Translations under genes and position numbers: made by a program
Assembly: GCA_944387445.1 (NCBI GenBank)
Contig: CALXEX010000002.1
Location: 28,290 to 92,289 of the forward strand
Length of the DNA stretch: 64,000 bases
DNA from: an uncultured Clostridia bacterium
GTDB taxonomy: Bacteria; Bacillota; Clostridia; TANB77; CAG-508
Reading direction: 5' to 3'
Notes under the pieces: generated by a model
The model's input: only the letters and a program-made list of their open reading frames with translations
The model's database searches: none
Told to the model about the DNA's origin: nothing
Part shown: piece after piece, positions 1-64,000 of the stretch
Numbering within the stretch: position 1 is the stretch's first letter
Layout of the letters: each line of letters starts with the position of its first letter

Positions 1-714
1 AAAAGAAGCTGTTAGCAAAAGTGTTAATCCAGAAGCCAATACCAAATATAGTATATTTTTCTTTGTAAATATTTGTTTAAAATATATAACAAAAAATGTA
101 AATACAAGCATTAATGTAAAATAAATTGTCATAACTAGATGTGAATAAATCGCTAATGTATATCCTCCTACAAAACAAATAAAAAATAGTTTGTATCTTT
201 TTTCAATTAGGTATAGCAATCCTATGACAATTAAAGGAATTGCTACAGGAATAAACATTTCCGAAAAAGCATCTCTTACAAAGATTTCTGCTAAATGATA
301 GGGTGCTGACATATAAAATAGAGATAATAACATTGCTACTTTTTTGCTTTTAAAAATTTTCTTTCCTAACAGATAAACAGTCACTCCTGATGCAAAAATT
401 GTTAACCATTGTGTGATACGCATTCCAACAGCAACATTACCAACGTGAAAAACACTTAATAATTTTGTAATATAGGCTGAAATTAAATGTGGAATTGGTG
501 GATAAAAAAATCTGGTTCCATATCCAAAATCTTTTGCTATATATTTTAAAGGTTCTTGTACGGTTAAATTATCCCAAGATAATTGATCTATAATAGCTGT
601 TATATTTGCTAAATGAAAATCTGTATCATGTCCTTGTATATATCCATTATGCACATCTGACATCATAATAATGATACTAAAAATAAAAATTGCTAATATA
701 TATTTATGTTTCAT
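1..714 (-). CDS. Integral membrane protein, PTPS-related / GT-C-like (N-terminal 238 aa; 3' end runs off the window)
   Basis: ATG at 714 after an A-rich leader. Open in frame to base 1. Translation starts MKHKYILAIFIFSIIIMMSDVHNGYIQGHDTDFHLANI and continues with many TM helices. Absent from the ORF track because it is truncated by the window edge. Confidence 0.55.
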   Translation of the reverse strand, partial: MKHKYILAIFIFSIIIMMSDVHNGYIQGHDTDFHLANITAIIDQLSWDNLTVQEPLKYIAKDFGYGTRFFYPPIPHLISAYITKLLSVFHVGNVAVGMRITQWLTIFASGVTVYLLGKKIFKSKKVAMLLSLFYMSAPYHLAEIFVRDAFSEMFIPVAIPLIVIGLLYLIEKRYKLFFICFVGGYTLAIYSHLVMTIYFTLMLVFTFFVIYFKQIFTKKNILYLVLASGLTLLLTASF

Positions 715-905
715 TTTCTCACCTTTTATTTCTTCTTACATGTTTCATTATATTACATTCCTATTCTTTTCGCAATATTTACTCTATTTTAAATTGATGT
801 TCCTATTTTTTCTCATCATATGCATTCAAATTTTTATATAGATTTCTATATTTTTATTGCAATATCATATAAATTCATATAAAATCTTTTAGGGGGATTT
901 ATTTT

Positions 906-1415
906 ATGAATGGTAATCAAAATATGGATATAAAAAATGAAGAACATATTCAAGAAGTTTATATAGATCAGGCTATTTTTTTCTTAAAATTTTATATAGG
1001 CATTTCTCTATTTAGTATAATTACTTACCTAATCGCTCTTGAATATAACGCTTTTGATTTTGGATTTATTTTTGAAGTTATTTCATTTGTTTTTGTGATA
1101 CTTTCCATGGATAAATTAAAAAAACATAAGTTACAATCAGCAAAAAAATGTATTATTATTGCTATGATTCCTATAGGTTGGCTAATTATATATGACTTTA
1201 TTAACTTACTAGCAAATCTAGATGAGGTTATAACAAATATTACTAAGTACTATACTACTAGGGATAAATATTATTATTCTTTAATGCCTTATCTTATTGA
1301 TGTAACACTAATTATATTGATTGGGTTATTATATAAGTCCTATTCATCTGTTACCCAAGTTAATAAAACTACAAAATCAGATAATTATACAGACACCTTT
1401 TATAATAAATTATAA
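906..1415 (+). CDS. Hypothetical multi-pass membrane protein
   Basis: 169-aa ORF preceded by AGGGGGA SD. Hydrophobic segments. No recognisable family. Confidence 0.5.
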   Translation: MNGNQNMDIKNEEHIQEVYIDQAIFFLKFYIGISLFSIITYLIALEYNAFDFGFIFEVISFVFVILSMDKLKKHKLQSAKKCIIIAMIPIGWLIIYDFINLLANLDEVITNITKYYTTRDKYYYSLMPYLIDVTLIILIGLLYKSYSSVTQVNKTTKSDNYTDTFYNKL

Positions 1416-1464
1416 TCAAAACATAACTTTACTATATATGAATTGAATACATCTTCTATATACT

Positions 1465-1512
1465 AAAAAAATAGTTATCTATTTTAAAGTTAAATAGATA
1501 ACTATCTTTTTT
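1465..1512. terminator. Bidirectional intrinsic terminator between convergent genes
   Basis: ATAGTTATCTATTT-AAAG-TTAAATAGATAACTAT hairpin flanked by an A-run and a T-run. Confidence 0.6.
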
Positions 1513-2233
1513 AAAATTTTATATTTTCTTCTTCATCAAATAATACAGCATCATCTTTATGCAATTCTTCCTTTTTATCTTCCATATTTGCTAATCTATG
1601 TGCTAGATAAAATACGATGCATATAGTACTAACATATATGGCTATATATAATATTGTTTTTACTTTAAAATTTGTATAAGCATTAACACTTTCTTCAATA
1701 TATGCTTCTTTATCATCTAAATATTTTATTCCAGATAATCCAACCGTTACTCTTTTTGAATTTGTATTTCCTTGTTCATAGGTTTCATAAAAATCTCCAA
1801 ATGTTTCTTTCGTATATTGACTATCTAAATATATTTTTAATCCTAAATGAATAAAAACAATTAATAATGATATGATTCCCACTAATTTTAACCCTTTTAT
1901 AATTGTTTCTTTTTGTTTGGATAATATTGTAATCAATGTAGCTAAGATAACTGTTGCAAGAATACTAATCAATTGAAAGTTTAAAAATGTTTCTTTTGTT
2001 TCTGCTATTGGGTCGTCAAATGTAACTTGATAAGCAAACAGATATACTGCAACTGCTATTAGAATGATAAGAATTACTGATATGAGTTCCATTGCAATAA
2101 ATGTTTTATCATAATATATGATAAAATATCTACGTCTTCCCCAATAATGTGAATAATGTGGTGCACTATATCCACCATTTCCATTATCTTTTCCTATATC
2201 AATATTAGGAACTTCTCCTCTATTTCTAAACAT
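1511..2233 (-). CDS. Hypothetical membrane protein
   Basis: 240-aa ORF with several TM helices. No family recognised. Confidence 0.5.
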   Translation of the reverse strand: MFRNRGEVPNIDIGKDNGNGGYSAPHYSHYWGRRRYFIIYYDKTFIAMELISVILIILIAVAVYLFAYQVTFDDPIAETKETFLNFQLISILATVILATLITILSKQKETIIKGLKLVGIISLLIVFIHLGLKIYLDSQYTKETFGDFYETYEQGNTNSKRVTVGLSGIKYLDDKEAYIEESVNAYTNFKVKTILYIAIYVSTICIVFYLAHRLANMEDKKEELHKDDAVLFDEEENIKF

Positions 2234-2358
2234 ACCCCTTTTTCTCCTTTTATGATTACTTTAAAATAATGGTATCATATAACTTTCTGTATTGCAATGT
2301 TTCTTTATTGTTTTTTATTTCAATTGGCTTTCTATTTTTTGTCGTTTTTTAACTTTTA

Positions 2359-2742
2359 TTAAATATTTACTCGATATTTTTCAGTTCTTTTTCCTAAATT
2401 AATCGTACTTTTATTTGTAATTTCTATTTTAGGAATTAAATACATTTTTTGCTCTGCATCTAATACAAATATATAATCTACATTTGTATTTACTATTGTT
2501 TTATATTCCTTTCCTTTTGTTCCACCACAACTTTTCAAAGCTACTTGATATACATTATTTCTTGTTTTACAGCCTGTTGCTTTTACTTGTACTGTGTATA
2601 ATTTATTACATTTTTCTATTACCAAATCATAATCTTGTGTATCATTTAAAGGTATGGATACTGTATATCCTTTGGTTGTAAAATATGCTACTGCCATTCC
2701 TAAACCTGAATTTCCTTTTTCTTTATTAGTACCAAAATTCAT
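2359..2742 (-). CDS. Small PD-(D/E)XK endonuclease, I-Ssp6803I-like (PDDEXK_5-type)
   Basis: Pattern KGNSGLGMAVAYFTTKGYTVSIPLNDTQDYDLVI...YTVQVKAT...VDYIFVLD...MYLIP matches the small group-I-intron-associated PD-(D/E)XK nuclease family. Preferred start is the ATG at 2742 (AAGGAG 5 nt upstream), not the TTG at 2757 used by the track. Confidence 0.6.
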   Translation of the reverse strand: MNFGTNKEKGNSGLGMAVAYFTTKGYTVSIPLNDTQDYDLVIEKCNKLYTVQVKATGCKTRNNVYQVALKSCGGTKGKEYKTIVNTNVDYIFVLDAEQKMYLIPKIEITNKSTINLGKRTEKYRVNI

Positions 2743-2778
2743 AGCTTCTCCTTTCAAAACATTTGTTTGTTAATTTAT

Positions 2779-2808
2779 GTAAAATAAAATACAAGTTTCC
2801 TTGTATTT
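2779..2808 (-). terminator. Intrinsic terminator after tRNA-Tyr
   Basis: Minus strand reads AAATACAAGGAAACTTGTATTT followed by TATTTT. Confidence 0.5.
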
Positions 2809-2810
2809 CA

Positions 2811-3124
2811 TGGTGGGCAGGGAAGGATTCGAACCTTCGTACTCAAATGAGAACAGATTTCTTACTACTATAGTTTTCACTACCATAATCAAAATATCAT
2901 GTTTGTAGTCTGGACTTTCTCTTTATCTTTTTCAAGATACCAGGTATAAAGTCTCTACACTCGGAAATTTCTTTCCTAGCTCGGGATTGTCATCAGCCTA
3001 ACTGTTAAGAGTTCCCCGAATTAGCCCGGTGTTCATCATATAATCACTTATATGAGCTGCAAGTTTAGGTTTTGATTAACCAAAGACCACAGTCTGCCGC
3101 CTTTAGCCACTCGGCCACCTACCC
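2811..3124 (-). tRNA. tRNA-Tyr(GTA) interrupted by a 228-nt intron (exon 1 3089-3124, exon 2 2811-2860)
   Basis: The reverse complement reads GGGTAGGTGGCCGAGTGGCTAAAGGCGGCAGACTGT, then the insert, then AAATCTGTTCTCATTTGAGTACGAAGGTTCGAATCCTTCCCTGCCCACCA. This gives a 7-bp acceptor stem, a D arm, an anticodon stem GCAGA/TCTGT, the loop CTGTAAA, a long variable arm, a T arm GAAGG/CCTTC and an encoded CCA. It is co-linear with Bacillus tRNA-Tyr. Confidence 0.85.
2861..3088 (-). ncRNA. Group I intron (IC3-like, ORF-less) in the tRNA-Tyr anticodon loop
   Basis: The 5' exon ends in U and the insert ends in G. The strings GAGTGTAGAGACT and ATAAAGAGAAAGTCCAGACTAC parallel, from memory, GGUGUAGAGACUAGACGG (Azoarcus tRNA-Ile intron) and UAAAGAGAGAGUCC (Anabaena tRNA-Leu intron). 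AAACCTAA and TATGG receptor-like strings are also present. Confidence 0.75.
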
Positions 3125-3139
3125 ATATATTTATTTTAA

Positions 3140-3216
3140 TGGTGCTCCCTCAAGGATTCGAACCTTGGACCCACCGGTTATGAGCCGGTTGCTCTGACCA
3201 ACTGAGCTAAGGGAGC
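3140..3216 (-). tRNA. tRNA with CAT anticodon (elongator Met or lysidine-modified Ile2)
   Basis: The reverse complement reads GCTCCCTTAGCTCAGTTGGTCAGAGCAACCGGCTCATAACCGGTGGGTCCAAGGTTCGAATCCTTGAGGGAGCACCA, a full cloverleaf. The G1-C72 pair argues against an initiator tRNA. Confidence 0.85.
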
Positions 3217-3248
3217 GTTTATAACGCTTTTTCCTCAACGCAAGATAC

Positions 3249-3277
3249 AGTATAAACTATTTTTATGTAGTTGTCAA
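3249..3277 (-). promoter_or_regulatory. Sigma-A-type promoter for the tRNA pair
   Basis: Minus strand reads TTGACA, a 17-nt spacer, then TATACT, about 30 nt upstream of the first tRNA. Confidence 0.6.
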
Positions 3278-3380
3278 GACATTTTTCCAAATTCCTATAA
3301 TTTTTAAGTCACAATGTAAGTTTCAGTATACTCACGAAAGGAGCTAGTTTTCATCCTAACTCCTTTTCATTTACTTCTTT

Positions 3381-4274
3381 CTAATTATCTGAACCTTTAC
3401 CTTCTGGTAATGCTGGATATTGTATAACAATTCTAATTTTTGATATGTATCGAATAGCTCTAACAATTTTACTATTTTTAATTCTTTGCCATAAACTTGG
3501 TTTTGCCTCAAAAGTTACTTCTTGTTCATATTGTTGTTGCTCAACATTTACTTGCTCTTTTTGTTTTGTTTTTTGTTTTACTTTTTGTTTTGCTATCTTC
3601 TCTACTTTTTGCTCTTCTTGTACTTGTTCTACTACTGGTTCTACTTCTTCTGCTGGTGCTGGAATAGATTTTAATGCATCTGCCACTTCAATTCCTATGT
3701 AACTTAATGCTTTTGATCTATCTTCTATTCTTTCCATATCAATTTCTATATGCAAATTAGATTCAAGATTTGTTACTCTAGCATTTAATAACTTCATAGC
3801 GTCTTGATAATTTTGAGATTTCTTTCCTTTACATTTTCCAACAATGTTTAATGTATCAATAATGTCTTCTGGAAATTCGTCTTCTGCCTCTTTTACTTGA
3901 TCTTTCCAATTTTTTTCTTTATTATCTACAATCTCAATTAGTTCTTTTAGTCTTCCTGATAAAGCTATGTTTTCTTCTCTTTGTCTTATTAATTCTTCAA
4001 TTTTCTTTGTATTTTCTTCAAATTGATTTGTTGCATATTCAACCAATCCATATGCAGCTTTATAAACACTTGCAGGAAAATTCTTCTTTTTTGGATATTC
4101 AATTAAATATGCTTTTATAGACTCTATTAAATCTTTAAAATAAGAATCATCCTCTAATTGTACAATTTGTTTTTTACTGTTTGGATTGATAAGTTTATGT
4201 ACTTTATCTATATTTGATAATATTTTCTCCTCAGTGATAACCATTCTCACATTTACTATGCCAGATCTAGACAT
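3381..4274 (-). CDS. Hypothetical coiled-coil protein, K/E/Q-rich
   Basis: 297-aa ORF with AAAGGAGGGA SD. No family recognised. Confidence 0.5.
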   Translation of the reverse strand: MSRSGIVNVRMVITEEKILSNIDKVHKLINPNSKKQIVQLEDDSYFKDLIESIKAYLIEYPKKKNFPASVYKAAYGLVEYATNQFEENTKKIEELIRQREENIALSGRLKELIEIVDNKEKNWKDQVKEAEDEFPEDIIDTLNIVGKCKGKKSQNYQDAMKLLNARVTNLESNLHIEIDMERIEDRSKALSYIGIEVADALKSIPAPAEEVEPVVEQVQEEQKVEKIAKQKVKQKTKQKEQVNVEQQQYEQEVTFEAKPSLWQRIKNSKIVRAIRYISKIRIVIQYPALPEGKGSDN

Positions 4275-4610
4275 GTAAATTCCCTCCTTTTATCTTAAGC
4301 ATATGATTTTATACATTTATAATTATACATTAACCTACAAAAAACTACAATACCAACGGAAGATTTTTTTTTTAAGTTTTTGTTACAAAAGTGTTACATT
4401 TTTGTAACATTTTTGTTTTTCTTTATATTCTTAGGGCAGAACGACATTCTAAAATCCAAAGGGCTTAACTTTTTGTAGGGTTCATTTTTTTCTACGGGAA
4501 GAATTGCTTTTCCTATACATTCGCTAATGTATAAACCATTTTTTCTCTATCAAAAAAATATAACGCAAAAATGTCCCTTGGAAAACGTTCCCAACTGGAC
4601 ATTTTATTTT

Positions 4611-6326
4611 TTATAGTACTGTTTTTATTTCTTCAAATCTTTTTACTTTTTGTGTTGTTGTTTTGATTAGTTCTTTATTCGTTACACTAATCACCCTTAC
4701 ATATTTATATGCTGGCATTGTTTTGTTAACTTTCTTAACTTCTTGCCAAATTTTTTCCTGTAATTCTTTTGGATCTTTTGTTCCATATATTTCTTCAACT
4801 GTTTCATCATCATATACAATTTTTGCACATATTTTATAGTCACCATCATCTTCTGGCTTTCCATAAACAAATGATTCTTTTACACCTTCGATTTTATTGA
4901 TTAGTGCTTCTATTTCTTCTGGATATATATTTTTTCCATTTTTTAAGACAATAACAAATTTCTTTCTTCCTGAAATAAAGATAAAATCATCTTTGTCTAT
5001 TCTTGCTAGGTCTCCTGTATGTAACCAACCATCTTCTGTTATTGTTTCTTTTGTTGCTTCTTCATTGTTATAATATCCGAGCATAACAGATGGACCTTTT
5101 ACCATCAATTCTCCAATTCCTTCTTCATTAGGATCTTCAATTTTTACATCTAAACTTGGAAATGCTTTTCCAATAGATCCTAGTCTTTGATACTTATCAT
5201 CTTCTACAGAGATAACTGGTGAGCTTTCTGTTAATCCATACCCTTGGTATAATGTAAACCCTAACTCATTAAATCCTTTTTCTGTTTCTGGATCAAGTGC
5301 AGCTCCTCCTGCTACAAATATTCTTATGTTTCCACCTAATGTATCATGAATTTCTTTAAATAATTTTTTTCTAATATCGATTCCAAATTTTAATAAGAAT
5401 TGGCTAATTTTAATTCCTTTTTGTACAGTTTTCAATTTACCTTTTTTCTCAATTGTTTTCATTACCTTTTTATACATTGCTTCAAACAAAATTGGAACAG
5501 AAACCATGACACTTGCTTTATATTCTTTTAAGTTATCTGCAATATGTCTAATACCTTCACAAAATGCAATTGAAGAACCTCTTGATAATGGATATAAAAA
5601 TCCAGTTGTACATTCAAATGTATGATGTAATGGTAAAAAAGATAAAAATCTATCTGTATCATAAATCCTTAAAACAGATGTAATATCCATTATGTTTGCA
5701 CATATATTTTTATGTGACAACATAACTGCTTTTGACATAGCAGTTGTTCCTGATGTAAATAACATAATAGACATTTTTTCTGGGTCAATCTTTGCATCTA
5801 AAAAATCTCTATTTCCTGCCTCTAACAATTCTTTTCCTTGTTTAATTAATTCATGCTCTGAATATACACCATTTTCTTCTTTTTCTAAATCCATAGAAAT
5901 GAAATATTTTACTTTTGTATGATTTTCTTGTTTCATTTTATTCATAACATCATTGTATTTTTCAGAATACACAATTGCTTCTACTTCTGAACGAATCATT
6001 AAACTTTCTATTTCGTTTTCTGGTAAAGATTTATCTAGTGGAACAATAACACCCGTTCCATTTACAACAGCTAGATAAACAATTCCCCATTCATATCTAT
6101 TTTCTGATATAACCGCAACTCTCTTGTCTTTTAAACCCATATTTACAAATTTTGTTCCTAAAGCTTTTACATCATCTCTAAATTCTTTATGGGTAATTTC
6201 TCTAAATTTTCCTTCTTCTTCTGTTTTAAATACATAGGCTGGTCTGTCTCCATAAAGTTCACCAGATTTTTCTAACATATCTCTTAAATCTGTAAATTTC
6301 ATAAATTCATGTATTGGCTCTCTCAT
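4611..6326 (-). CDS. AMP-dependent synthetase/ligase (long-chain fatty acid-CoA ligase-like)
   Basis: AMP-binding motif LFTSGTTAMSKAVMLSHKN, then YGLTE and TGDLA motifs. 571 aa. Confidence 0.85.
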   Translation of the reverse strand: MREPIHEFMKFTDLRDMLEKSGELYGDRPAYVFKTEEEGKFREITHKEFRDDVKALGTKFVNMGLKDKRVAVISENRYEWGIVYLAVVNGTGVIVPLDKSLPENEIESLMIRSEVEAIVYSEKYNDVMNKMKQENHTKVKYFISMDLEKEENGVYSEHELIKQGKELLEAGNRDFLDAKIDPEKMSIMLFTSGTTAMSKAVMLSHKNICANIMDITSVLRIYDTDRFLSFLPLHHTFECTTGFLYPLSRGSSIAFCEGIRHIADNLKEYKASVMVSVPILFEAMYKKVMKTIEKKGKLKTVQKGIKISQFLLKFGIDIRKKLFKEIHDTLGGNIRIFVAGGAALDPETEKGFNELGFTLYQGYGLTESSPVISVEDDKYQRLGSIGKAFPSLDVKIEDPNEEGIGELMVKGPSVMLGYYNNEEATKETITEDGWLHTGDLARIDKDDFIFISGRKKFVIVLKNGKNIYPEEIEALINKIEGVKESFVYGKPEDDGDYKICAKIVYDDETVEEIYGTKDPKELQEKIWQEVKKVNKTMPAYKYVRVISVTNKELIKTTTQKVKRFEEIKTVL

Positions 6327-6380
6327 ATGTTTACCCCTCTCTTTTTTTATCCTAGATTGGAAACATTTAATGTTTCGTCA

Positions 6381-6950
6381 TTATTTTTTCTTCAATCCTT
6401 CAATAACTGTATTTTCAAACTCTTTATACAATTTCATAATATCAATTTCATTTTCGTTTCTTAATTTATATACCAATGTCGAACAGATTAATCCATAGAT
6501 TTCTGATGCAATTACTTTTGGATTTCCCTCTTTAATTTGCTTTTTATCGATTCCTTCCTTTACAATTTCTTCAATTTTTTTAATATAATCATAAACATGA
6601 TTTTTGCATTTTTGATTTCTTGCTTCATTTCCCCAAAATTGACTTAACAAAATTGTTATTAAATCTTCATATTTCATAACAATTTTTATTTGGATTAAAA
6701 CAATTGCTTTTAACTTGTCTATATAATTATCATATTTTGCTGTTTTGATATCAATACTATTTTGCAATAGTTTCATACCTTCTTCAATTAAAAAATTAAA
6801 AATTTCTTCTTTACTTGAAAAATGATAATACAAAGTTCCTTTTGCTACACCAACCGTTGCTGTAATCTCTTCAATACTGGTGGCATCATATCCTTTTTCA
6901 GCAAATAATTTCATTGATGTTTCAAAAATTTTTCTTTTTGTTTTATTCAT
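6381..6950 (-). CDS. TetR/AcrR family transcriptional regulator
   Basis: N-terminal HTH region KIFETSMKLFAEKGYDATSIEEITATVGVAKGTLYYHF. Directly upstream of the ligase gene. Confidence 0.85.
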   Translation of the reverse strand: MNKTKRKIFETSMKLFAEKGYDATSIEEITATVGVAKGTLYYHFSSKEEIFNFLIEEGMKLLQNSIDIKTAKYDNYIDKLKAIVLIQIKIVMKYEDLITILLSQFWGNEARNQKCKNHVYDYIKKIEEIVKEGIDKKQIKEGNPKVIASEIYGLICSTLVYKLRNENEIDIMKLYKEFENTVIEGLKKK

Positions 6951-7068
6951 TTTCTAAACATCCTTTCAACACGATATATCAATAGCTATATTATATATGT
7001 AAACATAGAATATTGCAATATTTTTTTGAGGTTTTATACCACTTGTTCAAACATTTCATTTTTGATAT

Positions 7069-7266
7069 CCCCTGTATAAGTTGTTATCATTTATAAATCA
7101 CCTGTTACGAATGTGATTGGAAAGCATACTAGAAAATTTTATTTAAAATAAATGAAGGAACCCGAATCCTTTTGGGGAGTGTCATTTATTTTAAATTAGA
7201 TTTTCTGTATGCTTGTATTAAGCCGAGTAACAGGTAATTTATAAATGATAACAACTTGTACAGGGG
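7069..7266. repeat. Rod-like hairpin element, copy A (see findings)
   Basis: 40-bp outer arms (2 mismatches), then 5' junction GAATGTGATTGGAA, a ~32-bp inner stem, a 26-nt apical loop and 3' junction TGTATTAAGCCGA. Confidence 0.7.
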
Positions 7267-7281
7267 CTAAGCAAAATCAAT

Positions 7282-7971
7282 CTATCTTATTATACAAATG
7301 GCACAAAAAATAAGTATTCCCATGAAAACATTGCATAGCAATGCATAATTCACACTTTTAATTCCAACATCATTTAATCGATCAAAATGATGTACTATAT
7401 TATCTATTTCATCTTGTGAAGATATTTTTTTATTTTCCATATATGCTTTTGCTAGAAATCTTGCTTTTATCATAGCATCATTTTCTAAGTAACTTCTTAT
7501 AAAATAATAAACACATCCTCCAATGATTAAAATTGATAAAAATACCATTTCATGTGAAAGTAGATGACATAGTTTTAAAATAGAAATGATAATAAAATAT
7601 AGTATGTAGATATTAGAATATATAAAATTAAATAATAATAGCTTTCTATCTTGAATTGAATGTAAACATTCATGTGCAATGGTTTGTATTCTTGTATAAC
7701 TATTTTTTACATCCGCTATCATAATTTTGTTTGAGATAGCTATGTATAAAGAATTTGTTGCATTTTTGTCTTCTTCTATGGTAACAGTTTCATTTTTTAA
7801 CATTTTTAAATATTCCTTACACATATCTATATTGACTGGATATTTTTCTGCCAATTCATCTAATGCTTCATCTTTAGCAATTGCTTCTATTTGTTTTTTA
7901 CTACTACCAACCAATATTCTTAATAAAACCATCATAAAAATTAAAAAAATAATGATTACTCCAAATTCCAT
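7282..7971 (-). CDS. Membrane protein with HExxH motif (putative zinc metallopeptidase)
   Basis: HECLH motif at IAHECLHSIQD plus several TM helices. Confidence 0.45.
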   Translation of the reverse strand: MEFGVIIIFLIFMMVLLRILVGSSKKQIEAIAKDEALDELAEKYPVNIDMCKEYLKMLKNETVTIEEDKNATNSLYIAISNKIMIADVKNSYTRIQTIAHECLHSIQDRKLLLFNFIYSNIYILYFIIISILKLCHLLSHEMVFLSILIIGGCVYYFIRSYLENDAMIKARFLAKAYMENKKISSQDEIDNIVHHFDRLNDVGIKSVNYALLCNVFMGILIFCAICIIR

Positions 7972-8113
7972 CTTTTATCTTCCTTTCTCTATCTGAAATA
8001 AGATAAACATATCCTATCTTAATAAACTCATTTAAATACAGTATAAAGCTAATATATATAAGATTTATAAATTCTTATATATATTAGCTTTGACTAATCA
8101 TACATATATTAAC

Positions 8114-8449
8114 TTATTGCATAACATCTCTTACTGCTTCACCAATAATTTTATTGATATCTGCTAATACAATATTAAATTTCATTTCTGCATTAAAATA
8201 TTTTTTAGCATCATCGATTTGTATTAATTCTGCATATAGGTCTTTCATTTTATTTGTTTTTTCGACATCTTCTTTTCCAGTTTGCATTTGTGTTAATTGT
8301 GCGTCATATCTTGCAACTTCAAATTCACCTATTTTCTTTTTTAGGTCAGGATTTAAAGCCAATGCTTCTCTTGCCATTTTATAATTTACATATTCTTCAG
8401 ATTGTCGTATTTCACTTGCTAATTGATTTGCTGTATCATATACATTCAT
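8114..8449 (-). CDS. YlbF/YmcA family regulatory protein
   Basis: Typical YlbF-like helical sequence (ASEIRQSEEYVNYKMAREAL...). ATG at 8449 preferred over the GTG at 8458. Confidence 0.7.
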   Translation of the reverse strand: MNVYDTANQLASEIRQSEEYVNYKMAREALALNPDLKKKIGEFEVARYDAQLTQMQTGKEDVEKTNKMKDLYAELIQIDDAKKYFNAEMKFNIVLADINKIIGEAVRDVMQ

Positions 8450-8467
8450 TATTTTCACATCCTTTCT

Positions 8468-9553
8468 TTATTCATTTACTGTATTGGTTGTTTCAATAAT
8501 ATCTTCTGTTCCTTCGATTTCTACATCCGCGCTTGTTGGGCAAATATTTACAAATGTATTTCCATCATTTACTTGGATTTCATTTCCATTCATATCTTGG
8601 TAAATGGTTTTTTCATCTCTAGCATTTTTTATACATTGAATCTGAATCGCTCTTCCGTTTGTAATATAATATCCATCAAAAGTTCCTATATTTTTTAAAC
8701 CTTGTCTACCTTTGTTTTCTGAGTCTGATAAAGTATAATTATTGCAGAAAGTAATAATGATATTTTTCGTTGTTACAGGTTCTTCTGTATCCCAATCTGT
8801 TTGTTCTTCTCCTCTTGCATATCTTACATATACTTGCTTTTCTTTATCATATTCATAAGTTACTGTTTGTAAATCCGAATGTGGTATTGTAATGGTATCC
8901 GCTACTTGCCCATCTTCTAAATTCACTTCATCTGTTACATAATGTAATACACTTTCTTCTGTCGAAGTTGTTCTATAATTTTTACTTTTTGCTGATTCTA
9001 ATAATTTTTCTGTACTTGTTACAGCATTATGTGGTGCATATTTATCTTTTACTCTCCAGAAAGTTGTTCCATCTTCTGCTATACCATTAATATCATCTAT
9101 ATCGTATTTTTTGATATCACTTTGTGCTTGTGGACTTTGTCCAAAATGTACATATATTGCATCATTTTCCATTGCATAATCTATAAAATAATGTCTGGCA
9201 CTTCTTACTGGTCCTATTTTGTCTAAATCGACACCTTTGAATAATGCCATTAATCTAGTTTCTCCACCTTCTACAATAATTTCATATACCATATATGCTT
9301 GATTCAAACCAGCTTGTGGCCAAGCATCACTATGATTATCAATCATAACAGCAAATGGTCTATCATTCCCACTAAATATTTGTACTTTCTTTTCTTCTTC
9401 TACTGCTACCTGTTCATTATTTTCTTCACCAGAGATGGTTTCTGTATCATTTTTATCTTGCATAATCTTATATGCTAATATCACACCTGCCACAATGATT
9501 AATAGAACTAAAATTACGATTAACAGTTTAACGCCACCTTTTTCTTTTCCCAT
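8468..9553 (-). CDS. DUF3048 (YerB-like) membrane-anchored protein
   Basis: N-terminal TM helix and FAVMIDNHSDAWPQAGLNQAYMVYEIIVEGGETRLMALF. Confidence 0.7.
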   Translation of the reverse strand: MGKEKGGVKLLIVILVLLIIVAGVILAYKIMQDKNDTETISGEENNEQVAVEEEKKVQIFSGNDRPFAVMIDNHSDAWPQAGLNQAYMVYEIIVEGGETRLMALFKGVDLDKIGPVRSARHYFIDYAMENDAIYVHFGQSPQAQSDIKKYDIDDINGIAEDGTTFWRVKDKYAPHNAVTSTEKLLESAKSKNYRTTSTEESVLHYVTDEVNLEDGQVADTITIPHSDLQTVTYEYDKEKQVYVRYARGEEQTDWDTEEPVTTKNIIITFCNNYTLSDSENKGRQGLKNIGTFDGYYITNGRAIQIQCIKNARDEKTIYQDMNGNEIQVNDGNTFVNICPTSADVEIEGTEDIIETTNTVNE

Positions 9554-9635
9554 TTGTTCCTTACATTCCTTTCTTAATAAACAAATCCAGTTGAAAAAGT
9601 TTCAATTTTTCAACTGTATTCCTTCTTGTATTTTT

Positions 9636-10109
9636 TTATCTTAATATATTTAATGCTTTCAATATCTTTTCTTCTTTTGCTCTCATCTCTTTTTTATCTT
9701 CCTCTTGGATATGGTCATACCCCATCAAATGATAAAATCCATGTACTAGCATATAGCTTAGTTCTCTTTCAAAACTATGCCCATATTCTTTTGCTTGTTC
9801 TTCCACTTTTGGTATAGAAATAACAATATCACCTAATACATCTTCACAAAAGAAATCGTTTTCTTGTATTTTTTTATCTAATTCTTCTTTTTCAAACATA
9901 GGAAAAGAAAGCACATCTGTTGGCTTATCTATATTCCTATATTCTTTATTAATACTTTGTATATTTTCAGGATTTGTGAAAGTAACTGTAATATATAATT
10001 TTGAATCTTGTAATCCTTCTTCTTCAAAACATTTATCAAAAACTTTTTCTACAATTGTTTCATAATGATTTTCTTTAATATCTTTATATATAATTTCATA
10101 TTTATCCAT
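9636..10109 (-). CDS. ybeY: rRNA maturation endoribonuclease YbeY
   Basis: HGFYHLMGYDH metal-binding motif. 157 aa. Confidence 0.9.
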   Translation of the reverse strand: MDKYEIIYKDIKENHYETIVEKVFDKCFEEEGLQDSKLYITVTFTNPENIQSINKEYRNIDKPTDVLSFPMFEKEELDKKIQENDFFCEDVLGDIVISIPKVEEQAKEYGHSFERELSYMLVHGFYHLMGYDHIQEEDKKEMRAKEEKILKALNILR

Positions 10110-11324
10110 TTAAGCTACTTCCTTTAATTTTTTCGTATATTTTCCTTCTGATGTATATGCATTTTTCAATTCTTTCATAGCACCATAGTCAATTAATTTT
10201 CTTTTATAATAGGTAATTAATCTGCTATAATCTGTCTTTGTATTACCTTCTCTTATTTTTTTCATATCATTTTTTATAAATAAGATTTCTTTTTGTCTTA
10301 CATATTCAATAAAATTGCTTTCTTTTAATTTGCATACTTCTTTATATTGATTCCAAAAAGCTTTAAATTCTTCTCTTTCTTTTGCGTTCTCCCAATAAAC
10401 TTTTGTAGATAATAACTTCACATGATAATCTTCAAATAAATTCATTAACATACCATATGCCTTTTCTCTTTTGGTAGCTATTTTTGTGTCTTGAACAAGA
10501 ATTCTTGCATCTTTTAAAAGTTTTTCATAACATTGTATAGCAACAATTAATGGCAAACTATGTGTAAACAATTTTCTACTAATACTTAATAGCAAAACAT
10601 TTTTCTCAATATTATCCTTTGTATCTAATTTTCCAACTGTAAAGGTCTCATAATTTTCGTATTCTTTGATAACATCTTTAGCAACTTTGTCATCTCCGAT
10701 TCTTATTTTTAATGATAAAATATTTTGTATATAATCTTCCAATGTATAGAATATTTTTGTATATATCCATTCTTTTGAAGCTTCATAAGTATTTGTCGTA
10801 TCTGCTAATTTGATAGAATAATTCTTTAGAATGCCTTTATACAAGGTATCCATTTTTGAAACATAAAATTGATTATATCTTTCAATTAATTTTTCTTTTC
10901 CAGATAGTTGAACCCCATCATTATCTAATTCTAATAAATATTTTTGTTTTCTATGTTTATATTCTACAAATTCATTTTCTTTCAAGCTAGTTACTTCATA
11001 ATATTTAGATAATGCTTCTTTTTCAAATTCTGAAGCAGTATCATTTTTTACTTTTTTATAGATGGAATCCATTACATATTTGTCTAAAGATTCTAAATAA
11101 GCTTCATAAGCCGTATCATATTTTTTTTCGGTTTCTTTTTGATCATAATTTTCATCATTATTTTGATATGCTTCAAATGCTTTTAATAAACTATTTCTTT
11201 TAATAGAAATTAGCATTCCATTAATTCCAATTTTAGTTGGTATTAACATTTTTGTTAATGTCTTTGTGATTTTATTAAAAAATGTTTTATCTGTTCCTGT
11301 GATTCTCAAACTTTTTTCTTCCAT
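10110..11324 (-). CDS. Hypothetical K/E/Y-rich helical protein
   Basis: 404-aa ORF whose stop abuts the ybeY start, which suggests translational coupling. No family recognised. Confidence 0.5.
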   Translation of the reverse strand: MEEKSLRITGTDKTFFNKITKTLTKMLIPTKIGINGMLISIKRNSLLKAFEAYQNNDENYDQKETEKKYDTAYEAYLESLDKYVMDSIYKKVKNDTASEFEKEALSKYYEVTSLKENEFVEYKHRKQKYLLELDNDGVQLSGKEKLIERYNQFYVSKMDTLYKGILKNYSIKLADTTNTYEASKEWIYTKIFYTLEDYIQNILSLKIRIGDDKVAKDVIKEYENYETFTVGKLDTKDNIEKNVLLLSISRKLFTHSLPLIVAIQCYEKLLKDARILVQDTKIATKREKAYGMLMNLFEDYHVKLLSTKVYWENAKEREEFKAFWNQYKEVCKLKESNFIEYVRQKEILFIKNDMKKIREGNTKTDYSRLITYYKRKLIDYGAMKELKNAYTSEGKYTKKLKEVA

Positions 11325-11337
11325 TTATATCATCCCT

Positions 11338-12522
11338 TCAAAACACAATTTTTTCATTTGTCCCTATATTTTCTAGCACTTCGTATGTCACATAAACATC
11401 GATACTATTCTCATGTTCATATGTATTTATATTTTTATTGACAATATTTTCTTTGTTCTCTATTTTTCTTTCCAATTCTTCTTCTATTTGTTGTATCCCT
11501 AAGTTTTTAGCTTCTTCTACAGAATATATTTTTTTCTCTTCCTCATATTCTTGATAAGTCGTTTTTATAACAGAAATTGGTAAATACAAATTAGAAAACA
11601 ACCTTATTTTATTTTCAATTTCTATTGTATCATAAAATTTAAATTTTGAAACCCCTTTCGAAAAATTTATTTCAAAATTATTAATTTTTATTCCAAAATG
11701 ATTTTCAGAATTTCCTGTATGCCTTCTTTCCGTAGTTGTATATTCAATTGTCTTATGTTCTGTATACCAAACCTTTGCTTCTATTTCTCCTTTAGCATGT
11801 ACATATCGAATGCCTGTATATTTTCCCTCCATCCATCCATTAATTAATACATCACCAACACTTACTGTATCTCCTACTTTTACATTAGCCGTTCCATCTT
11901 GTGCATTTATTTTGGTAATCACGCCATTTTTATTTGAAATAATATTACAATATTCATCCTCATTAACAATTTCTGGTTTTTTTTCAGCTTTTACTAATCT
12001 AACTATGGCATTTGTTCCTTTTAATTCAATTCCCATCCATGCAATATCATCTCTTTCTAATCTTACCTTATTAATAATTTCTTTTGCATTAATATCATTT
12101 TTTGATTTTCCAATTGTTAATCCTGCTTCTTGAATATCTTCCATAATATTTTCAATTTCCAGTCCATTTTCTTCTATAATTTCAATATTCCATACAAAAT
12201 GAGAGCTAGAAAAAATGACTAGAAAAATTAATATTAAGAACAAAGCAAATATTTTTCTTTTCTTATATCTATTAAGAAAAAATGGTAACCCTCTTTTTGC
12301 TTTTATTTTTACTTTGCATTGGGTCTTTTTAGCAATTTTACAAATTTCTTTAAAGTTTTTTATCTCTACATTTAATGCTAACTGTATATCATTACTTTTC
12401 TTTATATTCCACATCATATAATTTCGATTTCTACAAATATTAATAAATCTTTCAATGTAATAACCTTCTACAACAATTCTCACATAGCCATATATGTAAT
12501 TTATCATTTTTTTAATAATCAT
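11338..12522 (-). CDS. yqfD: Sporulation protein YqfD
   Basis: N-terminus GYVRIVVEGYYIERFINICRNRN and a central TM helix, typical of YqfD. Confidence 0.8.
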   Translation of the reverse strand: MIIKKMINYIYGYVRIVVEGYYIERFINICRNRNYMMWNIKKSNDIQLALNVEIKNFKEICKIAKKTQCKVKIKAKRGLPFFLNRYKKRKIFALFLILIFLVIFSSSHFVWNIEIIEENGLEIENIMEDIQEAGLTIGKSKNDINAKEIINKVRLERDDIAWMGIELKGTNAIVRLVKAEKKPEIVNEDEYCNIISNKNGVITKINAQDGTANVKVGDTVSVGDVLINGWMEGKYTGIRYVHAKGEIEAKVWYTEHKTIEYTTTERRHTGNSENHFGIKINNFEINFSKGVSKFKFYDTIEIENKIRLFSNLYLPISVIKTTYQEYEEEKKIYSVEEAKNLGIQQIEEELERKIENKENIVNKNINTYEHENSIDVYVTYEVLENIGTNEKIVF

Positions 12523-12533
12523 GTACTTCTCCT

Positions 12534-12812
12534 CTAATCTGTTATTCGCTCAAAATCAAAACTTTCAATTTTTCCTGTAACACGTATATCATCATTTGTC
12601 ATCGTTTCTAAATTTAGATTATATCCATTAATACTAATAAGTCCTTTATAAGTACTAATTCTGATAAAAAATTCTTCATATTCTAAAATTCCCTTATAAT
12701 TTTCTATAATCATTTCATCAAACCCTATCAAAGAAATTTTAGGAACATCTGAATATACCTCTTCTGGAATTTCTAATAGTTTATTTAATTTACGCATTCT
12801 ATTCTTTTTCAT
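12534..12812 (-). CDS. yqfC: Sporulation protein YqfC (YabP/YqfC family)
   Basis: LEIPEEVYSDVPKISLIGFDEMIIENYKGILEYEE motif. Internal ATG at 12812 preferred over the track start at 12854. Confidence 0.75.
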   Translation of the reverse strand: MKKNRMRKLNKLLEIPEEVYSDVPKISLIGFDEMIIENYKGILEYEEFFIRISTYKGLISINGYNLNLETMTNDDIRVTGKIESFDFERITD

Positions 12813-12870
12813 CCTTATTATCTGTCCTTTCTGATGATTTTGGGGACAGAACAAAAATCACCCAAAATCA

Positions 12871-13689
12871 TCACTTTTCAAATTCATCTAATGATTTGAA
12901 TTCATATCCCATATTTTTTGCTTCTTTTATAATACTATCTAGAATATTCGTATTGGTTTTTGAATTACCATGTAACAACATAATTTCCCCATTATGAAGA
13001 TTATTTAATATTTTTTCTTTTGCTTTTTCTTCGTTTGGTTGTTTATCTTCATTCCAATCTTCATAAGCAAATGACCACATAACCGTTTTATAACCTAATG
13101 AATTTGTTACTTGTATAGATTTTTCACTAAATTCTCCTTTTGGTGGTCTTATATATTTCATCTCATATCCAAATTTTTCATATACACTTTGGTGTAAATC
13201 CATTACTTCTTTTTTGATTTCTTCTTCTGTTAGACTTGGCATACTTTTATGATTTACTGTATGATTTCCTATGATATGACCTTCATCAATCATTTGCTTT
13301 ACCAATTCTTCTTGTGTATTGATATAATGTGCTGTTAGAAAAAAAGTAGCTTTTACATTATTTTCTTTTAAGATTTCTAAAATTTGACTCGTATAACCTG
13401 CTTCATAGCCTTCGTCAAATGTCAAATAAATTGCTTTTGATTCACTATTTCCTAAAGCAATTCCATTATTTTCTTCTAGTACTTTTCTATTCTCAATCCC
13501 CAAATCTGGTTGTTCATGATTATCATTTCTTTTTATTCCCCATTCTATTTTTTTCGTGTGAACAGATTCTGCATTTGTATTGATAAGCTTACCTTGCTGA
13601 ATTTGTATAGTTGTCAATGAGATAACAGCTACCAATAATACCATTATTGCTAACTTTTTTATTCGCTTTTCTTTTATCATATTATGCAT
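12871..13689 (-). CDS. Polysaccharide deacetylase, PdaA-like (delta-lactam-biosynthetic de-N-acetylase type)
   Basis: YLTFDEGYEAGYT and GNHTVNHKSMP NodB-type motifs. N-terminal signal/TM segment. Confidence 0.8.
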   Translation of the reverse strand: MHNMIKEKRIKKLAIMVLLVAVISLTTIQIQQGKLINTNAESVHTKKIEWGIKRNDNHEQPDLGIENRKVLEENNGIALGNSESKAIYLTFDEGYEAGYTSQILEILKENNVKATFFLTAHYINTQEELVKQMIDEGHIIGNHTVNHKSMPSLTEEEIKKEVMDLHQSVYEKFGYEMKYIRPPKGEFSEKSIQVTNSLGYKTVMWSFAYEDWNEDKQPNEEKAKEKILNNLHNGEIMLLHGNSKTNTNILDSIIKEAKNMGYEFKSLDEFEK

Positions 13690-13893
13690 TTCCTCCTCTT
13701 GATTTCTTTTGTTTAATTTTATGAATCATATTTTAAATTATTCCTTCACTATAAACATCTGTTATAAATCAGGAAAATCGGACAAAATTTTATTTCTGGT
13801 TACATACAAAAAAAGAGATACTAATTTCTTAATATCTCTAATTTTATATTTACTTTTACTTACAATAATAATTGTCACTAACATTGTACTCTT

Positions 13894-14388
13894 TTATTTC
13901 TGCAATAAATTATTTTGTTCTAAGTACATCATTAATTTGTAGAAATGTTTATCCCTACTCTTTACAAATATCTTTTGTGTATCTTGCATATTGATTTCAA
14001 TTTTGTCGCCAGATAAACCTGTTCGACTATATCTATGATACCATTTTACATCTACTATATCACTTACACTATAATCAAAAACTTGTCCTTGTTCATTTTT
14101 ATATTTTATTTGATTACCATTAATGGATAATTCAAAATTTATAATTCTATTATAATGATGATGTAAAAATAAAAAAAGAAAGATTATAATAATCATAACA
14201 ATAGCTATTATATTTGAAATTAATTCTGATATTGGAAATAATCTTGAAACAGCTAATATTACTAAAAATGGTATACTTTCAAAAAGTAAATTAAGAAAAT
14301 TTTTAGCATGACAGTTAATATTATCTATTTTCCCTATTTTTTCTACATCTTCTATATCATAAAATGAAATTTTATTTTCTCTTTTCAT
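13894..14388 (-). CDS. Hypothetical membrane protein
   Basis: 164-aa ORF with two TM helices followed by a soluble domain. Confidence 0.45.
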   Translation of the reverse strand: MKRENKISFYDIEDVEKIGKIDNINCHAKNFLNLLFESIPFLVILAVSRLFPISELISNIIAIVMIIIIFLFLFLHHHYNRIINFELSINGNQIKYKNEQGQVFDYSVSDIVDVKWYHRYSRTGLSGDKIEINMQDTQKIFVKSRDKHFYKLMMYLEQNNLLQK

Positions 14389-14423
14389 AGAATTTATTTT
14401 CTCCCTTTACAACAACTTGCTAG

Positions 14424-14738
14424 CTATCTGATACATTCTAAATAGTCAATCTTCTTCCCTTCTGCTTTTGCATATTCAATTTCATTTTTAGTACTTTCTC
14501 CAATATATCCACCAACATTAATTACATAAATTTCATCAGACATATCTATTTTTTGCTTATGCATTTCATCTAACATTTTCTTAGTTTTTTCGTCTATATC
14601 CTCTTTTTTTATATTATTAAAAAAATTAGGTGTTAAAACAATATTTCCATCTAATGTAAGTTTTTCTTGAACTCTCATAAATTCATCTTTAAATTTGATT
14701 GAGCCACATAGAGCTATTATTTTATATTCATGCATCAA
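14424..14738 (-). CDS. Small nucleoside 2-deoxyribosyltransferase-like fold protein (tentative)
   Basis: KIIALCGSIKF...VINVGGYIGESTKNEIEYA pattern. 104 aa. Confidence 0.35.
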   Translation of the reverse strand: MMHEYKIIALCGSIKFKDEFMRVQEKLTLDGNIVLTPNFFNNIKKEDIDEKTKKMLDEMHKQKIDMSDEIYVINVGGYIGESTKNEIEYAKAEGKKIDYLECIR

Positions 14739-14930
14739 TTTTAACTACTCACTTTCTTTTTTATTAGTTCATTATAAAAGGCAGGAAAGAGATACAGAAG
14801 GTATCTCCTAAACACATAGAAAAACAAGTTTTCTAGTCCTCTACATTCAGTAAGATAATACAGAGAAAATACAGAGTTCCCACTTCGGTATATTGTTAGT
14901 TTTCAATATATTTCATTAATACTTCTTGTA

Positions 14931-15183
14931 CTAACAATAGAATTTCACTTCATCATCACCATATTTTTCTCTCCATTTTGAAACGATTTTTAAATAATAT
15001 AATGGTACTATCTCAAGTAATCTATTTAATTCTCTTTCGGGAATGCGTCCATTATTATTAGCTAAAATACAACCTCCTGCTTTTGTAAGCCATACTTTTG
15101 TTGAATTTGGTGTTGGCTTTCCTTTTGAAATATGAATAGGTTCACTATTTTCATTTGACCAAAAATAAATTTTATATCCGCAT
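14931..15183 (-). pseudogene. DUF4160 family gene, frameshifted at codon 2
   Basis: The minus strand reads ATG C GGA TAT AAA. Removing one base gives MGYKIYFWSNENSEPIHISKGKPTPNSTKVWLTKAGG...KWREKYGDDEVKFYC. As written, ATG CGG ATA TAA terminates immediately. Confidence 0.5.
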
Positions 15184-15196
15184 TATTTCTAAAATA

Positions 15197-15481
15197 CTAG
15201 GCAAATTTAAGTCCCCCTTCTCTTGCATATTTAAAGAATAAATGAGCACCTTTTTCTACTGTTTCTCTAAATTCTTTTATCTCTTCTTCGCTGTAATTTC
15301 CATCTTGCTCTACTATCTCATAACTTGGAAGTTCAAAAACCACAGTATCAAAACCATTTTCTGTTGGTCTTTCAAAAGAAACTCTTATATATTCTTCTCC
15401 ATTATCTTTTTTTCTAATATCTGAGAAAACGACTAATGTTTCATCAGGATATTTAGCAAATTCATACACCATTACTGTCAC
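15197..15481 (-). CDS. Hypothetical acidic protein
   Basis: 94-aa ORF immediately upstream of the DUF4160 remnant. Confidence 0.45.
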   Translation of the reverse strand: MTVMVYEFAKYPDETLVVFSDIRKKDNGEEYIRVSFERPTENGFDTVVFELPSYEIVEQDGNYSEEEIKEFRETVEKGAHLFFKYAREGGLKFA

Positions 15482-15816
15482 TCTCCATTCTTTCTAACTT
15501 TATTATTAATTAATCAAATTTATTTAAAATGCTTGTCCTCTATTTTATAAAAATTAGTTTTTTCTTATATACTACTATTAGTATAGCATAATTTTCCTAA
15601 AATTACTATATTTTGGTATCACTTAAAAATTTTTATTTTATTGAATTTTAAAGTGTCATTTAAAGTGTCATTAAAGTGCCAATTTTTAATGTCATTATCA
15701 ATATTGCTCTAAATAGGCTATATTTTACCTCTAAAAAAGAGATACTATTGTTCGTATAGTATCTTTTTATTTACTATATATGAGTAATTAACCTCATACT
15801 TTATAGCTGTATCAAC

Positions 15817-16449
15817 TTAAATAAGCTTTTCTACTATATAAGGTAATTCTTTGAATGTATTAATGTAATATTTTGCATTTAAATTCTTCCCAAATCCATA
15901 TTTTGCTTGTATAAATGGTATTTTAGCTAAATCTGAAGCTTCCATGTCTTTTTGGGTATCTCCTACATATACAGCTTTATCTAATTTATAATCATCTATT
16001 ATCTTTTTTATTGCATCAGCCTTTGAAATTCCAAGTTCGCTAGCAGCAATATAATCTTTAAAATAATTATTTAACTTAGCTGATGTTAAAAACGCTTCAA
16101 TATACTCACTTTTTGATGTATTGCTAACAATAAATAGTTCATATTTTTTTCTCAAACTTTCTAGAGTTTCTTTTAAATTTGGATATATATTACCTCCATA
16201 TTCTTTTAGATTTTTTATATTTAAAATTTCAATTTCATCTAATAAACTTAAAGATTGATTCAATTCAAGATATGGAAAATATAACTGTGCTACTTCAAAT
16301 TTATTTAGTCCAAATACTGCACAGATTGTTTCCATAGATATTTCTTTTAATTTATGTTTTTTCGCAATTTTATTTGCACTTTCAAACGTTGAATTTTTCA
16401 CTTCCCATAACGTTCCATCTAAATCAAATAATATTCCATTTTTCTTCAT
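15817..16449 (-). CDS. HAD-superfamily hydrolase (phosphoglycolate phosphatase-like)
   Basis: FDLDGTL motif I and VGDTQKD motif IV. ATG at 16449 sits behind AAAGGTG. Confidence 0.75.
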   Translation of the reverse strand: MKKNGILFDLDGTLWEVKNSTFESANKIAKKHKLKEISMETICAVFGLNKFEVAQLYFPYLELNQSLSLLDEIEILNIKNLKEYGGNIYPNLKETLESLRKKYELFIVSNTSKSEYIEAFLTSAKLNNYFKDYIAASELGISKADAIKKIIDDYKLDKAVYVGDTQKDMEASDLAKIPFIQAKYGFGKNLNAKYYINTFKELPYIVEKLI

Positions 16450-16944
16450 AATTTTCACCTTTCTTATTATTTTTCTGCTAATATTTTACCTCTTACCTTC
16501 ATCACCAATGTTAATTAGTTCTTTATATAAGTATGAATAACAATTTATTGCTGATTTTTTTAATTCTGTCTCATTTATAAAGTCTTTGCATACACATACT
16601 ATTTTTTCCATTTTATCTACTTTTTATTAGCATATCATAAATTATTTAACAAGTTGGTATTTCTCCCTTATCAAACAATATATATACAGTTTAGCATAAA
16701 TCCAATAAAAATACTATGCTTTTTTTAATTAAAATTTCTTTGTACAAGATGGATATAACACAATTTATTTCACTAACATTATTTAGTCATATTACCCCTT
16801 CTCCTTACTAGAAAAATTTGCAACGATAGTATTGACAAGATGATTATTTTAGAATATATTGTTGTTACTGCTGGAAAAATAAGGTAATTATTTTTTTGTT
16901 GTCGAAACTTATCATTTCACTTAATTAAAGGGGGATACGATTAT

Positions 16945-17661
16945 ATGTTAAATTTTGTAATTTGTGATGATAATGTAAATATTTTAGATAGATTAGAAAA
17001 ACTTTTAGAAACTATATTTGTAAAAAATAATCTTGATGGTCAAGTATCCTTTAAATTTAATAAATTTGAAGATTTATTGGCATGTTTTGACAATGAAAAT
17101 CAAATTGATGTGTTATTATTAGATATTAATTTAAAAGCTCAGAAAACAGGTTTAGATTTAGCAGAAGAAATTAGAAAGAAAGATAAAAATGTTTATTTAA
17201 TATTTACAACTGGTCATTTAGAATATGCTATGATGGCTTATAAATACAAAACTTTTGATTATCTAGCAAAACCAATTACTTATGAAAGATTAGAAGACAC
17301 CGTTAAAAGACTTTTTGATGATATTTATGGATTACCAAAGAAATATATTAAAATTGATAATAAAGATACACTTGTTGATGAAACGCAAATTCAATATATT
17401 AAAAGAGATGGTATGAAATTAAATTTTCATACCTCTTCTCGTGATTATGAATCTTATAGTTCTTTTAATAAAATTCAAGATAAATTACCAGATAATTTTG
17501 TAAGATGTCACAAATCCTATATCGTTAATTTAGATAATATTAAAAATGTGGATCCTGTTGCTTTAACTGTGTATTTTGATAATGATACATTTTGTAGCAT
17601 TGGACCTAAATATAAAAAAGAATTTATGGAGGTTATAAAAAATCATGGAATTATTGAATAA
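16945..17661 (+). CDS. LytTR-family response regulator (AgrA-like)
   Basis: Receiver domain (VLLLDINL) followed by a LytTR DNA-binding domain (FVRCHKSYIVNL). Confidence 0.85.
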   Translation: MLNFVICDDNVNILDRLEKLLETIFVKNNLDGQVSFKFNKFEDLLACFDNENQIDVLLLDINLKAQKTGLDLAEEIRKKDKNVYLIFTTGHLEYAMMAYKYKTFDYLAKPITYERLEDTVKRLFDDIYGLPKKYIKIDNKDTLVDETQIQYIKRDGMKLNFHTSSRDYESYSSFNKIQDKLPDNFVRCHKSYIVNLDNIKNVDPVALTVYFDNDTFCSIGPKYKKEFMEVIKNHGIIE

Positions 17662-18991
17662 TATATGGAATGCGTTAACAATGCCTAATGAATATTTAAT
17701 AAGTATACTTTCTATACCATTTACAATAATCGAAACTGCTTTACTCATGTTTCTTTTTATATCTATTCTAGATATTAAATCTAATTTAAGAAACAAAATA
17801 TTATATATTTCTGTAATCAGTATCATTAGTATCTTGAGTAATTTTCTACTTACAAGTCCCTTCAATTTAATAATTAACTATACTTTTATGATTATCTTTA
17901 TACACTTGTTTTTCAAAACAAATATATTTAAAACCATAATAGCTTTTATTATTCCAATCATAATTTTTGCATTAATAGGTATGTTTATAATGAATCCTTA
18001 TCTATCTATAACAAATATTTCTTTTAATTCTTTATCAACAGTACCTTTATATAGAATAACCTATGTCTTTTTACAATACATGATTGCTTTTGCAATTTAT
18101 ATATTTTTCAAGAAGAAACACCTTTCTTTAAAAATCTTTGATGAAATTGACAAAAAGAATAAAAAGATAATTTATGCTAATTTACTATTTGGTATATTTA
18201 CTCTTTTAATAGAAGCAATTATTACCGTTTATTATATAGATAATCTTCCATTAATTATAACCTTTTTAAGTTTCTTATCTATGTTGGCATATTTTTCAAT
18301 AAGTATTTATAGCTTAACAAGAGTCATGAAATTAGCTTCTACAACACAAAAATTACAAAATGCGGAAGAATATAATAAAACATTAAGTATCTTACATGAT
18401 AATGTAAGAGGTTTCAAACATGATTTTGATAATATTGTAACAACCATTGGTGGATATGTAAAAACAAATGATATGGAAGGATTGAAAAAATATTATGTGC
18501 AACTTGAAGATGATTGTCAAAAAGTAAACAATTTATATGTTTTAAATCCTAAACTAATAAATAATCCTGGCGTTTACAATTTACTAACCACTAAATACCA
18601 TGAAGCTGAAGAAAAAGGTATAAAAGTGAATATGTCTCTTTTACTAGATTTAAGTAAACTAAATATGAAAATATATGACTTTACTAGAATTTTAGGTATT
18701 CTTTTAGATAATGCAATTGATGCCAGTAACGAATGTGAAGAAAAAGTAATAAATATTATTTTTAGGGATGATGCTAAAAATCATAGACAACTCATTGTTG
18801 TAGAAAATACATATGCAGATAAAAATGTTGATACTGAAAAAATATTCAATAAAGGTGTTACTGGAAAAGATAATCATACTGGATTAGGTTTATGGGAAGT
18901 TAGAAAAATTTTAAATAAAAATAAAAACTTAGATTTATTTACTACAAAAAATGAAAAATACTTTTCTCAACAAATTGAAATATATTATTAA
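17645..18991 (+). CDS. AgrC-like sensor histidine kinase
   Basis: Six or more N-terminal TM helices, H-box FKHDFDN, and a GHKL ATPase region (LLDNAIDA, GLGLW). Overlaps the regulator gene by 17 nt. Confidence 0.8.
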   Translation: MELLNNIWNALTMPNEYLISILSIPFTIIETALLMFLFISILDIKSNLRNKILYISVISIISILSNFLLTSPFNLIINYTFMIIFIHLFFKTNIFKTIIAFIIPIIIFALIGMFIMNPYLSITNISFNSLSTVPLYRITYVFLQYMIAFAIYIFFKKKHLSLKIFDEIDKKNKKIIYANLLFGIFTLLIEAIITVYYIDNLPLIITFLSFLSMLAYFSISIYSLTRVMKLASTTQKLQNAEEYNKTLSILHDNVRGFKHDFDNIVTTIGGYVKTNDMEGLKKYYVQLEDDCQKVNNLYVLNPKLINNPGVYNLLTTKYHEAEEKGIKVNMSLLLDLSKLNMKIYDFTRILGILLDNAIDASNECEEKVINIIFRDDAKNHRQLIVVENTYADKNVDTEKIFNKGVTGKDNHTGLGLWEVRKILNKNKNLDLFTTKNEKYFSQQIEIYY

Positions 18992-18995
18992 AAAA

Positions 18996-19027
18996 ATAGA
19001 TATGAATTAAATCATATCTATTTTTTT
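18996..19027 (+). terminator. Intrinsic terminator after the kinase gene
   Basis: ATAGATATGA-ATTAAA-TCATATCTAT hairpin followed by TTTTTTT. Confidence 0.7.
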
Positions 19028-19163
19028 GTGCAACGCTATTTTCTTATTGAATAGAAAAAACAGCTTTCAAAAGCTGTCTTATATTGGATTGTAAATATAT
19101 ATAACTTTTTAAGTTATATATGGATAGGCAAAAATAATTTTTCGTCCTATTTTTGCCAAGTAA

Positions 19164-19283
19164 CTAATCTTTTTTTATCATGCTTTCTGGCATTTTAGGT
19201 TGATGTAATACCCATGCAACAAAACATGATGTATTTGTTACTTTAGCATATTTTTCTGCTACTTTAGATAAAAATTTGAACAT
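19164..19283 (-). CDS. agrD: AgrD-type autoinducing peptide precursor (39 aa)
   Basis: MFKFLSKVAEKYAKVTNTSCFVAWVLHQPKMPESMIKKD has an amphipathic leader, a single Cys core and a QPKMPE tail like clostridial AgrD. Lies directly downstream of agrB. Not in the ORF track because it is under 60 aa. Confidence 0.65.
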   Translation of the reverse strand: MFKFLSKVAEKYAKVTNTSCFVAWVLHQPKMPESMIKKD

Positions 19284-19344
19284 AATAGATTCCCCCTTAT
19301 TATATATTTTTAAAAACATACCGGTATATGTTTTTTAAACATTT

Positions 19345-19971
19345 TTAAACTGAAGCATCACCATATACTTCATATCCATATTTATTTTTTGTTAATCTAT
19401 ATGCCAATTTTGTAATAGTTAATGTTTGTAAAAGATTTCCAAATAACAATATATTAGAAAATACATTATCTTGAATAAGCAAAGCACCTATAAGACCTAT
19501 TGTAAATGCAATATAAGCTATCATTTGTTTCTTTTTTCTATCTTTTTTGGATAATATCGGAACATTTTCTGTATCTGCAGGTGCATAAAGTTTTATCATA
19601 ATCATTCCAAATATCCAACTTATTCCTATTAAAACGTATTTTGTCATATTTCCTAGTATAATATGTTGTGAAAGAAGTACAATTCCGCAATAAAAAACAG
19701 TTGTTCCGATTATACATCCTAAATGTGTTTTTAAATGAAATCCTCCTGATGCTCCTCTATATGGTATTAATACGATAAACATAAATAATACTTCTTTTAA
19801 CATTCCCAGAATATATGCGATTATAAATAATAAGAAAATTTTAGGTATTTCTCCTACGATATTTTGTAATCCATAATTGATTACCTCTGCTCTCTCATCA
19901 TCTATTTCTGGCATTTCTTTTCTGATTCTTTTAGTCAAGAATGTGCAGATTGTATCTATCATTTTCTTCAC
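19345..19971 (-). CDS. agrB: Accessory gene regulator B (AgrD-processing membrane peptidase)
   Basis: IPYRGASGGFHLKTHLGC motif and a polytopic membrane profile. Confidence 0.85.
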   Translation of the reverse strand: MKKMIDTICTFLTKRIRKEMPEIDDERAEVINYGLQNIVGEIPKIFLLFIIAYILGMLKEVLFMFIVLIPYRGASGGFHLKTHLGCIIGTTVFYCGIVLLSQHIILGNMTKYVLIGISWIFGMIMIKLYAPADTENVPILSKKDRKKKQMIAYIAFTIGLIGALLIQDNVFSNILLFGNLLQTLTITKLAYRLTKNKYGYEVYGDASV

Positions 19972-20193
19972 CTCTTCTTGCTAATTTGATTGTAGCACTC
20001 TTATGATTTTTAAAAGTATTTTATTTTGTAAAACGTTCATTTTCTTTTGCAAAAAATTCTTTCTATTTGTTTTATAAAAAAATTTGCAAGAAAATAAAAA
20101 ATAACTTTCTAAATATATAAAGTTACTGACTGAAAACTATGTTTTATATAACAAAAAATATAGTCAAACTTTTCGTTCAACTATATTCTTACA

Positions 20194-20880
20194 TTATATT
20201 TTCTCATCTCGTAATATACACCATGTTCCAATCGGTTCTGGTAAATCTTTAAACTCTAACGTTTCTTTGGTGATAGGATGTTCAATTGTTAATTTGTAAG
20301 CCCATAAGGCAATTTGTTTTCCCTTTCCTCTAGTTCCATATTTTTGGTCTCCAAATATACTATGTCCAAAATGTGCTAATTGTACTCGAATTTGATGATG
20401 CCTTCCTGTATGTAAATTTATCTTCACTAAAGATAAATCTTTTACTTCATTGTATTTTAAAACCTCATAATCCAATTTTGCTTCTTTCGCATTTTTCTTT
20501 TCTTTATTCACTACTTTACTTATATTATGCCTTTCGTCTTTATATAAATAATCTATTAATGTTCCTTTGGATCTATCAAATTTCCCATCAACAACTGCTA
20601 AATATTCTTTTTTAAAGATTTTTTCTCTTACCTGATTACTTAATCTTGAAGCCGACTTTGATGTTTTTGCAAATATCATAACTCCGCCAACAGGTCTATC
20701 CAGTCTATGCACTAATCCCAAATACACATTACCTGGTTTCTTATATTTTTCTTTAATATATTCCTTAACAAGTGTTAGCATATCCATATCACCTGTTTTA
20801 TCAGATTGTGAAGGAATATTTGGTATTTTTTCAACAACAATAATATGGTTATCTTCATATATGATTTTTAATTTGTTCAT
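20194..20880 (-). CDS. RluA-family pseudouridine synthase
   Basis: VHRLDRPVGG catalytic Asp motif and HQIRVQL. Confidence 0.85.
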   Translation of the reverse strand: MNKLKIIYEDNHIIVVEKIPNIPSQSDKTGDMDMLTLVKEYIKEKYKKPGNVYLGLVHRLDRPVGGVMIFAKTSKSASRLSNQVREKIFKKEYLAVVDGKFDRSKGTLIDYLYKDERHNISKVVNKEKKNAKEAKLDYEVLKYNEVKDLSLVKINLHTGRHHQIRVQLAHFGHSIFGDQKYGTRGKGKQIALWAYKLTIEHPITKETLEFKDLPEPIGTWCILRDEKI

Positions 20881-20909
20881 TTACATTCCTCTTCTAATTT
20901 TGCTATTTT

Positions 20910-21776
20910 TTAAACTAGTTCCCATCTTCCATAAATCCCACAAGGCAAAACCAACTTAGAATTTTCCATAGGAAGTCCAATTTCTCCAGACTCAATTTTT
21001 CCTTTATACTTTTTAGAAACCGTTAATTGTAAAATATCTTCTAATACCTTACTAGATATTCCAGTTGTATAGGAATTAATTAAAAAGAATAAAGGCTTAT
21101 CTGATAATACTTTTGTACATAATTCTACCAAATCATAAATATTATTTTCGAATTGCCATACTTCTCCTTTAGCACCTCTACCATATGAGGGTGGATCCAT
21201 AATAATGGCATCATAGGTATTTTCTCTTCTAATTTCTCGGTTAACAAATTTTACAACATCATCTACAATAAAACGAACTGGTCTATCTTGTAATTTTGAA
21301 GATGTTACATTTTCTTTTGCCCAAGTAGTCATTCCTTTTGAACTATCTACATGACATACAGAAGCCCCTGCTGACAAACACGCAACAGTTGCCCCTCCTG
21401 TATAAGCAAATAGGTTTAATACTTTTATTTGCCTTTTTTCACCTTTAATTTTTTGTATCATCCAATCCCAATTAACAGCTTGTTCTGGAAATAACCCTGT
21501 GTGTTTAAACCCCATTGGCTTAATGTTAAATGTCAAATTTTTGTATTTTACTTGCCATTGAGAAGGTACTTTTTTCTTAAATTCCCATGAACCTCCACCT
21601 GTTTTACTTCTATTATATACAGCATTCATTTCTTTCCATTTATTAGGAAAGCTTTTATTTTTCCAAATAATTTGTGGATCTGGTCTAGATAAAATGACAT
21701 TTCCCCATTTTTCTAATTTTTGTCCATCTGCCATGTCTAATATTTTATAATCTTTCCATTCATTTGCTATTTTCAT
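20910..21776 (-). CDS. Class I SAM-dependent methyltransferase (RlmI/RlmK-like)
   Basis: VLNLFAYTGGATVA SAM-binding loop and IIMDPPSYG motif. Confidence 0.75.
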   Translation of the reverse strand: MKIANEWKDYKILDMADGQKLEKWGNVILSRPDPQIIWKNKSFPNKWKEMNAVYNRSKTGGGSWEFKKKVPSQWQVKYKNLTFNIKPMGFKHTGLFPEQAVNWDWMIQKIKGEKRQIKVLNLFAYTGGATVACLSAGASVCHVDSSKGMTTWAKENVTSSKLQDRPVRFIVDDVVKFVNREIRRENTYDAIIMDPPSYGRGAKGEVWQFENNIYDLVELCTKVLSDKPLFFLINSYTTGISSKVLEDILQLTVSKKYKGKIESGEIGLPMENSKLVLPCGIYGRWELV

Positions 21777-21984
21777 AATTCATCTCATTCCTTTTCGTTA
21801 CACAAATCTGGTTTCAAAAATTGTAATTATTTTCAACCTTTTTCGAGTAGCATTCATAAACTACTCTTCCGACTACTATTAGAATAGCTATATTTTACCA
21901 TATTTTTTTGATTTTTCCAAGGGTATTTGATGATTTAAAAATTTTATGACTTTAAATATTTTAAAAATTCTTCTAATTCTATAT

Positions 21985-22104
21985 CTATAAATATAATTCT
22001 AATGCTTCTCTTAAGTTTTGCAATGCTTCTTCTATTGTTTTTCCTTGTGATGCAACATTATTATCTAACCATTTTGCTACATACCATTCTTCTTTTTGTA
22101 TCAT
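21985..22104 (-). CDS. HicB-like (UPF0150) mini-ORF with no canonical full-length start
   Basis: MIQKEEWYVAKWLDNNVASQGKTIEEALQNLREALELYL. The frame stays open 12 more codons upstream (QGAKNTSIKYNV) behind AAGGAG, but contains no ATG, GTG or TTG. Confidence 0.3.
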   Translation of the reverse strand: MIQKEEWYVAKWLDNNVASQGKTIEEALQNLREALELYL

Positions 22105-22170
22105 AACATTGTATTTTATACTCGTATTTTTAGCTCCTTGTTATATATTATACTTCCTTTTTTAATAAAT

Positions 22171-22362
22171 TCAAATGTTTCGTAAAATTTTAAAAAAATT
22201 ATATATCATCATTACATTTATACTAGATAAGATGACCAAAGATAGAATAATCAAAGTCAGCCATTTATGTTCGTGTACTTTCCTTATCATTTTTTTATCT
22301 AATCTTTCCTTATGAACTCTCCTCAATTCTAAATTCAATAAGTTTCCTTCTGTATATTCCAT
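22171..22362 (-). CDS. Hypothetical small membrane protein
   Basis: 63-aa ORF with one TM helix and AAGGAGGA SD. Confidence 0.4.
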   Translation of the reverse strand: MEYTEGNLLNLELRRVHKERLDKKMIRKVHEHKWLTLIILSLVILSSINVMMIYNFFKILRNI

Positions 22363-22631
22363 ACTTTATCCTCCTTTGTAATTTTCACAATATCTTATTC
22401 ATCTTATGTGCTATTTATTCCTACTTTTTCATAAAAGCTGTCAGGTTTTATGACATTTTTTCTTAACTTTTTCATTCTAAGAGGAAAAGATTGGCTCTCT
22501 CTTTTCGAGAAAAGACTGAAAAGCCGATATGTTTAGGCATAACACATTCGGCTCTTTTTATTATATAAAAAACTCAGCTATTCTCTTAAAACTACGCAAA
22601 TTTTTCTATCTATACAGCAAGCCACACTTTC

Positions 22632-24491
22632 TTACTGTTTCAATCTATCTGCTAACTCTTTTGTAATCCCTTTTACTGTCATCAATTCTTCTCTAGATGC
22701 TTGTTTAATTTTTTCTACGCTTCCAAACTGTTTTAATAAAGCTTGTTTTTTGACTTTACCAATTCCTTTAATATCATCTAATTCTGATTTGGTGATTTCC
22801 TTGTCTCTTAATTTTCTATGATAGGTAATAGCAGTATCATGAACGGTATCTTGAAATCTGGTAATTAATTTCATTAAATTTTCAGAAATTTTTAATTCAT
22901 TTCTATTTTCATCCATTAAAGCTCTTGTTTGGTGTTTATCATTTTTAACCATACCAAATACTTTAATATCTAATTCTTTTTCTAGCATTTCTAATTTTTC
23001 TTGTTTATCTTTTTCTGTCATATCTTCTTGCATAATCTTTTCTTTTTCTTCATTTAAAACATTTTCAATGGCTTGTTTTGTTGCACGGATTTGGGTAATC
23101 CCACCATCTGCAAATATGACATCTGGAAGTTTTCCAAACCCACCATTTGGATTTTCGATAGAATGTCTTAATCTTCTAGTAATAACCTCTTCCATACATT
23201 TGGGATCATCTTGCCCATAAACGGTTTTGATTTTAAATCTTCTTGATAAATTCTTTTTGATAACACCATCTTGCAGAACACACATTCCAGCTACCATATA
23301 TTCTCCTGATATATTTGATATATCAAAAGTTTCTATTTTTCTTGGTAAGATATCCATTTTTAATACTTCTTTTAATTCTAATAAAATTTCACTTTTATCT
23401 TTTTCTTTATTGTCTAGTGTTACTTTTGCATTATTTTCTGCCATTTCTACAAATCTTAATTTTTCACCTTTTTTAGGTGATTTGATTTCCACTTTTTTTC
23501 CTAATTCTGTGGATAACCAACCTTCAATTGCTTCTTTGTCTTCGATTTCTTCTCTTATCATAATTTTGCTTGGAATGTTTGGATTGTCAAAATAATACTG
23601 TTTGATAAATCCTGAAAGAATTTCTTTATCTTCCATATCTTTCAAATCTTTGTAGAAGTATTGTTCTCTTCCTATCATTTTACTTCCTCTTACGAAAAAG
23701 ATTTCTACACAAACTTCTAAATCTGATTTTGCAATTCCGATAACATCAATACTATTTTCTGATATGTTAGATACTTTTTGTTTGGCTGATGCTCTTTCGA
23801 TTGCTTGTTTTCTATCTCTTAAATCTGCTGCTTTTTCATATTCCATTTTTTGAGAGGCTTCTTGCATTTGTAAATCTAAATCTTTTAAGATTTTATCTGT
23901 TTTTCCTTCTAATAAATCAATGATTTCATTTACTTGTTTTCTGTATTCTTCTTTATCTACATTTCCCATACATGGTGCTAAACATCTTCCTATATGATAG
24001 TTCAAGCATGGTCTTGTTCTTTCTTTTAGTGTTCTGCATTGATGAATTTTGTATCTTTCTTTGATAAAATCTAACATTTCTTTTGCAGAACCTGGATTGG
24101 CATATGGTCCAAAATATTTTGAACCGTCATTAATGATTCTTCTTGTATAATAGACACCTGGATATTCTGATTTTACATCAATTTTTATATAGGGATATGT
24201 TTTATCATCTTTTAATAATACATTAAATTTTGGTCTATTCTTTTTGATTAAATTACATTCCAAAATTAAAGCTTCTGCCTCATTATCTACAACAATATAT
24301 TCGAAATGGTCAATTAAAGAAACCATTTTCTCTATTCTAGCCGTTTTATTTGTCTTTCGAAAATATTGTCTAACTCTGTTTTTTAGAGAAATGGCTTTCC
24401 CTACATAGATAATGTTATCCTCTTTATCATGCATAATATATACACCAGGTTTTCCTGGTAGCTTTTTTAGTTCTTCTTCTATATCAAACAT
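22632..24491 (-). CDS. uvrC: Excinuclease ABC subunit C
   Basis: GIY-YIG N-terminus (GVYIMHDKEDNIIYVGKA), UVR domain, and C-terminal RNase H-like and HhH domains. 619 aa. Confidence 0.95.
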   Translation of the reverse strand: MFDIEEELKKLPGKPGVYIMHDKEDNIIYVGKAISLKNRVRQYFRKTNKTARIEKMVSLIDHFEYIVVDNEAEALILECNLIKKNRPKFNVLLKDDKTYPYIKIDVKSEYPGVYYTRRIINDGSKYFGPYANPGSAKEMLDFIKERYKIHQCRTLKERTRPCLNYHIGRCLAPCMGNVDKEEYRKQVNEIIDLLEGKTDKILKDLDLQMQEASQKMEYEKAADLRDRKQAIERASAKQKVSNISENSIDVIGIAKSDLEVCVEIFFVRGSKMIGREQYFYKDLKDMEDKEILSGFIKQYYFDNPNIPSKIMIREEIEDKEAIEGWLSTELGKKVEIKSPKKGEKLRFVEMAENNAKVTLDNKEKDKSEILLELKEVLKMDILPRKIETFDISNISGEYMVAGMCVLQDGVIKKNLSRRFKIKTVYGQDDPKCMEEVITRRLRHSIENPNGGFGKLPDVIFADGGITQIRATKQAIENVLNEEKEKIMQEDMTEKDKQEKLEMLEKELDIKVFGMVKNDKHQTRALMDENRNELKISENLMKLITRFQDTVHDTAITYHRKLRDKEITKSELDDIKGIGKVKKQALLKQFGSVEKIKQASREELMTVKGITKELADRLKQ

Positions 24492-24631
24492 TTCTTCTCA
24501 TTCCTTTATGACGTTTATGATGAAAAGAAAGGCTTATATCTTCTGACTGAATTTATAAGTCTTTCTTAAATCTTTCTAATAGTATTATCATTTCTTATTT
24601 GAACTTAGAAATTTTTAATTTTTTTCTGATT

Positions 24632-25150
24632 TTAAAACTCATCTACACTTTCTACATAACCAATATATGGTAGATTTCTATAGTTTTGGTTATAATCTAA
24701 ACCATATCCTACAACAAACTTATCTTCTATTCTAAATCCAATATATTCTACTTCTAATTCTTTTGTCCTTCTTGATGGTTTGCTAAGTAAAGTTGCAATT
24801 TTCAAACTATTTGGTCTTTTTAGTTTAAAATACTCCTTTAAAAATGCTAAAGTGGTTCCTGTATCAATGATATCTTCTACAATTAATACATCTTTTCCTT
24901 CAATACTGTTTTTAATATCTTTTACAATTTTCACTTTTCCTGTGCTTTCTGTGCCCTCATAGCTAGATACTTCTATAAATTCAAATTGTACTTTTGTTTT
25001 TAGTCTTTTTGCTAGTTCTACCATAAAGACAACTGAACCTTTTAAGATACCAATTAAAATAATTTCTTTTCCCTCGTAATCTCTGTCTATTTCTTTTGCC
25101 ATTTCATCTAATCTTTTTTCAATTCTTGCTTCATTAATTAATACATTCAT
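24632..25150 (-). CDS. hpt: Hypoxanthine phosphoribosyltransferase
   Basis: PRPP-binding motif VLIVEDIIDTGTTL. 172 aa. Confidence 0.9.
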   Translation of the reverse strand: MNVLINEARIEKRLDEMAKEIDRDYEGKEIILIGILKGSVVFMVELAKRLKTKVQFEFIEVSSYEGTESTGKVKIVKDIKNSIEGKDVLIVEDIIDTGTTLAFLKEYFKLKRPNSLKIATLLSKPSRRTKELEVEYIGFRIEDKFVVGYGLDYNQNYRNLPYIGYVESVDEF

Positions 25151-25608
25151 GTTTTAACGCATTCCTTTCTTAAGGCTCAATCTTGGTTGGAAAAGAATAT
25201 ATTTTTCAACCACATTCCCCTTATTTCTTATTTAGGCTTTCTGGTTACCTATCCCCTTTTATGTATGTTTTATTTTGAATACTTATATTATATATGATTT
25301 TACTTATATTTTCAATCTTTTTATCATTTTTTCCTATACCAGGACAAATCTCGCTTCGAGAGAACTTTTCTCTACTTTCTAGCTCAACTATATATATTTA
25401 AGTTCTCGAAGAAGCGTAAAGATTTGTCGACGCGAAAAATTGCGTAGCAATTTTTTTGTGCAACTTTGTTTTTTGTGGTATAGGAAAATGGCTTTTTCCT
25501 ATACCACAAAAAAGCAGACTATCCAAATGAGGATAATCTGCTTTCTTTTCATATAAACTGAGGCACCTGCAAATGGGCAGGATTTTATCAGGTTCTTTTC
25601 CGAAGCCT

Positions 25609-25749
25609 TTAGTCTGCTGAGTCAGCTCCGGTCTGTTCGCTCTGTCTAGCGATGGGTTCATCATCGCCATAATCGGCGCTGTTTGCGCCCAATGTTCCGC
25701 CCTTTCCAATCATCTCCTCTAAAGTTTCCCTGTTTGTTTTCTCAGCCAT
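25609..25749 (-). CDS. Small acidic ORF (46 aa) in a G+C-rich islet
   Basis: AAAGGAGGAAGAAAAAATG start, MAEKTNRETLEEMIGKGGTLGANSADYGDDEPIARQSEQTGADSAD, followed by hairpins and the terminator GCAGATTATCC-TCATTT-GGATAGTCTGC-TTTTTT. Confidence 0.45.
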   Translation of the reverse strand: MAEKTNRETLEEMIGKGGTLGANSADYGDDEPIARQSEQTGADSAD

Positions 25750-26029
25750 TTTTTCTTCCTCCTTTATTTTAGGCTACTAACAGTTGTACAAAGAAAAACA
25801 GGCTAAAGAAACAGCCTCAGTTTATATATGAGGTGCTTACTTGCACCTATTTTTCAATGTACTGCAACCACTTTGGTTTGCACAGACTATATTATACCAC
25901 TTTCCTATAAGCTTTTCAAATTTTTTATCTAGGACTTGCTTATTTTTTCATTTTAGTATAATATAATAAAAGTAAATTAAACGTATGCAAAAAAATTCTT
26001 AAGAAAGGAGGGCAATATTTTATTCATAT

Positions 26030-26165
26030 ATAGCGCCTGGACACGATAGATTTGTGTTGACGAGGTTCAGGGTTATCGAAAAATTCGGCGGATGCTCTGA
26101 TGGCTTTCACTTATGGTCATAAGTATTAATGAAAAAGCAGTAGTGATACTGTAACAAAGGTTAAT
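26030..26165 (+). ncRNA. glmS ribozyme (GlcN6P-dependent self-cleaving leader)
   Basis: A^GCGCCTGGAC ... TTGACGAGGTTCAGGGTTATCGAAAAATTCGGCGGATGCTCTGATGGC matches the conserved glmS ribozyme core. Lies about 130 nt upstream of glmS. Confidence 0.85.
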
Positions 26166-26297
26166 ACATATAAGTTTTATTTGCATACCTTTAATTCCAA
26201 CAATCTCTTGTATCTTAGAGATATTATCAAAATTTAGCAAAAATAATTTAATATATTTATTTGTATATATTAAATTATTGAAATGGAGGATTATATT

Positions 26298-28139
26298 ATG
26301 TGTGGAATTGTAGGTTATATAGGAAAACAAAAAGCAAGTCCAATTTTAATCAATGGACTTTTAAGATTGGAATACAGAGGATATGACTCTGCAGGTATTT
26401 CAACAATTGAACCAGAAGGTTTGGTTGTTATGAAAGATAAAGGAAGAGTAAAAAATTTATATAATTTAAAAGGAATTGATGATTTAAAAGGTACCATTGG
26501 TATTGCACATACCAGATGGGCAACACATGGAAAACCATCTAAAGAAAATGCACACCCTCACCAAGATAATGCAAAAATGTTTAGTGTTGTTCATAATGGT
26601 ATTATTGAAAATTATAATGAATTAAGAAAATTTTTAATCGACAATGGATACAAATTCTATTCTGATACAGATACAGAAATTGTTCCAAATCTAATTCATT
26701 ACTATTATACAAAAGAAACAAAAGAAACAGGAAAAATGAAATTTTTAATAGCAGTAAAAAATGCATGTTCTGACTTAAAAGGAAGCTTTGCTTTAGAAAT
26801 TATTTGTAAAGATTTTCCTGACAATATGATTGTTGTTAGAAAAGATAGTCCATTAGTTATTGGAAAAGGAATTGATGAAAATTATATTTCTTCAGATATT
26901 CCAGCGATTCTTTCATTTACAAGAAACTTCTATCTTTTAAATGATTTTGAATATGTATTTTTATCAAGAGATTCTGCTGAGTTTTATGATAAAGATTTAA
27001 ATAAAATAGATAAAAAAACACAAAATATTGAATGGGATGCTGCTAGTAGTGAAAAAAATGGTTATGATGACTTTATGTTAAAAGAAATTCATGAGCAACC
27101 AACTGCTATTCGTGAAACAATAGGTGCTAAGTTTAGTGAAAATTCAAAATGTGAATTTGATGAATTACACTTTACAAAAGAATATTTATCAAAATTAAAT
27201 AAAATTTTTATTGTTGCTTGTGGTACAGCTATGCACGCTGGATTAGCTGGTAAAAATATTATAGAGAAACTTTGTAGGATTCCAACTGAGGTTGATATTG
27301 CTTCTGAATTTAGATACAGAGATCCATTAATAGATGATAAAACCTTATGTATTTTTATTTCTCAATCAGGAGAAACAGCAGATACCATTGCTGCATTAAA
27401 ATTATCAAAACAAAAAGGTGCCAAAACACTTGCAATTTCCAATGTAATTGGAAGTTCTATCACAAGAGAAGCAGATTATTCTATTTATACACATGCAGGG
27501 CCAGAAATCGCAGTTGCTTCTACAAAAGCATATACTTCACAAGTGGTTTTAATGGTAATTTTAGCAATTTATTTTGCTGAAATCTTGGGAAAAAGTTCTG
27601 AAGAACTATATGAATTGAAAAAAGAAATTTTAGACTTACCTGCTAAAATTGAGGAATGCTTAAAATTAGAAGATATTGTTAAACAATTTTCAAAAAGAAT
27701 TTATCAAGAAAAAGACATTTTCTTTATTGGTAGAGGTATTGATGAAACAGTTGCTAAAGAAGGTTCTCTAAAATTAAAAGAAATCTCATACATTCATTCA
27801 GAAAGTTATCCAGCAGGTGAATTAAAACATGGACCAATTGCTTTAATTGAAAAAGATATTACGGTTGTCGGTATTATGACAGAACCTACTTTGGTTGAAA
27901 AAACGGTTAGTAACCTTCAAGAGGTCATCACACGTGGTGCCAAAACCTTAATCATTACCAACCAAAAAATTGATAAATCTATGTTTGATACAGTATTAGA
28001 AATTCCTGAGATAAATCCATATATCTCACCAATCTTATCAGTTATTCCTTTGCAATTGTTGGCATATTACATTTCAAAGGAAAAAGGATTGGATGTTGAT
28101 AAGCCTAGAAACTTAGCAAAATCTGTTACTGTTGAATAA
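26298..28139 (+). CDS. glmS: Glutamine--fructose-6-phosphate aminotransferase
   Basis: Starts MCGIVGY (catalytic Cys2), followed by two SIS domains. The track start at 26283 is 5 codons too far upstream. Confidence 0.95.
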   Translation: MCGIVGYIGKQKASPILINGLLRLEYRGYDSAGISTIEPEGLVVMKDKGRVKNLYNLKGIDDLKGTIGIAHTRWATHGKPSKENAHPHQDNAKMFSVVHNGIIENYNELRKFLIDNGYKFYSDTDTEIVPNLIHYYYTKETKETGKMKFLIAVKNACSDLKGSFALEIICKDFPDNMIVVRKDSPLVIGKGIDENYISSDIPAILSFTRNFYLLNDFEYVFLSRDSAEFYDKDLNKIDKKTQNIEWDAASSEKNGYDDFMLKEIHEQPTAIRETIGAKFSENSKCEFDELHFTKEYLSKLNKIFIVACGTAMHAGLAGKNIIEKLCRIPTEVDIASEFRYRDPLIDDKTLCIFISQSGETADTIAALKLSKQKGAKTLAISNVIGSSITREADYSIYTHAGPEIAVASTKAYTSQVVLMVILAIYFAEILGKSSEELYELKKEILDLPAKIEECLKLEDIVKQFSKRIYQEKDIFFIGRGIDETVAKEGSLKLKEISYIHSESYPAGELKHGPIALIEKDITVVGIMTEPTLVEKTVSNLQEVITRGAKTLIITNQKIDKSMFDTVLEIPEINPYISPILSVIPLQLLAYYISKEKGLDVDKPRNLAKSVTVE

Positions 28140-28234
28140 ATTTTATATAAAAATGAACCCAAATTATAAAACTTATTGTTTGTTTCATATTTGGGTTCAC
28201 TTCATTTATTTTGACTTAGCCTTTTTCTTTCTTA

Positions 28235-29011
28235 CTAAAAATCTAGAATTTCTAAAACCTCTTGAAAACTTGCTTGATTGGTTAATACAATATCAAAAGT
28301 TTTATTATATTTTTCTAAATTTGCTTCTATATCTCCATCTAAAAATCCTATGGTTACAGTATGATTTAGCTTTTCTTTTGAAACCATATTCACATCATCT
28401 GTTAAATCACCTAATAATAATATATATGGTTTATCTTTTATGATTTTCTTTATTTTCTCTGAAAATTCTATTTTGTTTTTATTATATGGGGTCACATTTG
28501 TAATATAATGTTCTTTTATTCCATCCATATCATAATAATTAGCATATATATACATATTGTCATAATATGCATCATTTTGCTTTAGATATTCTTCTATGAC
28601 ATTTTTTATGCTAGAAGATATAATAATAACTGGAATATGATTATTATACATTTGTTTAAAAAATTCTTTTGCACCTTCACGTAATTTTAAGTTCGTTTTT
28701 TTTACGGATTTTTCTAGAATATCTTTACTAATATGACATTCTTTTAATAAATTCATAAATTCCTTAAATCTTTGCTCAAAAGCTTTTTCTTTGACTTCAT
28801 TAGTTGCATTCTTATCAGGCTCTGTTTTAATATGTATATCCATATATTGTTCTTTGAAATCTTTTCCTAAAAATTCTGAATAATATAGTACTCTCCATGC
28901 ACTAAAACTTTTTGACTCTGTAATCGTTCTATCAAAATCAATTAGTACATAAAAATTATCTTTATTGAACTTTATATTTTTTAACTTGTCTCTTTGATTT
29001 ATATATTTCAT
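28235..29011 (-). CDS. HAD-superfamily hydrolase (5'-nucleotidase-like)
   Basis: IDFDRTIT motif I and LLLGDLTDD motif IV. Confidence 0.55.
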   Translation of the reverse strand: MKYINQRDKLKNIKFNKDNFYVLIDFDRTITESKSFSAWRVLYYSEFLGKDFKEQYMDIHIKTEPDKNATNEVKEKAFEQRFKEFMNLLKECHISKDILEKSVKKTNLKLREGAKEFFKQMYNNHIPVIIISSSIKNVIEEYLKQNDAYYDNMYIYANYYDMDGIKEHYITNVTPYNKNKIEFSEKIKKIIKDKPYILLLGDLTDDVNMVSKEKLNHTVTIGFLDGDIEANLEKYNKTFDIVLTNQASFQEVLEILDF

Positions 29012-29123
29012 AATTTTGTTCCCCTTATTCGTTCTTTTTCATATGTCTATCCTACCAGAAATTTCTTCATAATTCAATAGTAGTAATATTTTTTTCGTTA
29101 TCCTATTGTGGTATATTTTTACA

Positions 29124-29396
29124 TTATCCTATTAATAATTTAACAATAATTAAGCAAACTGCTCCCGGTAATCCCAATAATCCTATGATAATACTATTGA
29201 CAATATTTAATCCAATATGAAACCCAAAATTTGCCCCTATCAAATTAATGACATATATTACAATCCCACCAAAAACTGAATTGATGATGAGTTTTAATAT
29301 TTTTTTTAATGGGACAATAAAAATTCTTCCAATGATAAATAAAAAGCAAATGCAAGCTAAATATGTAATGATATTTAAATCCATTTTCTCCTCCAA
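29124..29396 (-). CDS. bofA: Pro-sigma-K processing inhibitor BofA
   Basis: 90-aa two-TM protein with NSVFGGIVIYVINL and GLLGLPGA motifs. Adjacent to yaaL, as in Bacillus. Confidence 0.8.
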   Translation of the reverse strand: MEEKMDLNIITYLACICFLFIIGRIFIVPLKKILKLIINSVFGGIVIYVINLIGANFGFHIGLNIVNSIIIGLLGLPGAVCLIIVKLLIG

Positions 29397-29451
29397 TTGA
29401 TAACATAGAAATCTTTTATTAATTATTATGCTATCAATTGGACAAATAGAC

Positions 29452-29736
29452 CTATCCTACTTCTTCATCACTAGAAAGTCTATATTTTATGTCATTAATC
29501 ATATCAACTGTAATTCCTTTCATTTTTGCCATTTTAATTAAATAATTTAGTTTTGCCTGATTCGCTTTCATTTCATAAATATAATAATCCACCAAATCAT
29601 CTTGCGCATATTCAAAATTTTTATCTACATTTTTTAACTCTCTTCTTGTTTTTATAATATTTTTAATCAGCTCAATTTCTCTTTCTCTTTCTTCCATATT
29701 CTCTATTTCGCTTTCTTTCATATATCCATCTTCCAT
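29452..29736 (-). CDS. DUF2508 (YaaL-like) protein
   Basis: FEYAQDDLVDYYIYEMKANQAKLNYLIKMAK pattern. 94 aa. Confidence 0.7.
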   Translation of the reverse strand: MEDGYMKESEIENMEEREREIELIKNIIKTRRELKNVDKNFEYAQDDLVDYYIYEMKANQAKLNYLIKMAKMKGITVDMINDIKYRLSSDEEVG

Positions 29737-29821
29737 AACTTTCCTCCTCGCCTTTTGCCATAATAGTATATTCCATTATCTTGCTTTTTATACTATCATT
29801 TTGTCCTATTGACCTTTTATT

Positions 29822-30082
29822 GTTACAGTTCACAGCTTAATCAATCCCCCTAGAGGCTTATGTTCTTCTAGATTGAATAAAATTTCGAATGTGATTGGAA
29901 AATAATTAGAAACTCTTGAATCATTTTATGGAAAATGTTCGCGTCGAGCGTAGCGAGGACTAAGTGAAAGGGTGCCATAAAATGATTTTAGAGTTTCTTA
30001 TTATTTGTATTGAGCCGAGAAATTTATGAAATCTAGAAAAACATAAGCCTCTAGGGGGATTGATTAAGCTGTGAATTGTAAC
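29822..30082. repeat. Rod-like hairpin element, copy C
   Basis: ~63-bp outer arms, the same junction strings (GAATGTGATTGGAA / TGTATTGAGCCGA), a different ~31-bp inner stem and a 43-nt apical loop. Flanked by the direct repeat CCTTTTATTG. Confidence 0.7.
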
Positions 30083-30189
30083 CCTTTTATTGAACAAAGT
30101 TAAATTATTTTAGCCAAAAGTCTTGTTTTTTTCGCTATTTTGTAGGATAATATATATGTATGATTATAAATTTTGAAAGGATATTTTAA

Positions 30190-32517
30190 ATGAAGCTAAT
30201 TGATAAATTTTTAAAGAAATTGAATATCAACAGAAATACTTTTGCAACATATATCTTAACTTTGTTAACAGTATATTTAGCTGTAGATAGAATTGTTGAA
30301 ATGCTTCTTATGATTTTTACAGGTGTATCTTACTCATATTGGGGACCTATTCAATATACCTTAGCTTTGGCTTGTCCAATTTTCGCATTTCTATTTTCAG
30401 GAAAATCTGAATTCGCCACTTCCAATATGAAAAAGGTTGCTATATTTTATGTATATGTCATTGGATTATATATCATTGCTGTTTCGATGTTCACCCAATG
30501 GCTAAACATGGGGGCTTGGTTATTATTATTATCTGTTCCTAATTACGTAGAATTAATTACGGATTTTTCTGACATTGTAAAACCAGCTTTTATTAGTATT
30601 TCACTTTATTTACCATTAGTGACAATATTCCCACTATTCAAATGGTTATATATGGGTATTAATGACAACTTGGATCAAATCCGTTCTATTTGGGATTATC
30701 CTGGAATTGATTTATCTGATCCTAAAAAGGATAGAGGTGCATATACTTGTGAAGTCTTTTTATGTACAGATCATGATTATGGTACAGTCATTACCATTCC
30801 TGAATCTTCTAGATATTTATCTTTATTTGTATGTGGTGGTTCTGGAACAGGAAAAACATCTTTAGTATTTGAACCAATGATTGCTAGAGATATTGAGAAA
30901 AAATACTTTTTTAGAGAAGTTTCAAAAGAAATGGGATTTACAGCACTAAAAACAGGTATTGCTCATTTGAAAAGACCTTATGATAATGATTATCTAAATG
31001 AAAACTTTAAATTAGAAATGCTTGCTCCTAATGCTGGAAAAGAAGCTGTTTATAATGGATATATGAAAAAAATGATTCTAGGAACACTAGATGGTGAAAA
31101 TGTATATAGAAATTTAGGATTAGAAATCATGTCTCCAGATTATGAATTACTTGATCATATGACACAAGTTTGTGATAATTATGGATTTAAATATAACATG
31201 ATTGATCCATCAAATCCTAATTCAATGGGATTAAATCCTTTTGTATATGATGAACCTTCAAAAATAGCAGTTACTATCTCTTCTGCTTTAAAATCTATGT
31301 ATAATAATGCACATGAAGAAGTAGAAGATGCCTATAGAGAAGACTTTATCATTCAAGCAATCGAAAATTTAGCTATTTTACTAAAAGAAATGTATCCTAG
31401 AATGAACGAAGGTGCTCTTCCTAATATGGAAGATATGCTAAAAATGTTCACCAATTTTGAATTGATAGAAAAGATGTGTGAAATATTAGCACATGATGAA
31501 GAATTAAAAGAAAAATATGCTATACAACTTGCATATTTTAGAAAATGTTTCTATAAAAACGGATCTGCTAGAGAACAAACAGAAAAAGATATTTATGCAG
31601 CTGTTACACAATTAGATAATCTTTTAAGATTACCTGGTGTCAAATCTATCTTATGTAATCGATTTAATAATATAGATTTTGATAAAGCACTTGCAAATGG
31701 TGAAATTACTTTTATATGTACAAGACGTGGTGATTTAGGATCATCAACACATCAAGCATTTGGACTATTCTTCTTAATATCAATGCAAAATGCAGTTTTA
31801 AGAAGACCAGGTGGAGAAAATTCAAGAGTTCCTAATTTCTTATATGTTGATGAATTCCCTGACTTTATTTGTAAAGCAACAGAAGCTATTTTTACAATGT
31901 ATAGAAAATATCGTGTTGGAACCATCATTTCTGCTCAAAACTTAGCACAATTAGAAACACCAAAATCTAGAGAAAATTATAAAAATACTATTTTATCAAA
32001 CTGTGCAAACAAAGTCTTTACAGGAAATGCAGAAATAAGTGAACTAAAATGGTGGTGTGACGAATTTGGTCAACACAGGGAATGGACTTACAAAGTTGAT
32101 TTTGACACCGAGAAGACACAATATGCACCTAAATATGGTGATGCAAAATGGGCATATGTCTATTATTTCACACCTGGTAAATTACAATCAATGCTAACAA
32201 ATAAATTATGTGCTTTTAAAGTTAGAGATCTCAACGGGAAACCACTAGTTGGACCTGGTAGATTTAACTACTTAGAATCTAAATATAAAGAAAAACAAAA
32301 AATCAAAGCTTATGATTTTGGTAAATATTCTGATGGTGTCACAACCTCTACAGAAGATGACACTTCATCTAAAAAGAAATTTGATTTAAAAAATCTAGAT
32401 TTCAAAGATGAAAGAGATGAAATTAATCCAGTACAAACAGACAATACAGATTCTAAATATTTATTTGATAATGATGATGCTGTTGTTATCAATTTCAAAA
32501 GAAACGAAAAGAAATAA
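30190..32517 (+). CDS. Membrane-anchored P-loop ATPase, TraG/TraD/VirD4 (type IV coupling protein)-like
   Basis: About 5 N-terminal TM helices, Walker A CGGSGTGKTS, Walker B FLYVDEFPDF, then YRKYRVGTIISAQNLAQL (TraG-D_C-like). Confidence 0.6.
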   Translation: MKLIDKFLKKLNINRNTFATYILTLLTVYLAVDRIVEMLLMIFTGVSYSYWGPIQYTLALACPIFAFLFSGKSEFATSNMKKVAIFYVYVIGLYIIAVSMFTQWLNMGAWLLLLSVPNYVELITDFSDIVKPAFISISLYLPLVTIFPLFKWLYMGINDNLDQIRSIWDYPGIDLSDPKKDRGAYTCEVFLCTDHDYGTVITIPESSRYLSLFVCGGSGTGKTSLVFEPMIARDIEKKYFFREVSKEMGFTALKTGIAHLKRPYDNDYLNENFKLEMLAPNAGKEAVYNGYMKKMILGTLDGENVYRNLGLEIMSPDYELLDHMTQVCDNYGFKYNMIDPSNPNSMGLNPFVYDEPSKIAVTISSALKSMYNNAHEEVEDAYREDFIIQAIENLAILLKEMYPRMNEGALPNMEDMLKMFTNFELIEKMCEILAHDEELKEKYAIQLAYFRKCFYKNGSAREQTEKDIYAAVTQLDNLLRLPGVKSILCNRFNNIDFDKALANGEITFICTRRGDLGSSTHQAFGLFFLISMQNAVLRRPGGENSRVPNFLYVDEFPDFICKATEAIFTMYRKYRVGTIISAQNLAQLETPKSRENYKNTILSNCANKVFTGNAEISELKWWCDEFGQHREWTYKVDFDTEKTQYAPKYGDAKWAYVYYFTPGKLQSMLTNKLCAFKVRDLNGKPLVGPGRFNYLESKYKEKQKIKAYDFGKYSDGVTTSTEDDTSSKKKFDLKNLDFKDERDEINPVQTDNTDSKYLFDNDDAVVINFKRNEKK

Positions 32518-32536
32518 TATATAATTTAGGATAAAA

Positions 32537-32581
32537 AAAGACTTACAAAAAACTAAATTTGTTTTTGTAAGTCTTCTTTTT
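32537..32581 (+). terminator. Intrinsic terminator
   Basis: AAGACTTACAAAAA ... TTTTTGTAAGTCTT hairpin followed by CTTTTT. Confidence 0.7.
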
Positions 32582-32598
32582 ATGTATTTGCTTTACTT

Positions 32599-33453
32599 TT
32601 ATATATTTAAACCTATCAACTCTAAGATAATTCCAGATATGACACCAATTCCATATAATAGAACTGTGATTTTAATATTTTCTTTGATACCTTTATTCGT
32701 TCTGAACAATACAGCTAGTCCTACCCCTGCTCCTACTAATAATCCAGCAATCATTGTTCCAACAGATATGATATTTTCTAAATACATTTGTGTAATAATA
32801 ACAGATGATGCACAATTTGGAATCAATCCAATAATTCCAGATATCATTGGTCCTAATATTGGTCTATCTAACATAAATCCTGCTATTGTTTCTTCTCCTA
32901 TAAAATAGATGGCTAAATTAATAACAAATGTTATAATCAATATAAAGATAAATATATTTACAGTATGTTTTAATGCAGATTTCCATATACCATGTTCACA
33001 ATGGCAATGCTCTTTTTCACATAAGTCAATAATTTTCTCTTCTTCTTGTTTTCCTTTATGTTTTAAACGTATCACCAAATCTATTAAGAAACCAGCTATC
33101 ATACCAATAACTAATTTGATAGCCAATATTTTGACAATCACATCAATGGCTACACCTTCTGATAAAAAGATTGGTAACATTTCATCTGATGTAGATAAGT
33201 AAACTGCAATTAACGTTCCCAAAGTAATAACTCTTGCTGCATATAAATTAGTAGCAGAAACAGAAAATCCACATTGTGGGACAATACCAAGTAAAGCTCC
33301 AAAAAATGGTCCGAATTTTCCTGACTTTTTGATTGTTTCCTTTGTTTTTTCCTTGGTTTTATGTTCTATGTATTCCATTAATAAATAGGTAAGAAATAAA
33401 AAAGGAATTAATCTTACACTATCTATTATTGTATCTTCTATGATTTCTAACAT
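32599..33453 (-). CDS. Putative 10-TM heavy-metal/manganese exporter (ArsP_2-like)
   Basis: GALLGIVPQCGFSVSATNLYAARVITLGTLIAVYLSTSDEMLPI and a second IIGLIPNCASS repeat. Confidence 0.55.
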   Translation of the reverse strand: MLEIIEDTIIDSVRLIPFLFLTYLLMEYIEHKTKEKTKETIKKSGKFGPFFGALLGIVPQCGFSVSATNLYAARVITLGTLIAVYLSTSDEMLPIFLSEGVAIDVIVKILAIKLVIGMIAGFLIDLVIRLKHKGKQEEEKIIDLCEKEHCHCEHGIWKSALKHTVNIFIFILIITFVINLAIYFIGEETIAGFMLDRPILGPMISGIIGLIPNCASSVIITQMYLENIISVGTMIAGLLVGAGVGLAVLFRTNKGIKENIKITVLLYGIGVISGIILELIGLNI

Positions 33454-33547
33454 CTTCTCCTCCTTTTTGTATGATATATATTACCACAAATTTCATAAAT
33501 TTTCAACCGAAATAGAAAAAATGTCCTATTGGGGGACATTTCCTTAA

Positions 33548-34201
33548 TTATCTTCTTCTATATCTTCCACAGATACAACCAGTTCTTCCATTATTTGTTG
33601 CATTTGGTACAACATTAATTCTTGTTCTTATTTCATCATTGTTACAACAATTATTTCCATTGTTATCTACAATTCGAATAACACCATTTATTGTATTCGC
33701 TGTATTTATATCATTGTTATTACAAGCTCCATTGTTATTGCTACATCCACAACAATCATTATCATTATCACAACAACAATTTCTTCCATTATTACTACTA
33801 ATTGTCAATAAATTATTGGTATTTCCATTTGCACAGCTACTATTGATGGTCAACAAGTCACCATTTCCGTTATTTTGGCAACAACTACTTATGGTCAATA
33901 GGTCATTTTCATGATGATTGTTATTCCAACAGCGATTTCTTCTACAATTATCATCATCATGATTGTTTTTAAAGAATCTATTGATTAAACAAGTAATGAA
34001 TGCTGTTATATAACTAATTAATGTATACAGCAAGGTAAGTGCTAAAACAACTACGTTTCCTATAATAAATGTAACAATAATGCCTATTGCAAATATAATT
34101 CCAGCTACTAATGCTGGACATTTTAATATTTTTTGTAAAGCTATGGAAAATATAATGACAGCTAATGGAATTGCAAAAAATATAAGTAAAATTGTATTCA
34201 T
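33548..34201 (-). CDS. Membrane-anchored Cys/Asn-rich repeat protein
   Basis: Three N-terminal TM helices. The tail carries three (D/N)LLTI(S/N)S repeats and CC/CCC clusters. Confidence 0.5.
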   Translation of the reverse strand: MNTILLIFFAIPLAVIIFSIALQKILKCPALVAGIIFAIGIIVTFIIGNVVVLALTLLYTLISYITAFITCLINRFFKNNHDDDNCRRNRCWNNNHHENDLLTISSCCQNNGNGDLLTINSSCANGNTNNLLTISSNNGRNCCCDNDNDCCGCSNNNGACNNNDINTANTINGVIRIVDNNGNNCCNNDEIRTRINVVPNATNNGRTGCICGRYRRR

Positions 34202-34270
34202 ATGCTTTCTCCTTTTTCTTTTTTACTATATTTTATGCATAATCCATTAATTTGGTTCATATTATGGTTT

Positions 34271-35017
34271 TTATTTCTCATATTCTACATTAACTAAGTA
34301 TAACCCTTGTGGTGGTAATGTTTTTCCTGCATTTTCTCTTTTTTGAGATTCGATAATGGTTTTGATTTCTTTTGGTTCTATTTTTCCCATACCTACTTCT
34401 ACTAATGTTCCTGCAATAATTCTTACCATATTATATAAAAAACCATTTCCCGTTAATTCTATATAAATTCTCTCATTACCGGCATCTATGACTTCTGCTT
34501 TATAAATGGTCCTCACACTACTCTTACTGCTTGTTCCGCTTGCTTTAAATGCCTTAAAATCATGTTCACCTTCAAAATATTTGACTGCTTGTTGCATTTT
34601 TTGTATATCTAATTTCATTGGTATATGTGTTTCTAAATTTCTATAAATAGCTGTTCCATATTTTGAATGATTAATAATATAGCGATATGTTTTTCTTTTA
34701 CAATTTAATCGACTATGAAATCTTTCTTCTACTTCTTCTGCTGATTGGATGACAATAGACTTTTTTAAATTTGAATTTAATGCTATCGGAATCTTTTCAA
34801 TTGGTATATTAGAATTTGTTTTAAAATTGGCTACTTGCCCAAGTGCATGTACACCTGCATCTGTTCTTCCTGATGCTGTTAAATCCACATCTTCTCCTGT
34901 TATTTGTTTAATGGCTTTTTCAATTTCTCCTTGAATATTTAATTTTGTTGGTTGTTTTTGCCATCCATTAAAGTCCTTTCCATCATATTCAATCACTAAT
35001 TTAATATTTCTCATCAT
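34271..35017 (-). CDS. truA: tRNA pseudouridine(38-40) synthase
   Basis: IEYDGKDFNGWQKQ and SGRTDAGVHALGQV motifs. Confidence 0.9.
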   Translation of the reverse strand: MMRNIKLVIEYDGKDFNGWQKQPTKLNIQGEIEKAIKQITGEDVDLTASGRTDAGVHALGQVANFKTNSNIPIEKIPIALNSNLKKSIVIQSAEEVEERFHSRLNCKRKTYRYIINHSKYGTAIYRNLETHIPMKLDIQKMQQAVKYFEGEHDFKAFKASGTSSKSSVRTIYKAEVIDAGNERIYIELTGNGFLYNMVRIIAGTLVEVGMGKIEPKEIKTIIESQKRENAGKTLPPQGLYLVNVEYEK

Positions 35018-35068
35018 CTACATTCCTCTCTATCACCAATCAATAAAAGTCGCATTTATAGCGACTTC

Positions 35069-36019
35069 TTATTCTTTCTTTTCTTTCTCTTCATTAGCTT
35101 TTTCCTCTTGTTTTTTCTCTTTATGTAATTTTTCTCTAATTTCTTTTATTTTGTTTCTTCTTTCTCTTTTCTCTACTGCAAATCTTTTTGTTACTACATT
35201 ACTAATTAATATCTTTTTCAAAGCATCTTCACTAACATCTGCAATTAATGTTCCATCTTTTGCAATAGAAATTTTTCCAGTTTCCTCAGAAACAACAACG
35301 ACAATAGCATCAGATTCTTTAGAAATTCCAATCGCTGCTCTATGTCTTGTTCCTAATTCTTTGGCTATATCATTATCATCTGCTAGTGGTAAAACACAAG
35401 CTCCAGCTGATATTTTATTTCCTGAAATAATCACTGCACCATCATGTAAGGGAGTTTTTGGCTCAAAGATATTCACTAATAGCTGAGGAGATACATCTGC
35501 ATTCATTGGTATTCCAGTAGATATGACATCTTGTATTTTTATATCTCTTTCTATGACAATAAGTGCTCCTATTTTACTCTTTGACAATTCTACTGACGCA
35601 ATAACAATTTTATAAATATCTTCTTTGGTCTTTGTTGCTAAATCTTTATCTATTCCAAAAAACTTCGTGAATTTATTAGTTCCTAATTGTTCAAGTCCTC
35701 TTCTTAATTCTGGTTGGAATATAACAATAATAGCAATCACTCCTAAATTCATGATTCCAGTTAAAATCCAATTCAAAATTTGTAAATTGAATAATCCACT
35801 AAGCCAAGTAATTACAATTAATAACACAATTCCTTTTATTAATTGCCAAGCTCTAGAGCCTTTTACAACTTTTAAAAAGGAATATATTAGAAAAATTACG
35901 ATTGCTAAATCGATAATTAATGTAATTAATTCAAATGGATTTTCTTGCAATGATTTTATATATCCTACTATATTATCTGTATAAAAATTTTCCCAATTCA
36001 TTCCAAAATCAATTATCAT
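35069..36019 (-). CDS. cdaA: Diadenylate cyclase CdaA
   Basis: Three N-terminal TM helices and a DAC domain (GALIVIERD, HDGAVII, GTRHRAA). Unusual K/E-rich C-terminal tail. Confidence 0.9.
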   Translation of the reverse strand: MIIDFGMNWENFYTDNIVGYIKSLQENPFELITLIIDLAIVIFLIYSFLKVVKGSRAWQLIKGIVLLIVITWLSGLFNLQILNWILTGIMNLGVIAIIVIFQPELRRGLEQLGTNKFTKFFGIDKDLATKTKEDIYKIVIASVELSKSKIGALIVIERDIKIQDVISTGIPMNADVSPQLLVNIFEPKTPLHDGAVIISGNKISAGACVLPLADDNDIAKELGTRHRAAIGISKESDAIVVVVSEETGKISIAKDGTLIADVSEDALKKILISNVVTKRFAVEKRERRNKIKEIREKLHKEKKQEEKANEEKEKKE

Positions 36020-36039
36020 ATTTTTACCTCTTTTTTTTA

Positions 36040-36195
36040 CTATATCATTAGTGAATATATTAGTGTTGAAGCTGTTGCCAATAGCATTAATATTGCTAAT
36101 ATACCAGCCATTACTTTTACAAAAATTTGCCCTTTATCATAATGTTTTGTTTTCTTTACTTTTTCTTGTTGCTTTTGTTTTTTTTCTTTTTTCAT
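36040..36195 (-). CDS. Small K-rich single-TM protein (51 aa)
   Basis: MKKEKKQKQQEKVKKTKHYDKGQIFVKVMAGILAILMLLATASTLIYSLMI, directly upstream of cdaA. Not in the track. Confidence 0.4.
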   Translation of the reverse strand: MKKEKKQKQQEKVKKTKHYDKGQIFVKVMAGILAILMLLATASTLIYSLMI

Positions 36196-36431
36196 TTTGC
36201 ATTCCTTCCTTTCTCTTTTTCTAATGAAAATTAAATATTATTTATTTTGATTTTTTATGCATCACTAAAAATTTTATTTCAACATCTATATTATATCATC
36301 ATTTTCTTGTTTTTTGTATAGTTTTGGGTAAATTTTTTTATTAAGACAGAAAAATCTTCATTTTATCTATATGCAGATTGATTTTGAGAATAAAAAAATC
36401 CCCCACCGAAGTGGGGGGAGGTCGAGTGGAG

Positions 36432-36551
36432 TTAAAATTTTATCGCCGTTATAAATTCTGGCGTCGCCTCGACCTCTTCTGGGGTCAATTCACAATCTCC
36501 TACAAGTTTGAGAATTGCCCAGATTTCTTCTTCTGGATCAAGTGTTCCCAT
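36432..36551 (-). CDS. Small acidic ORF (39 aa) in a G+C-rich islet
   Basis: Has its own extended -10 (TGATATAAT) and GAGGAGGTG SD. Encodes MGTLDPEEEIWAILKLVGDCELTPEEVEATPEFITAIKF. Followed by the terminator CCCCCCACTTCGGTGGGGG-TTTTTTT. Confidence 0.5.
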   Translation of the reverse strand: MGTLDPEEEIWAILKLVGDCELTPEEVEATPEFITAIKF

Positions 36552-36761
36552 CGGGAGCACCTCCTCTCTGCAGAATCAATGTTGACGAGTTACATTTTTC
36601 ATTATATCACAATTTACATAATATTTCAAATACTGGTTTTATAAAACCAGCATTTATCTTTACATTCTTTAAAATGTATATCACAAACATGTATATCCAA
36701 TCATAAACATATTCTTCTATTTTTAATACCACCTAAACTTCCAAGAGTATATACATACTAA

Positions 36762-38066
36762 TTACTTCATAATCTCCAATATCATTTTAGGCTTTGCTAC
36801 TTCTTTATTTTCAATTTTTATAACCTCTAATACCTTCTTCTTAGCATCTTCCATCTTTTCTTTTGAATTTGCATATATCGTAACTAATACATCATCCTTT
36901 TCCACTTTATCTGAAACTTTTTTATTTAAAATAATTCCTACTGCATTATCAATACTATCTTCTTTTTGGATTCTTCCTGCTCCTAAATCACAAACAATTT
37001 TTCCAATTGCTTTTGCATTCATACTTTGTATATATCCGTCTTTTTGACTATATACATTTTCTATATAGTTTGCCTTTGAAAATTGATTTGTATCTTTAAT
37101 ATATGAACTATCTCCACCCTGGTTTTCTACTAATTGTATGAATTTTTCATATCCTTTTCCATTTTCTATATTCTCTAATAATCTTGCCTTATTTTCTTCA
37201 ATATCTGCTCCTTTTCCCGCAAGTTTTACCATATATGCACCTAATTCTAGTACCACTTCTTTTACATCTTCTGGCATGTCTCCTTTTAAGAAATGAATTG
37301 CTTCTATCACTTCCAAGGAATTTCCCACAGCATATCCTAATGGTTCATCCATATTTGTAAGTACACATACTGTTTCTTTATTTGCTAATTTTCCTATTTC
37401 TATCATTTCTTCTGCTAAGGCTTCTGCTTTTTCTTTAGATTGCATAAAGGCACCTGAGCCACATGTTACATCTAATACAATTTTTTGTGCTCCACTTGCA
37501 ATTTTTTTACTCATAATACTAGAAGCAATTAATGGAATACTTTCTACACAAGAAATACTATCTCTTAAACTATATATTTTCTTATCTGCTGGTGCCAAAT
37601 TTAATGTCTGAGAAATCATACTGATTCCTACTTTTTCCACATTTTCTACAAATTTGTGGATATCTATCCCTGTTTGGTATCCTGGTATAGATTCTAATTT
37701 ATCAACCGTTCCGCCCGTAAATCCTAATCCTCTTCCAGACATTTTGGCAACTGGTACACCTAAAGAAGCAACTAGTGGTAATAAGATTAGAGATACCTTA
37801 TCTCCTACACCACCTGTAGAATGTTTATCAACAATCACTTCATTTAATCTTGATAAATCTAATTTTTCTCCCGAATTTGCCATCGCAATTGTTAAATCTG
37901 TTGTTTCTTGTTTGGTCATTCCATTTAAATACATCGCCATAATTAATGCAGATGCTTGATAATCTGCTATTTTATCATTTGTATATCCTTCGATAAAATA
38001 TTCAATTTCTTCTTTGGATAATTCTTTTTTGTCTCTCTTTTTTTCTATAATTTCTAGAATGTTCAT
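36762..38066 (-). CDS. pdp: Pyrimidine-nucleoside phosphorylase
   Basis: DKHSTGGVGDK motif. 434 aa. Confidence 0.9.
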   Translation of the reverse strand: MNILEIIEKKRDKKELSKEEIEYFIEGYTNDKIADYQASALIMAMYLNGMTKQETTDLTIAMANSGEKLDLSRLNEVIVDKHSTGGVGDKVSLILLPLVASLGVPVAKMSGRGLGFTGGTVDKLESIPGYQTGIDIHKFVENVEKVGISMISQTLNLAPADKKIYSLRDSISCVESIPLIASSIMSKKIASGAQKIVLDVTCGSGAFMQSKEKAEALAEEMIEIGKLANKETVCVLTNMDEPLGYAVGNSLEVIEAIHFLKGDMPEDVKEVVLELGAYMVKLAGKGADIEENKARLLENIENGKGYEKFIQLVENQGGDSSYIKDTNQFSKANYIENVYSQKDGYIQSMNAKAIGKIVCDLGAGRIQKEDSIDNAVGIILNKKVSDKVEKDDVLVTIYANSKEKMEDAKKKVLEVIKIENKEVAKPKMILEIMK

Positions 38067-38186
38067 CTTTTTACCTACTCTTTCTGTATGTTTAATACAA
38101 ACCTATTTTTTGTTATGTAATTAAAAAACTACTTAGCTTTATTTTTCAATGTGTTTTGCATTTATTCTAAATATTAATACTTTTTA

Positions 38187-38822
38187 TTACACAAAATGTT
38201 TAATAAATGTTTTTCTATGTATTGGACATGGTCCATATTCTTTTAATGCTTGTATATGTTTCGCTGTTCCATATCCTTTATGATTGATAAATCCATATTG
38301 TGGATAGATTTCATCCCATTCACGCATGATTCTATCCCTTGTAACTTTTGCAATAATAGATGCACAAGATATGTTATAGCATTTTGCATCTCCTTTAATA
38401 ATCGAATCATAAGGAATTCCTTTTGTATTAATATGTGTTAACGCATCTACCAATATTAAATTAGGTTTTACATCTAGTCCTTCTACAACTTTTGTAACAC
38501 CGTCTTTTGTTGCATTTAATATATTGATTTCATCTATCACATCTTGTCCAATAATTGCAACTGAATAACTAATGGCTTCTTCTAAAATCACATCATATAA
38601 TTTTTCTCTTTTCTTTTCTGAAACTTTTTTAGAATCATTGACACCTTCTATCATAGAATCTTTTGGCATAATAACCCCTGCAACAACAACAGGACCAGCT
38701 AGTGGTCCTCTTCCTGCTTCATCTATTCCACAAATATATTCAAAGCCCTTTTCATAAAGTTCTTTTTCCATACTTTTTAAATTGGTTAATCTTTCTAGTT
38801 CTTTTTCTTTAATTGTCTCCAA
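38187..38822 (-). CDS. rnhB: Ribonuclease HII
   Basis: GIDEAGRGPLAGPVV active-site motif. Confidence 0.9.
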   Translation of the reverse strand: METIKEKELERLTNLKSMEKELYEKGFEYICGIDEAGRGPLAGPVVVAGVIMPKDSMIEGVNDSKKVSEKKREKLYDVILEEAISYSVAIIGQDVIDEINILNATKDGVTKVVEGLDVKPNLILVDALTHINTKGIPYDSIIKGDAKCYNISCASIIAKVTRDRIMREWDEIYPQYGFINHKGYGTAKHIQALKEYGPCPIHRKTFIKHFV

Positions 38823-38936
38823 CCTTCTTTCCTTAGCTTTCTTATTTATTTCTTTTTATGACTTATTATATAGAAAAAATCCAATTTTATCTTGTCCATA
38901 TATGGATTTTTTCGTATACAACAAGACCCAAGCTTC

Positions 38937-39467
38937 TTATAATTCTATTTGTTCAATTTCTGTTAATGAATGTTTTCCTTGATACCCAATTGTATGATAA
39001 ATTTCTGCTGTTGTATCATCAATATTATATACAATCACATACCATCCATCTTCAGAATCAGATGTTACATCATGAATTCCCATTTTTTCTAAATTCTCTG
39101 TTGTTAATTTAAATACTTTTTCATTGTCTATATCTTCTTGCTTAATCCCTATATTTAATAACGCATCTACTATACTGTCATCAGAGGTAACTAAAGTACC
39201 TTTATCTTCTCCAGTCAATTCGTTTTTTGCTTTTGTTTTCATTTCATCTGTTGCATTTTGTGGATCTATCCCTAAATCAAAACTTGCATTTTCAACATAT
39301 TCTCTTGCTTTTGTCTGAATTAATAGCATATTGGTTTTTAACCCTTCTAAATTTGCTTTTTGTATAGAATCTTTTCCAGTATATATAGTAATTCCCGCTA
39401 AAATGAGTAGTAAAATGATCGTAATCATTAATGCAACAACTGTAATCCCTTTTTCATTTTTTTTCAT
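38937..39467 (-). CDS. Secreted/anchored protein with a pilin-like N-terminal hydrophobic segment
   Basis: MKKNEKGITVVALMITIILLLILAGITIY resembles a prepilin leader but has no Glu at +5. Confidence 0.35.
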   Translation of the reverse strand: MKKNEKGITVVALMITIILLLILAGITIYTGKDSIQKANLEGLKTNMLLIQTKAREYVENASFDLGIDPQNATDEMKTKAKNELTGEDKGTLVTSDDSIVDALLNIGIKQEDIDNEKVFKLTTENLEKMGIHDVTSDSEDGWYVIVYNIDDTTAEIYHTIGYQGKHSLTEIEQIEL

Positions 39468-39714
39468 TTTATCAATCTCCTATTATTATTAATTTGTAAA
39501 TACTTTTATGATTATACTCAATATTATATATTTTTATGTTATTTTTTTCAACAAAATTCACCTGAAATCTTTTTTATTTTGTATAAATTTTATATAATAG
39601 AATTGCATAAAAAATGACCATAAAAAACCCTATTTCTTTCACATAAAATTCACAAATATATTGTATGATATGTTCAGAATAGGTTAATATATATATAATT
39701 AGGAGGTAATATAT

Positions 39715-40980
39715 ATGGAAAATAATAATCAAGAAAATGGAACAACCAATTCAAAATTTAAAACAGTTTCAAATCCAGGAAACTATAAAGCAGTTTATGA
39801 AGTAGATGATAAACCTAAAAAGAAATCAAATTTTGGAAGGAATGTTGTCTTACCATTTTTTAGTGGAATTGTCGGTTGTGCAGTTGTACTTGGTACTTGC
39901 TTTGGCGTTCCATCTATTCGAGAACAAATTATAGGAAGTGGAAATTCTAGTTCATCTAATAGTTCAAGTGCACAAGCATCAGGATATATTGACCAAGTTT
40001 CCTTATCTAATTATTCTGATACAGCTGTATATGCAGCAAATAAAATTTTACCATCTATTGTTGGTATACAAATTGAATATAATGTAACATCTATGTTCTC
40101 ACTATTTGGAGGAAATCAAACATCAACAGCTACTGCAACTGGTTCTGGTATTATTATTAGTGATGATGGATATATTTTAACCAATAACCATGTTGTTTCT
40201 TCTAGTGAAGCTGAAGCATATTATCAAGTATCAGAGGCTACTAAAATTACAGTTACTTTGTTTGATGATGATACACAATATGATGCAAAAATTGTTGGTA
40301 CTGATGAAGAAACCGATTTAGCCGTTATTAAAATTGATAAAACTGGTTTAACAAAAGCTGAATTTGCTGATTCTGATTCTATCAAAGTAGGAGAATTTGC
40401 TATGGCAGTTGGTAGTCCTTTAGGATTACAAAGTTCTATTACTTGTGGTGTTGTTAGTGCTGTTAATAGAGAAGTTACTGATACAGATGGAAAAACCTAT
40501 ACATTAATTCAAACAGATGCTGCTATCAATGCTGGTAATAGCGGTGGTGCTTTAGTAAATAGTGAAGGTAAAGTTATTGGTGTTAATACCTTAAAATTAA
40601 CTGGTGAAGATGTTGAAGGTATGGGATTTGCTATTCCAATTAATTCTACTACAGATATTTCTTCACAATTAATTCAATATAGTAAAGTAAGAAGACCTTA
40701 TATTGGTATTACTGGTATGGATTTAGATGCTGAAACTGCTAAGAGAAATAACTTAGTTGAAGGTATTTATGTAAAAGATGTTGAAACATTTTCATCTGCT
40801 GAAAAAGGTGGTATTAAAATAGGTGATGTCATCATTCAAGCTGATGGAAAAGATGTAAAAACAATGGATGAATTAAACGAAATCAAAAACTCACATAATA
40901 TTGGTGATGAGATGAAAATTAAAGTAAATAGAGATGGTGAGGAAAAAGAATTAACCATCACTTTAGGTGAACAACCTTAA
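39715..40980 (+). CDS. HtrA/DegP-family serine protease with PDZ domain
   Basis: TNNHV, DLAVIK and GNSGGALVN catalytic triad motifs. N-terminal TM helix and C-terminal PDZ domain. Confidence 0.85.
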   Translation: MENNNQENGTTNSKFKTVSNPGNYKAVYEVDDKPKKKSNFGRNVVLPFFSGIVGCAVVLGTCFGVPSIREQIIGSGNSSSSNSSSAQASGYIDQVSLSNYSDTAVYAANKILPSIVGIQIEYNVTSMFSLFGGNQTSTATATGSGIIISDDGYILTNNHVVSSSEAEAYYQVSEATKITVTLFDDDTQYDAKIVGTDEETDLAVIKIDKTGLTKAEFADSDSIKVGEFAMAVGSPLGLQSSITCGVVSAVNREVTDTDGKTYTLIQTDAAINAGNSGGALVNSEGKVIGVNTLKLTGEDVEGMGFAIPINSTTDISSQLIQYSKVRRPYIGITGMDLDAETAKRNNLVEGIYVKDVETFSSAEKGGIKIGDVIIQADGKDVKTMDELNEIKNSHNIGDEMKIKVNRDGEEKELTITLGEQP

Positions 40981-41213
40981 TTAAAATTTAATTTAAAAGC
41001 TTAGATATGTTTTTAAGAACATTTTCTAAGCTTTATTATTGCAATAAGGAACTTAAATTGTTTTAATAATTACTTCTTTTTCACTTCAAGTTCACACAAT
41101 GGACAAATTTACAGATTATAATACAAGCATAATCAGTAATTATTTACTGATTGAAATAAAAAAACATCCCCTTTTATTTTCAAAGAGAGAAGCTTCGAAG
41201 CTTCTCTCTTTTT

Positions 41214-42077
41214 TTATACAATTACTAAATCCATTTCACTTGTTAAATTTTCATTTCCATATGCATATATGATATAAATATTTCCATCTTTGATAAAAAA
41301 CACTTTCGAATTTTCTACTTTGTACATCTCATCTTCTGGATTTCTTTCAAAAACACTATATCCCAAAGAAATTAAATCTTGAACCCTTTGTTGTTCTGTT
41401 GTAATTTTATCTTTTACTTTTGCTTCTACATCTTCAACAGTCCATTGCTTATTAGTGATAACATCTTCCAAATGAACTTCTTTATTATTTTTCAAGTCAT
41501 AATTATATGTTTGAATAATAACCCTTTGTGCACTTGCTCCTTCTTTTAAATCTGATCTTATCATTAAAGATAAAATATCATTTTCAATCGTTGCTTCATA
41601 TTGCACACTATATATTGTATTTCTATTTTCCGTTTTTAACGTATTTTCCGCTTTATCTTCAAAAGTTTCTTTGATTTCTTGATTATATTGATCAATAATT
41701 TCATTATCTATATTAATATATGGAATATTTAAATGTAAATCATAACTATTTTCTTTACTTTCTTCTTTTGTATAATATGTATATATCAAATCTTGATTTT
41801 CATCTTTTTTCTTTACATCAACATCTATATTGTAATCTTCCAATTGATTCTGAAATATATTGTCAAAATTTGACACTAATAATTGATAATTCATATCATC
41901 CTGCGTCGAACTTGAACCACCAATTGTCACTAATCTATCTAATTCATCACTTCCGTAAAAAAATGACAAAATAACTATAATAATTGCTATAATGCAAGTT
42001 ATGATCGAAATTGTATAAATAACTATTGCTTTTTCATTCAATTTCTGTTTTTTGGGTAATATTACCTTCATATTCAC
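41214..42077 (-). CDS. Membrane-anchored DUF4163/DUF3298-like protein
   Basis: N-terminal TM helix, then a pattern typical of RsiV/PdaC N-terminal-type domains. Confidence 0.45.
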   Translation of the reverse strand: MNMKVILPKKQKLNEKAIVIYTISIITCIIAIIIVILSFFYGSDELDRLVTIGGSSSTQDDMNYQLLVSNFDNIFQNQLEDYNIDVDVKKKDENQDLIYTYYTKEESKENSYDLHLNIPYINIDNEIIDQYNQEIKETFEDKAENTLKTENRNTIYSVQYEATIENDILSLMIRSDLKEGASAQRVIIQTYNYDLKNNKEVHLEDVITNKQWTVEDVEAKVKDKITTEQQRVQDLISLGYSVFERNPEDEMYKVENSKVFFIKDGNIYIIYAYGNENLTSEMDLVIV

Positions 42078-42152
42078 ACTCCTTACAATATGCTTTTCAT
42101 ATAATTATACCATTTTTTTGAAAATATTTCAATACAAATGTTCTCAAATTTG

Positions 42153-42181
42153 TTGACTATTCGTTGAATTTGGGGTATGAT
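42153..42181 (+). promoter_or_regulatory. Sigma-A-type promoter upstream of the clp ATPase gene
   Basis: TTGACT, a 17-nt spacer, then TATGAT, about 40 nt upstream of the start codon. Confidence 0.5.
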
Positions 42182-42220
42182 ATATATTGTATATTTATAT
42201 AGAAATGAGGAGTTAAAAGT

Positions 42221-44587
42221 ATGTTATGTTCAGAATGTAATAAAAACCCAGCTATACTTTTTTATAAAAAAATTGAAAATGGTAAAGAATCTTTAGAAGG
42301 GTATTGTTATGATTGTGCAAAAGCAAAAGGCATCAACCCTAATGAAGTATTATATAAACAAAATGAAATTTTATCAAAAGATAATGTAAATTTAAATGAT
42401 ATGACAAAACAATTTGAAACCATTTTTAAAGATTTAGCTGAAAACATTAATTTAGAAGATATTGAAAATATCGATGGAGCCATTACGTTTGAAAATGCCG
42501 GAGACGAAGATGGTGATGGATCTGGAAAAGTGGCTGGTGCAGCCATTCCATTAAGTTCATTGTTTTCTAATATGTTTGGCGGAAATAACAACAATACGAA
42601 TAACAACAATGAACAAGAAATCAATAATGGCAGAAAAAAAGTAAAAGTAGAGAAAAAGAAAAATACAAAACAAAACAAAAAGAAAAAATTTCTAGATACT
42701 TATGGTACGAATTTAACAGCAAAAGCCAAAAACAATGAATTAGATATTGTTGTTGGAAGAGATAATGAAATTAAAAGAATTATCCAAATTTTGAATAGAC
42801 GTTCTAAAAATAATCCTTGCCTAATTGGTGAACCAGGTGTTGGTAAAACAGCAATTGCTCAAGGATTAGCCATTCGAATTGCTAACCAAAATGTACCTGC
42901 AAAATTATTAAATAAAGAAGTTTATTTGTTAGATATGACAGCTGTTATTGCAGGAACACAATTTAGAGGACAATTTGAATCTAGAATGAAAGGTATTATT
43001 GATGAATGTAAAGAATATGGAAATATCATTTTAGTCATTGATGAAATCCATAATATTATTGGTGCAGGTGATGGTGAACATTCTATGAATGCTGCTAACA
43101 TCTTAAAACCAGCACTTTCAAATGGTGAAATTCAATTAATCGGTACAACTACTTTAAAAGAATATAGAAAATATATTGAAAAAGATTCTGCTTTAGAAAG
43201 AAGATTCCAACAAGTTTTAGTAGAAGAGCCAAATATTGATGATACAATTGGTATTTTGGAAGGTATCAAAAAATATTATGAAGAATATCATAAAGTAAAA
43301 ATTTCTTTAGATGTGATTAGACAAGCAGTTATCATGTCTGAAAAATATATTCATGATAGATTTTTACCTGATAAAGCCATCGATATTTTAGATGAAGCTT
43401 GCTCAAGAATCAATCTAGAAAATAAAGAATTATTTACTTTAGAAAAATTAAAACAAGAATTAGAACAAGTCCAAGCTGAAAAAGAAGAAGTCATTGCTGC
43501 CGATTCTACAGAAGATTATCAAAAAGCAGCTGATTTAAAAACACGTGAATGTCAATTAATTGAACAAATTGATAAATTAAATAAAACAATGAAACCTAGA
43601 CAATTAACCGTTCAAGATATTGCAAACGTTATTGAAAGTTGGACAAAAATACCTGTACAAAAAATCACAGAAGCAGAAACACAAAAATTATTAAACTTAG
43701 AAACCAATCTTCATAAAAGAATTATTGGTCAAGATGAAGCTGTAAATGCTGTAGCAAGAGCCATTCGTAGAAATAGAGCAGGTTTAAAATCAACCAAAAG
43801 ACCACCTTCATTTATTTTTGTTGGTCCTACTGGTGTTGGTAAAACAGAACTTGCTAAAAGCTTAGCTTATGAAATGTTTGGATCTGAGGATTCTATTATC
43901 AGAATTGACATGTCAGAATATATGGAAAGCCATTCTACTTCTAAATTAATTGGTGCACCTCCAGGATATGTTGGTTATGATGATGCAGGACAATTAACTG
44001 ATAAGGTTAAAAGAAAACCATATTCTATCATTTTACTAGATGAAATAGAAAAAGCACATCCAGATGTATTTAATATTTTATTACAAGTATTAGATGATGG
44101 AATCTTGACAGATAGTCAAGGAAATTCTGTTAGCTTTTCAAATACCATTATCATTATGACATCAAATGCAGGTTCTAACTTAAACAATAATTCTATTGGA
44201 TTTGGAAACTCTATGGTAAGCAAAAATAAAATTATGGATAGCCTAAAAGATGTCTTTAGACCTGAATTCTTAAATAGGGTTGATGAAATTGTTACCTTTG
44301 ACCCATTAACCAATGAACAATTATTACAAATTGTTGATTTAATGCTAAATGATACAGTCAAAGCTTTATCAGATAAAGACATCAAAATGAATATGACAGA
44401 ATCTGCTAAAAACTATATCTTGGAAAAAGGAACAGACATCAAATTTGGTGCTAGACCATTAAGAAGAGCTATCCAAAGATATGTGGAAGATGAATTATCT
44501 GAAATGATTTTGAGACAACAATTATTAGATGGACAAACTGTCAATATTGATTTTGCAGATGGAAATTTAAAATTTGAAGTAAAATAG
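42221..44587 (+). CDS. clpE: ATP-dependent Clp protease ATP-binding subunit, ClpE-like (N-terminal zinc finger)
   Basis: N-terminus MLCSECNKNPA...GYCYDCAK (CxxC...CxxC). Two AAA+ modules (GEPGVGKT, GPTGVGKT). Confidence 0.8.
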   Translation: MLCSECNKNPAILFYKKIENGKESLEGYCYDCAKAKGINPNEVLYKQNEILSKDNVNLNDMTKQFETIFKDLAENINLEDIENIDGAITFENAGDEDGDGSGKVAGAAIPLSSLFSNMFGGNNNNTNNNNEQEINNGRKKVKVEKKKNTKQNKKKKFLDTYGTNLTAKAKNNELDIVVGRDNEIKRIIQILNRRSKNNPCLIGEPGVGKTAIAQGLAIRIANQNVPAKLLNKEVYLLDMTAVIAGTQFRGQFESRMKGIIDECKEYGNIILVIDEIHNIIGAGDGEHSMNAANILKPALSNGEIQLIGTTTLKEYRKYIEKDSALERRFQQVLVEEPNIDDTIGILEGIKKYYEEYHKVKISLDVIRQAVIMSEKYIHDRFLPDKAIDILDEACSRINLENKELFTLEKLKQELEQVQAEKEEVIAADSTEDYQKAADLKTRECQLIEQIDKLNKTMKPRQLTVQDIANVIESWTKIPVQKITEAETQKLLNLETNLHKRIIGQDEAVNAVARAIRRNRAGLKSTKRPPSFIFVGPTGVGKTELAKSLAYEMFGSEDSIIRIDMSEYMESHSTSKLIGAPPGYVGYDDAGQLTDKVKRKPYSIILLDEIEKAHPDVFNILLQVLDDGILTDSQGNSVSFSNTIIIMTSNAGSNLNNNSIGFGNSMVSKNKIMDSLKDVFRPEFLNRVDEIVTFDPLTNEQLLQIVDLMLNDTVKALSDKDIKMNMTESAKNYILEKGTDIKFGARPLRRAIQRYVEDELSEMILRQQLLDGQTVNIDFADGNLKFEVK

Positions 44588-44596
44588 GAGATTTTT

Positions 44597-45190
44597 ATGT
44601 TAAAACATGTACCAAACGCACTAACGATTATTCGATTTTTATTGATACCATTTATTGTAGTAAATATTTTTAATGGAAATTATATATTAGCTTTCATATT
44701 CTTCACAGTATCTGGCATTACAGATATTGCAGATGGATGTATTGCAAGAAAATTTAACTTGATATCTAACTTCGGAAAATTGATGGATCCTTTGGCAGAT
44801 AAGTTAACACAAATTGCCACACTGGCATCTTTAACCTTAATCCATATTATACCTATTTGGATATTAGCAGTTGTATTATTAAAAGAATTAATTATGATTG
44901 CAGGTGCATCCTTCCTTTATGGTAAAGATGTTGTGGTATATAGCAAATGGTATGGAAAATTGGCCACTGTCCTTTTCTACCTTGCCATTGTATTTTCATT
45001 ATTAATTAATCAATTTGATTTACCATCTATATGGTCTAATCTGGATTTATGGTTATTCTATTTAGCTTTATTTGCTACTGTATTTTCTTTATTAATGTAT
45101 ATTAAAGATGTATACAAAAAAGGATTTATTGATAAACAAGATTTGAATAAAGAAGTTACCATTGATAAAAAAGAAAGAAAAAAAAGATGA
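44597..45190 (+). CDS. pgsA: CDP-diacylglycerol--glycerol-3-phosphate 3-phosphatidyltransferase
   Basis: CDP-alcohol phosphatidyltransferase motif DGCIARKFNLISNFGKLMDPLADK. Confidence 0.85.
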   Translation: MLKHVPNALTIIRFLLIPFIVVNIFNGNYILAFIFFTVSGITDIADGCIARKFNLISNFGKLMDPLADKLTQIATLASLTLIHIIPIWILAVVLLKELIMIAGASFLYGKDVVVYSKWYGKLATVLFYLAIVFSLLINQFDLPSIWSNLDLWLFYLALFATVFSLLMYIKDVYKKGFIDKQDLNKEVTIDKKERKKR

Positions 45191-45218
45191 AACGCCCTAC
45201 TTAAGGCGTTTCGTCTTT
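45189..45218. terminator. Bidirectional terminator shared by pgsA and the small minus-strand ORF
   Basis: GAAACGCCCTACTTAAGGCGTTTC palindrome followed by TCTTTTTT. Confidence 0.6.
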
Positions 45219-45371
45219 TTTCAGTATGATCAGCACCCCTTCTCCTACTGAGAGGATAAAACCTCCCAGCCATACAAGAATGGGACCCACCGGTAATGCA
45301 TCACCGGTATTCATGCCCCATGCCAGGGCCATAATTATCAATCCTACAAGAAACAATACTTTTTTTTTCAT
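45201..45371 (-). CDS. Small two-TM membrane ORF (56 aa) in a G+C-rich islet
   Basis: AAGGAGGTAAAAAGATG start. Encodes MKKKVLFLVGLIIMALAWGMNTGDALPVGPILVWLGGFILSVGEGVLIILKKDETP. Not in the track. Confidence 0.5.
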   Translation of the reverse strand: MKKKVLFLVGLIIMALAWGMNTGDALPVGPILVWLGGFILSVGEGVLIILKKDETP

Positions 45372-45483
45372 CTTTTTACCTCCTTGTATTACTCGGAGGC
45401 ATACCCTCCGAGAATTATTATCCCCTTTGGGTACAGCATAAAGCTACCTTTATTATACCATATTTACATAATTTAATCAAATC

Positions 45484-45535
45484 TGAATTTATAGACATTG
45501 CACTTCATATGAATTTATAGACATTGCACTTCAAA
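45484..45535. repeat. Tandem direct repeat, 26 nt x 2
   Basis: TGAATTTATAGACATTGCACTTCA occurs at 45484 and again at 45510. Confidence 0.8.
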
Positions 45536-45608
45536 AAGCAACTCTTAAATTTAGCAAGTCTGTCCCTTTTGGTATCATTTTGGAACGATTTGGCACGTCC
45601 CCAACGTT

Positions 45609-46217
45609 TCACTCATAATCCTCAATTAATTGATTTAATTCCACTCTTCCATTTGCTTCAATTCCATTTTGTAATTCAATTCTATCTGTTTCTGTTAAAA
45701 ATTCTGTTGCAATGTCTGTTTCTTCTACTAATTCTTCTGTATCACCTGTTTTTAGATATACAACTACTTTCCCATCTTTTTCTCTTAACACATAATGTTC
45801 TCCACATTCACTATCAAAGTCTCTATATAATATAATTTGATTTCGTGAAAATTCTTCTATTGTCCAACCTTCATATTGTTCTTGCAAATCCTCTTCTGTT
45901 TTATTAACTAATTCAGTTGGAATACTAGCATATTGTTCAATCGTATGCCCACAATCATTATAATGTCTTCTAAATATAATGGAACAATTTGGAGATATTT
46001 TTTCTCCTTCTGAGCTTGTCTCCTCTACTAGGGTATTACTTTCTAGCATTTCTTCATATTCATCTGTACATTCGTCATAAATTTCTTTTTGACTTTGTTC
46101 CGCAATTTCTGTTTCTGCTTTTTTCTCGTCTGAAAAATTTTTTATTAAAATAGTGCCAATGACTGTTCCTAAGATAAATAATACAATAATAGCTGAAATG
46201 ATTATACTTTTTTTCAT
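45609..46217 (-). CDS. Hypothetical membrane-anchored acidic protein
   Basis: 202-aa ORF with an N-terminal TM helix. Weak resemblance to BofC-type C-terminal domains only. Confidence 0.4.
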   Translation of the reverse strand: MKKSIIISAIIVLFILGTVIGTILIKNFSDEKKAETEIAEQSQKEIYDECTDEYEEMLESNTLVEETSSEGEKISPNCSIIFRRHYNDCGHTIEQYASIPTELVNKTEEDLQEQYEGWTIEEFSRNQIILYRDFDSECGEHYVLREKDGKVVVYLKTGDTEELVEETDIATEFLTETDRIELQNGIEANGRVELNQLIEDYE

Positions 46218-46285
46218 TTTCCTATATTCCTTTCATATCCTTTTATAGTATTATTTACCTTTTTTTACAGTTTATACATTTTCTT

Positions 46286-46627
46286 TTAATTTGCTTTTAA
46301 ATAAGCAATAACGGCTTGTTTTATTAATTCATTAATAGAAATATTTTTTTCAATGGATTTCATTTTTGCTTTGTTATGAAGCTCTACACCTAATCTTACA
46401 TTTAAAGATCCTTTTGCCTGTTTCTCTGGTTTCCAATGATTTGCTTCACATACACTTAAATAATGGTCTATAGCATCTCTAAAATCTTTCTTTAATTCCT
46501 TAACTGTTTCTCCCTCAAATGAAATACTATCATTTTTTAATCCTTCTATTTCTCCACAAAAACATTCATCTTCATCACTATATTTGATTTCTGCCCAGTA
46601 TCCTCGATATTTCATAATATTTTTCAT
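46286..46627 (-). CDS. hicB: HicB-family antitoxin
   Basis: N-terminal HicB fold (YRGYWAEIKYSDEDECFCGEIEG) and a C-terminal RHH-like region. Confidence 0.8.
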   Translation of the reverse strand: MKNIMKYRGYWAEIKYSDEDECFCGEIEGLKNDSISFEGETVKELKKDFRDAIDHYLSVCEANHWKPEKQAKGSLNVRLGVELHNKAKMKSIEKNISINELIKQAVIAYLKAN

Positions 46628-46882
46628 TTATATTACCTCCCATTCTTTTAAATTATCTAATATTATTTTTATCTGATAGGGTTTTAATATGTTACTTGGG
46701 TGTGGTTTATGTATTTCGATTTTTTGAATTTTATCATTACAAAATTCTACTCTCGAACCAGAAGTTCTTCCTTTATTATTTTCATAAAATCCTAATTTAT
46801 TTAATAATGATTTTGCTTCCTCATATGTATAATCTTTTGGTTTTGATTTTAGTCTTTCTAATTCTTTTTCTAATTTACTTAT
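46628..46882 (-). CDS. hicA: HicA-family toxin with no canonical start codon
   Basis: The frame reads (I)SKLEKELERLKSKPKDYTYEEAKSLLNKLGFYENNKGRTSGSRVEFCNDKIQKIEIHKPHPSNILKPYQIKIILDNLKEWEVI. Its stop abuts the hicB ATG. AAGGGAG lies 9 nt before an ATA codon, and there is no in-frame ATG, GTG or TTG. Confidence 0.5.
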   Translation of the reverse strand: MSKLEKELERLKSKPKDYTYEEAKSLLNKLGFYENNKGRTSGSRVEFCNDKIQKIEIHKPHPSNILKPYQIKIILDNLKEWEVI

Positions 46883-47008
46883 TTTATTATACTCCCTTCT
46901 TTTATATTTTGCAACTATTTTTAGTTGCTATATTTTTCTATAAACTTTCTCACGCGAACCTTTCCTTTACGATTAACACTTATGCTAATTTCTCCATTTT
47001 CATCTGTT

Positions 47009-49537
47009 CTAAAAACCTGCATGCCGAAATGCTTGTAATCTTTCAAGAACAGCATTATTTGGATGTCCAAACATATTATTTTCTCCTACGCCAATGATAG
47101 CTACTTTACTATTTACTGCTTTTAAAAATTCTTCTGTTGATGAGCTTTTAGAACCATGATGTGCTACTTTCAATACAGTTGCTTTTAACATATCTAAATG
47201 ATTTTTATAGGTATCTAAAATTTTCTTTTCTGCCACTTCTTCTATGTCGCCTGTAAATAGCATACTAAAACTTTTATATTGTAATTTCATAACCATGGCA
47301 TTATTATTTAATATGTTTTCTTCTATTTGCTTTTCCATTGGCCATAAGATATGGAAAGTCACTTCTCCTATTGTGATCTTATCACCTACCTTTACTTCTC
47401 TTACCTTTAAATTCTTTTCTTTTACAATTTCTAAAAATGTTTCATAGTTCTCGCTTTTTTCCTCCTGTTTTGTAATAAAAACTTGTCCTACTTTAAATTC
47501 TTCTAATATTGGCAATATACCACCTACATGGTCTTGGTCAAAATGGGAAATCAATATATAATCTAATTTTGTATATCCTTTATCTAATAAATAAGGAATT
47601 AGGGTGTCTTTTCCTACATCAAATGTGTTAGATGTACTTCCACCTCCATCAATTAAAATAGTTTTATGATTTGGTGTGATTATAAAACAAGAATCTCCTT
47701 GCCCTACATCTAAAAAATGAATTTCTAAATTTTTTGGAAATTGATAGATACCGACTAAAAAAACAATGAAAAAAATAACTTTGTATGTTTTTACAATAAA
47801 AACTTTTACATTTCTTTCTTTTAAAATTTTCTGATATATTTTCCTTATCTTTTTCTTTTTTTCATAAAGTTTATATTTCGCGAGTGCAATTAAATTTTTC
47901 ACTCTTGTTTTGGTAGGATTTATATATTGGCTAGTATAAATCCTATATATTTGATTTCCTATCAATATCGCAATGTAATAAATAATGATAAATAAGATAC
48001 TTGGTGTTGGTACATATATTTTCGAAAATGGTAAATTCGCTAAATTCGAAATTTGTATGAAACATTTAATACCTAATGATAAAAAGATAGAGATAAACTG
48101 CGAAATTTGTAACTGTATAAATGAGCTAAAGACAAAAATAACGGATAAAAACATGATGGGAACAGTCACGATACTGACCAAAATATTGGTTATCACGAAA
48201 TAGATTCCTATCATATTAAAATGATAAAGCATAACTGGAAGAATCATCAGTTGTGCAGAAAGTGTAACGGCTATCATATCTTTCAAATTTTCTACTATTT
48301 GGGAAATTCGTTTACTTCTTTTTATGGATATATTATTTTTTATCCATTTTATATTATCAAAATACTGCTTTATGCTTTTATTGAATAAAATAATTCCTAT
48401 TGTACCTAAATAAGATAATTGTAATCCCACACCTGTAATGGCATAAGGATTTTGGATTAAAATAATTCCTAAAGAAATAGCAATAGATGTCCATATATCA
48501 TTTTTTCTATATACTAAAAATGCGACTATATTCATCATTCCCATGATTCCTGCTCTGACAATTGAACTCGTATATCCTGTTAAAGCCATATAAAATACCA
48601 ATCCAATGATAACTACATATTTTACATATCTTTTTCCTAACCATTTTTTAAAAAACATTTCTATTCCCATTATGATATAAATAATATGCATACCAGATAC
48701 TGCTAAAACATGAGAAATATTGGCTATTTGAAATTTTTCTTTTAACTCTTCGTCTAATGCTGTTGTATCTCCTAAAATTAATCCTTTTACAATTTGCTGT
48801 TCTTGCTCTTCTAATAAGTTTTCAATATTTTGGCTAATAACTAACTTTATATCATTCATACTTTTTTCAAACCAATTTGCATTATCTGAAGATATTTTTT
48901 TGTAGTTTTCAACTTTTAAAGTACCATATATATGAATGGATTTTAGATATAACTGATAATCAAACCCTCCTGTATTTCTTTGTTTACTCCCCTTTCGAAA
49001 TTCTCCTTGCAACATCACCTTATCTCCATATTGAAAGGAAATATCTTTTTTTACTTCTATATACATTTGTGTAGATTGATATTTATCAGATGAATTTACT
49101 GTTAATACGTTTAGTTTATATCGGTTTTTATATTCTCTTTCTTCTTGATTACTGACAATAATTCCTTCTACGATAATATTTTCTTCAGGATATAGATTTT
49201 CATATTTTTTTTCTTGAAATATAAGAATTGTATTTGAAATAATAGAACTAATGGTCATGAAACAAATAACTTGTTTTGTGAAAATTAATTTGATATATCG
49301 AACATATCGATGAATTGAAAATAATTGAAAAGATGTATTCTTTTTACTTTTAAAACACTTTCTAAAAAAATTAGACAAAAGCGACATGATTGAATTTTTT
49401 TGATTTTTCTTATAAAACAATATAGCTATTAGGATATATAAAAGGACTATACTAAAATGAAAGTATAGCCCCCATATAATTCCAATAATATATCCTATAA
49501 CTATAACGACAATTGGTCTTTTCAAATTTGCTATCAT
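47009..49537 (-). CDS. comEC: DNA internalization competence protein ComEC/Rec2 (3' end apparently frameshifted near 47026)
   Basis: Polytopic competence domain plus a C-terminal metallo-beta-lactamase domain (HFDQDHVGG). The expected C-terminus GMQVFRTDENGEISISVNRKGKVRVRKFIEKYSN continues in another frame to about 46925. Confidence 0.85.
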   Translation of the reverse strand: MIANLKRPIVVIVIGYIIGIIWGLYFHFSIVLLYILIAILFYKKNQKNSIMSLLSNFFRKCFKSKKNTSFQLFSIHRYVRYIKLIFTKQVICFMTISSIISNTILIFQEKKYENLYPEENIIVEGIIVSNQEEREYKNRYKLNVLTVNSSDKYQSTQMYIEVKKDISFQYGDKVMLQGEFRKGSKQRNTGGFDYQLYLKSIHIYGTLKVENYKKISSDNANWFEKSMNDIKLVISQNIENLLEEQEQQIVKGLILGDTTALDEELKEKFQIANISHVLAVSGMHIIYIIMGIEMFFKKWLGKRYVKYVVIIGLVFYMALTGYTSSIVRAGIMGMMNIVAFLVYRKNDIWTSIAISLGIILIQNPYAITGVGLQLSYLGTIGIILFNKSIKQYFDNIKWIKNNISIKRSKRISQIVENLKDMIAVTLSAQLMILPVMLYHFNMIGIYFVITNILVSIVTVPIMFLSVIFVFSSFIQLQISQFISIFLSLGIKCFIQISNLANLPFSKIYVPTPSILFIIIYYIAILIGNQIYRIYTSQYINPTKTRVKNLIALAKYKLYEKKKKIRKIYQKILKERNVKVFIVKTYKVIFFIVFLVGIYQFPKNLEIHFLDVGQGDSCFIITPNHKTILIDGGGSTSNTFDVGKDTLIPYLLDKGYTKLDYILISHFDQDHVGGILPILEEFKVGQVFITKQEEKSENYETFLEIVKEKNLKVREVKVGDKITIGEVTFHILWPMEKQIEENILNNNAMVMKLQYKSFSMLFTGDIEEVAEKKILDTYKNHLDMLKATVLKVAHHGSKSSSTEEFLKAVNSKVAIIGVGENNMFGHPNNAVLERLQAFRHAGF

Positions 49538-49603
49538 TCCTTCCTAAAGCTTAAACCTAGATTGGAAAAGAATTAAATTTTCAACCCTTATCTTCCAATT
49601 TCA

Positions 49604-50929
49604 TTATAGGATTCTTCTTGCACCTACATAATTATTATTATAATATCCTGTGCTTAAAGAATCAATTCTGACTCCTGTTGATGGAGTTGACGCGTGAATA
49701 ATTTGTCCTCCACCAATATATATTGCCACATGATTAATTCCAGATTTACCAAACATAACCAAGTCTCCTGGTTGTAAATTTGATCTACTTACTGCAACAC
49801 CATTACTATATTGTCCTGCAGCTGTTCTATTTAAAGATATTCCATATTGTTTAAATACATATGAAGTAAATCCTGAACAGTCAAATCCTGTACTTGGAGA
49901 ACTTCCTCCATAAGTATATTTATATCCTAAATATTTTTTAGCTGTTGCCACAATTGATGAACCATTACTAGATGATGGTACACTCGTCGCTTGCGCTGTT
50001 GTTGTTTGACTTTTTGTTTGACTTGTTGTATTTGTGGTTGTATTTGTACTACTTGTTCTTCTAGAAGTGCTTTGACCTCTGGATGTTTCTTGTTTACTGT
50101 TTGATAATAATGAAGTTGCTATATATCCTTCTTTATCATTTACTTTTACTTTACTCCATCCATTTTCTTCACTATACACTTGAACCTCTGTATTTAGTGA
50201 TACAGTTGTTACAATTGTGCTAGAAGTATTTGCTTCTTGTCTTACATTAACTGTTGTAGAATTTACATATTGTGTTTTGATTGGTGTTTCTTGTACTGGT
50301 CCTTGTTGTTCTTCTTGCACTTCTTCTACATTTTCTTCTACTGGTTCGTCTTTCTTTAATTTATCTTTTCTCAACCAACCTTTTGTTGTTTGTGTTTCTA
50401 CACATGCCCATCCATTTATGATTTCTGTAACAGTAACTGTTTCATCTGTTTTTAATTCTATCACATCTGTTGCATTAATAGATGGTATTAATTTTAGTTT
50501 TGTATTTTCTGAAATTTTGTATTCTCCTAAGGTTATTTCCTCTGTGTTAGTAGTTGTTTCTACATTTTCTTCTGTTGTGTTTTGTTCTTGTTGATTATTT
50601 TCTTCTGTGCTATTTTCATTTACTTGATTATTTTCATCTATAGACTCTGGATTTGAATTTACTGTAACCAGTTCTTTACTTACATATCCTGTAATTCTAT
50701 TATATGTAACTTGATACCAGTCACCTTCTTCTCCAATAATTTCTACTTCTTGATTCAAAGTAATTTGCTCCAAGATTGTACTTTCAGCATCTGCTGTCTC
50801 CCTTAAATTAGCAACATCTACATTAATTGTTCCAGTATTTGCTGCTAAGCTGATATTTATAAAAAGCAAGCTAGCTAATGATATAATTGCCATAACAAAA
50901 ATGCTTTTTATATTCATTTTACTTTTCAT
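49604..50929 (-). CDS. NlpC/P60 peptidoglycan endopeptidase with SH3b repeats
   Basis: Signal peptide, three SH3b-like repeats, an S/T-rich linker, and FDCSGFTSYVF with the catalytic Cys. Confidence 0.85.
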   Translation of the reverse strand: MKSKMNIKSIFVMAIISLASLLFINISLAANTGTINVDVANLRETADAESTILEQITLNQEVEIIGEEGDWYQVTYNRITGYVSKELVTVNSNPESIDENNQVNENSTEENNQQEQNTTEENVETTTNTEEITLGEYKISENTKLKLIPSINATDVIELKTDETVTVTEIINGWACVETQTTKGWLRKDKLKKDEPVEENVEEVQEEQQGPVQETPIKTQYVNSTTVNVRQEANTSSTIVTTVSLNTEVQVYSEENGWSKVKVNDKEGYIATSLLSNSKQETSRGQSTSRRTSSTNTTTNTTSQTKSQTTTAQATSVPSSSNGSSIVATAKKYLGYKYTYGGSSPSTGFDCSGFTSYVFKQYGISLNRTAAGQYSNGVAVSRSNLQPGDLVMFGKSGINHVAIYIGGGQIIHASTPSTGVRIDSLSTGYYNNNYVGARRIL

Positions 50930-51092
50930 TGTAATCCTTCTCCTTAAATATTTTATATTTTAAAAAAAGTAGTACCGAAATAGTATACTATAAATCTAAA
51001 AAAAAGTCAAATTTTTGACTTTTTTCTAGAATTTACCAATTCACAGCTCAACCCTTATTTATATAAAAGTAACATTCTGAAGTTTAAAACTC

Positions 51093-51425
51093 TCATACCA
51101 CTTGATTTTTTATCAATAACTTTACCATATTATAAATTAATTTTTGTTTTTCCAGATTACACTTGATAATTAATTCATATAAATCTTTATCCATATATCT
51201 TATTATATGATCCGTTTTTTCGTTTAGAACGTCATAAATGGAAATATTTAAGAAATCGCATATCTTGATAAATGTTTTTAATTCTATTTTCGTTTTTCCA
51301 TTTTCTAGTTTACTGATATAATTCATAGATAATCCTAAAAAATCTGCCATTTCTTTTTGCGTAATTTTATTTTCCATTCTTGTTGCTTGTATTCGTTTAC
51401 CAATATTAGCAAAATCCATATCCAT
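51093..51425 (-). CDS. XRE-family HTH transcriptional regulator
   Basis: ITQKEMADFLGLSMNYISKLENGK HTH motif. Confidence 0.8.
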   Translation of the reverse strand: MDMDFANIGKRIQATRMENKITQKEMADFLGLSMNYISKLENGKTKIELKTFIKICDFLNISIYDVLNEKTDHIIRYMDKDLYELIIKCNLEKQKLIYNMVKLLIKNQVV

Positions 51426-51510
51426 ATTATCACTTCTCCTTCATTGGTAAATATAACATTATGAGTTTCATTTGTCAATACATTTTTTTACATAATAGTA
51501 AAAATTAAGT

Positions 51511-51731
51511 TTTTTCTTCATCCTATGTGCCAGTCAGAGGTATTTCTAAACTATTTCATTACGAATGTGATTGGAAAGCATATTAGAAAATTTTATTTAA
51601 AATAAATGAAGGAACCCGAATCCTTTTGGGGAGTGTCATTTATTTTAAATTAGATTTTCTATATGCTTGTATTGAACCGAGTAATAAATAGTTTAGGAAT
51701 ACCTCTGACTGGCACATAGGATGAAGAAAAA
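51511..51731. repeat. Rod-like hairpin element, copy B
   Basis: ~50-bp outer arms unrelated to those of copy A. The inner core is nearly identical to copy A. Confidence 0.7.
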
Positions 51732-51736
51732 CTTCA

Positions 51737-52756
51737 CTAATTTTCCATACTTTTTAACGCATACGTATTATTAACAATTTTATCATAAGGTGCTGGATTT
51801 TCTAGTTCTCCAGCTAATGTCATAACTTCTTGAAGTCTATTAAAACTTTCCTCTTCTAATACAGGTGTTTCATTCCATGCATCAATATCTTTATATGTTT
51901 GTATTGCCTCTGTTAACATCTCAATTCCCGTGTCTGGGAAAAAGTCTTGTATAACTGTTGCAATTTCTTCTGCTGTATGTTCTTTTACCCATGTCTGCCC
52001 TTTATAAATCGCGTCTGTAAAGTTTTGAATAATCTCTTCATTTGCCTCAATATAACTTTTTTTAGCAAAATATGCTGTATATGGTATTTCTCCTGCCTCT
52101 TCTCCAACTGATGCCACAACATATCCTTTTCCCTCTTGCTCTGTTAAAGAAGCCGTTGGCTCAAATAAGGTCACATAGTCAGCATTTCCAGCTGTAAAAG
52201 CACCTGCCATTAAGTCAAATTTAATACTATCATCTAATACCACATCTGTTTCTGGATTGATTCCATTCTTTTTTAGTACATATTCTAATGTCATATATGG
52301 TACGCCACCTTTTCTTCCAGGAATAACGGTTTTACCCTTTAAATTTTCCCAGCTGAAGTCTTCTTCATTTGTTCTAGAAACTAATAATGACCCATCTTTT
52401 TTCGTTACTTGTGCAAATACTTCTGTATAATCTTCTTTTCCTTCATTATATACATATATAGATGCTTCTGGACCTGCAAATCCAATTTCTACTTGATTTG
52501 CTAATACACTTGTCATAACAGCATCTGCCCCTTGACCAGTAGATAATTCTATTTCTAGCCCTTTTTCTTCAAAGTATCCATTACTGATTGCTACATATTG
52601 TGGTGCATAAAAGACAGAACGGGTTACTTCACTAACATTGATGGTTTGTAAATTATTTTGACTGTTTCCTGTTTGACGTTTTATAACCACAACAACAATC
52701 ACAATTGCAATTACTAAGATTACGCATGCTAGCACAATTTTTCGTTTTTTACTCAT
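51737..52756 (-). CDS. ABC transporter substrate-binding lipoprotein (NMT1/THI5, sulfonate/nitrate/taurine type)
   Basis: N-terminal anchor and a typical NMT1-like sequence (YAPQYVAISNGYFEEKGLEIEL). Confidence 0.8.
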   Translation of the reverse strand: MSKKRKIVLACVILVIAIVIVVVVIKRQTGNSQNNLQTINVSEVTRSVFYAPQYVAISNGYFEEKGLEIELSTGQGADAVMTSVLANQVEIGFAGPEASIYVYNEGKEDYTEVFAQVTKKDGSLLVSRTNEEDFSWENLKGKTVIPGRKGGVPYMTLEYVLKKNGINPETDVVLDDSIKFDLMAGAFTAGNADYVTLFEPTASLTEQEGKGYVVASVGEEAGEIPYTAYFAKKSYIEANEEIIQNFTDAIYKGQTWVKEHTAEEIATVIQDFFPDTGIEMLTEAIQTYKDIDAWNETPVLEEESFNRLQEVMTLAGELENPAPYDKIVNNTYALKSMEN

Positions 52757-52883
52757 TTCACACCTCCTTGATTTTTCTCCTTATATTTTATGTTTCTTGT
52801 TGGAATGTGTGAAATGTTTCGTTTTTCTAAAAACCGTATATTGATTTGTTTTCGTTTATTTTGAATGTTATCACATTTCTATT

Positions 52884-53933
52884 TTATCTTCCTTCATCTC
52901 TTACCAAAGATTCTTGATTTTTTTTACGCTCTAATAAATCTCTTGCAAAATTTCTTCTATACGCATACATTTGTGTTCCAAAATTGATATATGCGCTAGG
53001 CAATCCTTCACAATCTTCTAAATATCTTTTTATATGTTCATCTGTGTTTTTACTTAATTGTTTTCTTAATATTTCTTCAGTCTCATGTGGATATGTCCTC
53101 ATTAAATATGTAAGCATATCTTTATATGTTGAGTGCTCCTTAGTTTCCCCTGGTACATGCATTATAGAAAAGAAAGTTTCTTCTGCTATATTTTCCATGT
53201 TTTCACTTCTTAGTGCTTTTTCTATAAAGTCTTGATTTTCATAAAGCCCTAACACTTTTTCATTATCATATAATGGATATAAATCGATATCTTGATTTGC
53301 TTTTATATGCATAGACCAATTTTCATCATGTCTATCATAGTTTCCATATAAACAATCATAAACTACCATTTCTATGATTCTTTTTCTAGTTTGTTCTACT
53401 TTGGATTGTATAAATTCTTCTGAATAATTTCCAGTAGTTCTATAAAAATCTTCTACTCTAAATGCAACAGCAGATAATACCAATTCTATATTATTATTTA
53501 TATCTGGTTTTTTTCTCTCATCTTTTATAATTTCTCTATATCTATCTTGGTTATTTTCTTCGAACCTTTCTATTGTAACTTTCCCTGCTTCTAATATATC
53601 ATTTTGATTCAATTGACTATAAATGATACCCCCATCTTTTTTTATTGGTGTTCCATGGTGTCTTTCTTTATGTATATTTGGATAATATTTACTAAGATGA
53701 GCTAACTCGGCTTTACAAGTGGGTATTCCTGCATTGTCAGCTAAAGCACTACCAATAACCTCTCCATAATGATTGCCACAAAAAACATCTTTATTTCCAG
53801 GTTCTTGCCTTTGTGGTTTAAACAAGCCTCTTTGAAATGTTTTAGTATCAATATACCATCTTTTTCCTTTTAGCATTCCTACTTTTTCAAAATAATGTGG
53901 TATAAAGCTGTCAATATTTCTAAATTTGAACAT
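52884..53933 (-). CDS. HipA-like Ser/Thr kinase lacking the N-subdomain (HipT-like), copy 2
   Basis: LFKPQRQE...GEVIGSALADNAGIP, catalytic loop GNYDRHDENWS and Mg-binding LYPLYDNE. Its start lies 1 nt after the stop of the upstream gene. Confidence 0.7.
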   Translation of the reverse strand: MFKFRNIDSFIPHYFEKVGMLKGKRWYIDTKTFQRGLFKPQRQEPGNKDVFCGNHYGEVIGSALADNAGIPTCKAELAHLSKYYPNIHKERHHGTPIKKDGGIIYSQLNQNDILEAGKVTIERFEENNQDRYREIIKDERKKPDINNNIELVLSAVAFRVEDFYRTTGNYSEEFIQSKVEQTRKRIIEMVVYDCLYGNYDRHDENWSMHIKANQDIDLYPLYDNEKVLGLYENQDFIEKALRSENMENIAEETFFSIMHVPGETKEHSTYKDMLTYLMRTYPHETEEILRKQLSKNTDEHIKRYLEDCEGLPSAYINFGTQMYAYRRNFARDLLERKKNQESLVRDEGR

Positions 53934-53934
53934 T

Positions 53935-54306
53935 TTATTTCTCCTCTTCTAATATATATTTATCTGTTACTAACATACCTTTTGTCTTTCTCAAATACTC
54001 AAACTCATCATACTCATCCATTTCTAACTCTTCTAATAATTCTTTTAACTCCTCTTTCGTATATTTTTCAATTTTGGGTAATCTTACTTTAAATATAGCA
54101 AATATTTCCGTACTTTCATAAATCTTATCTAAGTCGTAAAAGGGCAATAAAGCTTTTGAAATTGCTTTTTCTTGAATTGCTTTTTCTACATGTTTCCTAC
54201 TCATTTTAAAATAGTATTTTCCCTTTTCCTTATCTCTAAATAATGCACCTATTAAATATTTTTTATTTGTTCGATAATCTATCCATTTTAAATATAAATA
54301 CTCCAT
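53935..54306 (-). CDS. HipS-like mini-protein (resembles HipA N-subdomain 1)
   Basis: YLIGALFRDKEKGKYYFKM ... LPFYDLDKIYESTEIFAIFKVRLP ... YDEFEYLRKTKGMLVTDKY follows the Couple_hipA-type pattern. Confidence 0.5.
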   Translation of the reverse strand: MEYLYLKWIDYRTNKKYLIGALFRDKEKGKYYFKMSRKHVEKAIQEKAISKALLPFYDLDKIYESTEIFAIFKVRLPKIEKYTKEELKELLEELEMDEYDEFEYLRKTKGMLVTDKYILEEEK

Positions 54307-54321
54307 TTGTCCACCTCATTA

Positions 54322-55413
54322 TTATATTTCCATTCCCTCATGCTCTTTTCTGTCTTTAAATGCTTTTACGATATCTGCTATTTCTTGTTGTCTTTCTAAA
54401 AATATTTTTTTAGAAAATTGCTTATGTTCTTCAGATAATCCAGGGCATACTTCCAAAACTTCTTCTAAATGTGGAAAACTATATCTACCAATATCTTCTA
54501 ATGCATCCATTGTTTCATCCGCATAATTTTCTAATAAATACCTTAAAAACGTGGCTGGTGTTGTATTGCTGATTTGTCCTGGTATTCCCATATAAGATGT
54601 CAAACTTTTTTCCTTAAATTTTTCATATTCTTTTTCACTTGACAAATATTTTGTAACGTCATTTTTTTCTTCTTGCATACCTAAGATTTGCTCATTATCA
54701 AAAAGTGGATAAAAATCTATTTCATTTGTAAGTTGGTTAACTTTTACACCAAAATTTTCATCATTTCTATCTCTATTAGCAAACATCAAATCAAAGACAC
54801 ACATATCAAAAAAATGTTTTCTCATCTGAGGAATTTTATCACCTTGTCCATGTTGGGTATAATATTCTTCTAAAGTTTTTAATATGATTTCAATATTCAC
54901 ATAATTTAGTTGTGAGTTTGTTTTACCTCTTTCTGTCATTTCCTTATATTTTTTAGGATGTTCTTTTTTATAACTCTCAACAAGTTCAGCTAATGTTTTA
55001 AAATTTTCTTGTGGTTGAAGTTGATAATAACTTAAAACACCTTCTACACTTATTGTTTTACTACTATATTTATTTTTTATATCTATTTCCCCTAAATCGA
55101 CTTTACATACGTCTTTTCCTAATTGCTTTAAAATCAAATAAGCTATATATTCTGCATAATGGTTCGCATATTCTTTATTGTTTTTTAATTTAGAATTATA
55201 TCCACTTTTAGATTTAAACTCTCCTAATTTTAAGACTCCTGTTGGATCCTTATAGGTCATTGTCGCATGTACTTTTTCATTGCGTTGACTAACAGTCCTT
55301 CTTCCATAACTTGTAAAAAAATATCCATTTTTCGGATTTAATTTTTTCTGGACGCCTATTTGTTCATGTATTTCGTTTCTTACTTCTTTTAAACTTTTTA
55401 CTGGTAACAACAT
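54322..55413 (-). CDS. HipA-like Ser/Thr kinase lacking the N-subdomain (HipT-like), copy 1
   Basis: Catalytic loop FANRDRNDENFG (Asn in place of the usual His) and FYPLFDNE. 363 aa. Confidence 0.7.
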   Translation of the reverse strand: MLLPVKSLKEVRNEIHEQIGVQKKLNPKNGYFFTSYGRRTVSQRNEKVHATMTYKDPTGVLKLGEFKSKSGYNSKLKNNKEYANHYAEYIAYLILKQLGKDVCKVDLGEIDIKNKYSSKTISVEGVLSYYQLQPQENFKTLAELVESYKKEHPKKYKEMTERGKTNSQLNYVNIEIILKTLEEYYTQHGQGDKIPQMRKHFFDMCVFDLMFANRDRNDENFGVKVNQLTNEIDFYPLFDNEQILGMQEEKNDVTKYLSSEKEYEKFKEKSLTSYMGIPGQISNTTPATFLRYLLENYADETMDALEDIGRYSFPHLEEVLEVCPGLSEEHKQFSKKIFLERQQEIADIVKAFKDRKEHEGMEI

Positions 55414-55516
55414 ATTTACTCCTTTTCATATACTATATCTATTTTACCATAATTTATGGAAAAATCAAGTAATTGAGCTTTATTGTTTTATGTAAATTCA
55501 AATAATAAATATAGCA

Positions 55517-55551
55517 AATAAAAAACTACTAAAATAAATTAGTAGTTTTTT
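55517..55551 (-). terminator. Intrinsic terminator after the ABC permease gene
   Basis: AAAAACTACTAA-TTTATT-TTAGTAGTTTTT hairpin with a T-run on the minus strand. Confidence 0.6.
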
Positions 55552-55553
55552 GC

Positions 55554-56360
55554 TTACTGAAATTTTTTAGATTTCAATATCATTTTTTCTAATAATAAGA
55601 CTGCTAAATACATTAATCCTGCTACAATTCCAAGTATAATGACACTTGCCATAACTAGATCTAGTTTAAACACTTGCCCACCATATACAATTAAATATCC
55701 TAAACCTGCTTTTGATACTAAAAATTCTCCTGAGATGACGCCTACTAAGGATAGGCCAATGCTAACTTTTAAGGAATTGATAAAAGTAGAAATATTTGCA
55801 GGTATAACAATTTGGGTCAATACCTGGAATTTTGTCGCTTTAAACGTTTTTGCCATTTTGATTAGGTCTTTATCTGTTTTAATAAATCCATTTAAGTTTT
55901 CTAATATGGTAACTACCAATGAAATCGCAACTGCCATTACAATAATGGCTGGTGTTCCCGCTCCTACCCATATAATAATCACAGGTCCTAATGCTACTTT
56001 TGGTAAACTATTTAATACGACTAAATAGGGTTCTAGCACATCTGAAAGAAATTTAGACCACCATAACATAATAGCAATCATTGTTCCTAAAATGGTTCCT
56101 AGTAAAAATCCGACAACTGTTTCATATACCGTTACTTTGATATGCATCAACAAATCATTTGCCCCTAAGTTGGTTAGTGTTTCCCATATCCTACTTGGTT
56201 GACTCATGATAAAACTATCAATCACATTCATATCTGCTAATATTTCCCATATTGCTAAAAATCCAACTAATATTGCTACCTGTGTTGTTAATACCAGTAT
56301 TTTTCTTTTTCGATTATGTTTAATATATTCTTTTCTTTCCTGTGACAATAATTTATTCAT
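55554..56360 (-). CDS. ABC transporter permease
   Basis: Binding-protein-dependent transport permease profile. The ATG at 56360 overlaps the ATPase stop (ATGAATAA). Confidence 0.85.
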   Translation of the reverse strand: MNKLLSQERKEYIKHNRKRKILVLTTQVAILVGFLAIWEILADMNVIDSFIMSQPSRIWETLTNLGANDLLMHIKVTVYETVVGFLLGTILGTMIAIMLWWSKFLSDVLEPYLVVLNSLPKVALGPVIIIWVGAGTPAIIVMAVAISLVVTILENLNGFIKTDKDLIKMAKTFKATKFQVLTQIVIPANISTFINSLKVSIGLSLVGVISGEFLVSKAGLGYLIVYGGQVFKLDLVMASVIILGIVAGLMYLAVLLLEKMILKSKKFQ

Positions 56361-57120
56361 CAACGCCCAACTCCTTCCATAAAGTGTTAAAATACCCACT
56401 AAATTTGGGGCTTTCTCTTACATTGATAGGATTTCTATTTTCCATCTCAAAATCAATTGTATGAATATCTTTTACGCTTCCTGGTCTTTTGGTTAATACC
56501 ACCACTCTATCAGACATACTAATCGCTTCTGAAATATCATGTGTGACAATAATAGCTGTCATATTTTCTTTTCTTAAAATTGAATAAATATCATTTGTTA
56601 CCATGATTCTTGTTTGATAATCTAATGCTGAAAATGCTTCATCTAGCAATAAAATTTTAGGCTTTGTTGCTAATGTTCTAATTAAAGCTACTCTCTGCCT
56701 CATTCCTCCAGATAATTCAGATGGGTATTTATCTTTAAAATCATAAAGATTATATTTTTTCAATAGGTTCTCTACATATTTTTTACTGTTTTCATCTAGT
56801 TTTCCTTTTAATTCTAACCCGAATATGGTGTTACTCCATATATTTCTCCATTCTAATAAGCAATCTTTTTGTAACATATATCCTACTTCTTCTGAAATGC
56901 CTTCTACCTTCTTATTTTCTATGTAGATTTCTCCTTTTGTTTTTTCTTCTAATCCACTGATGATAGATAACAAAGTAGATTTTCCACATCCACTAGGTCC
57001 TATAATCGATACAAATTCTCCTTCTTTTACTCTAAAATGAATATTATCTAGTGCTAAAATTTCTCCTTCTTTACTTTGATACGTTTTACAAATATTCTTT
57101 ATCTCTAATATAGTTTTCAT
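56353..57120 (-). CDS. ABC transporter ATP-binding protein
   Basis: Walker A GPSGCGKST, signature LSGGMRQR and Walker B ILLLDE. Confidence 0.9.
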   Translation of the reverse strand: MKTILEIKNICKTYQSKEGEILALDNIHFRVKEGEFVSIIGPSGCGKSTLLSIISGLEEKTKGEIYIENKKVEGISEEVGYMLQKDCLLEWRNIWSNTIFGLELKGKLDENSKKYVENLLKKYNLYDFKDKYPSELSGGMRQRVALIRTLATKPKILLLDEAFSALDYQTRIMVTNDIYSILRKENMTAIIVTHDISEAISMSDRVVVLTKRPGSVKDIHTIDFEMENRNPINVRESPKFSGYFNTLWKELGVDE

Positions 57121-57173
57121 GTTGCTTCATTCCTTGTATACTTTATTTAGGTTTTTTAAGGTTTTACCCATAA

Positions 57174-57217
57174 ACCTTTATATCCTTTTATATCCTTTTA
57201 TATCCTTTTATATTTTT
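57174..57217. repeat. 10-bp tandem repeat (TATCCTTTTA x3 plus partial copies)
   Basis: Exact copies at 57181, 57191 and 57201, about 55-95 nt upstream of the ABC ATPase start. Confidence 0.8.
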
Positions 57218-57331
57218 CATGTATTTTGCCATTAATATATTTTATGTAAAATGAAAGAAGATGGTGTATCTATCACACTATTACAACTAACCCCTGAATA
57301 TATTCAGGGGTTAGTTGTAATGCATATTATT

Positions 57332-57964
57332 CTAATTTTCTAAATATATTAACTCTTCTAATATAGTATTTTTCATCTTAGGTTGTTTTAAAAATTGAAA
57401 TAAGTTTATTAAATTATATTTTAATTCCAATATATGATTATCATAAGTTGTCATCTGAAAACATTGCTTCATTGTTTTTCCATAATGATATGTATTTTCT
57501 TTAACATATATCACAATAGGAATGATACTTATATTTTTAATATTTTTTTGCTTACAATTTTGAATAACTTTTATACATTCCTGTAAAATTGAATATGGTA
57601 AATCTGCAGAAATTTTTTGCTGATACATAATCACATAAAATATTTGTTTATCTAAGTGTTTATATATGATTTTTATACCTTTTTTTCCTCTATAAAATTC
57701 TATGTATTTCAATTTTTCTTTTTCTATTTTCGCGTGGCAATCTGAAAAACACTTAAGAAAGAAACAAATTCTTTCTCTATCTTTAAATAGATATTCAATG
57801 ATATCCTTATATCGTGTTTCTAAATGGTTTCCTAGTAAAAGCCCATATGTTTCACTTTCTTCTTGAACATCTAAATAATCTTTTTGTTTGATATTATGAA
57901 TACACTGAATATAGTTCTTATATGTAAATTGATATATAACGTCTTTCACCTCCTTGTAAATCAA
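57332..57964 (-). CDS. Rpn/YhgA-like PD-(D/E)XK nuclease-family protein (divergent)
   Basis: IKIIYKHLDKQIFYVIMYQQKISADLPYSILQECIKV...IIPIVIYVKENTY mirrors the Rpn-family layout. Confidence 0.4.
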   Translation of the reverse strand: MIYKEVKDVIYQFTYKNYIQCIHNIKQKDYLDVQEESETYGLLLGNHLETRYKDIIEYLFKDRERICFFLKCFSDCHAKIEKEKLKYIEFYRGKKGIKIIYKHLDKQIFYVIMYQQKISADLPYSILQECIKVIQNCKQKNIKNISIIPIVIYVKENTYHYGKTMKQCFQMTTYDNHILELKYNLINLFQFLKQPKMKNTILEELIYLEN

Positions 57965-58182
57965 ATTTTGAAGTTACTTTTGGGATTTTTTTGATATTAA
58001 AATTTATGATAAAATTTAGACTAAAATATATAAATTAAATTATGTATATTAAATCACAAAAATGTAAAAAATACAAGTATTTTCTGTTTTTTCGTATGAT
58101 AAATATAATTTTCCAAACATTCGTTTGACTTTTTCTTTCAAATGTTATATAATATTTAAAAATAAACGAGGAAGTGATATTT

Positions 58183-59022
58183 ATGCAAGAAAACAAATTA
58201 GCTTTATTCGAAGAAAAAGAGATTAGGATGAAATGGTATAATGATGATTGGTTCTATTCTGTTGTTGATGTAATATTTGTATTAACGAATAGTAAAGATC
58301 CAAAAGATTATTGGTACAAACTAAAAACAAGAGTTAATGAAGAATCTAAAATTGAACTATCGACAATTTGTCGACGTTTGAAATTACCTGCAAAAGATGG
58401 AAAAATGAGAGAAACAGATTGCACTGATACAAAAGGAATATTAAGAATTATTCAATCTATCCCCTCTCCCAAAGCTGAACCTTTTAAATTATGGCTAGCA
58501 CAAGTCGGAAGTGAAAGATTAGATGAATTAGTAAATCCTGAACTTGCAATTAATAGAGCAAAAGAAACATACATTCGAAAAGGATATGATGATGGTTGGA
58601 TTGCACAAAGATTAAAATCAATAGATAGCAGAAAACAACTAACAGATACATGGAAGAATAGTGGTGCCAAAAATAGAGACTACGCATTATTAACAGATGA
58701 AATTTATAAAAATACTTTTGGTTTAAATACTGCCCAATATAAAACTTTAAAGGGAATAGATAAAACAAAGCGAAACTTAAGAGATAGCATGGGGAATCTA
58801 GAGTTAGCCATAACAAATTTGGCAGAAGTAACAGCAAATGAAATACATCATAAAAATAATAGTTATGGATTAGAAAAATTAAAAGATGATGTTGTAAGAG
58901 CTGGTAAAATAACAGGAAAAACAAGGAAAGATATCGAACAAGAAATTGGAAAAAAGGTTGTAGACAAGACAAATTATAAAAATCTTACAAACACACAAAC
59001 TAAAAATCTACCAAAAAAATAA
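58183..59022 (+). CDS. Bro-N domain protein (DinD / prophage antirepressor-like)
   Basis: WFYSVVDVIFVLTNSKDPKDYWYKLK...IQSIPSPKAEPFKLWLAQVG. The ATG at 58183 sits behind GAGGAAGTG. Confidence 0.65.
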   Translation: MQENKLALFEEKEIRMKWYNDDWFYSVVDVIFVLTNSKDPKDYWYKLKTRVNEESKIELSTICRRLKLPAKDGKMRETDCTDTKGILRIIQSIPSPKAEPFKLWLAQVGSERLDELVNPELAINRAKETYIRKGYDDGWIAQRLKSIDSRKQLTDTWKNSGAKNRDYALLTDEIYKNTFGLNTAQYKTLKGIDKTKRNLRDSMGNLELAITNLAEVTANEIHHKNNSYGLEKLKDDVVRAGKITGKTRKDIEQEIGKKVVDKTNYKNLTNTQTKNLPKK

Positions 59023-59187
59023 TCTTATTATTTCAATTACTTGAAGAATTTATCAATACGAACCTAACCCGACATAGCAATCAAAGATTGCAGTCGGGTC
59101 CCCCAGAACCTTGTTGTCTAAGACAATAAGGCTTTTTCAATCCATCATCTGAAATAGCCTTTTACCCTTTTTATTTTAAATTAAAAT

Positions 59188-59904
59188 TCACTTAGCTATT
59201 TTTTTCACTTCTTCTTTCGACAAATATCTCCATTTTCCAAGTTCTATATCTTTTACCCCAATACCTGCAATTGCACTTCTATGTAATGCAAGTACTTTAT
59301 ATCCAATTGCTTCACACATCTTTCTTACTTGTCTATTTTTTCCTTCATGAATGACAATTTCTAATCTCGTTATTTGTTTTTCTTCATCTATTTTTAAAAT
59401 TTTTACTTTGGCAGGTCTGGTGATATATCCTCCAATATCCACACCTCTTCTTAAATTTTCTACATTTTCCTTGCTGACAATTCCTTTTAATGTAACAGTA
59501 TAGGTTTTATGAATTTCATGTTTTGGATGTGTCACTTTATATACAAAATCCCCATCATTTGTAAGAATTAAAGCTCCTGATGTATACATGTCTAATCTTC
59601 CTACTGGTACTAATCTTTCTTTTACTTTTACCAAGTCCAAAACAGAATCACGGTCAAATTGATCTTTTACAGTAGTTACATATCCGATTGGTTTGTTTAA
59701 TAAAATATATATTTTTTTGTTTTCGATTTGTACAATTTTATTTTCATATTTTACTTCGTCTTTTTCAGGATGCACTTTTGTTCCTAGCTCTTTGACTACT
59801 TGTCCATTTACTTGCACTTTTCCTTGCAAGATAAATTCTTCTGCTTTTCTTCTTGAGGCAATTCCTGCTTCTGCTAAATATTTTTGCAATCGTATTTCTT
59901 TCAA
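59188..59904 (-). CDS. RsuA/RluB-family pseudouridine synthase with S4 domain
   Basis: S4 N-terminus (RLQKYLAEAGIASRRKAE) and GRLDMYTSGALILTNDG. Confidence 0.85.
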   Translation of the reverse strand: MKEIRLQKYLAEAGIASRRKAEEFILQGKVQVNGQVVKELGTKVHPEKDEVKYENKIVQIENKKIYILLNKPIGYVTTVKDQFDRDSVLDLVKVKERLVPVGRLDMYTSGALILTNDGDFVYKVTHPKHEIHKTYTVTLKGIVSKENVENLRRGVDIGGYITRPAKVKILKIDEEKQITRLEIVIHEGKNRQVRKMCEAIGYKVLALHRSAIAGIGVKDIELGKWRYLSKEEVKKIAK

Positions 59905-59930
59905 AAACGATTCTCCTTTCTTCTTTTATA

Positions 59931-60827
59931 TTACAACTCTGGAATACCATCCATAGATGGTAATTCCGGTATTTCAAATGATTCAAATATATCATCTCCT
60001 TGTGCACTATGCCCCTCATTGGATTTATGCTGTTTACTTGCAATATAATTATCTACATTCATTTCCATTCTTCTTGGTGAAAGTCCCATTTTTAGGATCT
60101 GTGTAATCCCCTTTTCTCCGTTAAAAGATATTAAGGCTACTTTATTAAAATATGGATCTCCTTTTAAGTCTAATCCATTTGACACATCATCTTGAATGGC
60201 TTCATTATATTTTACTAAAAGTCTTATTCCCTGTTTATCAGGACATCCTTGTTTAATATATTCATCATATCTTCTTAAAGTTTCTGGTGAATATACCTCT
60301 ACACCTCTTTTGATTGCTATATCTTCTTGTTCTAATGGATTTTGTGTCTGTAATGTATTTACAAATTCTAAAAAATATCCTAATTGCATAACTGGATCTA
60401 ATTTTCTAGTATCTAATTCTATTCCAACAAATGGATAACGGTTATAGTATTCTTTGTAGCTACTCATGTCTGTACTCCAATATTCACTAAATACCTGATA
60501 TGGTCTTACTTTCTTATTTCTTTTTGATGGTATATCTTCTTCATATAACTCTTCATAATCAAATGGATTCTCCGCATCCTTAATACAAACTACATGATTG
60601 GGATACACCATATTCATGGTGTTTAATATGTCTGTATTCATACTATTTAATTGACTTTTATCTATTAAAAGCATCACACTATTATCTTGTTTTAATAGCC
60701 TTGCACCTTTTATATTTTTTCTATCTAATACTTCTAATATAGGTTGTAAATATTTTTCTCTTGCAACTTCATTGTTATCTGGAGTTTGTGATATGCTTTG
60801 CGTTTCATGTTTTATCACTTCTTGCAT
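59931..60827 (-). CDS. Hypothetical protein
   Basis: 298-aa ORF between two pseudouridine synthase genes. No family recognised. Confidence 0.5.
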   Translation of the reverse strand: MQEVIKHETQSISQTPDNNEVAREKYLQPILEVLDRKNIKGARLLKQDNSVMLLIDKSQLNSMNTDILNTMNMVYPNHVVCIKDAENPFDYEELYEEDIPSKRNKKVRPYQVFSEYWSTDMSSYKEYYNRYPFVGIELDTRKLDPVMQLGYFLEFVNTLQTQNPLEQEDIAIKRGVEVYSPETLRRYDEYIKQGCPDKQGIRLLVKYNEAIQDDVSNGLDLKGDPYFNKVALISFNGEKGITQILKMGLSPRRMEMNVDNYIASKQHKSNEGHSAQGDDIFESFEIPELPSMDGIPEL

Positions 60828-60862
60828 TTTTATTCTCCTTTCTATAGATTATTTTATACATA

Positions 60863-61774
60863 TTAAAGTCTCTTTCTTTTCTCTAAATCTTTTAGAATAT
60901 TTTCAAAATATTCTGGCAATTCTGCTTCTAAATGCATTGTTTCTCCAGTTATGGGATGTGTAAACTCCAAACTTTTGGCATGTAAACATTGTCCTTTTAT
61001 ATTCCATTCATTTTTTCCATTTGAATATACTTCATCACCTACAATGGGATATCCAATTTGAGACAAATGCACTCTGATTTGATGGGTTCTTCCTGTTTCT
61101 ATATTTACTTGTAATAATGTGTATTTGTCATATCTTTCTAACACTTTAAAATGGGTTATAGCTTCTTTTCCCTTTCTAGTAACAGCCATTTTCTTTCTAT
61201 CTTTTTCACTTCTTCCAATTGGCATATTAATGGTTGCTTCGTTTTCTTTTACGATTCCTCTAACCAAAGCAATATATGTCTTTTTGACTTTATGGTCTTT
61301 TATTTGTTCACTTAAATGTATATGTGCTTTATCATTTTTGGCTATGATGATAATTCCTGATGTATCTTTATCTAATCTATGCACAATTCCTGGTCTGATT
61401 TCTCCGCCAATTCCTGATAAAGAATCTTTACAAATTGCCATAATGGCATTTACTAGTGTTCCATCTGGATTTCCATTGGCAGGATGTACTACCATTCCTT
61501 TTGGTTTATTTACTACAATAATATCATTATCTTCATAAATAATATCTAAAGGAATTTCTTGTGCTTTTAAAGATATCTCTACTGGGATTTCTTCTTCTAC
61601 TTCAATTTTATCTCCTACTTGTACTTTATAGGATGCTTTTATCGTTTTTCCATTTACCAATACCTTCCCATTAGTTATTAATCTTTGTATCGCTACTCTT
61701 GATGTATCTTCAAGCTTTTCTGACAAATAAGCATCTATTCTTTTGTTATCATTTTCCACTTCGAAATACTTCAT
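60863..61774 (-). CDS. rluD: 23S rRNA pseudouridine synthase RluD
   Basis: S4 domain, HRLDKDTSG and HQIRVHL. Confidence 0.9.
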   Translation of the reverse strand: MKYFEVENDNKRIDAYLSEKLEDTSRVAIQRLITNGKVLVNGKTIKASYKVQVGDKIEVEEEIPVEISLKAQEIPLDIIYEDNDIIVVNKPKGMVVHPANGNPDGTLVNAIMAICKDSLSGIGGEIRPGIVHRLDKDTSGIIIIAKNDKAHIHLSEQIKDHKVKKTYIALVRGIVKENEATINMPIGRSEKDRKKMAVTRKGKEAITHFKVLERYDKYTLLQVNIETGRTHQIRVHLSQIGYPIVGDEVYSNGKNEWNIKGQCLHAKSLEFTHPITGETMHLEAELPEYFENILKDLEKRKRL

Positions 61775-61825
61775 TTATCTTATCCTTTCAAAACTTGTAT
61801 CATTTTATATTCCAATATATAATAT

Positions 61826-62341
61826 TTATTTTTCTTTTTTTACATGTTCGTTTTTTTCCTTTGATTTTCTCTCTGCCAATTCTTTTGCTGAAAAAGACGC
61901 AAATATAGCAACAAAAGAAACCCAACCGATTAAAATACAAATATCTGCTATATTAAATGCTGGAAAATTTCCAATGTTAATAAATTCTACAACATATCCT
62001 CTGCACAATCTATCTATAATATTGCTAACGCCTCCCGCAAAAGCAAAACTTACCAATATTTTTGTTTTTTTCGTTATAAATTGATTGTCACTTTTTATGA
62101 TTCCAAAAATAATTGCTATAATCACTAAGTTTGTTAATATTGTTACACCTCTGGAAGTCTCATCATATGCTCCACTCTGTAAGTTTGCTTCCTTTAGTAG
62201 TATTGTGCCAGAAGCCAAACTTTTCTCCCCATAATGTATCAGCAGAATTTTTGATAGTTGGTCTATTAATACAATGAGAATTACAATAACAGCTATGGCT
62301 ATATAAAACTTTTTCAAATTCTTCTTTTCTTCTTTTTTCAT
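61826..62341 (-). CDS. lspA: Lipoprotein signal peptidase II
   Basis: NIIDRLCRGYVVEFINIGNFPAFNIADI motif. Start taken at MKKEEKKNLKKF. Confidence 0.85.
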   Translation of the reverse strand: MKKEEKKNLKKFYIAIAVIVILIVLIDQLSKILLIHYGEKSLASGTILLKEANLQSGAYDETSRGVTILTNLVIIAIIFGIIKSDNQFITKKTKILVSFAFAGGVSNIIDRLCRGYVVEFINIGNFPAFNIADICILIGWVSFVAIFASFSAKELAERKSKEKNEHVKKEK

Positions 62342-62387
62342 AAAATCCTCTCTTTTTAATGTATAATTCACAAGTATACACTCTTTT

Positions 62388-64000
62388 TTATACATTTAGT
62401 CTTTCGTATATTGTAAAATGATCGTCTTCATATAACTCTTTATAATTTGGATCATTTGTTTTTTTGATAATCATATTCATTTTTGAGTTCTTATAAGTAA
62501 TAACATGTGTAATATCATATTTTTCAAATGTATCTTCATAAAATTCTCCTATATTAGAAGTATCAATAAAATCCATGAAGATATCATCTTCTTTTCCGCT
62601 AAATTCTGGTGCATACAAATCTGCTCTAGAATCAATAAATACTGGAATTCCTCTATATATCATATAACTTCCGTAATTGTATTCATTATAAAATCTTGCT
62701 GTTCCTAAATCTATATTTTCTAAAATATAATCACATGCTTGAACTGGATAGTCAGATTCATCTATATACACATCGTCTTTTTTTGGCTCATAGAAGTGAT
62801 AACTTAATGCTAGCATAATAACAATCATCGCAATATAGCCTCCCCTGCCTGAAATTGTTTTTGTTACTTTTTCCAATCCATCTTTTGTATATATTTCAAA
62901 TAATCCACATATCATTTTATTAACAATAAATACACCTACTAAACAAAACATCGTAAATTGTCTTCTTGATGCTAACATTAAATAGCATAATCCACCAATC
63001 ATGAACAAATCACTAAGCTTAATTTTCGTCTTTGTAAATGTTAAAATTGCTAAGATTCCTATAATAACAGCTAATGCTTCTGTTTCATTTACAATTGTCA
63101 TTGGTAAATGTTCATTAATATTTTGTGTTGTATTACCTGCCATTGTTTTAAACAAATACGTATATGGTGTATCTCCTAAGGGTGTTAATAATCCAGTAAA
63201 TGCACATATAACCATAACTAATATTAACCATTTAACATTTGGATTTTTATGAAATTTAATTTTATATGGATTTTTTAGTTCTTCTTCTCTTTTTATTTTT
63301 ATTTTCTCATTTCTATTTATTGTACTATTTAAATCTTCTTCTAATTTTAGTTTTTTGTCAGGATTTTTTCCTGATTTGGCTAATCTTTGTATTCTGTAAT
63401 GCAATATCTTTATATGAACTTTTCTATATATGCTAATTTCTGCTATTATGGCAAGTAAATATTCTGTTATATATGGTAAGAATAAAACAAATATAAATGG
63501 CCAAACAGCTACATGTAGGTTAGCAATTAAAGTTGAAATCAATACTAATCCAACTGCATATCGAATTTTTCTGTTTCTCAAAAACATTTCAATACAATAC
63601 ATAATCCATACAAATAAAATAAAAGTAACCAATTGTGCCCTTGCTGCAATATATCCTCTAATAAGATAAATAACAAGTGCTGTTAATACAAATGAAACTA
63701 GTTGATTTTTTGCAATTTTGGTATTGACAAAATAAAGAGAAATTCCTAATATGGCAGTTAATATACAAGTCATTACATAAATTCCAGTCATACCAAATCC
63801 ATCATATATATAATATGTTATTAAATCATATAACCAGTGTGGATACGTATATGACAAACCTTCATGCCAAGAAAAATGGTCTTGCATATCAATTCCGGTC
63901 TTGGTTATCTGTTCTCCTATTTTTATGGTATAAAATGTATCATTTTGTAATGTGACTGGTGTCATAGCAATACAAAAAATGGCAATTAATATAATTGCTA
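62388..64000 (-). CDS. Large polytopic membrane protein, GT-C-like (5' end off the window)
   Basis: The frame stays open upstream of the track ATG (…AIILIAIFCIAMTPVT), so the true start lies beyond base 64000. More than 10 TM helices. Confidence 0.5.
   Translation of the reverse strand, partial: AIILIAIFCIAMTPVTLQNDTFYTIKIGEQITKTGIDMQDHFSWHEGLSYTYPHWLYDLITYYIYDGFGMTGIYVMTCILTAILGISLYFVNTKIAKNQLVSFVLTALVIYLIRGYIAARAQLVTFILFVWIMYCIEMFLRNRKIRYAVGLVLISTLIANLHVAVWPFIFVLFLPYITEYLLAIIAEISIYRKVHIKILHYRIQRLAKSGKNPDKKLKLEEDLNSTINRNEKIKIKREEELKNPYKIKFHKNPNVKWLILVMVICAFTGLLTPLGDTPYTYLFKTMAGNTTQNINEHLPMTIVNETEALAVIIGILAILTFTKTKIKLSDLFMIGGLCYLMLASRRQFTMFCLVGVFIVNKMICGLFEIYTKDGLEKVTKTISGRGGYIAMIVIMLALSYHFYEPKKDDVYIDESDYPVQACDYILENIDLGTARFYNEYNYGSYMIYRGIPVFIDSRADLYAPEFSGKEDDIFMDFIDTSNIGEFYEDTFEKYDITHVITYKNSKMNMIIKKTNDPNYKELYEDDHFTIYERLNV

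Follow-up and report, generated by a model that had tools for sequence, protein, structure and literature searches.

A free-standing I-Ssp6803I-family endonuclease gene behind an SOS-box-like palindrome and an intron-bearing tRNA-Tyr gene in gut Clostridia

[quoted passage not shown] The nuclease is established, from its sequence and its modeled fold, as a member of the I-Ssp6803I (PDDEXK_5) family, save that its gene sits outside the intron. We put at roughly even the chances that it is an active homing endonuclease under SOS control, whose putative cleavage activity would be aimed at the tRNA-Tyr gene and from which the intron would protect the host copy. Collaborative homing is proposed as the most economical reading of this arrangement.

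The nuclease gene (2359..2742, minus strand; 127 aa and a stop codon) runs from an ATG at position 2742 to its stop at 2359 on the strand that also carries tRNA-Tyr, and 68 nt separate the 3' end of the tRNA (2811) from the start codon. A ribosome-binding site, AAAGGAG (2748..2754, minus strand), precedes it and is conserved in homologous loci. The protein matched the Pfam profile PDDEXK_5 (PF11645) with 60.9 bits (E 1.7e-16; cut-off 26.1) over profile positions 3-116 of 138, and the only significant sequence match of a 36-homolog profile in the PDB was I-Ssp6803I (2OST; E 8.4e-5). Using an AlphaFold2 model of the nuclease (pLDDT 81.7, pTM 0.78) as a Foldseek query, the best four PDB matches were chains A-D of 2OST (TM 0.69-0.78, E 3e-6 to 1e-5, 24-26% identity); among weaker matches, MepB came next with a TM of 0.45, and the SPARDA nuclease domain and Hjc had a TM of 0.55 each. 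The motifs D37-Y-D39-L and V-Q52-V-K54 of the nuclease align with SYDL and VQVK of 2OST and are putatively catalytic. YDL and VQVK do not vary among the 36 sequences; in a set of 79, 51 columns reach a conservation of 93% or more, and those of both motifs are among them. A homolog with 73% identity has already been named "group I intron-associated PD-(D/E)XK endonuclease" by NCBI; the search of NCBIfam with the nuclease itself matched no model. The family is otherwise rare, since PF11645 was found in just one of 200 genomes drawn evenly from the phylum. The HMM, profile-to-PDB and fold matches all agree with a sequence-only reading of this DNA, which had proposed a 127-aa I-Ssp6803I-family protein starting about 70 nt downstream of the tRNA on the same strand and had called for the HMM search and structure comparison given here.

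The tRNA genes lie upstream, in an operon with a strong sigma-70-type promoter, TTGACA-17-TATACT (3249..3277, minus strand), which agrees with the consensus at 11 of 12 positions and is unsurpassed by any other site nearby. The first gene is tRNA-Met(CAT) (3140..3216, minus strand; ARAGORN, and 73.3 bits with the Rfam tRNA model). The second, tRNA-Tyr(GTA), was called by ARAGORN at 3124-2811 on the minus strand with its insert included, and consists of exon 1 (3089..3124), a 228-nt intron (2861..3088) and exon 2 (2811..2860), which contains a long variable arm and an encoded CCA end, as supported by comparison with relatives. The insertion point is after position 4 of the anticodon loop. When joined, the exons give a canonical 86-nt class II tRNA-Tyr, and ARAGORN reports i(37,228) for the precursor when an intron is allowed. 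The insert matched the Rfam group I intron model (Intron_gpI, RF00028) with 38.5 bits (E 1.1e-8), below the gathering score of 50, in a search restricted to 251 nt; the Rfam search of the 1.1-kb region missed it at E <=1. Exon 1 ends with U(-1) and the intron with a G (omega), and the intron is predicted on these sequence features to be a self-splicing group I intron; it belongs to the class Tyr.4Ug, which was catalogued by Williams 2020 (bioRxiv 10.1101/2020.01.27.920355). The sense strand of the intron contains no ORF of at least 40 aa except for a 40-aa frame that reads into exon 2, and the absence of an internal ORF that had been claimed previously is thereby borne out.

Directly 3' of the CCA end of tRNA-Tyr, we found a weak intrinsic-terminator-like hairpin followed by a U-run (2778..2811, minus strand, with the hairpin itself at about 2784-2811). 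The hairpin has 12 bp and a centroid energy of -11.9 kcal/mol (z -3.4). It was not called by the terminator scan of the region because just two of its pairs are G-C. The sequence-only reading had placed a terminator-like hairpin between the tRNA and the ORF at 2779-2808; folding upholds the hairpin and moves its coordinates. The same terminator hairpin follows tRNA-Tyr in relatives that lack the nuclease, which indicates that it is part of the tRNA operon.

A LexA/SOS-box-like palindrome, CAAACAAATGTTTT (2756..2769, minus strand), sits just upstream of the nuclease ribosome-binding site. The corresponding motif, [C][G/A]AAC-N4-[G/A]TT[C/T], was present at positions -50 to -8, with a distance of 8-20 nt to the ribosome-binding site downstream, in 52 of 79 homologous loci versus 1% of shuffled sequences. 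From these nuclease-upstream sites we built a position weight matrix, for which the recovery of SOS genes constitutes independent support. Scanning the 1.8-Mb genome with it yielded only 23 sites above 13 bits, and the site of the window, with 18.4 bits, tied for the top. The genes behind the best sites were recA (18.0 bits), a Y-family (IMS; dinB) polymerase (15.7 bits), a radical-SAM/HhH DNA-repair protein (16.0 bits), a LysM membrane protein of 101 aa that is similar to YneA, an inhibitor of division in the SOS response (two sites of 16.6 and 17.7 bits), a YgjP/SprT-like peptidase, two Bro-N (DinD-like) proteins and a KilA-N protein; lexA is also present in the genome. This recovery of recA, the IMS polymerase and other SOS genes argues that the relaxed motif [AG]AAC-N4-[AG]TT[CT] is, as judged from sequence, the LexA operator of this organism, with the nuclease carrying a top-scoring copy. 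The strict Cheo box GAAC-N4-GTTC was rejected as the operator: only two copies exist in the genome and none at SOS genes.

We infer that expression of the nuclease would be under LexA control. The box is new to the description of this locus and bears directly on the question of whether the tRNA and the nuclease are co-transcribed. A promoter scan between the terminator and the box detected no sigma-70-like promoter, and the nuclease may be transcribed from the tRNA promoter by read-through, which LexA and the weak terminator would gate. The box also follows tRNA-Tyr in some nuclease-free genomes, where it precedes other genes, such as a DinD-like gene; two such genomes (G033 and G011) present the terminator and the box after tRNA-Tyr with neither nuclease nor intron. 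This suggests that the box is a feature of this genomic slot and not of the nuclease alone.

The distribution of the intron and the nuclease was surveyed in 61 related genomes, which are AT-rich genomes of 0.8-2.4 Mb from uncultured gut Clostridia. The tRNA-Tyr gene carried an intron in 14 of them and was uninterrupted, with contiguous exons, in 31. An intact nuclease was found in 6 of the 14 intron-bearing relatives versus none of the 31 intron-less ones (hypergeometric p ~4e-4, or 1.7e-4 with a looser count, kinship being ignored). These six relatives represent four genera, and their nuclease gene is always directly downstream of tRNA-Tyr. In the other 8 of 14 intron-bearing relatives, unrelated genes come after the tRNA terminator, which indicates that the intron does not need the nuclease. 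Degraded copies were also found: one genome (G030) combines an intron-less tRNA-Tyr with a nuclease lacking residues 42-88, the catalytic core as aligned, and in another (G005) the copy is broken by numerous stop codons and no longer adjoins the tRNA. Intron alone, intron with nuclease, decayed nuclease and neither element are thus all present in this lineage.

We then considered a second sample composed of 80 species-representative genomes, each with a nuclease homolog at 58-92% identity. An intron-bearing tRNA-Tyr lies upstream at the same locus in 57 of these genomes and elsewhere in the genome in 11; in three more, the tRNA-Tyr gene is cut by the contig end and the 3' part of the intron is visible. 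Five genomes have an intron-less tRNA-Tyr (directly upstream in four, on another contig in one), and no tRNA-Tyr was found in the remaining four; since all genomes are metagenome-assembled, errors of assembly or binning may account for some of the intron-less exceptions and of the genes cut by contig ends. The status of the 16 loci without tRNA-Tyr upstream was settled by whole-genome search. Overall, 71 of the 76 scorable nuclease genomes carry the intron versus ~30% of relatives in general, again ignoring kinship. For several of the 11 genomes with tRNA-Tyr elsewhere, the gene is on the same contig, and islands of 2-10 kb stand between it and the unit formed by terminator, box and nuclease. 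The elements ending in CACCA upstream of displaced nuclease copies had no Rfam match, and we took them provisionally for the boundaries of islands that had entered the 3' end of the tRNA. A chance adjacency of nuclease and intron is ruled out by this survey of co-occurrence, which the sequence-only reading had called for and whose outcome is favorable to it within the Clostridia subfamily (71/76 and 0/31). That reading had also stated that it would fail if the nuclease were common without intron-bearing tRNA genes nearby; this is not the case in the subfamily and is partly the case in the wider clade, where phage relatives at 32-46% identity lack such introns.

The five genomes in which tRNA-Tyr has no intron although the nuclease is complete or almost complete count against a homing endonuclease from which the host is protected by the intron. 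They form separate tips in the nuclease tree, two of them (L056 and L090) on long branches, and they appear from this topology to have arisen independently. At the 51 conserved columns, the four exceptions with adjacent genes show 3, 3, 2 and 0 deviations versus a mean of 0.61 in 59 intron-associated sequences (Mann-Whitney p 0.017). The changes consist of G10R in L054; T35I and P104Q, in addition to a C-terminal truncation, in L056; and G15A, A17S and T56S in L090. Where the nuclease has no deviation (L057), the anticodon stem of tRNA-Tyr shows a compensatory change from C-G to T-A beside the insertion site. L054 and L090 have few protein changes and an unaltered putative target, and the dN/dS of 0.155 between L054 and L075 is not clearly relaxed. 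In this small sample, the pattern seen in the sequences fits a nuclease with which an intact, uninterrupted target could not coexist.

The intron and the nuclease appear to have experienced separate histories. Their identities are nearly uncorrelated across genomes (Spearman 0.18): the introns of L042 and L066 are 99.1% identical and their nucleases 67.7%, and between the window and L042 the nuclease dS is 0.39 for an intron difference of ~1%. Genomes with 40-87% identity in their flanking genes and spacers share introns that are 95-99% identical. We favor, on these sequence comparisons, a recent exchange of the intron among species, independent of the nuclease allele; alternatively, the intron might be constrained at almost every position. 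Mobilization in trans, with right-hand homology limited to exon 2 and the terminator, would often copy the intron and rarely the nuclease gene, and the decoupled histories match this prediction.

As judged from its coding sequence, the nuclease gene is under purifying selection, with a median dN/dS of 0.125 over 116 pairs, which indicates that it is maintained and not decaying. It is therefore highly improbable that this is a relic, i.e., a former homing endonuclease gene, now inactive, that is kept by chance beside a once-mobilized intron. Pseudogenes or deletions of the nuclease do exist (G005, G030, L062 and L110), and about half of the intron-bearing genomes have no nuclease, as decay would predict; the dN/dS, the 51 conserved columns, and the intact ribosome-binding site and operator contradict it, and we discarded it on the strength of the dN/dS.

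Strong purifying selection, which extends over dS >1, is also what a domesticated host function would produce. The nuclease would then be an SOS-induced enzyme for repair or recombination (similar to Hjc) or for defense, unconnected to intron mobility. Its top-scoring box, like those of recA and dinB, speaks for such a role, and so do the presence of Hjc and the SPARDA nuclease domain among the weaker fold matches and the content of the slot after tRNA-Tyr in other genomes, which holds DinD/Bro-N-like genes or Gabija. However, the nuclease occurs in only ~10% of relatives and ~0.5% of the wider phylum sample, and it is almost confined to intron-bearing genomes. The relatives of the gene are selfish-looking genes of phage tRNA arrays, none of the PADLOC defense-system models matched the nuclease at E <=0.001, and by far the closest match to its modeled fold is a homing endonuclease and not a resolvase. 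We consider domestication unlikely.

The homing endonuclease reading that we prefer would operate as follows. The target would most likely be the site occupied by the intron, the anticodon stem-loop, which is pseudo-palindromic (CAGA-CTGT^AAA-TCTG). I-Ssp6803I cuts a pseudo-palindromic target in the anticodon region of a tRNA gene (PMC3384342), and the anticodon stem-loop of tRNA-Tyr would, by analogy, be a natural pseudo-palindrome of the kind that this enzyme recognizes (PMC3384342). The single tRNA-Tyr gene of the host would escape cutting, its target being split by the 228 nt of the intron. Uninterrupted tRNA-Tyr alleles, whether gained by horizontal transfer or produced by intron loss, would be cut and then repaired from the intron-bearing allele or excluded in its favor, which would amount to collaborative (trans) homing combined with intron retention. 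Expression would be held down by the tRNA terminator and by the LexA operator in front of the ribosome-binding site and released in the SOS response, such that release would coincide with RecA induction. Between the tRNA-Tyr exons of the window and the uninterrupted genes of relatives that lack the nuclease, identity is 100%; the intron is therefore the sole possible determinant of immunity, if the target lies within the gene. The distance between intron and nuclease is only ~120-320 bp, and linkage and shared descent could therefore produce much of their association.

Homologs of the nuclease at 32-46% identity were detected by tblastn in 46 phage records. All eight of the phage homologs that we examined are inside tRNA arrays, and four of them have an uninterrupted tRNA-Tyr(GTA) as their neighbor. 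This gene starts 0-1 nt after the end of the ORF in Acinetobacter phage CP14, Escherichia phage UPEC06 and Klebsiella phage K54_rec4, and in Vibrio phage Chester the homolog overlaps the annotated tRNA-Tyr. The remaining ones adjoin tRNA-Ser (two phages), tRNA-Leu and tRNA-Lys. Among the related genomes, one (G019) presents a distant homolog in a phage-like region, with a tRNA following 24 nt downstream. The position of the phage relatives beside intron-less tRNA genes suggests that the association of the clade is primarily with tRNA genes, and with an intron only in these Clostridia. Their coexistence with adjacent intron-less tRNA-Tyr genes suggests, moreover, that members of the clade can spare such a gene or target a flank or a junction.

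These phage loci resemble those of the phage T4 enzyme SegB, a free-standing GIY-YIG homing endonuclease that is located in a tRNA gene cluster with no intron. By a similar route, the nuclease might cut at or near its own insertion point, with the intron as a linked passenger that is sometimes co-converted. Candidate sites would be the tRNA-Tyr 3' flank, the junction of terminator and box, or the tRNA boundary, and the nuclease gene itself would disrupt them. Such intron-less homing is consistent with the free-standing phage homologs in intron-free arrays and with their ORFs ending 0-1 nt from a tRNA. It is also in line with the homology between Clostridia loci, which stops exactly at the nuclease stop codon, with the terminator-box-nuclease unit, which stays intact when islands insert upstream, and with the existence of nuclease-bearing genomes that are intron-less. 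However, this scenario predicts no need for an intron, and yet the scorable nuclease genomes carry it far more often than relatives in general; the decoupled histories of intron and nuclease should have eroded an association based on linkage only. In addition, no empty-site allele with the flanks of the window was found, the downstream 240-aa gene of the window that was used for this search not being syntenic in any relative. Finally, the nuclease is downstream of the tRNA here, whereas it abuts the tRNA 5' end in phages. We regard homing without the intron as possible, if rather unlikely.

The arrangement shares features with three known systems. Like the Synechocystis tRNA-fMet intron and its enzyme I-Ssp6803I (PDB 2OST), it combines a small PF11645 protein (127 aa here versus ~150 aa) that has the same fold and the same YDL and VQVK motifs with a group I intron that interrupts the anticodon loop of a tRNA. 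In contrast to I-Ssp6803I, whose gene is inside the intron of a cyanobacterial tRNA-fMet, the nuclease gene of these gut Clostridia stands free beyond a tRNA-Tyr, behind a terminator and an SOS box. The second system is the collaborative homing described in phages (PMC3984707), which similarly involves an intron without an ORF and, next to it, a nuclease gene that stands free; both are patchy and co-occur, and alleles that are protected (putatively so here) differ in sequence from unprotected ones by nothing but the intron. The phage cases involve protein-coding genes and HNH or GIY-YIG enzymes, whereas we observed a bacterial chromosome, a tRNA gene, a PD-(D/E)XK enzyme and apparent LexA control; here, the cleavage site would presumably coincide with the insertion site of the intron. 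The third is SegB, with which the nuclease shares a free-standing position in or next to tRNA genes, a position held exactly by the phage homologs. The PD-(D/E)XK fold and the accompanying intron of the Clostridia locus set it apart from the intron-less GIY-YIG enzyme. SegB is mentioned in PMC13096335.

A further reading, which we judge improbable, is that intron and nuclease together constitute an SOS-gated addiction and self/non-self device. The intron would make the only tRNA-Tyr gene of the cell uncuttable, and inactivation of LexA, caused for instance by incoming single-stranded DNA or by phage attack, would lead the nuclease to cut any uninterrupted tRNA-Tyr gene. Among its targets would be the tRNA-Tyr genes in the tRNA arrays of phages and intron-less alleles that arrive through recombination. 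If true, intron retention would be enforced and the cell would possess a defense aimed at tRNA genes.

Returning to collaborative homing, the literature that we found describes it for only a few phage gene pairs, and the only characterized PD-(D/E)XK homing endonuclease, as far as this literature extends, is intron-encoded and from cyanobacteria. The locus described here may be the first case on a bacterial chromosome of a nuclease and an intron that help each other spread or persist. The different stages of this partnership are met repeatedly in dozens of species genomes, all in an essential tRNA gene that is present as a single copy, and, because these stages are found side by side across species, the origin and maintenance of intron-endonuclease partnerships become directly testable in cellular genomes. 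The link between phages and Clostridia suggests a nuclease clade specialized on tRNA-Tyr genes. These enzymes are small and may recognize long sites, and they could interest enzyme engineers. Control by LexA, if true, would tie the expression of a homing nuclease to DNA damage or to the entry of DNA into the cell.

The intron that splits the tRNA-Tyr(GTA) gene (window positions 2861-3088) is 98-99% identical between species when compared with its counterparts at loci L042, L044, L053 and L066, whereas the adjacent nuclease genes of the same species pairs show a dS of ~0.4 and the spacers are only 75-82% identical. This conservation is far above what ribozyme loops would normally need and suggests that the intron spread recently between species. 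The relatives carry additional group I introns at other loci (G015:C2:29137-29308, G026:C5:1616-1784, G002:C103:479-683, G034:C4:65744-65942 and about 10 others), which share 68-78% identity with the tRNA-Tyr intron core. No homologue of the present nuclease was detected next to these introns. In three phages, UPEC06 (L157:968-1433), K54_rec4 (L158:995-1432) and CP14 (L155:992-1466), the homologue of the nuclease is located within a tRNA array and ends 0-1 nt upstream of a class II tRNA-Tyr(GTA) gene. The tRNAs were wholly unannotated in two of these three records.

In the GTDB representative CAOKMF010000017, an inserted Gabija defense system (L091:13-1708) separates the tRNA-Tyr locus from the unit formed by the terminator hairpin, SOS box and nuclease gene; it comprises the C-terminal part of GajA (E = 3e-65) and GajB (E = 3.5e-88). 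Bro-N/DinD-like and other cargo genes occupy the same flank at L045, L107 and L117. Together, these insertions mark the 3' flank of tRNA-Tyr as a hotspot for islands and defense systems. Conserved non-coding elements of ~75-150 nt precede the displaced nuclease copies (L045:1850-1927, L107, L051, L073, L076 and L098; also L091, L101 and L117; and L043, L050 and L070). These elements end in ...GGCACCA or ...CCTGCCCACCA, directly followed by the usual terminator hairpin, and had no match in Rfam. They may be the termini of islands that integrated at the 3' end of the tRNA or, alternatively, novel small RNAs ending in CCA.

In this uncultured lineage, an AT-rich Cheo-type box defines a candidate SOS regulon. 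Its members include recA, an IMS polymerase, a radical-SAM repair protein, a LysM protein resembling YneA, a YgjP/SprT-like peptidase, a KilA-N protein and Bro-N/DinD-like proteins, one of the latter encoded inside the window. Sites were found at C5:57305, C6:64454, C4:40151, C18:33579/33611, C7:5005, C4:65129 and C3:68446 in the source genome and at 58114-58127 (C2:86403) in the window. The strict form GAAC-N4-GTTC is depleted in this genome (2 sites vs. 12 expected).

Finally, two genomes with neither intron nor nuclease, G033 (L036:1550-1625) and G011 (L039:1550-1620), have kept both the terminator hairpin and the SOS box downstream of tRNA-Tyr. A glycosyltransferase gene directly follows them in G033, and this arrangement could represent a nuclease site that is empty or has been vacated.

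Follow-up and report, generated by a model that had tools for sequence, protein, structure and literature searches.

[quoted passage not shown] A different arrangement, collaborative homing, has been described in phages (PMC3984707; F-CphI/psbA in PMC6083498), where an ORF-less intron is accompanied by an adjacent free-standing endonuclease that targets the intron's insertion site; the cases described involve phage protein-coding genes and other nuclease families. With regard to the introns themselves, a computational preprint by K. P. Williams (2020, bioRxiv 10.1101/2020.01.27.920355) presented 17 new classes of tRNA introns. One of them, Tyr.4Ug, is inserted behind the fourth base of the tRNA-Tyr anticodon loop and has U at position -1 and a terminal omega-G.

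The stretch of DNA analysed here, 64 kb in length and referred to below as the window, contains an intron with exactly this setting. An earlier note on this DNA had regarded tRNA-Tyr as an unusual host for such an intron, a view that is outdated given that Tyr.4Ug was catalogued in 2020 and that we found Tyr.4Ug introns in at least 43 species-representative genomes besides the window's own. Carriers include at least 34 gut or rumen Clostridia, represented by metagenome-assembled genomes, and at least 10 mostly Patescibacteria. tRNA-Tyr is thus not new as an intron host, and the intron is a further member of a catalogued class. What is new is an intact I-Ssp6803I-like PD-(D/E)XK endonuclease gene that lies just downstream of the intron-bearing tRNA-Tyr gene, outside the intron. 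This would place a putative counterpart of phage collaborative homing on a bacterial chromosome, in a tRNA gene and with a PD-(D/E)XK enzyme.

The interrupted tRNA-Tyr gene and its surroundings

The tRNA-Tyr gene, its intron and the adjacent candidate transcription signals are all located on the minus strand:

3249..3277, minus strand: candidate sigma-70-type promoter (TTGACA, 17-nt spacer, TATACT), upstream of the tRNA-Met/tRNA-Tyr pair
3140..3216, minus strand: tRNA-Met(CAT), 15 nt upstream of tRNA-Tyr (ARAGORN; Rfam tRNA 73.3 bits)
3089..3124, minus strand: tRNA-Tyr exon 1, 36 nt (acceptor 5' strand, D arm, anticodon-stem 5' strand, C32 U33 G34 U35), ending in ...CUGU with U at 3089 as the -1 residue
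2861..3088, minus strand: group I intron, 228 nt, no ORF, starting GGUC and ending ...AAG, with omega-G at 2861
2811..2860, minus strand: tRNA-Tyr exon 2, 50 nt (A36, remaining anticodon arm, long variable arm, T arm, acceptor 3' strand, genomically encoded CCA)
2781..2808, minus strand: terminator-like hairpin, read from the sequence (9-bp A/U-rich stem, GAAA loop, then a T-run)

The earlier note had proposed that removal of 228 nt between anticodon bases 35 and 36 would yield a canonical long-arm tRNA-Tyr(GUA), and reconstruction of the exons bears this out. The 86-mer spliced in silico is called as tRNA-Tyr(gta); its variable arm is long, the 7 bp of its acceptor stem are free of mismatches, and its predicted ligated junction reads ...GGCAGACUGU followed directly by AAAUCUGUUC; on the unspliced DNA, ARAGORN in intron mode reports tRNA-Tyr i(37,228), with boundaries identical to those given in the note. 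Neither default ARAGORN nor Rfam at the gathering threshold called a tRNA-Tyr here, both reporting the neighbouring tRNA-Met only, and the window holds this one tRNA-Tyr gene. The exons are conserved between species, and the T stem shows a compensatory change from GAAGG/CCUUC to GAUGG/CCAUC.

tRNA-Met and tRNA-Tyr are probably co-transcribed; the pair recurs at related loci, where equivalent TTGACA...TATACT sites precede it. In the window, the corresponding site (11/12 matches) is the best promoter-like site between 2200 and 3500 and would, by its sequence, function as the promoter. The terminator-like hairpin is likewise kept in related loci; a consensus scan missed it because that scan requires 3 G-C pairs.

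Several lines of evidence bear on the identity of the insert. The U before the 5' splice site and the G that ends the insert are where the earlier note placed them, and the two core strings that it matched to the catalytic cores of IC3 tRNA introns were located inside the intron (GUGUAGAGACU at 2960..2950 and UAAAGAGAAAGUCC at 2925..2912). The Rfam model that it named as a check, Intron_gpI (RF00028), gave a divided answer: in a local 601-nt scan in E-value mode, the model aligned at full length (model positions 1-253) to 3092..2888 on the minus strand with E = 2.6e-8, while the score of 38.5 bits fell under the gathering score of 50. At the gathering threshold RF00028 gave no match to the intron, and in a larger E-value-mode search of four homologous loci the Intron_gpI matches were lost. 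The sub-threshold match is not a chance one, because 44 tRNA-Tyr introns (among the matches listed, the window's own included) share the insertion site, and U-1 and omega-G are present in 44/44, and because the fold covaries strongly. The low score is a property of one model and not of the family. According to the Williams preprint, the 12 seeds of RF00028 then included none that was bacterial, and matches down to 18-20 bits were used there. Our own core model, which the window sequence helped to build, has a single match in the window, at 154.7 bits. Exon reconstruction, the full-length Intron_gpI alignment and the covariation of P1-P9 together support the assignment of the insert to group I introns of the bacterial tRNA (IC3-like) kind, the label IC3-like denoting likeness in layout to seed introns rather than a formal subgroup assignment against a reference set.

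Intron fold P1-P9 as shown by covariation

The fold comprises the following elements:

3057..3092, minus strand: P1, exon CUGU (3092..3089) and intron GG (3088..3087) with the guide UUGCAG (3062..3057), including the U-1/G wobble
3036..3055, minus strand: P2, 8-bp hairpin with GNRA loop GUGA
3029..3025 with 2944..2940, minus strand: P3, enclosing P4, P5/P5a and P6/P6a (region 2940..3029)
3019..3014 with 2986..2981, minus strand: P4
3010..2990, minus strand: P5/P5a
2980..2959, minus strand: P6/P6a, GAAA loop
2955..2949 with 2917..2912, minus strand: P7 pseudoknot, expected to bind guanosine, with the P3 3' strand and P8 inside it (region 2912..2955)
2939..2924, minus strand: P8, GAAA loop
2864..2909, minus strand: P9 three-way junction of P9 (ACUAC/GUAGU), P9a and P9b with a GAAA tetraloop, followed by AAG ending in omega-G

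Two alignments, a Clostridia-only alignment for P1-P9 and a model-guided alignment for the cores, were used to evaluate this fold. Across 38 Clostridial introns, 98.3% of cells in the P1-P9 model are paired and 30 of 65 pairs are changed on both sides; 0/500 shuffles were as good, and slid controls reached 36-44% pairing. Across the cores of 89 introns hosted by tRNA-Tyr, Asp, Asn, His and Thr, pairing reaches 97.0% of cells, and compensatory changes are seen at 25 of 35 pairs, a level that 0/500 shuffles attained. The P3-P7 core can be folded, with all helices from P3 to P8 drawable and 97-98% of cells paired.

Support is distributed over the individual helices. In P1, the four exon pairs, including the U/G wobble, are invariant in 37/37 distinct Clostridial sequences, and pair 10/37 alternates between A-U and G-U; the P1 loop holds a lineage-specific extra hairpin, which was left out of the P1-P9 model because the alignment there is unreliable. 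P2 shows changes on both sides at 7 of its 8 pairs, with 100% of cells paired. The helices of the P3-P6 region all covary across the 89 cores (P3 at 5/5 pairs, P4 at 3/6, P6a at 5/5), as does P8 at 6/6 pairs. P7 is 100% paired and near-invariant, its sequence being fixed by the search pattern except for the last pair, which is U-A in Clostridia and A-U in the others (8 vs 81). Compensatory changes were also found in P9, P9a and P9b.

Some pairings and one alignment were considered and rejected. A MAFFT alignment that mixed Clostridial introns with shorter, mostly Patescibacteria introns misaligned P3 and the 3' domain and was replaced. A sixth P3 pair (A68-U159) was dropped in favour of a longer P8 (159-174), which was preferred because U-A switches to C-G there, and an inner P9 pairing of 190-193 with 215-218 was dropped in favour of hairpin P9b, as which 215-228 covaries. 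Decayed variants were also seen in relatives, one with a 27-nt deletion in P9 (L006) and one with a truncated exon 2 (L022).

The closest described intron is the seed Mba143.Tyr.4Ug, which shares with the window intron the host gene, the insertion point (CUGU / intron / AAA), U-1, omega-G, the internal guide UUGCAG and the core strings GUAGAGACU...AUACC...AGUCC. The lineage of the window differs from this seed in its extra P1-loop hairpin, in P4 (UCGGGG/UCCCGA vs ACGGUG/UACCGU in the seed) and in the 3' domain, where it has a three-way P9/P9a/P9b rather than a single hairpin. Classical IC3 tRNA introns share with the window intron the anticodon-loop site, the small size (about 200-250 nt), the GNRA-capped P2 and the strings GUGUAGAGACU and AAGAGAAAGUCC; those of Leu, fMet and Arg also share, in the Williams seed alignment, the 3' layout ACNAC-AAAC-hairpin-GNNGNGAAANNNNU-...-AAG. 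The IC3 peripheral layout is found in the window intron as a single P2 capped by GUGA and a P9b capped by GAAA, both with covariation. By contrast, the host tRNA differs, insertion occurs after base 35 here, whereas it follows base 34 in Leu introns and base 36 in those of Arg and Ile2, and the window intron is known through its sequence and has a sub-threshold Rfam score. In two relatives (L058, L128), P5 reads UCUAAG...UAUGA, which we take to resemble the 11-nt GAAA receptor.

The adjacent endonuclease gene and its association with the intron

Two further features lie beyond the terminator-like hairpin:

2756..2771, minus strand: conserved motif AACAAACAAATGTTTT, located after the hairpin and before the ribosome-binding site of the endonuclease gene
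2359..2742, minus strand: free-standing PD-(D/E)XK endonuclease gene, 127 aa, intact, with a GGAG ribosome-binding site at 2751..2748

The endonuclease gene had gone unnoticed in the earlier note. Its ORF starts 68 nt past the tRNA-Tyr 3' end, behind the hairpin and outside both the intron and the tRNA gene. The product matches Pfam PF11645 with 60.7 bits (cut-off 26.1; 2e-16), its best PDB sequence match is 2OST (I-Ssp6803I), and 2OST chains are the top four Foldseek matches (E 3.5e-5) of an AlphaFold query model of moderate confidence (pLDDT 68). NCBIfam gave no match for the endonuclease or the neighbouring genes; one homologue is named 'group I intron-associated PD-(D/E)XK endonuclease' by NCBI. 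No variation was seen at D39 or Q52-x-K54 among 27 homologues, and dN/dS values of 0.11-0.38 across species indicate purifying selection. By these comparisons the endonuclease belongs to the I-Ssp6803I family. It shares with I-Ssp6803I the PF11645 domain, the aligned D...QxK motif and the company of an intron-bearing tRNA gene, but it is not encoded within the intron or the tRNA gene, and identity is about 23%. In phages, homologues occur as free-standing ORFs within clusters of tRNA genes. Motif AACAAACAAATGTTTT is found at most loci with the endonuclease gene and at some loci without it, and its half-sites co-vary (GAAC..GTTC vs AAAC..GTTT).

The combination of an ORF-less intron and an adjacent free-standing endonuclease gene was found in the window, at 18 species-representative loci and at several metagenome loci. 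Among the matches listed, an intact endonuclease gene is present at 19 of the 32 intron-bearing Clostridial loci with enough flank, and it was found at 0/73 loci with an intronless tRNA-Tyr and the usual GCAGA/UCUGU anticodon stem (Fisher p about 1e-10, for phylogenetically related loci in two sets drawn from different collections, the 73 representing about 51 distinct flanks). Four of the 73 hold deletion remnants of the endonuclease that lack the catalytic core, and at one further locus (L165) an endonuclease copy with an in-frame stop is found ~10 kb away from a GCAGA-stem tRNA-Tyr that has no intron. Only once, at L017/L018, was an intact endonuclease gene found next to an intronless tRNA-Tyr, and the stem there is changed to CUUGA/UCAAG, a state seen in one lineage only. 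At other loci (L019, L236-L241), intact endonuclease genes have a decayed 3' fragment of tRNA-Tyr next to them, with neither an intron nearby nor an intact tRNA upstream; L165, like L019, holds decayed tRNA-Tyr fragments. The link between endonuclease and intron is correlational, and two elements so closely linked (about 120-350 bp) could stay together for that reason alone. A search for intron DNA in phage genomes gave no match, and a same-species intronless allele at the same locus was not found, the closest syntenic intronless loci showing ~77-83% flank identity. Metagenome contigs ending in the intron 3' end were at first read as intron polymorphism; they are more likely assembly breaks at sequence that co-occurring relatives have in common.

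Candidate mechanism, competing explanations and implications

We consider it highly probable that the locus combines a ribozyme-spliced tRNA-Tyr precursor with an adjacent endonuclease, for which a free-standing homing enzyme is the likeliest, though less certain, role. Under this explanation, the promoter at 3277..3249 would drive a single precursor containing tRNA-Met and the interrupted tRNA-Tyr(GUA), and the intron would fold into P1-P9. Group I introns splice by an established two-step chemistry; here, free guanosine would attack after U-1 (3089), held in the U/G wobble with the guide UUGCAG, omega-G (2861) would then take the guanosine site, and exon ligation would restore the anticodon loop CUGUAAA. 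The endonuclease would cleave tRNA-Tyr genes that lack the intron, in the region of the anticodon stem-loop; during repair, the cut allele would acquire the endonuclease gene together with the nearby intron, and the intron would shield its carrier from cleavage, as in collaborative homing. The comparative data fit collaborative homing but do not prove it; the pattern points to protection of the carrier by the intron. A broader proposal, that the tRNA-Tyr locus displays chromosomal collaborative homing at every stage of its life cycle, with a pseudo-palindromic target in the anticodon stem-loop DNA of uninterrupted tRNA-Tyr genes, with carriers shielded either by the intron or, in one lineage, by an anticodon stem rewritten through compensatory changes (GCAGA/UCUGU to CUUGA/UCAAG) and with the intron losable once the endonuclease has decayed, is put forward tentatively, its chances being in our view somewhat below even.

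The strongest competing explanation, which we judge rather unlikely, holds that the endonuclease targets not the insertion site but either the intergenic region in its state without the endonuclease gene or the 3' flank of the tRNA, in the manner of the intronless homing of phage seg/mob genes, the intron hitch-hiking by co-conversion from a few hundred bases away. The endonuclease gene does lie outside the intron with a ribosome-binding site of its own, motif AACAAACAAATGTTTT marks the 5' edge of its cassette, and phage homologues occur between intronless tRNA genes. All combinations (intron with endonuclease, intron without endonuclease, endonuclease without intron) are seen, and the intact copies beside decayed tRNA-Tyr 3' fragments look as if cassette and flank had moved jointly. 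However, a target away from the insertion site predicts that an intact endonuclease is tolerated beside an uninterrupted GCAGA-stem tRNA-Tyr, the state absent from all 73 loci; all 4 adjacent remnants and the L165 copy are inactivated, and the single intact case has an altered stem. The specificity of I-Ssp6803I for a tRNA anticodon region, as worded in the title of Bonocora & Shub 2001, and its 23-bp pseudo-palindromic target also speak against it.

Domestication of the PD-(D/E)XK protein, for instance as a maturase-like splicing helper or as a nuclease of repair or defence that the cell retains to its own benefit, would be compatible with the low dN/dS and with the conserved position at a syntenic chromosomal locus, but we find it very improbable, as the gene is patchy among close relatives and has repeatedly been deleted or inactivated by stop codons, which is typical of a homing cycle rather than of a host gene. 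Many intron-bearing species have no endonuclease gene, and the gene is therefore not needed for splicing. Least credible of all is a dead tRNA-Tyr pseudogene with a decayed, non-splicing group I remnant, its work done by a second, intact tRNA-Tyr elsewhere: the Rfam score is sub-threshold, the view is limited to a 64-kb window of the genome and decayed relatives exist (L006, L022; tRNA-Tyr fragments in L165 and L019), but compensatory substitutions maintain intron helices and tRNA stems across dozens of species, neutral decay is incompatible with 98% pairing, and U-1, omega-G, guide, P7 helix, a strong candidate promoter and the encoded CCA are all intact.

Retaining the explanation of a self-splicing tRNA-Tyr intron with a neighbouring, probably homing, endonuclease, the locus has consequences for how these organisms are annotated and studied. 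tRNAscan-SE was not built for group I introns (PMC8450103). Standard tRNA finders miss the interrupted gene, and genomes of a widespread group of gut and rumen Clostridia therefore seem to be without tRNA-Tyr; should no copy other than the interrupted gene exist, all tyrosine codons in these organisms depend on ribozyme splicing. The endonuclease neighbour, which may explain the spread of the intron, is more useful than the intron itself, as it can be followed across many species in which it is intact, decayed or missing, with or without the intron. The locus thus offers a compact natural system for cooperation between an endonuclease and an ORF-less intron in a cellular chromosome, and for any effect of such nucleases on tRNA sequence. 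If the collaborative homing reading is true, a selfish nuclease would exert selection on how an essential tRNA is spelled, and the locus would provide a natural bacterial model for the assembly of mobile introns from separate parts.

The interrupted tRNA-Tyr gene

The tRNA-Tyr(GUA) gene lies on the minus strand, is divided into two exons by an insert in the anticodon loop, and is followed downstream by a free-standing gene for a predicted PD-(D/E)XK endonuclease.

Features of the tRNA-Tyr locus (window coordinates)
3277..3249, minus strand: predicted promoter, TTGACA-17-TATACT, directly upstream of tRNA-Met
3124..3089, minus strand: tRNA-Tyr exon 1, GGGUAGGUGGCCGAGUGGCUAAAGGCGGCAGACUGU
3088..2861, minus strand: intron insert, 228 nt, beginning GGUCUUUGG and ending GUAGUAAG
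2860..2811, minus strand: tRNA-Tyr exon 2, AAAUCUGUUCUCAUUUGAGUACGAAGGUUCGAAUCCUUCCCUGCCCACCA
2742..2359, minus strand: endonuclease ORF, 127 codons, 68 nt past the tRNA and behind a hairpin and a GGAG ribosome-binding site

ARAGORN with introns allowed reported tRNA-Tyr i(37,228) on the genomic DNA, with boundaries identical to those proposed in the earlier note, and the exons, when spliced in silico, gave an 86-nt tRNA-Tyr(gta) whose acceptor stem has 7 bp and whose D stem has 3 bp, with a long variable arm and the CCA encoded in the gene. The splice-site residues named in that note are also present (U35 just before the insert and G as its last base), as are the two core strings it had recognized (2960..2950 and 2925..2912). 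By contrast, default ARAGORN and Rfam at the gathering threshold did not see the tRNA-Tyr or the intron at this locus and reported only tRNA-Met(CAT), located 15 nt upstream of tRNA-Tyr. The 64-kb window contains a single tRNA-Tyr gene, the CCA of which is followed by an A/U-rich hairpin and a T-run. Between species, the T stem of the exons shows a compensatory change from GAAGG/CCUUC to GAUGG/CCAUC, which argues that this tRNA-Tyr is in use.

Pairing of tRNA-Met with tRNA-Tyr is not obligatory, since in a human-gut contig (L142:1-720) a DinB-like polymerase gene with its own promoter, and not tRNA-Met, precedes the intron-bearing tRNA-Tyr and the endonuclease gene. Two metagenome contigs carry damaged copies; from one, a 27-nt part of the P9 domain that contains the GAAA hairpin is missing (L006:217-677), and from the other, exon 2 has lost its T arm and 3' end, and the terminator is gone as well (L022:388-756), which may reflect either real decay or an assembly artefact. 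Many endonuclease-bearing metagenome contigs (L004, L005, L007, L008, L010, and L012) begin within the tRNA-Tyr 3' region, at 54-77 nt, and a contig from the other side (L001) ends within tRNA-Met; assembly probably broke at sequence common to co-occurring relatives, and the locus is consequently often split in MAGs. Sub-threshold Rfam matches to Plastid-ycf2 (RF04354; 3142-3216, plus strand) and Plastid-psbl-rps4 (RF04351; 2814-2861, plus strand) are antisense to tRNA-Met and to the tRNA-Tyr 3' exon, respectively; as these models appear to include antisense tRNA sequence, the matches are taken to be spurious here. The only further Rfam match in the window at the gathering threshold is a full-length glmS ribozyme/riboswitch (RF00234, 94.7 bits; 26021-26177, plus strand).

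Fold, distribution, and classification of the intron

Rfam RF00028, scanned locally in E-value mode, matched 3092..2888 over model positions 1-253 with 38.5 bits (E = 2.6e-8), below the gathering score of 50, and the match was absent from larger searches, including Rfam at the gathering threshold; the fold was thus examined directly. A full intron model was drawn by hand on the window sequence, comprising P1 (CUGUGG paired with UUGCAG), P2 (GUGA cap), P3, P4, P5/P5a, P6/P6a (GAAA cap), a P7 pseudoknot, P8 (GAAA cap), and a P9/P9a/P9b junction in which GAAA caps P9b, and its pairs were then counted in two alignments. Among 38 aligned Clostridial introns, 98.3% of cells were paired and both sides had changed at 30 of 65 pairs (164 cells); none of 500 shuffles reached this result, and slid controls gave 36-44% paired and 6-10 both-sides pairs. 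The second alignment, of 89 cores placed with a P3-P8 covariance model, gave 97.0% paired cells and both-sides changes at 25 of 35 pairs (661 cells), compared with 0/500 shuffles reaching this result and 36-45% paired in slid controls. Covariation was found in all six of P3, P4, P5, P6, P6a, and P8, and P7 was invariant save for its last pair (U-A to A-U), which is little informative because the search pattern fixed most P7 bases. The core covariance model matched one copy only in the window, and a single-sequence minimum-free-energy fold recovered P2, P8, and the P9 domain (z = -2.4). Pairing and compensatory changes across both alignments leave the group I structure, as put forward in the earlier note, well supported, and we infer from established knowledge of group I introns that the intron would be catalytic.

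A scan of one genome per species, using a pattern of the guide sequence and two core strings, matched at least 119 loci, for which intron-aware ARAGORN assigned Tyr(gta) as host in at least 45, Asp(gtc) in at least 21, Thr(tgt) in at least 19, Asn(gtt) in at least 8, and His(gtg) in at least 3; at least 23 had other or uncalled hosts. Among the matches listed, the intron occupies the same site as in the window in 43 of 45 tRNA-Tyr calls, and all 43 carry U-1 and omega-G, as does the window. At least 34 of these same-site introns are from gut or rumen Clostridia MAGs (201-248 nt), and at least nine others (192-213 nt) are mostly from Patescibacteria, with two labelled Gammaproteobacteria. The closest named genomes among the matches listed are 'Clostridia bacterium' MAGs; the window has a G+C content of 27.7%, and contigs that share its genes are from gut metagenomes and include the sporulation genes YabP and YqfD. 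In some Patescibacteria loci (L092, L077, and L032), two core-model matches fall within 8 kb, which means more than one intron of this family in a short stretch.

While a tRNA-Tyr host had initially been considered unusual, this view is out of date, as the preprint by K. P. Williams, which expanded the known settings for tRNA introns from 4 to 21, catalogues the Tyr.4Ug setting and includes Mba143.Tyr.4Ug in its seed alignment, written CUGU/AA-ACAA-UUGCAG... (bioRxiv 10.1101/2020.01.27.920355). With host, site, and guide sequence all identical to those of Mba143.Tyr.4Ug, the window intron is, as judged from sequence, a further Tyr.4Ug member. Its Clostridial lineage differs from Mba143.Tyr.4Ug by an additional P1-loop hairpin, by its P4 sequence, and by a 3' domain laid out as in the classical IC3 introns of Leu, fMet, and Arg (ACNAC-AAAC-hairpin-GNNGNGAAANNNNU-...-AAG), and perhaps represents a distinct sub-lineage. 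The P1-loop hairpin (window 3063-3086, minus strand; alignment A2 columns 12-42) occurs as at least three sequence types in Clostridial tRNA-Tyr introns (GGUCUUUGGUU.., AGGCUUUGAUU.., and AUGCUUUGCU..); it is missing from a single Clostridial intron (L099) and from the shorter introns that are mostly of Patescibacteria, in which P1 is a simple 6-bp helix closed by a short loop.

The neighbouring endonuclease gene

The endonuclease ORF matched Pfam PF11645 (PDDEXK_5; 2e-16), and its sole PDB sequence match was 2OST, i.e., the homing endonuclease I-Ssp6803I, the gene for which lies inside the Synechocystis tRNA-fMet intron, whereas the gene described here lies outside the intron. For a moderate AlphaFold model (pLDDT 68), the top Foldseek matches were four 2OST chains (E = 3.5e-5). 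D39 and Q52-x-K54 are invariant among 27 homologues, one homologue bears the NCBI name 'group I intron-associated PD-(D/E)XK endonuclease', and dN/dS between species was 0.11-0.38.

A motif, (A/G)AACAAA(A/T)GTT(T/C)T, is located downstream of the terminator hairpin and ahead of the ribosome-binding site of the endonuclease gene (2756-2771, minus strand) and recurs at the same position in other loci (e.g., L014, L017, L044, L100, and L115); its half-sites co-vary (GAAC..GTTC vs AAAC..GTTT), it is retained in some loci that lost the endonuclease gene (L033, L058, L124, and L131), and candidate readings are an operator, the edge of the cassette, or a small hairpin. In another genome, a distant homologue with 31% identity (L134:1735-2049, numbered on the intron-bearing strand, the reverse of the stored locus) closely precedes an interrupted tRNA that ARAGORN calls Ser(tga), so that a free-standing endonuclease gene adjoins an intron-bearing tRNA in a second arrangement. 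In phages, homologues with 35-46% identity occur as free-standing ORFs within tRNA clusters, flanked by intronless tRNA genes; two, from Escherichia phage SelmaRatti (L234, 70652-71023) and Pseudomonas phage KoPa-4 (L235, 90084-90449), are annotated only as hypothetical proteins, and one of the two overlaps the start of a tRNA-Leu annotation.

Endonuclease status and possible homing

Among loci with enough flank, the status of the endonuclease gene varies with the state of the tRNA-Tyr next to it.

Endonuclease gene status by state of the adjacent tRNA-Tyr
Intron-bearing Clostridial tRNA-Tyr: 32 loci with enough flank; 19 intact endonuclease genes
Intronless, GCAGA/UCUGU anticodon stem: 73 loci with enough flank (about 51 distinct flanks); 0 intact endonuclease genes
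Intronless, CUUGA/UCAAG anticodon stem: L017/L018 and L170; endonuclease intact in L017/L018 only

Of the 13 intron-bearing loci without an intact gene, one (L058) keeps a remnant; another remnant is found in L103, which falls outside the 32 as its flank is too short. Homologues reached via the protein database also adjoin intron-bearing genes. Intronless tRNA-Tyr genes that share the D-arm and variable-arm sequences were sought in metagenomes, which yielded 86 loci, 85 with the GCAGA/UCUGU stem. Remnants persist in 4 of the 73 loci with this stem and enough flank, with internal deletions that take out the catalytic core, and in L165 an intronless GCAGA-stem tRNA-Tyr and an endonuclease copy interrupted by an in-frame stop are approx. 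10 kb apart. The only intact endonuclease gene adjoining an intronless tRNA-Tyr is that of L017/L018, which lacks precisely the intron and has CUUGA/UCAAG as its anticodon stem. Fisher's tests, which ignore shared ancestry, compare sets from different collections, and are indicative only, gave p ~1e-10 for intact versus not (19/13 against 0/51) and p ~0.001 among loci with any endonuclease trace. A search for a same-species intronless allele found none; the nearest syntenic intronless loci show approx. 77-83% flank identity.

This pattern is as predicted by collaborative homing, in which a free-standing endonuclease targets the intron insertion site and the intron renders its carrier immune (review, PMC3984707). 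The I-Ssp6803I target is a 23-bp pseudo-palindrome (PMC3384342), and Bonocora & Shub 2001 (cited in PMC3984707) describe the enzyme in their title as specific for the tRNA-fMet anticodon region; the DNA of the tRNA-Tyr anticodon stem-loop, CAGA-CTGTAAA-TCTG, is likewise a pseudo-palindrome. We tentatively consider collaborative homing, at somewhat under an even chance, as an explanation for this locus; the endonuclease would cut tRNA-Tyr at the intron insertion site, and the intron would protect genes that carry it.

The main rival explanation is that the endonuclease targets the flank instead of the insertion site, with the intron a mere hitch-hiker, and both the phage homologues, with their intronless tRNA neighbours, and the intact endonuclease genes of L019 and L236-L241, beside decayed tRNA-Tyr 3' fragments, speak for it. 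Cassettes away from an intact tRNA-Tyr (L019:1-360, L236-L241:280-900, and L165:11280-11800) sit behind a decayed tRNA-Tyr 3' fragment ending ...GCACCA and keep the same terminator hairpin; L019 and L236-L241 retain an intact endonuclease gene with no intron nearby, and in L165 the gene is interrupted by a stop codon. The cassette and the tRNA 3' end appear to have moved or been duplicated together. Compared with the intron, the free-standing endonuclease gene beside it and the way its status varies among loci are the more interesting result of this analysis.

Follow-up and report, generated by a model that had tools for sequence, protein, structure and literature searches.

The three long hairpins in the window, the 64,000-nt stretch of DNA from an uncultured Clostridia bacterium analysed here, probably belong to a new IS66-type MITE family of uncultured gut Clostridia whose structured core is under selection, probably at the RNA level. 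We assign this reading a probability of roughly 60%. It combines transposon-like ends, with an exact empty site for one of the copies, and a centre that covaries, evolves slowly and shows a strand-specific wobble signature.

Architecture of the three hairpin loci

Three rod-like hairpins, all on the + strand, lie at 7069-7266 (copy A), 29822-30082 (copy B) and 51511-51731 (copy C), dispersed among unrelated housekeeping genes. The elements measure 198-261 nt and share a core of 118-132 nt. The conserved junctions described in the initial annotation were found in all three copies. At the 5' side, GAATGTGATTGGAAA is exact at 7109, 29887 and 51563, with no further site in the window at up to one mismatch, and at the 3' side TGTATTGAGCCGAG occurs, allowing one mismatch, at 7214, 30006 and 51668. 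The long outer stems were likewise recovered, as inverted repeats of 39 bp (A), 63 bp at 92% (B) and 46 bp at 98% (C), the repeat of copy A being extendable to 54 bp at 87%, and the inner stems found comprise 25-32 bp and are 91-92% paired. The outer arms of A, B and C are indeed unrelated within the window, since their likeness to each other is no greater than that of shuffled sequence. What had been taken for a plain apical loop is itself a structured region, which comes in three types. A covariance model built on 61 distinct cores detected no fourth copy in the window.

The minus-strand gene starts lie 119 (A), 86 (B) and 86 nt (C) from the elements, in line with the distances first reported. 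Copies A and C lie directly against the stop codon of the minus-strand gene that precedes them, with the host promoters in the interval separating the element from the downstream gene. When the three loci were scanned for promoters and terminators, nothing above chance was detected inside the elements, which are without a U-tract terminator. No ORF of at least 40 aa was present within copy A, and none of at least 60 aa within copy B or C. Small peptides encoded in the core on either strand were considered and rejected, since the short ORFs, inspected by eye, are conserved neither in length nor in sequence between core types.

Copy A, with weaker pairing out to 7055-7280, has a predicted fold of -101.6 kcal/mol compared to -34.4 +/- 4.3 for shuffles (z = -15.7). 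Its left outer arm (7069-7107) pairs with its right outer arm (7228-7266) with 2 mismatches in 39 positions. Enclosed between them are the 5' junction loop CGAATGTGATTGGAAA (7108-7123), conserved in the 61-core alignment, the inner stem and apical domain (7124-7213; stem 7131-7155 with 7182-7206, apical domain 7156-7181) and the 3' junction loop TGTATTAAGCCGAG (7214-7227), placed by the junction match and the core alignment. In copies found without the search pattern, CGAATG of the 5' junction is kept and the interior is variable. Copy B folds at -137.5 kcal/mol (z = -18.4). Its core (29886-30019), the best match to covariance model R1 (144 bits), runs from the 5' junction (29886-29901) to the 3' junction (30006-30019), and its inner stem pairs 29900-29931 with 29975-30006 around an apical domain at 29932-29974. 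The core of copy C (51562-51681) is bounded by its junctions at 51562-51577 and 51668-51681, with an inner stem that pairs 51584-51609 with 51636-51661. The cores of copies A and C differ at 4 of 118 positions, two of which make up a compensatory change of a C-G to a U-A pair.

The earlier statement that the core matches no known consensus was borne out, as no Rfam family (4227 models, release 15) reached its gathering score on the elements; at this threshold, the whole window gave only glmS and one tRNA. In E-value mode, applied to copy B and four loci, the matches were only to plant microRNA-precursor and similar long-hairpin models, far under threshold at 51.5 bits against a cut-off of 139.7 bits. 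A literature search for the junction sequence and for Clostridial, IS66 and ISBst12 MITEs found nothing relevant, and the sequence matches were to unrelated primers. Phages and plasmids, against which the initial annotation had suggested comparing the outer arms, gave no match either in a scan of phage and viral contigs with the core pattern and the terminal repeat or in a plasmid BLAST with copy B. An integron attC site was rejected because it requires RYYYAAC ... GTTRRRY, along with an integrase and gene cassettes close by, whereas the ends found here, GTTAC...GTAAC, have the opposite arrangement and the copies are dispersed. The K-turn, hairpin-ribozyme loops, the plasmid single-strand-origin motif (TAGCGA), parS and IHF sites were also compared by eye and set aside, the fit being inconsistent across subfamilies.

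Transposon termini and insertion history

Copy B is a complete 261-nt MITE (29822-30082, GTTACAG...TTGTAAC), as delimited by alignment of empty and filled strains. The first ~16 nt of its left arm (29822-29884) are the IS66-type terminal inverted repeat GTTACAGTTCACAGCT, its right arm (30020-30082) ends in the terminal inverted repeat ...AGCTGTGAATTGTAAC, and the inverted repeats GTTACAGTTCACAG and GTTACAATTCACAG stand at opposite ends of the element. It is flanked by two copies of the target-site duplication CCTTTTATT, of which the left one (29813-29821) is identical to the right one (30083-30091), the latter being identified by empty-site comparison. An exact empty site was observed in four strain contigs (L067, L068, L069 and L074), where the duplication sequence occurs once. 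The filled allele, present in two, including L071, differs from it by a 261-nt insertion and the 9-bp duplication AATAAAAGG. The insertion of copy B is recent, and strains differ in whether they carry it. Its arm type recurs in other genomes and at other loci with a conserved terminus, GTTAC(A/T)(A/G)TTCA(C/G)AG, and 14-15 of the 16 positions of its terminal repeat are identical to the termini of the transposase-encoding elements in L213, L119 and L204. The initial annotation had held that these hairpins are not a MITE, and had named arms that prove to be conserved MITE terminal repeats as the finding that would speak against it. Precisely this was obtained for the copy B arm type, and the terminal repeats, the 9-bp duplication, the empty site and the termini shared with IS66-transposase elements overturn that part of the claim.

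The core was found at 66 genome loci in ~25 MAGs, with ~20 copies in one MAG (CAYVCM01), and every copy is intergenic. The covariance model gave 87 matches over the core-bearing loci and the window, a few of these being reverse-strand echoes of the same copies. Several copies lie at or near contig ends (L001, L020, L021). Complete copies of ~240-270 nt are non-coding and are inserted at AT-rich intergenic sites with an 8-9-bp target-site duplication. With the element ends fixed at GTT..., the flanking 8-mers were identical at 7 or more of 8 positions in 11 of the 20 distinct copies that bear these termini (6 perfectly), compared to 1 of 80 controls.

Scanning metagenomes for the terminal repeat yielded small elements of 64-302 nt, of which 13 are flanked by perfect 8-bp duplications, and five elements of 1.8-2.8 kb with the terminal repeat at both ends. 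The three of these five that were ORF-listed contain one ORF each, of 514-558 aa, matching Pfam DDE_Tnp_IS66 (PF03050) with E values of 3e-14 to 9e-22. The elements in L213 (240-2046), L119 (24-1831) and L204 (3539-5600) carry GTTACTATTCACAG(C/T)TAAT at both ends, and an IS66-type transposase adjoins the terminal repeat in seven loci by tblastn, including L141, L183, L197 and L211. The full-length transposase elements recovered showed no clear target duplications. An IS6-family origin, considered for the likeness of GGTTTCTGTTCAGAC to GGTTCTGTTGCAAAGT, was set aside because IS66-type transposases adjoin the exact repeat. The initial annotation had reported no transposase in the window; for the IS66 type, the one type checked, tblastn indeed found none there, nor in the 66 core-bearing loci (L001-L066). 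We infer that an IS66-family transposase of this kind moves the MITEs in trans. Since the core covariance model had no match in the 100 loci searched among the 120 metagenome loci with the terminal repeat, the core is not a general companion of this repeat.

Copy C (~223-225 nt, 51510-51732) has a decayed terminus, GTTTTTTCTTCATCC, which agrees at 10 of 14 positions with GTTTCTGTTCAGAC, the terminus of L056-type copies. Compared with sister species it is an insertion, as four of them lack it (spacer of 78 nt versus 311 nt). The outgroup target reads ...GAAAATTAA followed by TTTTTAC, and each copy of a putative target duplication matches it at 7 of 8 positions. Most strains carry a short allele at this locus, from which ~172-174 nt (51527-51698) are missing, namely the inner arms together with the core and a single copy of a 16-nt segment of arm sequence; L077, L080, L081 and L084 retain only TTTTTCTTCATCCTAT(A/G)TGCCAGTCAGAGGTAT joined to ATAGGATGAA. 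The 16-nt segment is continuous with arm sequence at another L029 locus, so that a deletion is favoured. Copy C is an older member of the family, with a decayed terminus and an internal deletion in most strains.

Copy A has no recognisable IS66-type terminus, and no target duplication was detected around it. All 10 recovered strain contigs carry it, and so do L002 and L029, from two further species, at the orthologous locus, so that three species share it; the more distant relative L232 lacks it and has a spacer of 88 nt. Copy A is an old insertion, an older family member with a decayed terminus. In its L002 orthologue the arms are mismatched. Given these arms and the deletion of copy C in most strains, neither the core nor the outer stem is indispensable at every locus.

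Conservation of the core and drift of the arms

The core combines a pair of asymmetric junction loops with an inner stem that covaries and contains a conserved U.U mismatch, and with an apical domain rich in purines. In the inner stem, 92.6% of cells pair, compared to 68.9% for shuffled and 35-56% for slid partners, cells changed on both sides number 301 compared to 111 in shuffled data, and compensatory changes occur in 17 of 22 pairs; the copies counted are related and not independent, and covariation can also arise in DNA palindromes. Across eight orthologous pairs, core divergence was 0-0.068 compared to 0.085-0.30 at four-fold degenerate sites, roughly 4-20 times lower, a difference to which gene conversion among paralogues could partly contribute. 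Outside the 26 core positions fixed by the search pattern, ~22 changes were observed where ~139 were expected, about six times fewer. For copy A and its L029 orthologue, 5 of 118 core positions are changed, with four-fold sites at 0.29. Moreover, on the + strand G.U outnumbers A.C mismatches by 45 to 7 in the inner stem, compared to 36 to 60 in the arms, the number of wobble events being smaller than these counts because copies share ancestry. The + strand fold was more stable than that of the opposite strand in 63 of 68 copies. The core is under purifying selection in resident copies, with G.U tolerated on the + strand only.

A centre of ~120 nt that is nearly unchanged between species probably has a function of its own. 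The reading of the conserved loops as a functional structure stands for the centre, in view of its covariation, slow evolution and + strand wobble; it fails where it was set against a MITE. On this view, the core would act as a + strand RNA in folded form, which the MITE carries and the host has retained, and would most likely serve as a protein-binding platform at gene boundaries. The elements have no internal promoter above chance. Of the copies that lie between co-directional genes, about two thirds are antisense to these genes (27 antisense versus 12; ~24 versus 12 without orthologues), so that the + strand RNA has no evident source. More tentatively, the core may represent a structured module, of RNA or single-stranded DNA, that has not been described before and has a specific molecular partner; IS66-type MITEs would have spread it through gut Clostridia, and the host would have kept it at many gene boundaries.

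The arms diverge by ~40% between species, yet remain complementary. Between copy A and L029, 14-16 of 37-38 arm positions differ, the L029 arm being itself self-complementary, and each of the two has only 2-3 internal arm mismatches. Mirrored differences of this kind were also observed in L043/L064, L014/L056 and L057/L060, and arm sequence changes at about the neutral rate or faster. The kept complementarity, together with the lack of strand bias in the wobble pairs of the arms, points to a process at the DNA level, for example template switching across the palindrome that corrects one arm to match its partner, or selection for the DNA hairpin.

A purely selfish MITE could also produce such arms. 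The core would then be conserved through recent spread, gene conversion and pattern ascertainment, and the stems through template switching. We regard this reading as doubtful, although it fits the clear transposon hallmarks, the recent arrival of copy B and the loss of copy C from most strains, as well as the absence of a promoter inside the elements and their weakly biased orientation relative to neighbouring genes. The arms, complementary without strand bias, indeed argue that a symmetrising process exists at the DNA level. However, under such a process neither the asymmetric junction loops nor the U.U mismatch and apical domain should have survived, and all of these persist across subfamilies. 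The wobble bias is confined to the core, the deficit of core changes extends over eight interspecies orthologous pairs, and copies A and C keep an intact core despite their decayed termini. These observations favour an IS66-type MITE with a selected core.

Other modes of spread and known intergenic repeats

In a bolder version, the core itself is mobile and targets the tips of DNA hairpins, which would explain nesting, the unrelated arms and the alleles at the copy C locus. The core would be a module landing in palindrome centres (terminator hairpins or arm-only mini-MITEs), and the arms would be target DNA, possibly an inverted target duplication. The same core does occur within unrelated arms, and the terminal repeat also encloses other cores (L049:1897-2092, L062:5157-5353) or almost nothing (64-92-nt elements, and a ~70-nt mini-MITE in L225). 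In L035 and L024, whole elements are nested in inverted orientation within the apical loop of a related hairpin, the short allele at the copy C locus is a plain hairpin to which the full allele adds the core and an inverted copy of the 16-nt segment, and the two junction loops look like imperfect direct repeats and vary in parallel. We nevertheless consider this unlikely. The empty site of copy B indicates that arms and core arrived as one unit, with a direct duplication, and within genomes, different loci combine the core with the same arms. B-type arms were not found on their own, and the 16-nt segment at the copy C locus favours deletion. No enzyme for such a reaction is encoded nearby, and we know of none that would place a core in palindrome centres.

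The view first taken of these loci, that they are immobile chromosomal structured-RNA genes or DNA regulatory sites whose long stems are merely structural, is very improbable. The covariation and purifying selection of the core, the lack of an Rfam match and the retention of copy A across three species agree with it. It is contradicted for copies B and C by differences in presence between strains or sister species, and more generally by target-site duplications, exact empty sites, terminal repeats common to transposase-bearing elements and up to ~20 copies per genome. REPINs, which make no target duplication, depend on a Y1 transposase and keep their arms symmetric while the sequence drifts, resemble the present elements in hairpin shape and mirrored arm change, but doublets of this type moved by a RAYT (IS200/IS605-type, single-strand) transposase are hardly credible here, since 8-9-bp direct duplications and DDE-type terminal repeats are not products of single-strand Y1 transposition.

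The preferred reading, an IS66-type MITE with a selected core, can be compared with several known systems. Like IS66-family MITEs of the single-ORF, ISBst12-like group, the elements are short and non-coding, with terminal repeats that match those of elements encoding a DDE_Tnp_IS66 protein at 14-15 of 16 positions, and they show insertion polymorphism, as observed for copy B. The target duplication of IS66 is 8-9 bp, a length shared by the present elements and also seen in dozens of small elements with the present repeat. Unlike typical IS66-type MITEs, they are nearly full palindromes with arms extending 40-75 bp beyond the ~16-nt terminal repeat, their centre and not their ends is best conserved, and a partner transposase was detected solely in other organisms of the metagenomes.

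The Correia/NEMIS repeats of Neisseria and the ERIC repeats of enterobacteria are intergenic, hairpin-forming and MITE-like, measure ~100-150 nt and are co-transcribed with neighbouring genes; Correia elements are reported to have an internal IHF site, promoters and RNase III targets, and ERIC elements to be conserved at orthologous loci. The likeness to the present family lies in being intergenic hairpin MITE-like repeats with conserved or functional internal parts. It does not extend to the sequence, the terminal repeats or the duplication (TA for Correia), and what sets the present centre apart is its pair of large asymmetric loops and a wobble signature specific to one strand. BOX and RUP of Streptococcus pneumoniae and the bcr1-type repeats of the Bacillus cereus group are modular intergenic repeats of Firmicutes, predicted to form stable hairpins as RNA; in some of them, compensatory changes have been reported. 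Their sequences and presumed transposases differ from those of the present family, none has the CGAATG...CCGAG internal loop, and mobility is here directly shown by empty sites. With the structured RNAs in Rfam, the core has in common its conserved loops and covarying stems.

The elements offer a well-bounded case, in uncultured gut Clostridia, of a transposon-borne hairpin that is probably more than filler, one element family showing both fresh transposition, with an exact empty site, and long-term purifying selection on its centre. With their arms, the elements also provide natural material for studying how symmetry is maintained in long DNA palindromes during sequence drift. For annotation, such repeats can break MAG assemblies and may be mistaken for terminators or small RNA genes. 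Should the core prove to be a functional RNA, current RNA libraries would gain a missing family, and the elements would illustrate how MITEs can supply many gene boundaries at once with ready-made RNA modules for regulation or protein binding.

Three hairpin insertions in the window

The initial annotation had described three loci of common architecture, and the junctions, inverted repeats and inner stems were indeed all recovered at copies A (7069-7266), B (29822-30082) and C (51510-51732) on the + strand. A pattern search of the window located the 5' junction GAATGTGATTGGAAA exactly at 7109, 29887 and 51563, with no further site at up to 1 mismatch, and the 3' junction at 7214, 30006 and 51668 with at most 1 mismatch. 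The inverted repeats around the cores (the central 118 to 132 nt, from junction to junction) measured 39 bp in A (54 bp at 87% if extended), 63 bp in B and 46 bp in C, and each core contained an inner stem of 25 to 32 bp. Single-strand folds reached -101.6 kcal/mol (z = -15.7) for copy A and -137.5 kcal/mol (z = -18.4) for copy B, and in 63 of 68 copies the + strand gave the more stable RNA fold. The arms of A, B and C were no more similar to each other than shuffled sequence, in agreement with the annotation, and a covariance model of the core detected no fourth copy in the window.

Copy B is a recent insertion. Among contigs encoding an identical adjoining DUF2508 protein, the spacer was 183 nt long in four strain contigs versus 453 nt in the window and in one further locus (L071). 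In the alignment of strain contigs, the empty site reads ...CAATAAAAGG directly followed by TCAATAGG..., and the filled site reads ...AATAAAAGG, then the element (GTTACAAT...261 nt...CTGTAAC), then AATAAAAGGTCAATAGG.... The insertion is exact and has duplicated 9 bp, or 8 bp when one terminal A is counted as element. Copy B sits between the DUF2508 gene and a divergent gene for a 775-aa protein at 30190-32517 (+), in whose product the precomputed Pfam annotation of an identical protein places a TraG-D_C (coupling-protein-like) domain. The divergent promoter region of these genes is occupied by copy B in some strains only.

Copy C is an insertion that has been partly deleted in the present population. 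Three strain contigs agree with the window here. In most strains the spacer is 137 nt long, and the ~174 nt missing from it comprise the core, the inner arms and one copy of a 16-nt arm segment. Four sister species, whose neighbouring protein is 86-93% identical, have only a 78-nt spacer with the target ...GAAAATTAA/TTTTTAC, and copy C is therefore an insertion of ~225 nt. It probably made an 8-bp duplication, each duplicate now matching the target at 7 of 8 positions; its end has decayed (GTTTTTCTTCATCC). The short allele is most simply explained by a later internal deletion.

Copy A is an old insertion common to three species, being present in all 10 strain contigs recovered and at the orthologous site in two further species (L002 and L029), and absent in a more distant relative (L232) with an 88-nt spacer. 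Between the 229-aa gene and TetR, the spacer is a landing pad, with small hairpin insertions that differ between species (L225:720-800, L235:740-812 and L228:560-790), including a ~70-nt IS66-type mini-MITE, a 71-nt hairpin and others, and a bare 88-nt spacer in one species. The mini-MITE has a terminus of like type and the duplication AACTAATT. In the chicken-gut MAG locus L002 (302-441 plus flanks), the left arm is of the window type, the right arm is of the L029 type, and the outer stem is largely unpaired (21 bp). The locus reflects either natural recombination through the conserved core or chimeric assembly of two strains.

All copies are intergenic. A and C start 2-6 nt past the stop codon of the preceding minus-strand gene, and the TetR and XRE promoters (TTGCAA-17-TATAAT and TTGACA-17-TATATT, respectively) lie between element and downstream gene. 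Scans of the three loci revealed no promoter or U-tract terminator above chance inside the elements. Between co-directional genes, 27 copies were antisense and 12 sense (~24 versus 12 without orthologues), a weak orientation bias. The window also contains a perfect 42-nt intergenic palindrome at 57280-57321 (ATTACAACTAACCCCTGAATA/TATTCAGGGGTTAGTTGTAAT), with an outer end loosely like the GTTACAAT terminus and no flanking direct repeat, which could be an arm-only MITE remnant or a bidirectional terminator. A glmS ribozyme/riboswitch at 26021-26177 (+) scored 94.7 bits over the full model and is followed downstream by a GATase/SIS (glmS-like) gene, observed in related loci; a tRNA gene at 3143-3216 (-) scored 73.3 bits.

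An IS66-type MITE family

A 24-base core pattern, run once against 185,579 species genomes, matched 66 loci in ~25 MAGs, all labelled uncultured Clostridia, Clostridium, Eubacteriales or Bacillota and derived from human, chicken, rabbit and goat gut, with up to ~20 copies in one MAG. Comparison of the left flank of each copy with the reverse complement of its own right flank revealed self-complementary arms in every copy. The arm type of copy B was found again at unrelated loci and in other genomes, with the common outer end GTTAC(A/T)(A/G)TTCA(C/G)AG or GGTTTCTGTTCAGAC adjoining a variable G-rich stretch mirrored between the arms. With ends fixed at the GTT... termini, the flanking 8-mers shared at least 7 positions in 11 of 20 distinct copies (6 perfect), compared to 1 of 80 offset controls. 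The initial annotation had held that the hairpins were not MITEs; the target duplications, the exact empty site and the termini held in common with IS66-transposase elements show instead that the core-bearing elements are an IS66-type MITE family. Two further elements (L049:1897-2092 and L062:5157-5353, the latter within a perfect 8-bp duplication, ATAAAAGT) have GTTACA(A/G)TTCA(C/G)AG termini as in copy B and duplications, with quite different rod-like interiors that each have their own asymmetric loops and no Rfam match. Since these interiors differ entirely from the core, identical transposon ends carry several unrelated hairpin centres.

One metagenome scan with the terminal repeat returned at least 120 loci, many of them probably chance matches. 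Among the matches listed, ~28 elements measured 64-302 nt and had GTTAC(T/A)ATTCACAG as their boundaries, with perfect 8-bp duplications around 13, and five elements of 1.8-2.8 kb had the terminal repeat at both ends. The three long elements examined for ORFs each had a single one, of 514-558 aa, matching Pfam DDE_Tnp_IS66 (E = 3e-14 to 9e-22; n = 3); a zf-IS66 match in one was below threshold (24.3 bits versus a cut-off of 27.3). By tblastn, an IS66 transposase adjoins the terminal repeat in 7 loci, including the remaining two long elements. The same search detected no IS66-type transposase in the core-bearing loci or in the window, so for this type the annotated absence of a transposase from the window holds. 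IS66-family elements make 8-bp duplications, a length also shown directly by the elements here, and ISBst12-group elements carry one transposase gene only. The core-bearing MITEs would be mobilised in trans by an IS66-family transposase such as those seen in other metagenomes.

The core model matched none of 100 terminal-repeat metagenome loci searched, and we conclude that the terminal repeat is widespread and the core confined to one clade. Two abundant MITE families in fermentation, gut and other metagenomes (30-47% GC), one of 183 nt (e.g., L098, L112, L143, L163 and L198) and one of ~268-270 nt (e.g., L100, L101, L134, L149 and L160), have the common terminal repeat GTTACTATTCACAG and often perfect 8-bp duplications; MITE families relying on the IS66-type repeat are therefore numerous well outside the clade of the core.

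Conservation of the core and symmetry of the arms

The alignment of 61 distinct cores comprised two junction loops, an inner stem in which a nearly invariant UUAGA adjoins a conserved U.U mismatch, and a purine-rich apical domain of three types with a variable hairpin slot. RNAalifold predicted 22 pairs, 17 with compensatory double changes. Inner-stem cells paired in 92.6% of cases, versus 68.9% after shuffling and 35-56% with slid partners, and cells changed on both sides numbered 301 versus 111 after shuffling. Because 26 positions were fixed by the search pattern, copies found by the covariance model alone were also inspected; these kept CGAATG...GGAA and ...CCGAG, with variable loop interiors.

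The strongest evidence that the core is not filler is its rate of change. In orthologous copies identified by shared flanks, core versus four-fold-site divergence was 0.017 versus 0.158 (L012/L017), 0.000 versus 0.085 (L012/L027), 0.068 versus 0.303 (L014/L056), 0.009 versus 0.163 (L016/L044), 0.008 versus 0.104 (L043/L064), 0.008 versus 0.166 (L057/L060), 0.015 versus 0.105 (L030/L058), 0.008 versus 0.150 (L029/L002) and 0.042 versus 0.29 (window/L029). Outside the pattern-fixed positions, ~22 core changes were observed in these pairs, versus ~139 expected at the four-fold rate. Inner-stem mismatches were G.U on the + strand rather than would-be G.U on the - strand by 45 to 7, versus 36 to 60 in the outer arms, counts that are inflated by the shared ancestry of copies; even so, mutation bias can hardly account for this contrast between core and arms of single elements. 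The annotated reading as a functional structure thus stands for the core, with its covariation, low divergence and strand bias. We infer that the central module works as a folded + strand RNA that probably binds a protein, and that it would have been kept at gene boundaries once the termini had decayed.

For the arms, an RNA constraint is not favoured, as they lack a + strand wobble bias, which argues for a DNA-level process. Upstream of TetR, 14-16 of 37-38 arm positions distinguish copy A from L029, and within each copy the arms mismatch at only 2-3 positions. The arms of L043 and L064 have mirrored differences, including an indel; L014 versus L056 and L057 versus L060 have single mirrored substitutions, plus unmirrored ones. 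The arms are thus free to change in sequence, but their complementarity is actively maintained. Template switching in palindromes is an established process, and we favour either arm-to-arm correction by this route or selection on a DNA hairpin.

Nested hairpins and relation to known elements

In a minority reading, the core would itself insert into the centres of palindromes. Its junction loops look like imperfect direct repeats (TGTGATTGG / TGT-ATTGAG) and change in parallel in one subfamily (TGCAAATGG / TGC-AATGCA), and whole elements lie inverted in the apical slot of related hairpins; these features keep the reading alive beside that of IS66-type MITEs. The nested cases (L035:1592-2064 and L024:730-1142) are 410-470-nt hairpins with a complete core-bearing element inside a related outer element, whose ends are of the GTTACAGGTCAC type and whose junction, GTTTGATTGGAATGA, has diverged; for the L035 region the fold reached -189.7 kcal/mol (z = -15.8). 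Two MAGs have a different inverted repeat, GATGTTTTTGGGGACGGACTCAAAAAACATCA, around the core-bearing elements at several loci (L030, L058 and L059; e.g., L059:3040-3071 with 3310-3341), pointing to a further layer of nested palindromic repeats.

No Rfam family matched the elements (window, copy B and other loci searched), as the annotation had anticipated in finding no known family; phage contigs and plasmids gave no match, and a literature search on the sequence found nothing relevant. Hairpin MITEs with internal functional or conserved parts are known, such as Correia, ERIC, BOX and bcr1, and we therefore rank the family within this known kind. Its unusual feature is the inverted conservation pattern, with a conserved centre and free ends, and it would gain in interest should the core turn out to be a functional RNA or a mobile module that targets hairpins.

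Follow-up and report, generated by a model that had tools for sequence, protein, structure and literature searches.

The window, that is, the whole 64,000-nucleotide stretch of DNA analysed here, belongs to a MAG (G000) of 1.8 Mb in 69 contigs that is 80% complete and has a G+C content of 28.6%. It contains two long intergenic hairpins, copies A and B, each with its adjoining genes on the opposite strand, and a third copy, C, of a different type; in a Pfam scan, the six genes flanking A, B and C were assigned to TetR, XRE, an NMT1-like binding protein, DUF2508 and a TraG-like protein, with one left without assignment. Copy B (51509-51737, + strand, like all its parts and those of A) is an inserted unit of 229 bp between TAA trinucleotides at 51506-51508 and 51738-51740, as delimited by comparison with empty sites and by its fold; its last base falls in the TAG stop codon of the gene at 51737-52756 (- strand). 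Its left arm (51509-51561) consists, from outside to inside, of a degenerate terminal repeat (GTTTTTTCTTCATCC), a hypervariable block (TATGTGCCAGTCAGAGG) and a conserved proximal part (TATTTCTAAACTATTTCATTA), as aligned with loci L179, L177 and L178 and with the orthologue of A; its core (51562-51681) comprises a 5' junction (CGAATGTGATTGG), an inner stem with UAGAA, an apex and a 3' junction (GTATTGAACCGAG); and its right arm (51682-51737) mirrors the left, with 98% complementarity over an inverted repeat of 46 nt. Copy A is a complete hairpin element at 7055-7280, with its core at 7108-7227 and a right arm (7228-7280) that mirrors the left; its arms form an inverted repeat of 54 nt at 87%, or 95% over the inner 39 nt, and the outermost 14 nt of either arm are only loosely complementary. 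As RNA, B folds with -122 kcal/mol (z = -18) and A with -104 kcal/mol (z = -16).

The cores of A and B, 120 nt each, are 96.7% identical, with four differences (A versus B: C/T at core position 22, G/A at 100, A/G at 113 and G/A at 115), and positions 22 and 100 form a compensatory pair. An initial sequence-only reading of the window had pointed out both the near-identity of the cores and the compensatory change in the inner stem, and both hold. The same reading took the core to be a fixed unit of about 115 nt, which is right as to its constancy but too narrow as to its extent: the conserved unit is larger, and its junction motifs CGAATGTGATTGG and GTATTGARCCGAG are found also in copy C, in at least 18 copies in the genome and in hundreds in the genus.

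Copy C (29822-30083, + strand) is a complete MITE with terminal repeats GTTACAGTTCACAGC.../...GCTGTGAATTGTAAC around a core of another type (134 nt, 29886-30019), and is bounded by a target-site duplication at 29813-29821 and again at 30084-30092 (CCTTTTATT, read directly from the sequence and also written CCTTTTAT(T)). It has only the two 13-nt junction motifs CGAATGTGATTGG and GTATTGARCCGAG in common with A and B, its inner stem and arms being different. In all, G000 carries 18 strong and about 7 weaker copies. A covariance model built on the core (R1), against which the core of B scores 131.5 bits, finds matches in 26 of 37 genomes of the genus, with 1 to more than 40 copies each, and none in 24 genomes of other genera in the order; an exact-pattern scan of species-representative genomes yielded 118 loci, all in MAGs of uncultured gut Clostridia (from humans, chickens, mice, rabbits and ruminants). 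A search of Rfam 15 identified no family at either the gathering or a permissive threshold; the hits were generic long-hairpin matches, scoring far below threshold, to models of plant miRNA precursors. None of 144 copies (G000 and fetched loci) lies in the interior of an ORF. Between co-directional genes, the folded sense, which carries the G.U wobbles, is antisense to its neighbours in 59 cases and sense in 26; a core RNA would therefore need its own promoter. An outward sigma-70 promoter, with TTGARC supplied by the 3' junction and TATRAAT by the proximal arm, was considered and rejected, as a consensus scan finds none at A, B or C; a small ORF behind the G-rich block was likewise dismissed, being not conserved among copies. 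At G000 C19:30831-30889 there is a mini-derivative in which the inner hairpin is gone while both junction motifs and long arms are retained (CGAATGTAATTGGAGAATGATTAGAAATTCATATTGAGCCGAG).

Both A and B belong to a family of palindromic transposable elements without coding capacity (MITEs), with termini of the IS66-type single-ORF transposase elements. Termini in the family follow GTTAC(A/T)(A/G)TTCAG...; copies end in GTTACAATTCA..., and C and its relatives end in GTTACAATTCACAGC. Target duplications of 8 bp flank C and at least three other copies in G000 (in the latter, TTCCTATA, AATTTCTA and AAAAAGGG); the flanks of A hold no recognisable duplication and those of B only the 3-bp TAA repeat, and both copies have degenerate termini. 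The IS66 DDE transposase domain (PF03050) occurs in 5 of 61 genomes of the genus, and by this domain autonomous ISs were located in other genomes only, namely complete single-ORF IS66-family ISs of 1.5-1.7 kb in G009 (L168:1356-3027, G009:C90; 1672 bp, with a PF03050 ORF of 496 aa and termini GTTACTGTTCAGACTAG) and in G067 (L171:1196-2739, G067:C46). Their 27-bp termini start with GTTACTGTTCAG and follow the pattern GTTACTGTTCAG(A/C)CTAG, and their 8-bp duplications are ATAAAATC and TTTATTTA. No IS66 transposase was found by PF03050 in G000, as far as this 80%-complete MAG shows, most genomes with many copies show no transposase, and a search by GTTAC terminus for an autonomous IS in G000 and 118 related loci returned chance pairs only; R1 has no match on the IS66-family IS, from which the core is absent. 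The common termini and the length of the duplications suggest that the transposase that moved A and B was of the IS66 family.

The closest known kind of element is accordingly a MITE of an IS66-family (single-ORF, ISBst12-like) IS: both are short and non-coding, with matching terminal inverted repeats in the same genus and, for some of the copies here, 8-bp duplications, and both are multi-copy and patchy, with presence and absence at orthologous sites. What is unusual here is the structured centre, a conserved module folded strand-specifically rather than a deleted IS; the decayed ends of many copies, A and B included, which lack the 8-bp duplication; the nesting; and the mirrored hypervariable block. 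Hairpin-forming MITEs such as Correia/NEMIS of Neisseria, ERIC/IRU of enterobacteria and RUP/BOX of pneumococcus have conserved ends and an unremarkable interior. These too are intergenic palindromes of 100-250 bp beside gene ends, able to fold as long RNA hairpins, whereas in the present family conservation is highest at the centre, a mirrored hypervariable block is found in the arms and copies nest in the apex. Unlike REPIN/RAYT-type repeats, the family does not co-occur with a Y1 (HUH) transposase; a link to RAYT/Y1 was rejected, since PF01797 is found in genomes with and without the element, and also in other genera lacking it, with no correlation. Weak PF01797 Y1 (HUH) proteins of 250-290 aa are present in 1-5 copies per genome in most genomes of the order (for example G000 C23:19979-20305).

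Comparison with related genomes shows how B arrived. In its four closest species (G070, G010, G061 and G068), found via the adjacent binding-protein gene (86-92% amino-acid identity), the site is empty and reads ...GGAAATTAA joined directly to TTTTTACTAAC..., with neither palindrome nor arm sequence; in G000, the stop codon is interrupted by the whole 229-bp hairpin and now reads TAG, and TAA stands on either side of the insert. The arms of B therefore came in with the element. At the A site, G070 and G010 have no element and no arm sequence. One of the explanations first proposed for the variable arms, that a conserved core inserts into pre-existing long palindromes, therefore fails for both A and B. 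A general change of stop codons from TAA to TAG by insertion was also rejected, as it is seen at B only; at the orthologue of A, TAA is still in place although the element is there. The genomes considered here carry several palindromic MITE families at gene ends. At the A site of G061 (L040, G061:C68), with the gene orthologous to that at 7282-7971 lying upstream, there is an unrelated coreless MITE of 82 bp that has the same GTTAC termini (GTTACAATTCACAG) and an 8-bp duplication (AATACATA), the subterminal parts of which resemble copy c11 (G000 C17:35700-35934); and at one intergenic site common to L043 (G014) and L044 (G001) there is another unrelated palindromic repeat, rich in GGGACGG / CCGTCCC.

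A variant of the insertion hypothesis is that the core with short arms is mobile and lands in the centre of existing palindromes (other MITEs), such that the arms of different copies are halves of different hosts. Nesting does take place in the family, at copies other than A and B: copy c17 (G000 C29:9230-9560) lies inside the apex loop of a second hairpin family, and many copies with arms of 150-200 nt are nested in the apex of that family or of an oppositely oriented core-bearing element, the long arms being the halves of these hosts. The second family, of about 200 nt (G000 C11:19400-19620, C10:4850-5060, C13:47720-47920, C24:6840-7050 and C30:18040-18270; termini AAAAAATATAGAATATAAA), has the inner stem and apex in common with the A/B family (UAGAA...UGAGGAAUGUUCA[hairpin]UGAAAGAGGCGCA) and a different junction. 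In addition, arm types X, V and C each occur with several core clusters, and vice versa; since arm types and core clusters combine freely, arms and cores have reticulate histories. At the site of a filled palindrome in G001, the palindrome of G014 is coreless; this would also fit, but is best read, more simply, as the G001 state after loss of the segment between its 5-bp direct repeats (AAAAT) by deletion. Against nesting as the origin of the arms of A and B are the B site empty of any palindrome in four species, the lack of arm sequence in relatives without A, and the fact that the arms of A and B can be aligned, both mutually and to ordinary arms of the family (see below); moreover, it leaves a change in situ of the right arm of A unexplained. 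Nesting is thus a doubtful explanation of the arms at these two sites.

The core, for its part, has been selected as a fold. An alignment of 71 core sequences has 92% of its cells paired and compensatory changes in 34 of 37 pairs; its covariation score of 0.68 compares with 0.19 in shuffled and no more than 0.15 in slid controls. Covariation by itself could also stem from copying between arms. The inner stem, however, read in the + sense, has 98 G.T wobbles versus 11 A.C mismatches (13 versus 1 with one representative per core cluster), and the arms have 131 versus 192; this strand-specific excess in the inner stem and not in the arms implies that the core is selected as a single-strand fold in one sense, and the arms are not. 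Orthologous cores are 97-100% identical in surrounding DNA that is 88-92% identical. The active form of the core is probably RNA rather than single-stranded DNA.

The ssoA/palA single-strand origins of rolling-circle plasmids, with their motifs RSB (TTATGCCGAGAAAATTT) and CS-6 (TAGCGT) (PMC4598088, PMC5703833), are hairpins of about 120-160 nt that work in one orientation only. The present family has GCCGAG (in copy C, GCCGAGAAATTTAT) and a partner ATTGGAA at the loop-distal base, and many of its core types have TAGCGA near the apex, as does ssoA of pT181 and pE194. In contrast to ssoA/palA, the basal motifs are in reverse order (ATTGG 5' and GCCGAG 3'), the apex of A and B lacks TAGCG (CS-6), and the copies are chromosomal and numerous. 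A blastn search of 72,556 plasmids gave no match to the element, and R1 found nothing on pT181 or pE194. Identity with ssoA was therefore rejected, because the motifs are only partly common and permuted in order and there is no BLAST or covariance-model similarity; on these comparisons, the likeness appears to be a resemblance only.

The arms of A and B were at first described as completely different and impossible to align. Their pairwise identity is indeed low (44% for the left arms and 48% for the right), but they align over their full length through intermediates from other genomes. The arm of B aligns end to end with arms in other species, such as that of L179 (GTCTTTACTGTTCTGACCTATGTGCACAAGTGGGAAGTATTTATAAATTATTTAATTA), and L177 and L178 have an intact terminus (GTTACAGTTCAGACC). 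A six-row alignment that includes the orthologue of A yields a common frame, CC.TGT..AGT......ATT..TAAA......TTA, and a plan that starts on the outside with an IS66-type terminal inverted repeat (GTTAC...), goes on to a hypervariable block and ends, next to the core, in a proximal part that is conserved; the arm of A also fits this plan.

The hypervariable block is seen most clearly in five copies of one MAG, the cores of which are 98.8% identical, with terminal and proximal arm parts that are mostly at least 90% identical; between these parts is a block of about 16 nt that is 0-40% identical among the copies, yet equal on both arms of each. The block is purine-rich in the strand read inward, and no donor copies with the same block were seen. 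It apparently diverges faster than the flanks, and simple relaxation of constraint does not fully account for its rate. General hypermutation of the arms was rejected, because in clear orthologous pairs the arms outside the block are conserved like the flanks or better. Conceivably, the centre represents a novel structured-RNA class or else a DNA hairpin resembling a single-strand origin (with RSB- and CS-6-like motifs), that has spread on MITEs, with the block actively diversified to give each copy a private functional duplex, for instance for discrimination of self from non-self or as a processed small RNA; we consider this improbable.

How two arms come to change together is indicated by the orthologue of A in a chicken-gut MAG (L053, identical with L176), which shares both its flanks with A and matches the core of A at 96.7% identity. 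Its left arm is A-like and its right arm is B-like over the full 51 nt, its own two arms being just 56% alike. The right arm of A, mirrored, has an identity of 0.77 to the left arm of A (95% over the inner 39 nt) and 0.60 to the right arm of the orthologue, which in turn has an identity of 0.66 to that of B. Since the right arm is B-like in the orthologue and mirrors the left arm in G000, one arm of A was overwritten from the other after the species split; comparison of the two aligned loci thus shows that, in this lineage, the right arm of A was overwritten by the mirror of its left arm.

The same process is discernible at other orthologous loci. Between L063 and L077 there are 15 mirrored, 13 left-only and 4 right-only differences, and across L063, L077 and L150, where the flanks are about 92% identical (88-92% over kilobases), mirrored differences number 13-15; chance alone would give about 0.4. 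These differences are concentrated in a single 22-nt block and include a 3-nt indel in both arms (GAGCAGTGGTGGGATGATCCCC versus GTCCAGTGGCGG, a 3-nt gap and ATTCACAC). Thus, the initial statement that point mutation cannot produce such a pattern is correct for independent mutation. When copies with a core identity of 93% or more are compared (265 pairs), the arms are alike to the tip in 137 pairs and in the proximal part only in 115, and the end of arm similarity is equidistant from the core on both arms (r = 0.91). The companion proposal, that arms are swapped or acquired as units with both halves replaced together, survives in part: one whole arm of A has been replaced by the mirror of the other, and types of arm and core have been re-assorted.

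Template switching is known to homogenise and expand the arms of inverted repeats (PMC7202029; PMC8604942; PMC13100816), and copying by this route would be the simplest mechanism for the arm patterns. As in quasi-palindrome template-switch mutation, where a change in one arm is copied to the other and the arms are made perfect and can lengthen, the right arm of A and the mirrored differences look like copies of the opposite arm; unlike that process, which has been described for short repeats and single events, copying here would have been repeated on arms of 40-200 bp throughout a family. By sequence data, templated conversion is not distinguishable from strong selection for pairing. Under such compensatory evolution, the arms would be kept paired by selection, as a dsRNA stem or a transposition hairpin, through independent pairs of mutations and with no copying; nearly all copies do keep their arms paired, and the stems of the core clearly change by compensatory substitution. 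However, the arms show no excess of G.T over A.C (131 versus 192, given above) as expected of a selected single-strand fold, the right arm of A changed as a single tract of more than 25 nt, a 3-nt indel is mirrored in both arms, and the orthologue of A survives with arms of little likeness (56%). Selection for pairing without copying is consequently an unlikely source of the arm patterns.

Because one arm is most likely copied onto the other, the system is not guide-RNA-like, despite the likeness that the sequence-only reading had seen between a programmable duplex on a fixed scaffold and guide-bearing RNAs. According to that suggestion, the variable duplex would be a programmable specificity segment, as in omega RNA, bridge RNA or crRNA, and in this family a conserved scaffold does adjoin a short hypervariable block, no two copies having the same block even in a single genome, and the core acts as a structured single strand. 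The block, however, is always paired with its own complement, and no other place in the genome matches it better than chance would allow: for A, B and other unique copies, the only sequence that an arm matches, in the genome or in 2.8 Mb of related loci, is its own partner. (A snap-back or donor-flank origin of the distal arms was rejected as well, since no second genomic match exists for the arms of A and B or for those of four further unique copies.) Nor was any nuclease or recombinase found in the Pfam scan of the six genes adjoining A, B and C, which detected no TnpB, IscB, IS110 recombinase or Cas; there is no Rfam match, the arms are without the wobble signature, and they end in transposase-type repeats with target duplications. 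A guide function is thus highly improbable.

That the palindromic arms are fold-back chimeras introduced by the assembler, a possibility raised from the start, deserves mention since G000 is a MAG and misassembly is known to arise at long palindromes. Yet the elements lie inside long contigs (A and B within one of 93 kb) and recur in MAGs of many independent studies and assemblers, partly at orthologous sites, and for these reasons an artefact is unlikely; orthologous copies also agree between independent assemblies, and both target duplications and empty sites are clean. The chance that the arms are artefactual is close to nil.

The account that we consider probable, with appreciable room for doubt, is that of a MITE with a core selected for its fold and with arms that diverge and are homogenised by arm-to-arm copying. 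The arms would be DNA-level inverted repeats under little constraint outside the transposase-binding tips and the core-proximal part, and would for that reason diverge fast. A change in one arm, whether by mutation, deletion or recombination, would be copied to the other by intramolecular template switching during replication, and such quasi-palindrome correction would homogenise the arms and could extend them. Correction within each copy would then give a near-perfect private duplex, and hence the appearance in A and B of a common core with seemingly unrelated arms. Meanwhile, purifying selection on the fold would keep the cores almost identical, and apex nesting of hairpins, together with recombination, would re-assort arms and cores further.

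This account turns a seemingly exotic pattern, the same scaffold with unrelated duplexes, into a testable proposal: a transposable hairpin with a fold-selected centre and arms copied onto each other. If it is true, the family is a natural many-copy record of quasi-palindrome homogenisation on arms of 40-200 bp, a process so far studied mostly with reporter constructs. Its centre is an uncatalogued structured module with hundreds of copies in uncultured gut Clostridia, conserved above the surrounding genes. For annotation, long perfect palindromes beside gene ends in these genomes should be taken as mobile elements rather than as native terminators or operators.

Two other non-coding features were observed in the window. 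A glmS ribozyme/riboswitch (26021-26177, + strand, 94.7 bits) lies directly upstream of a 618-aa ORF (26283-28139). A motif of 52-59 nt (CATTCCTTTCTTAA...TTGAAAAAG...TTTTTCAAC) is found at three intergenic sites (9564-9622, 25160-25218 and 49535-49586), the copies being 71-79% identical to the reference; the minus strand reads as a terminator-like hairpin with a ribosome-binding site and then a start codon behind it.
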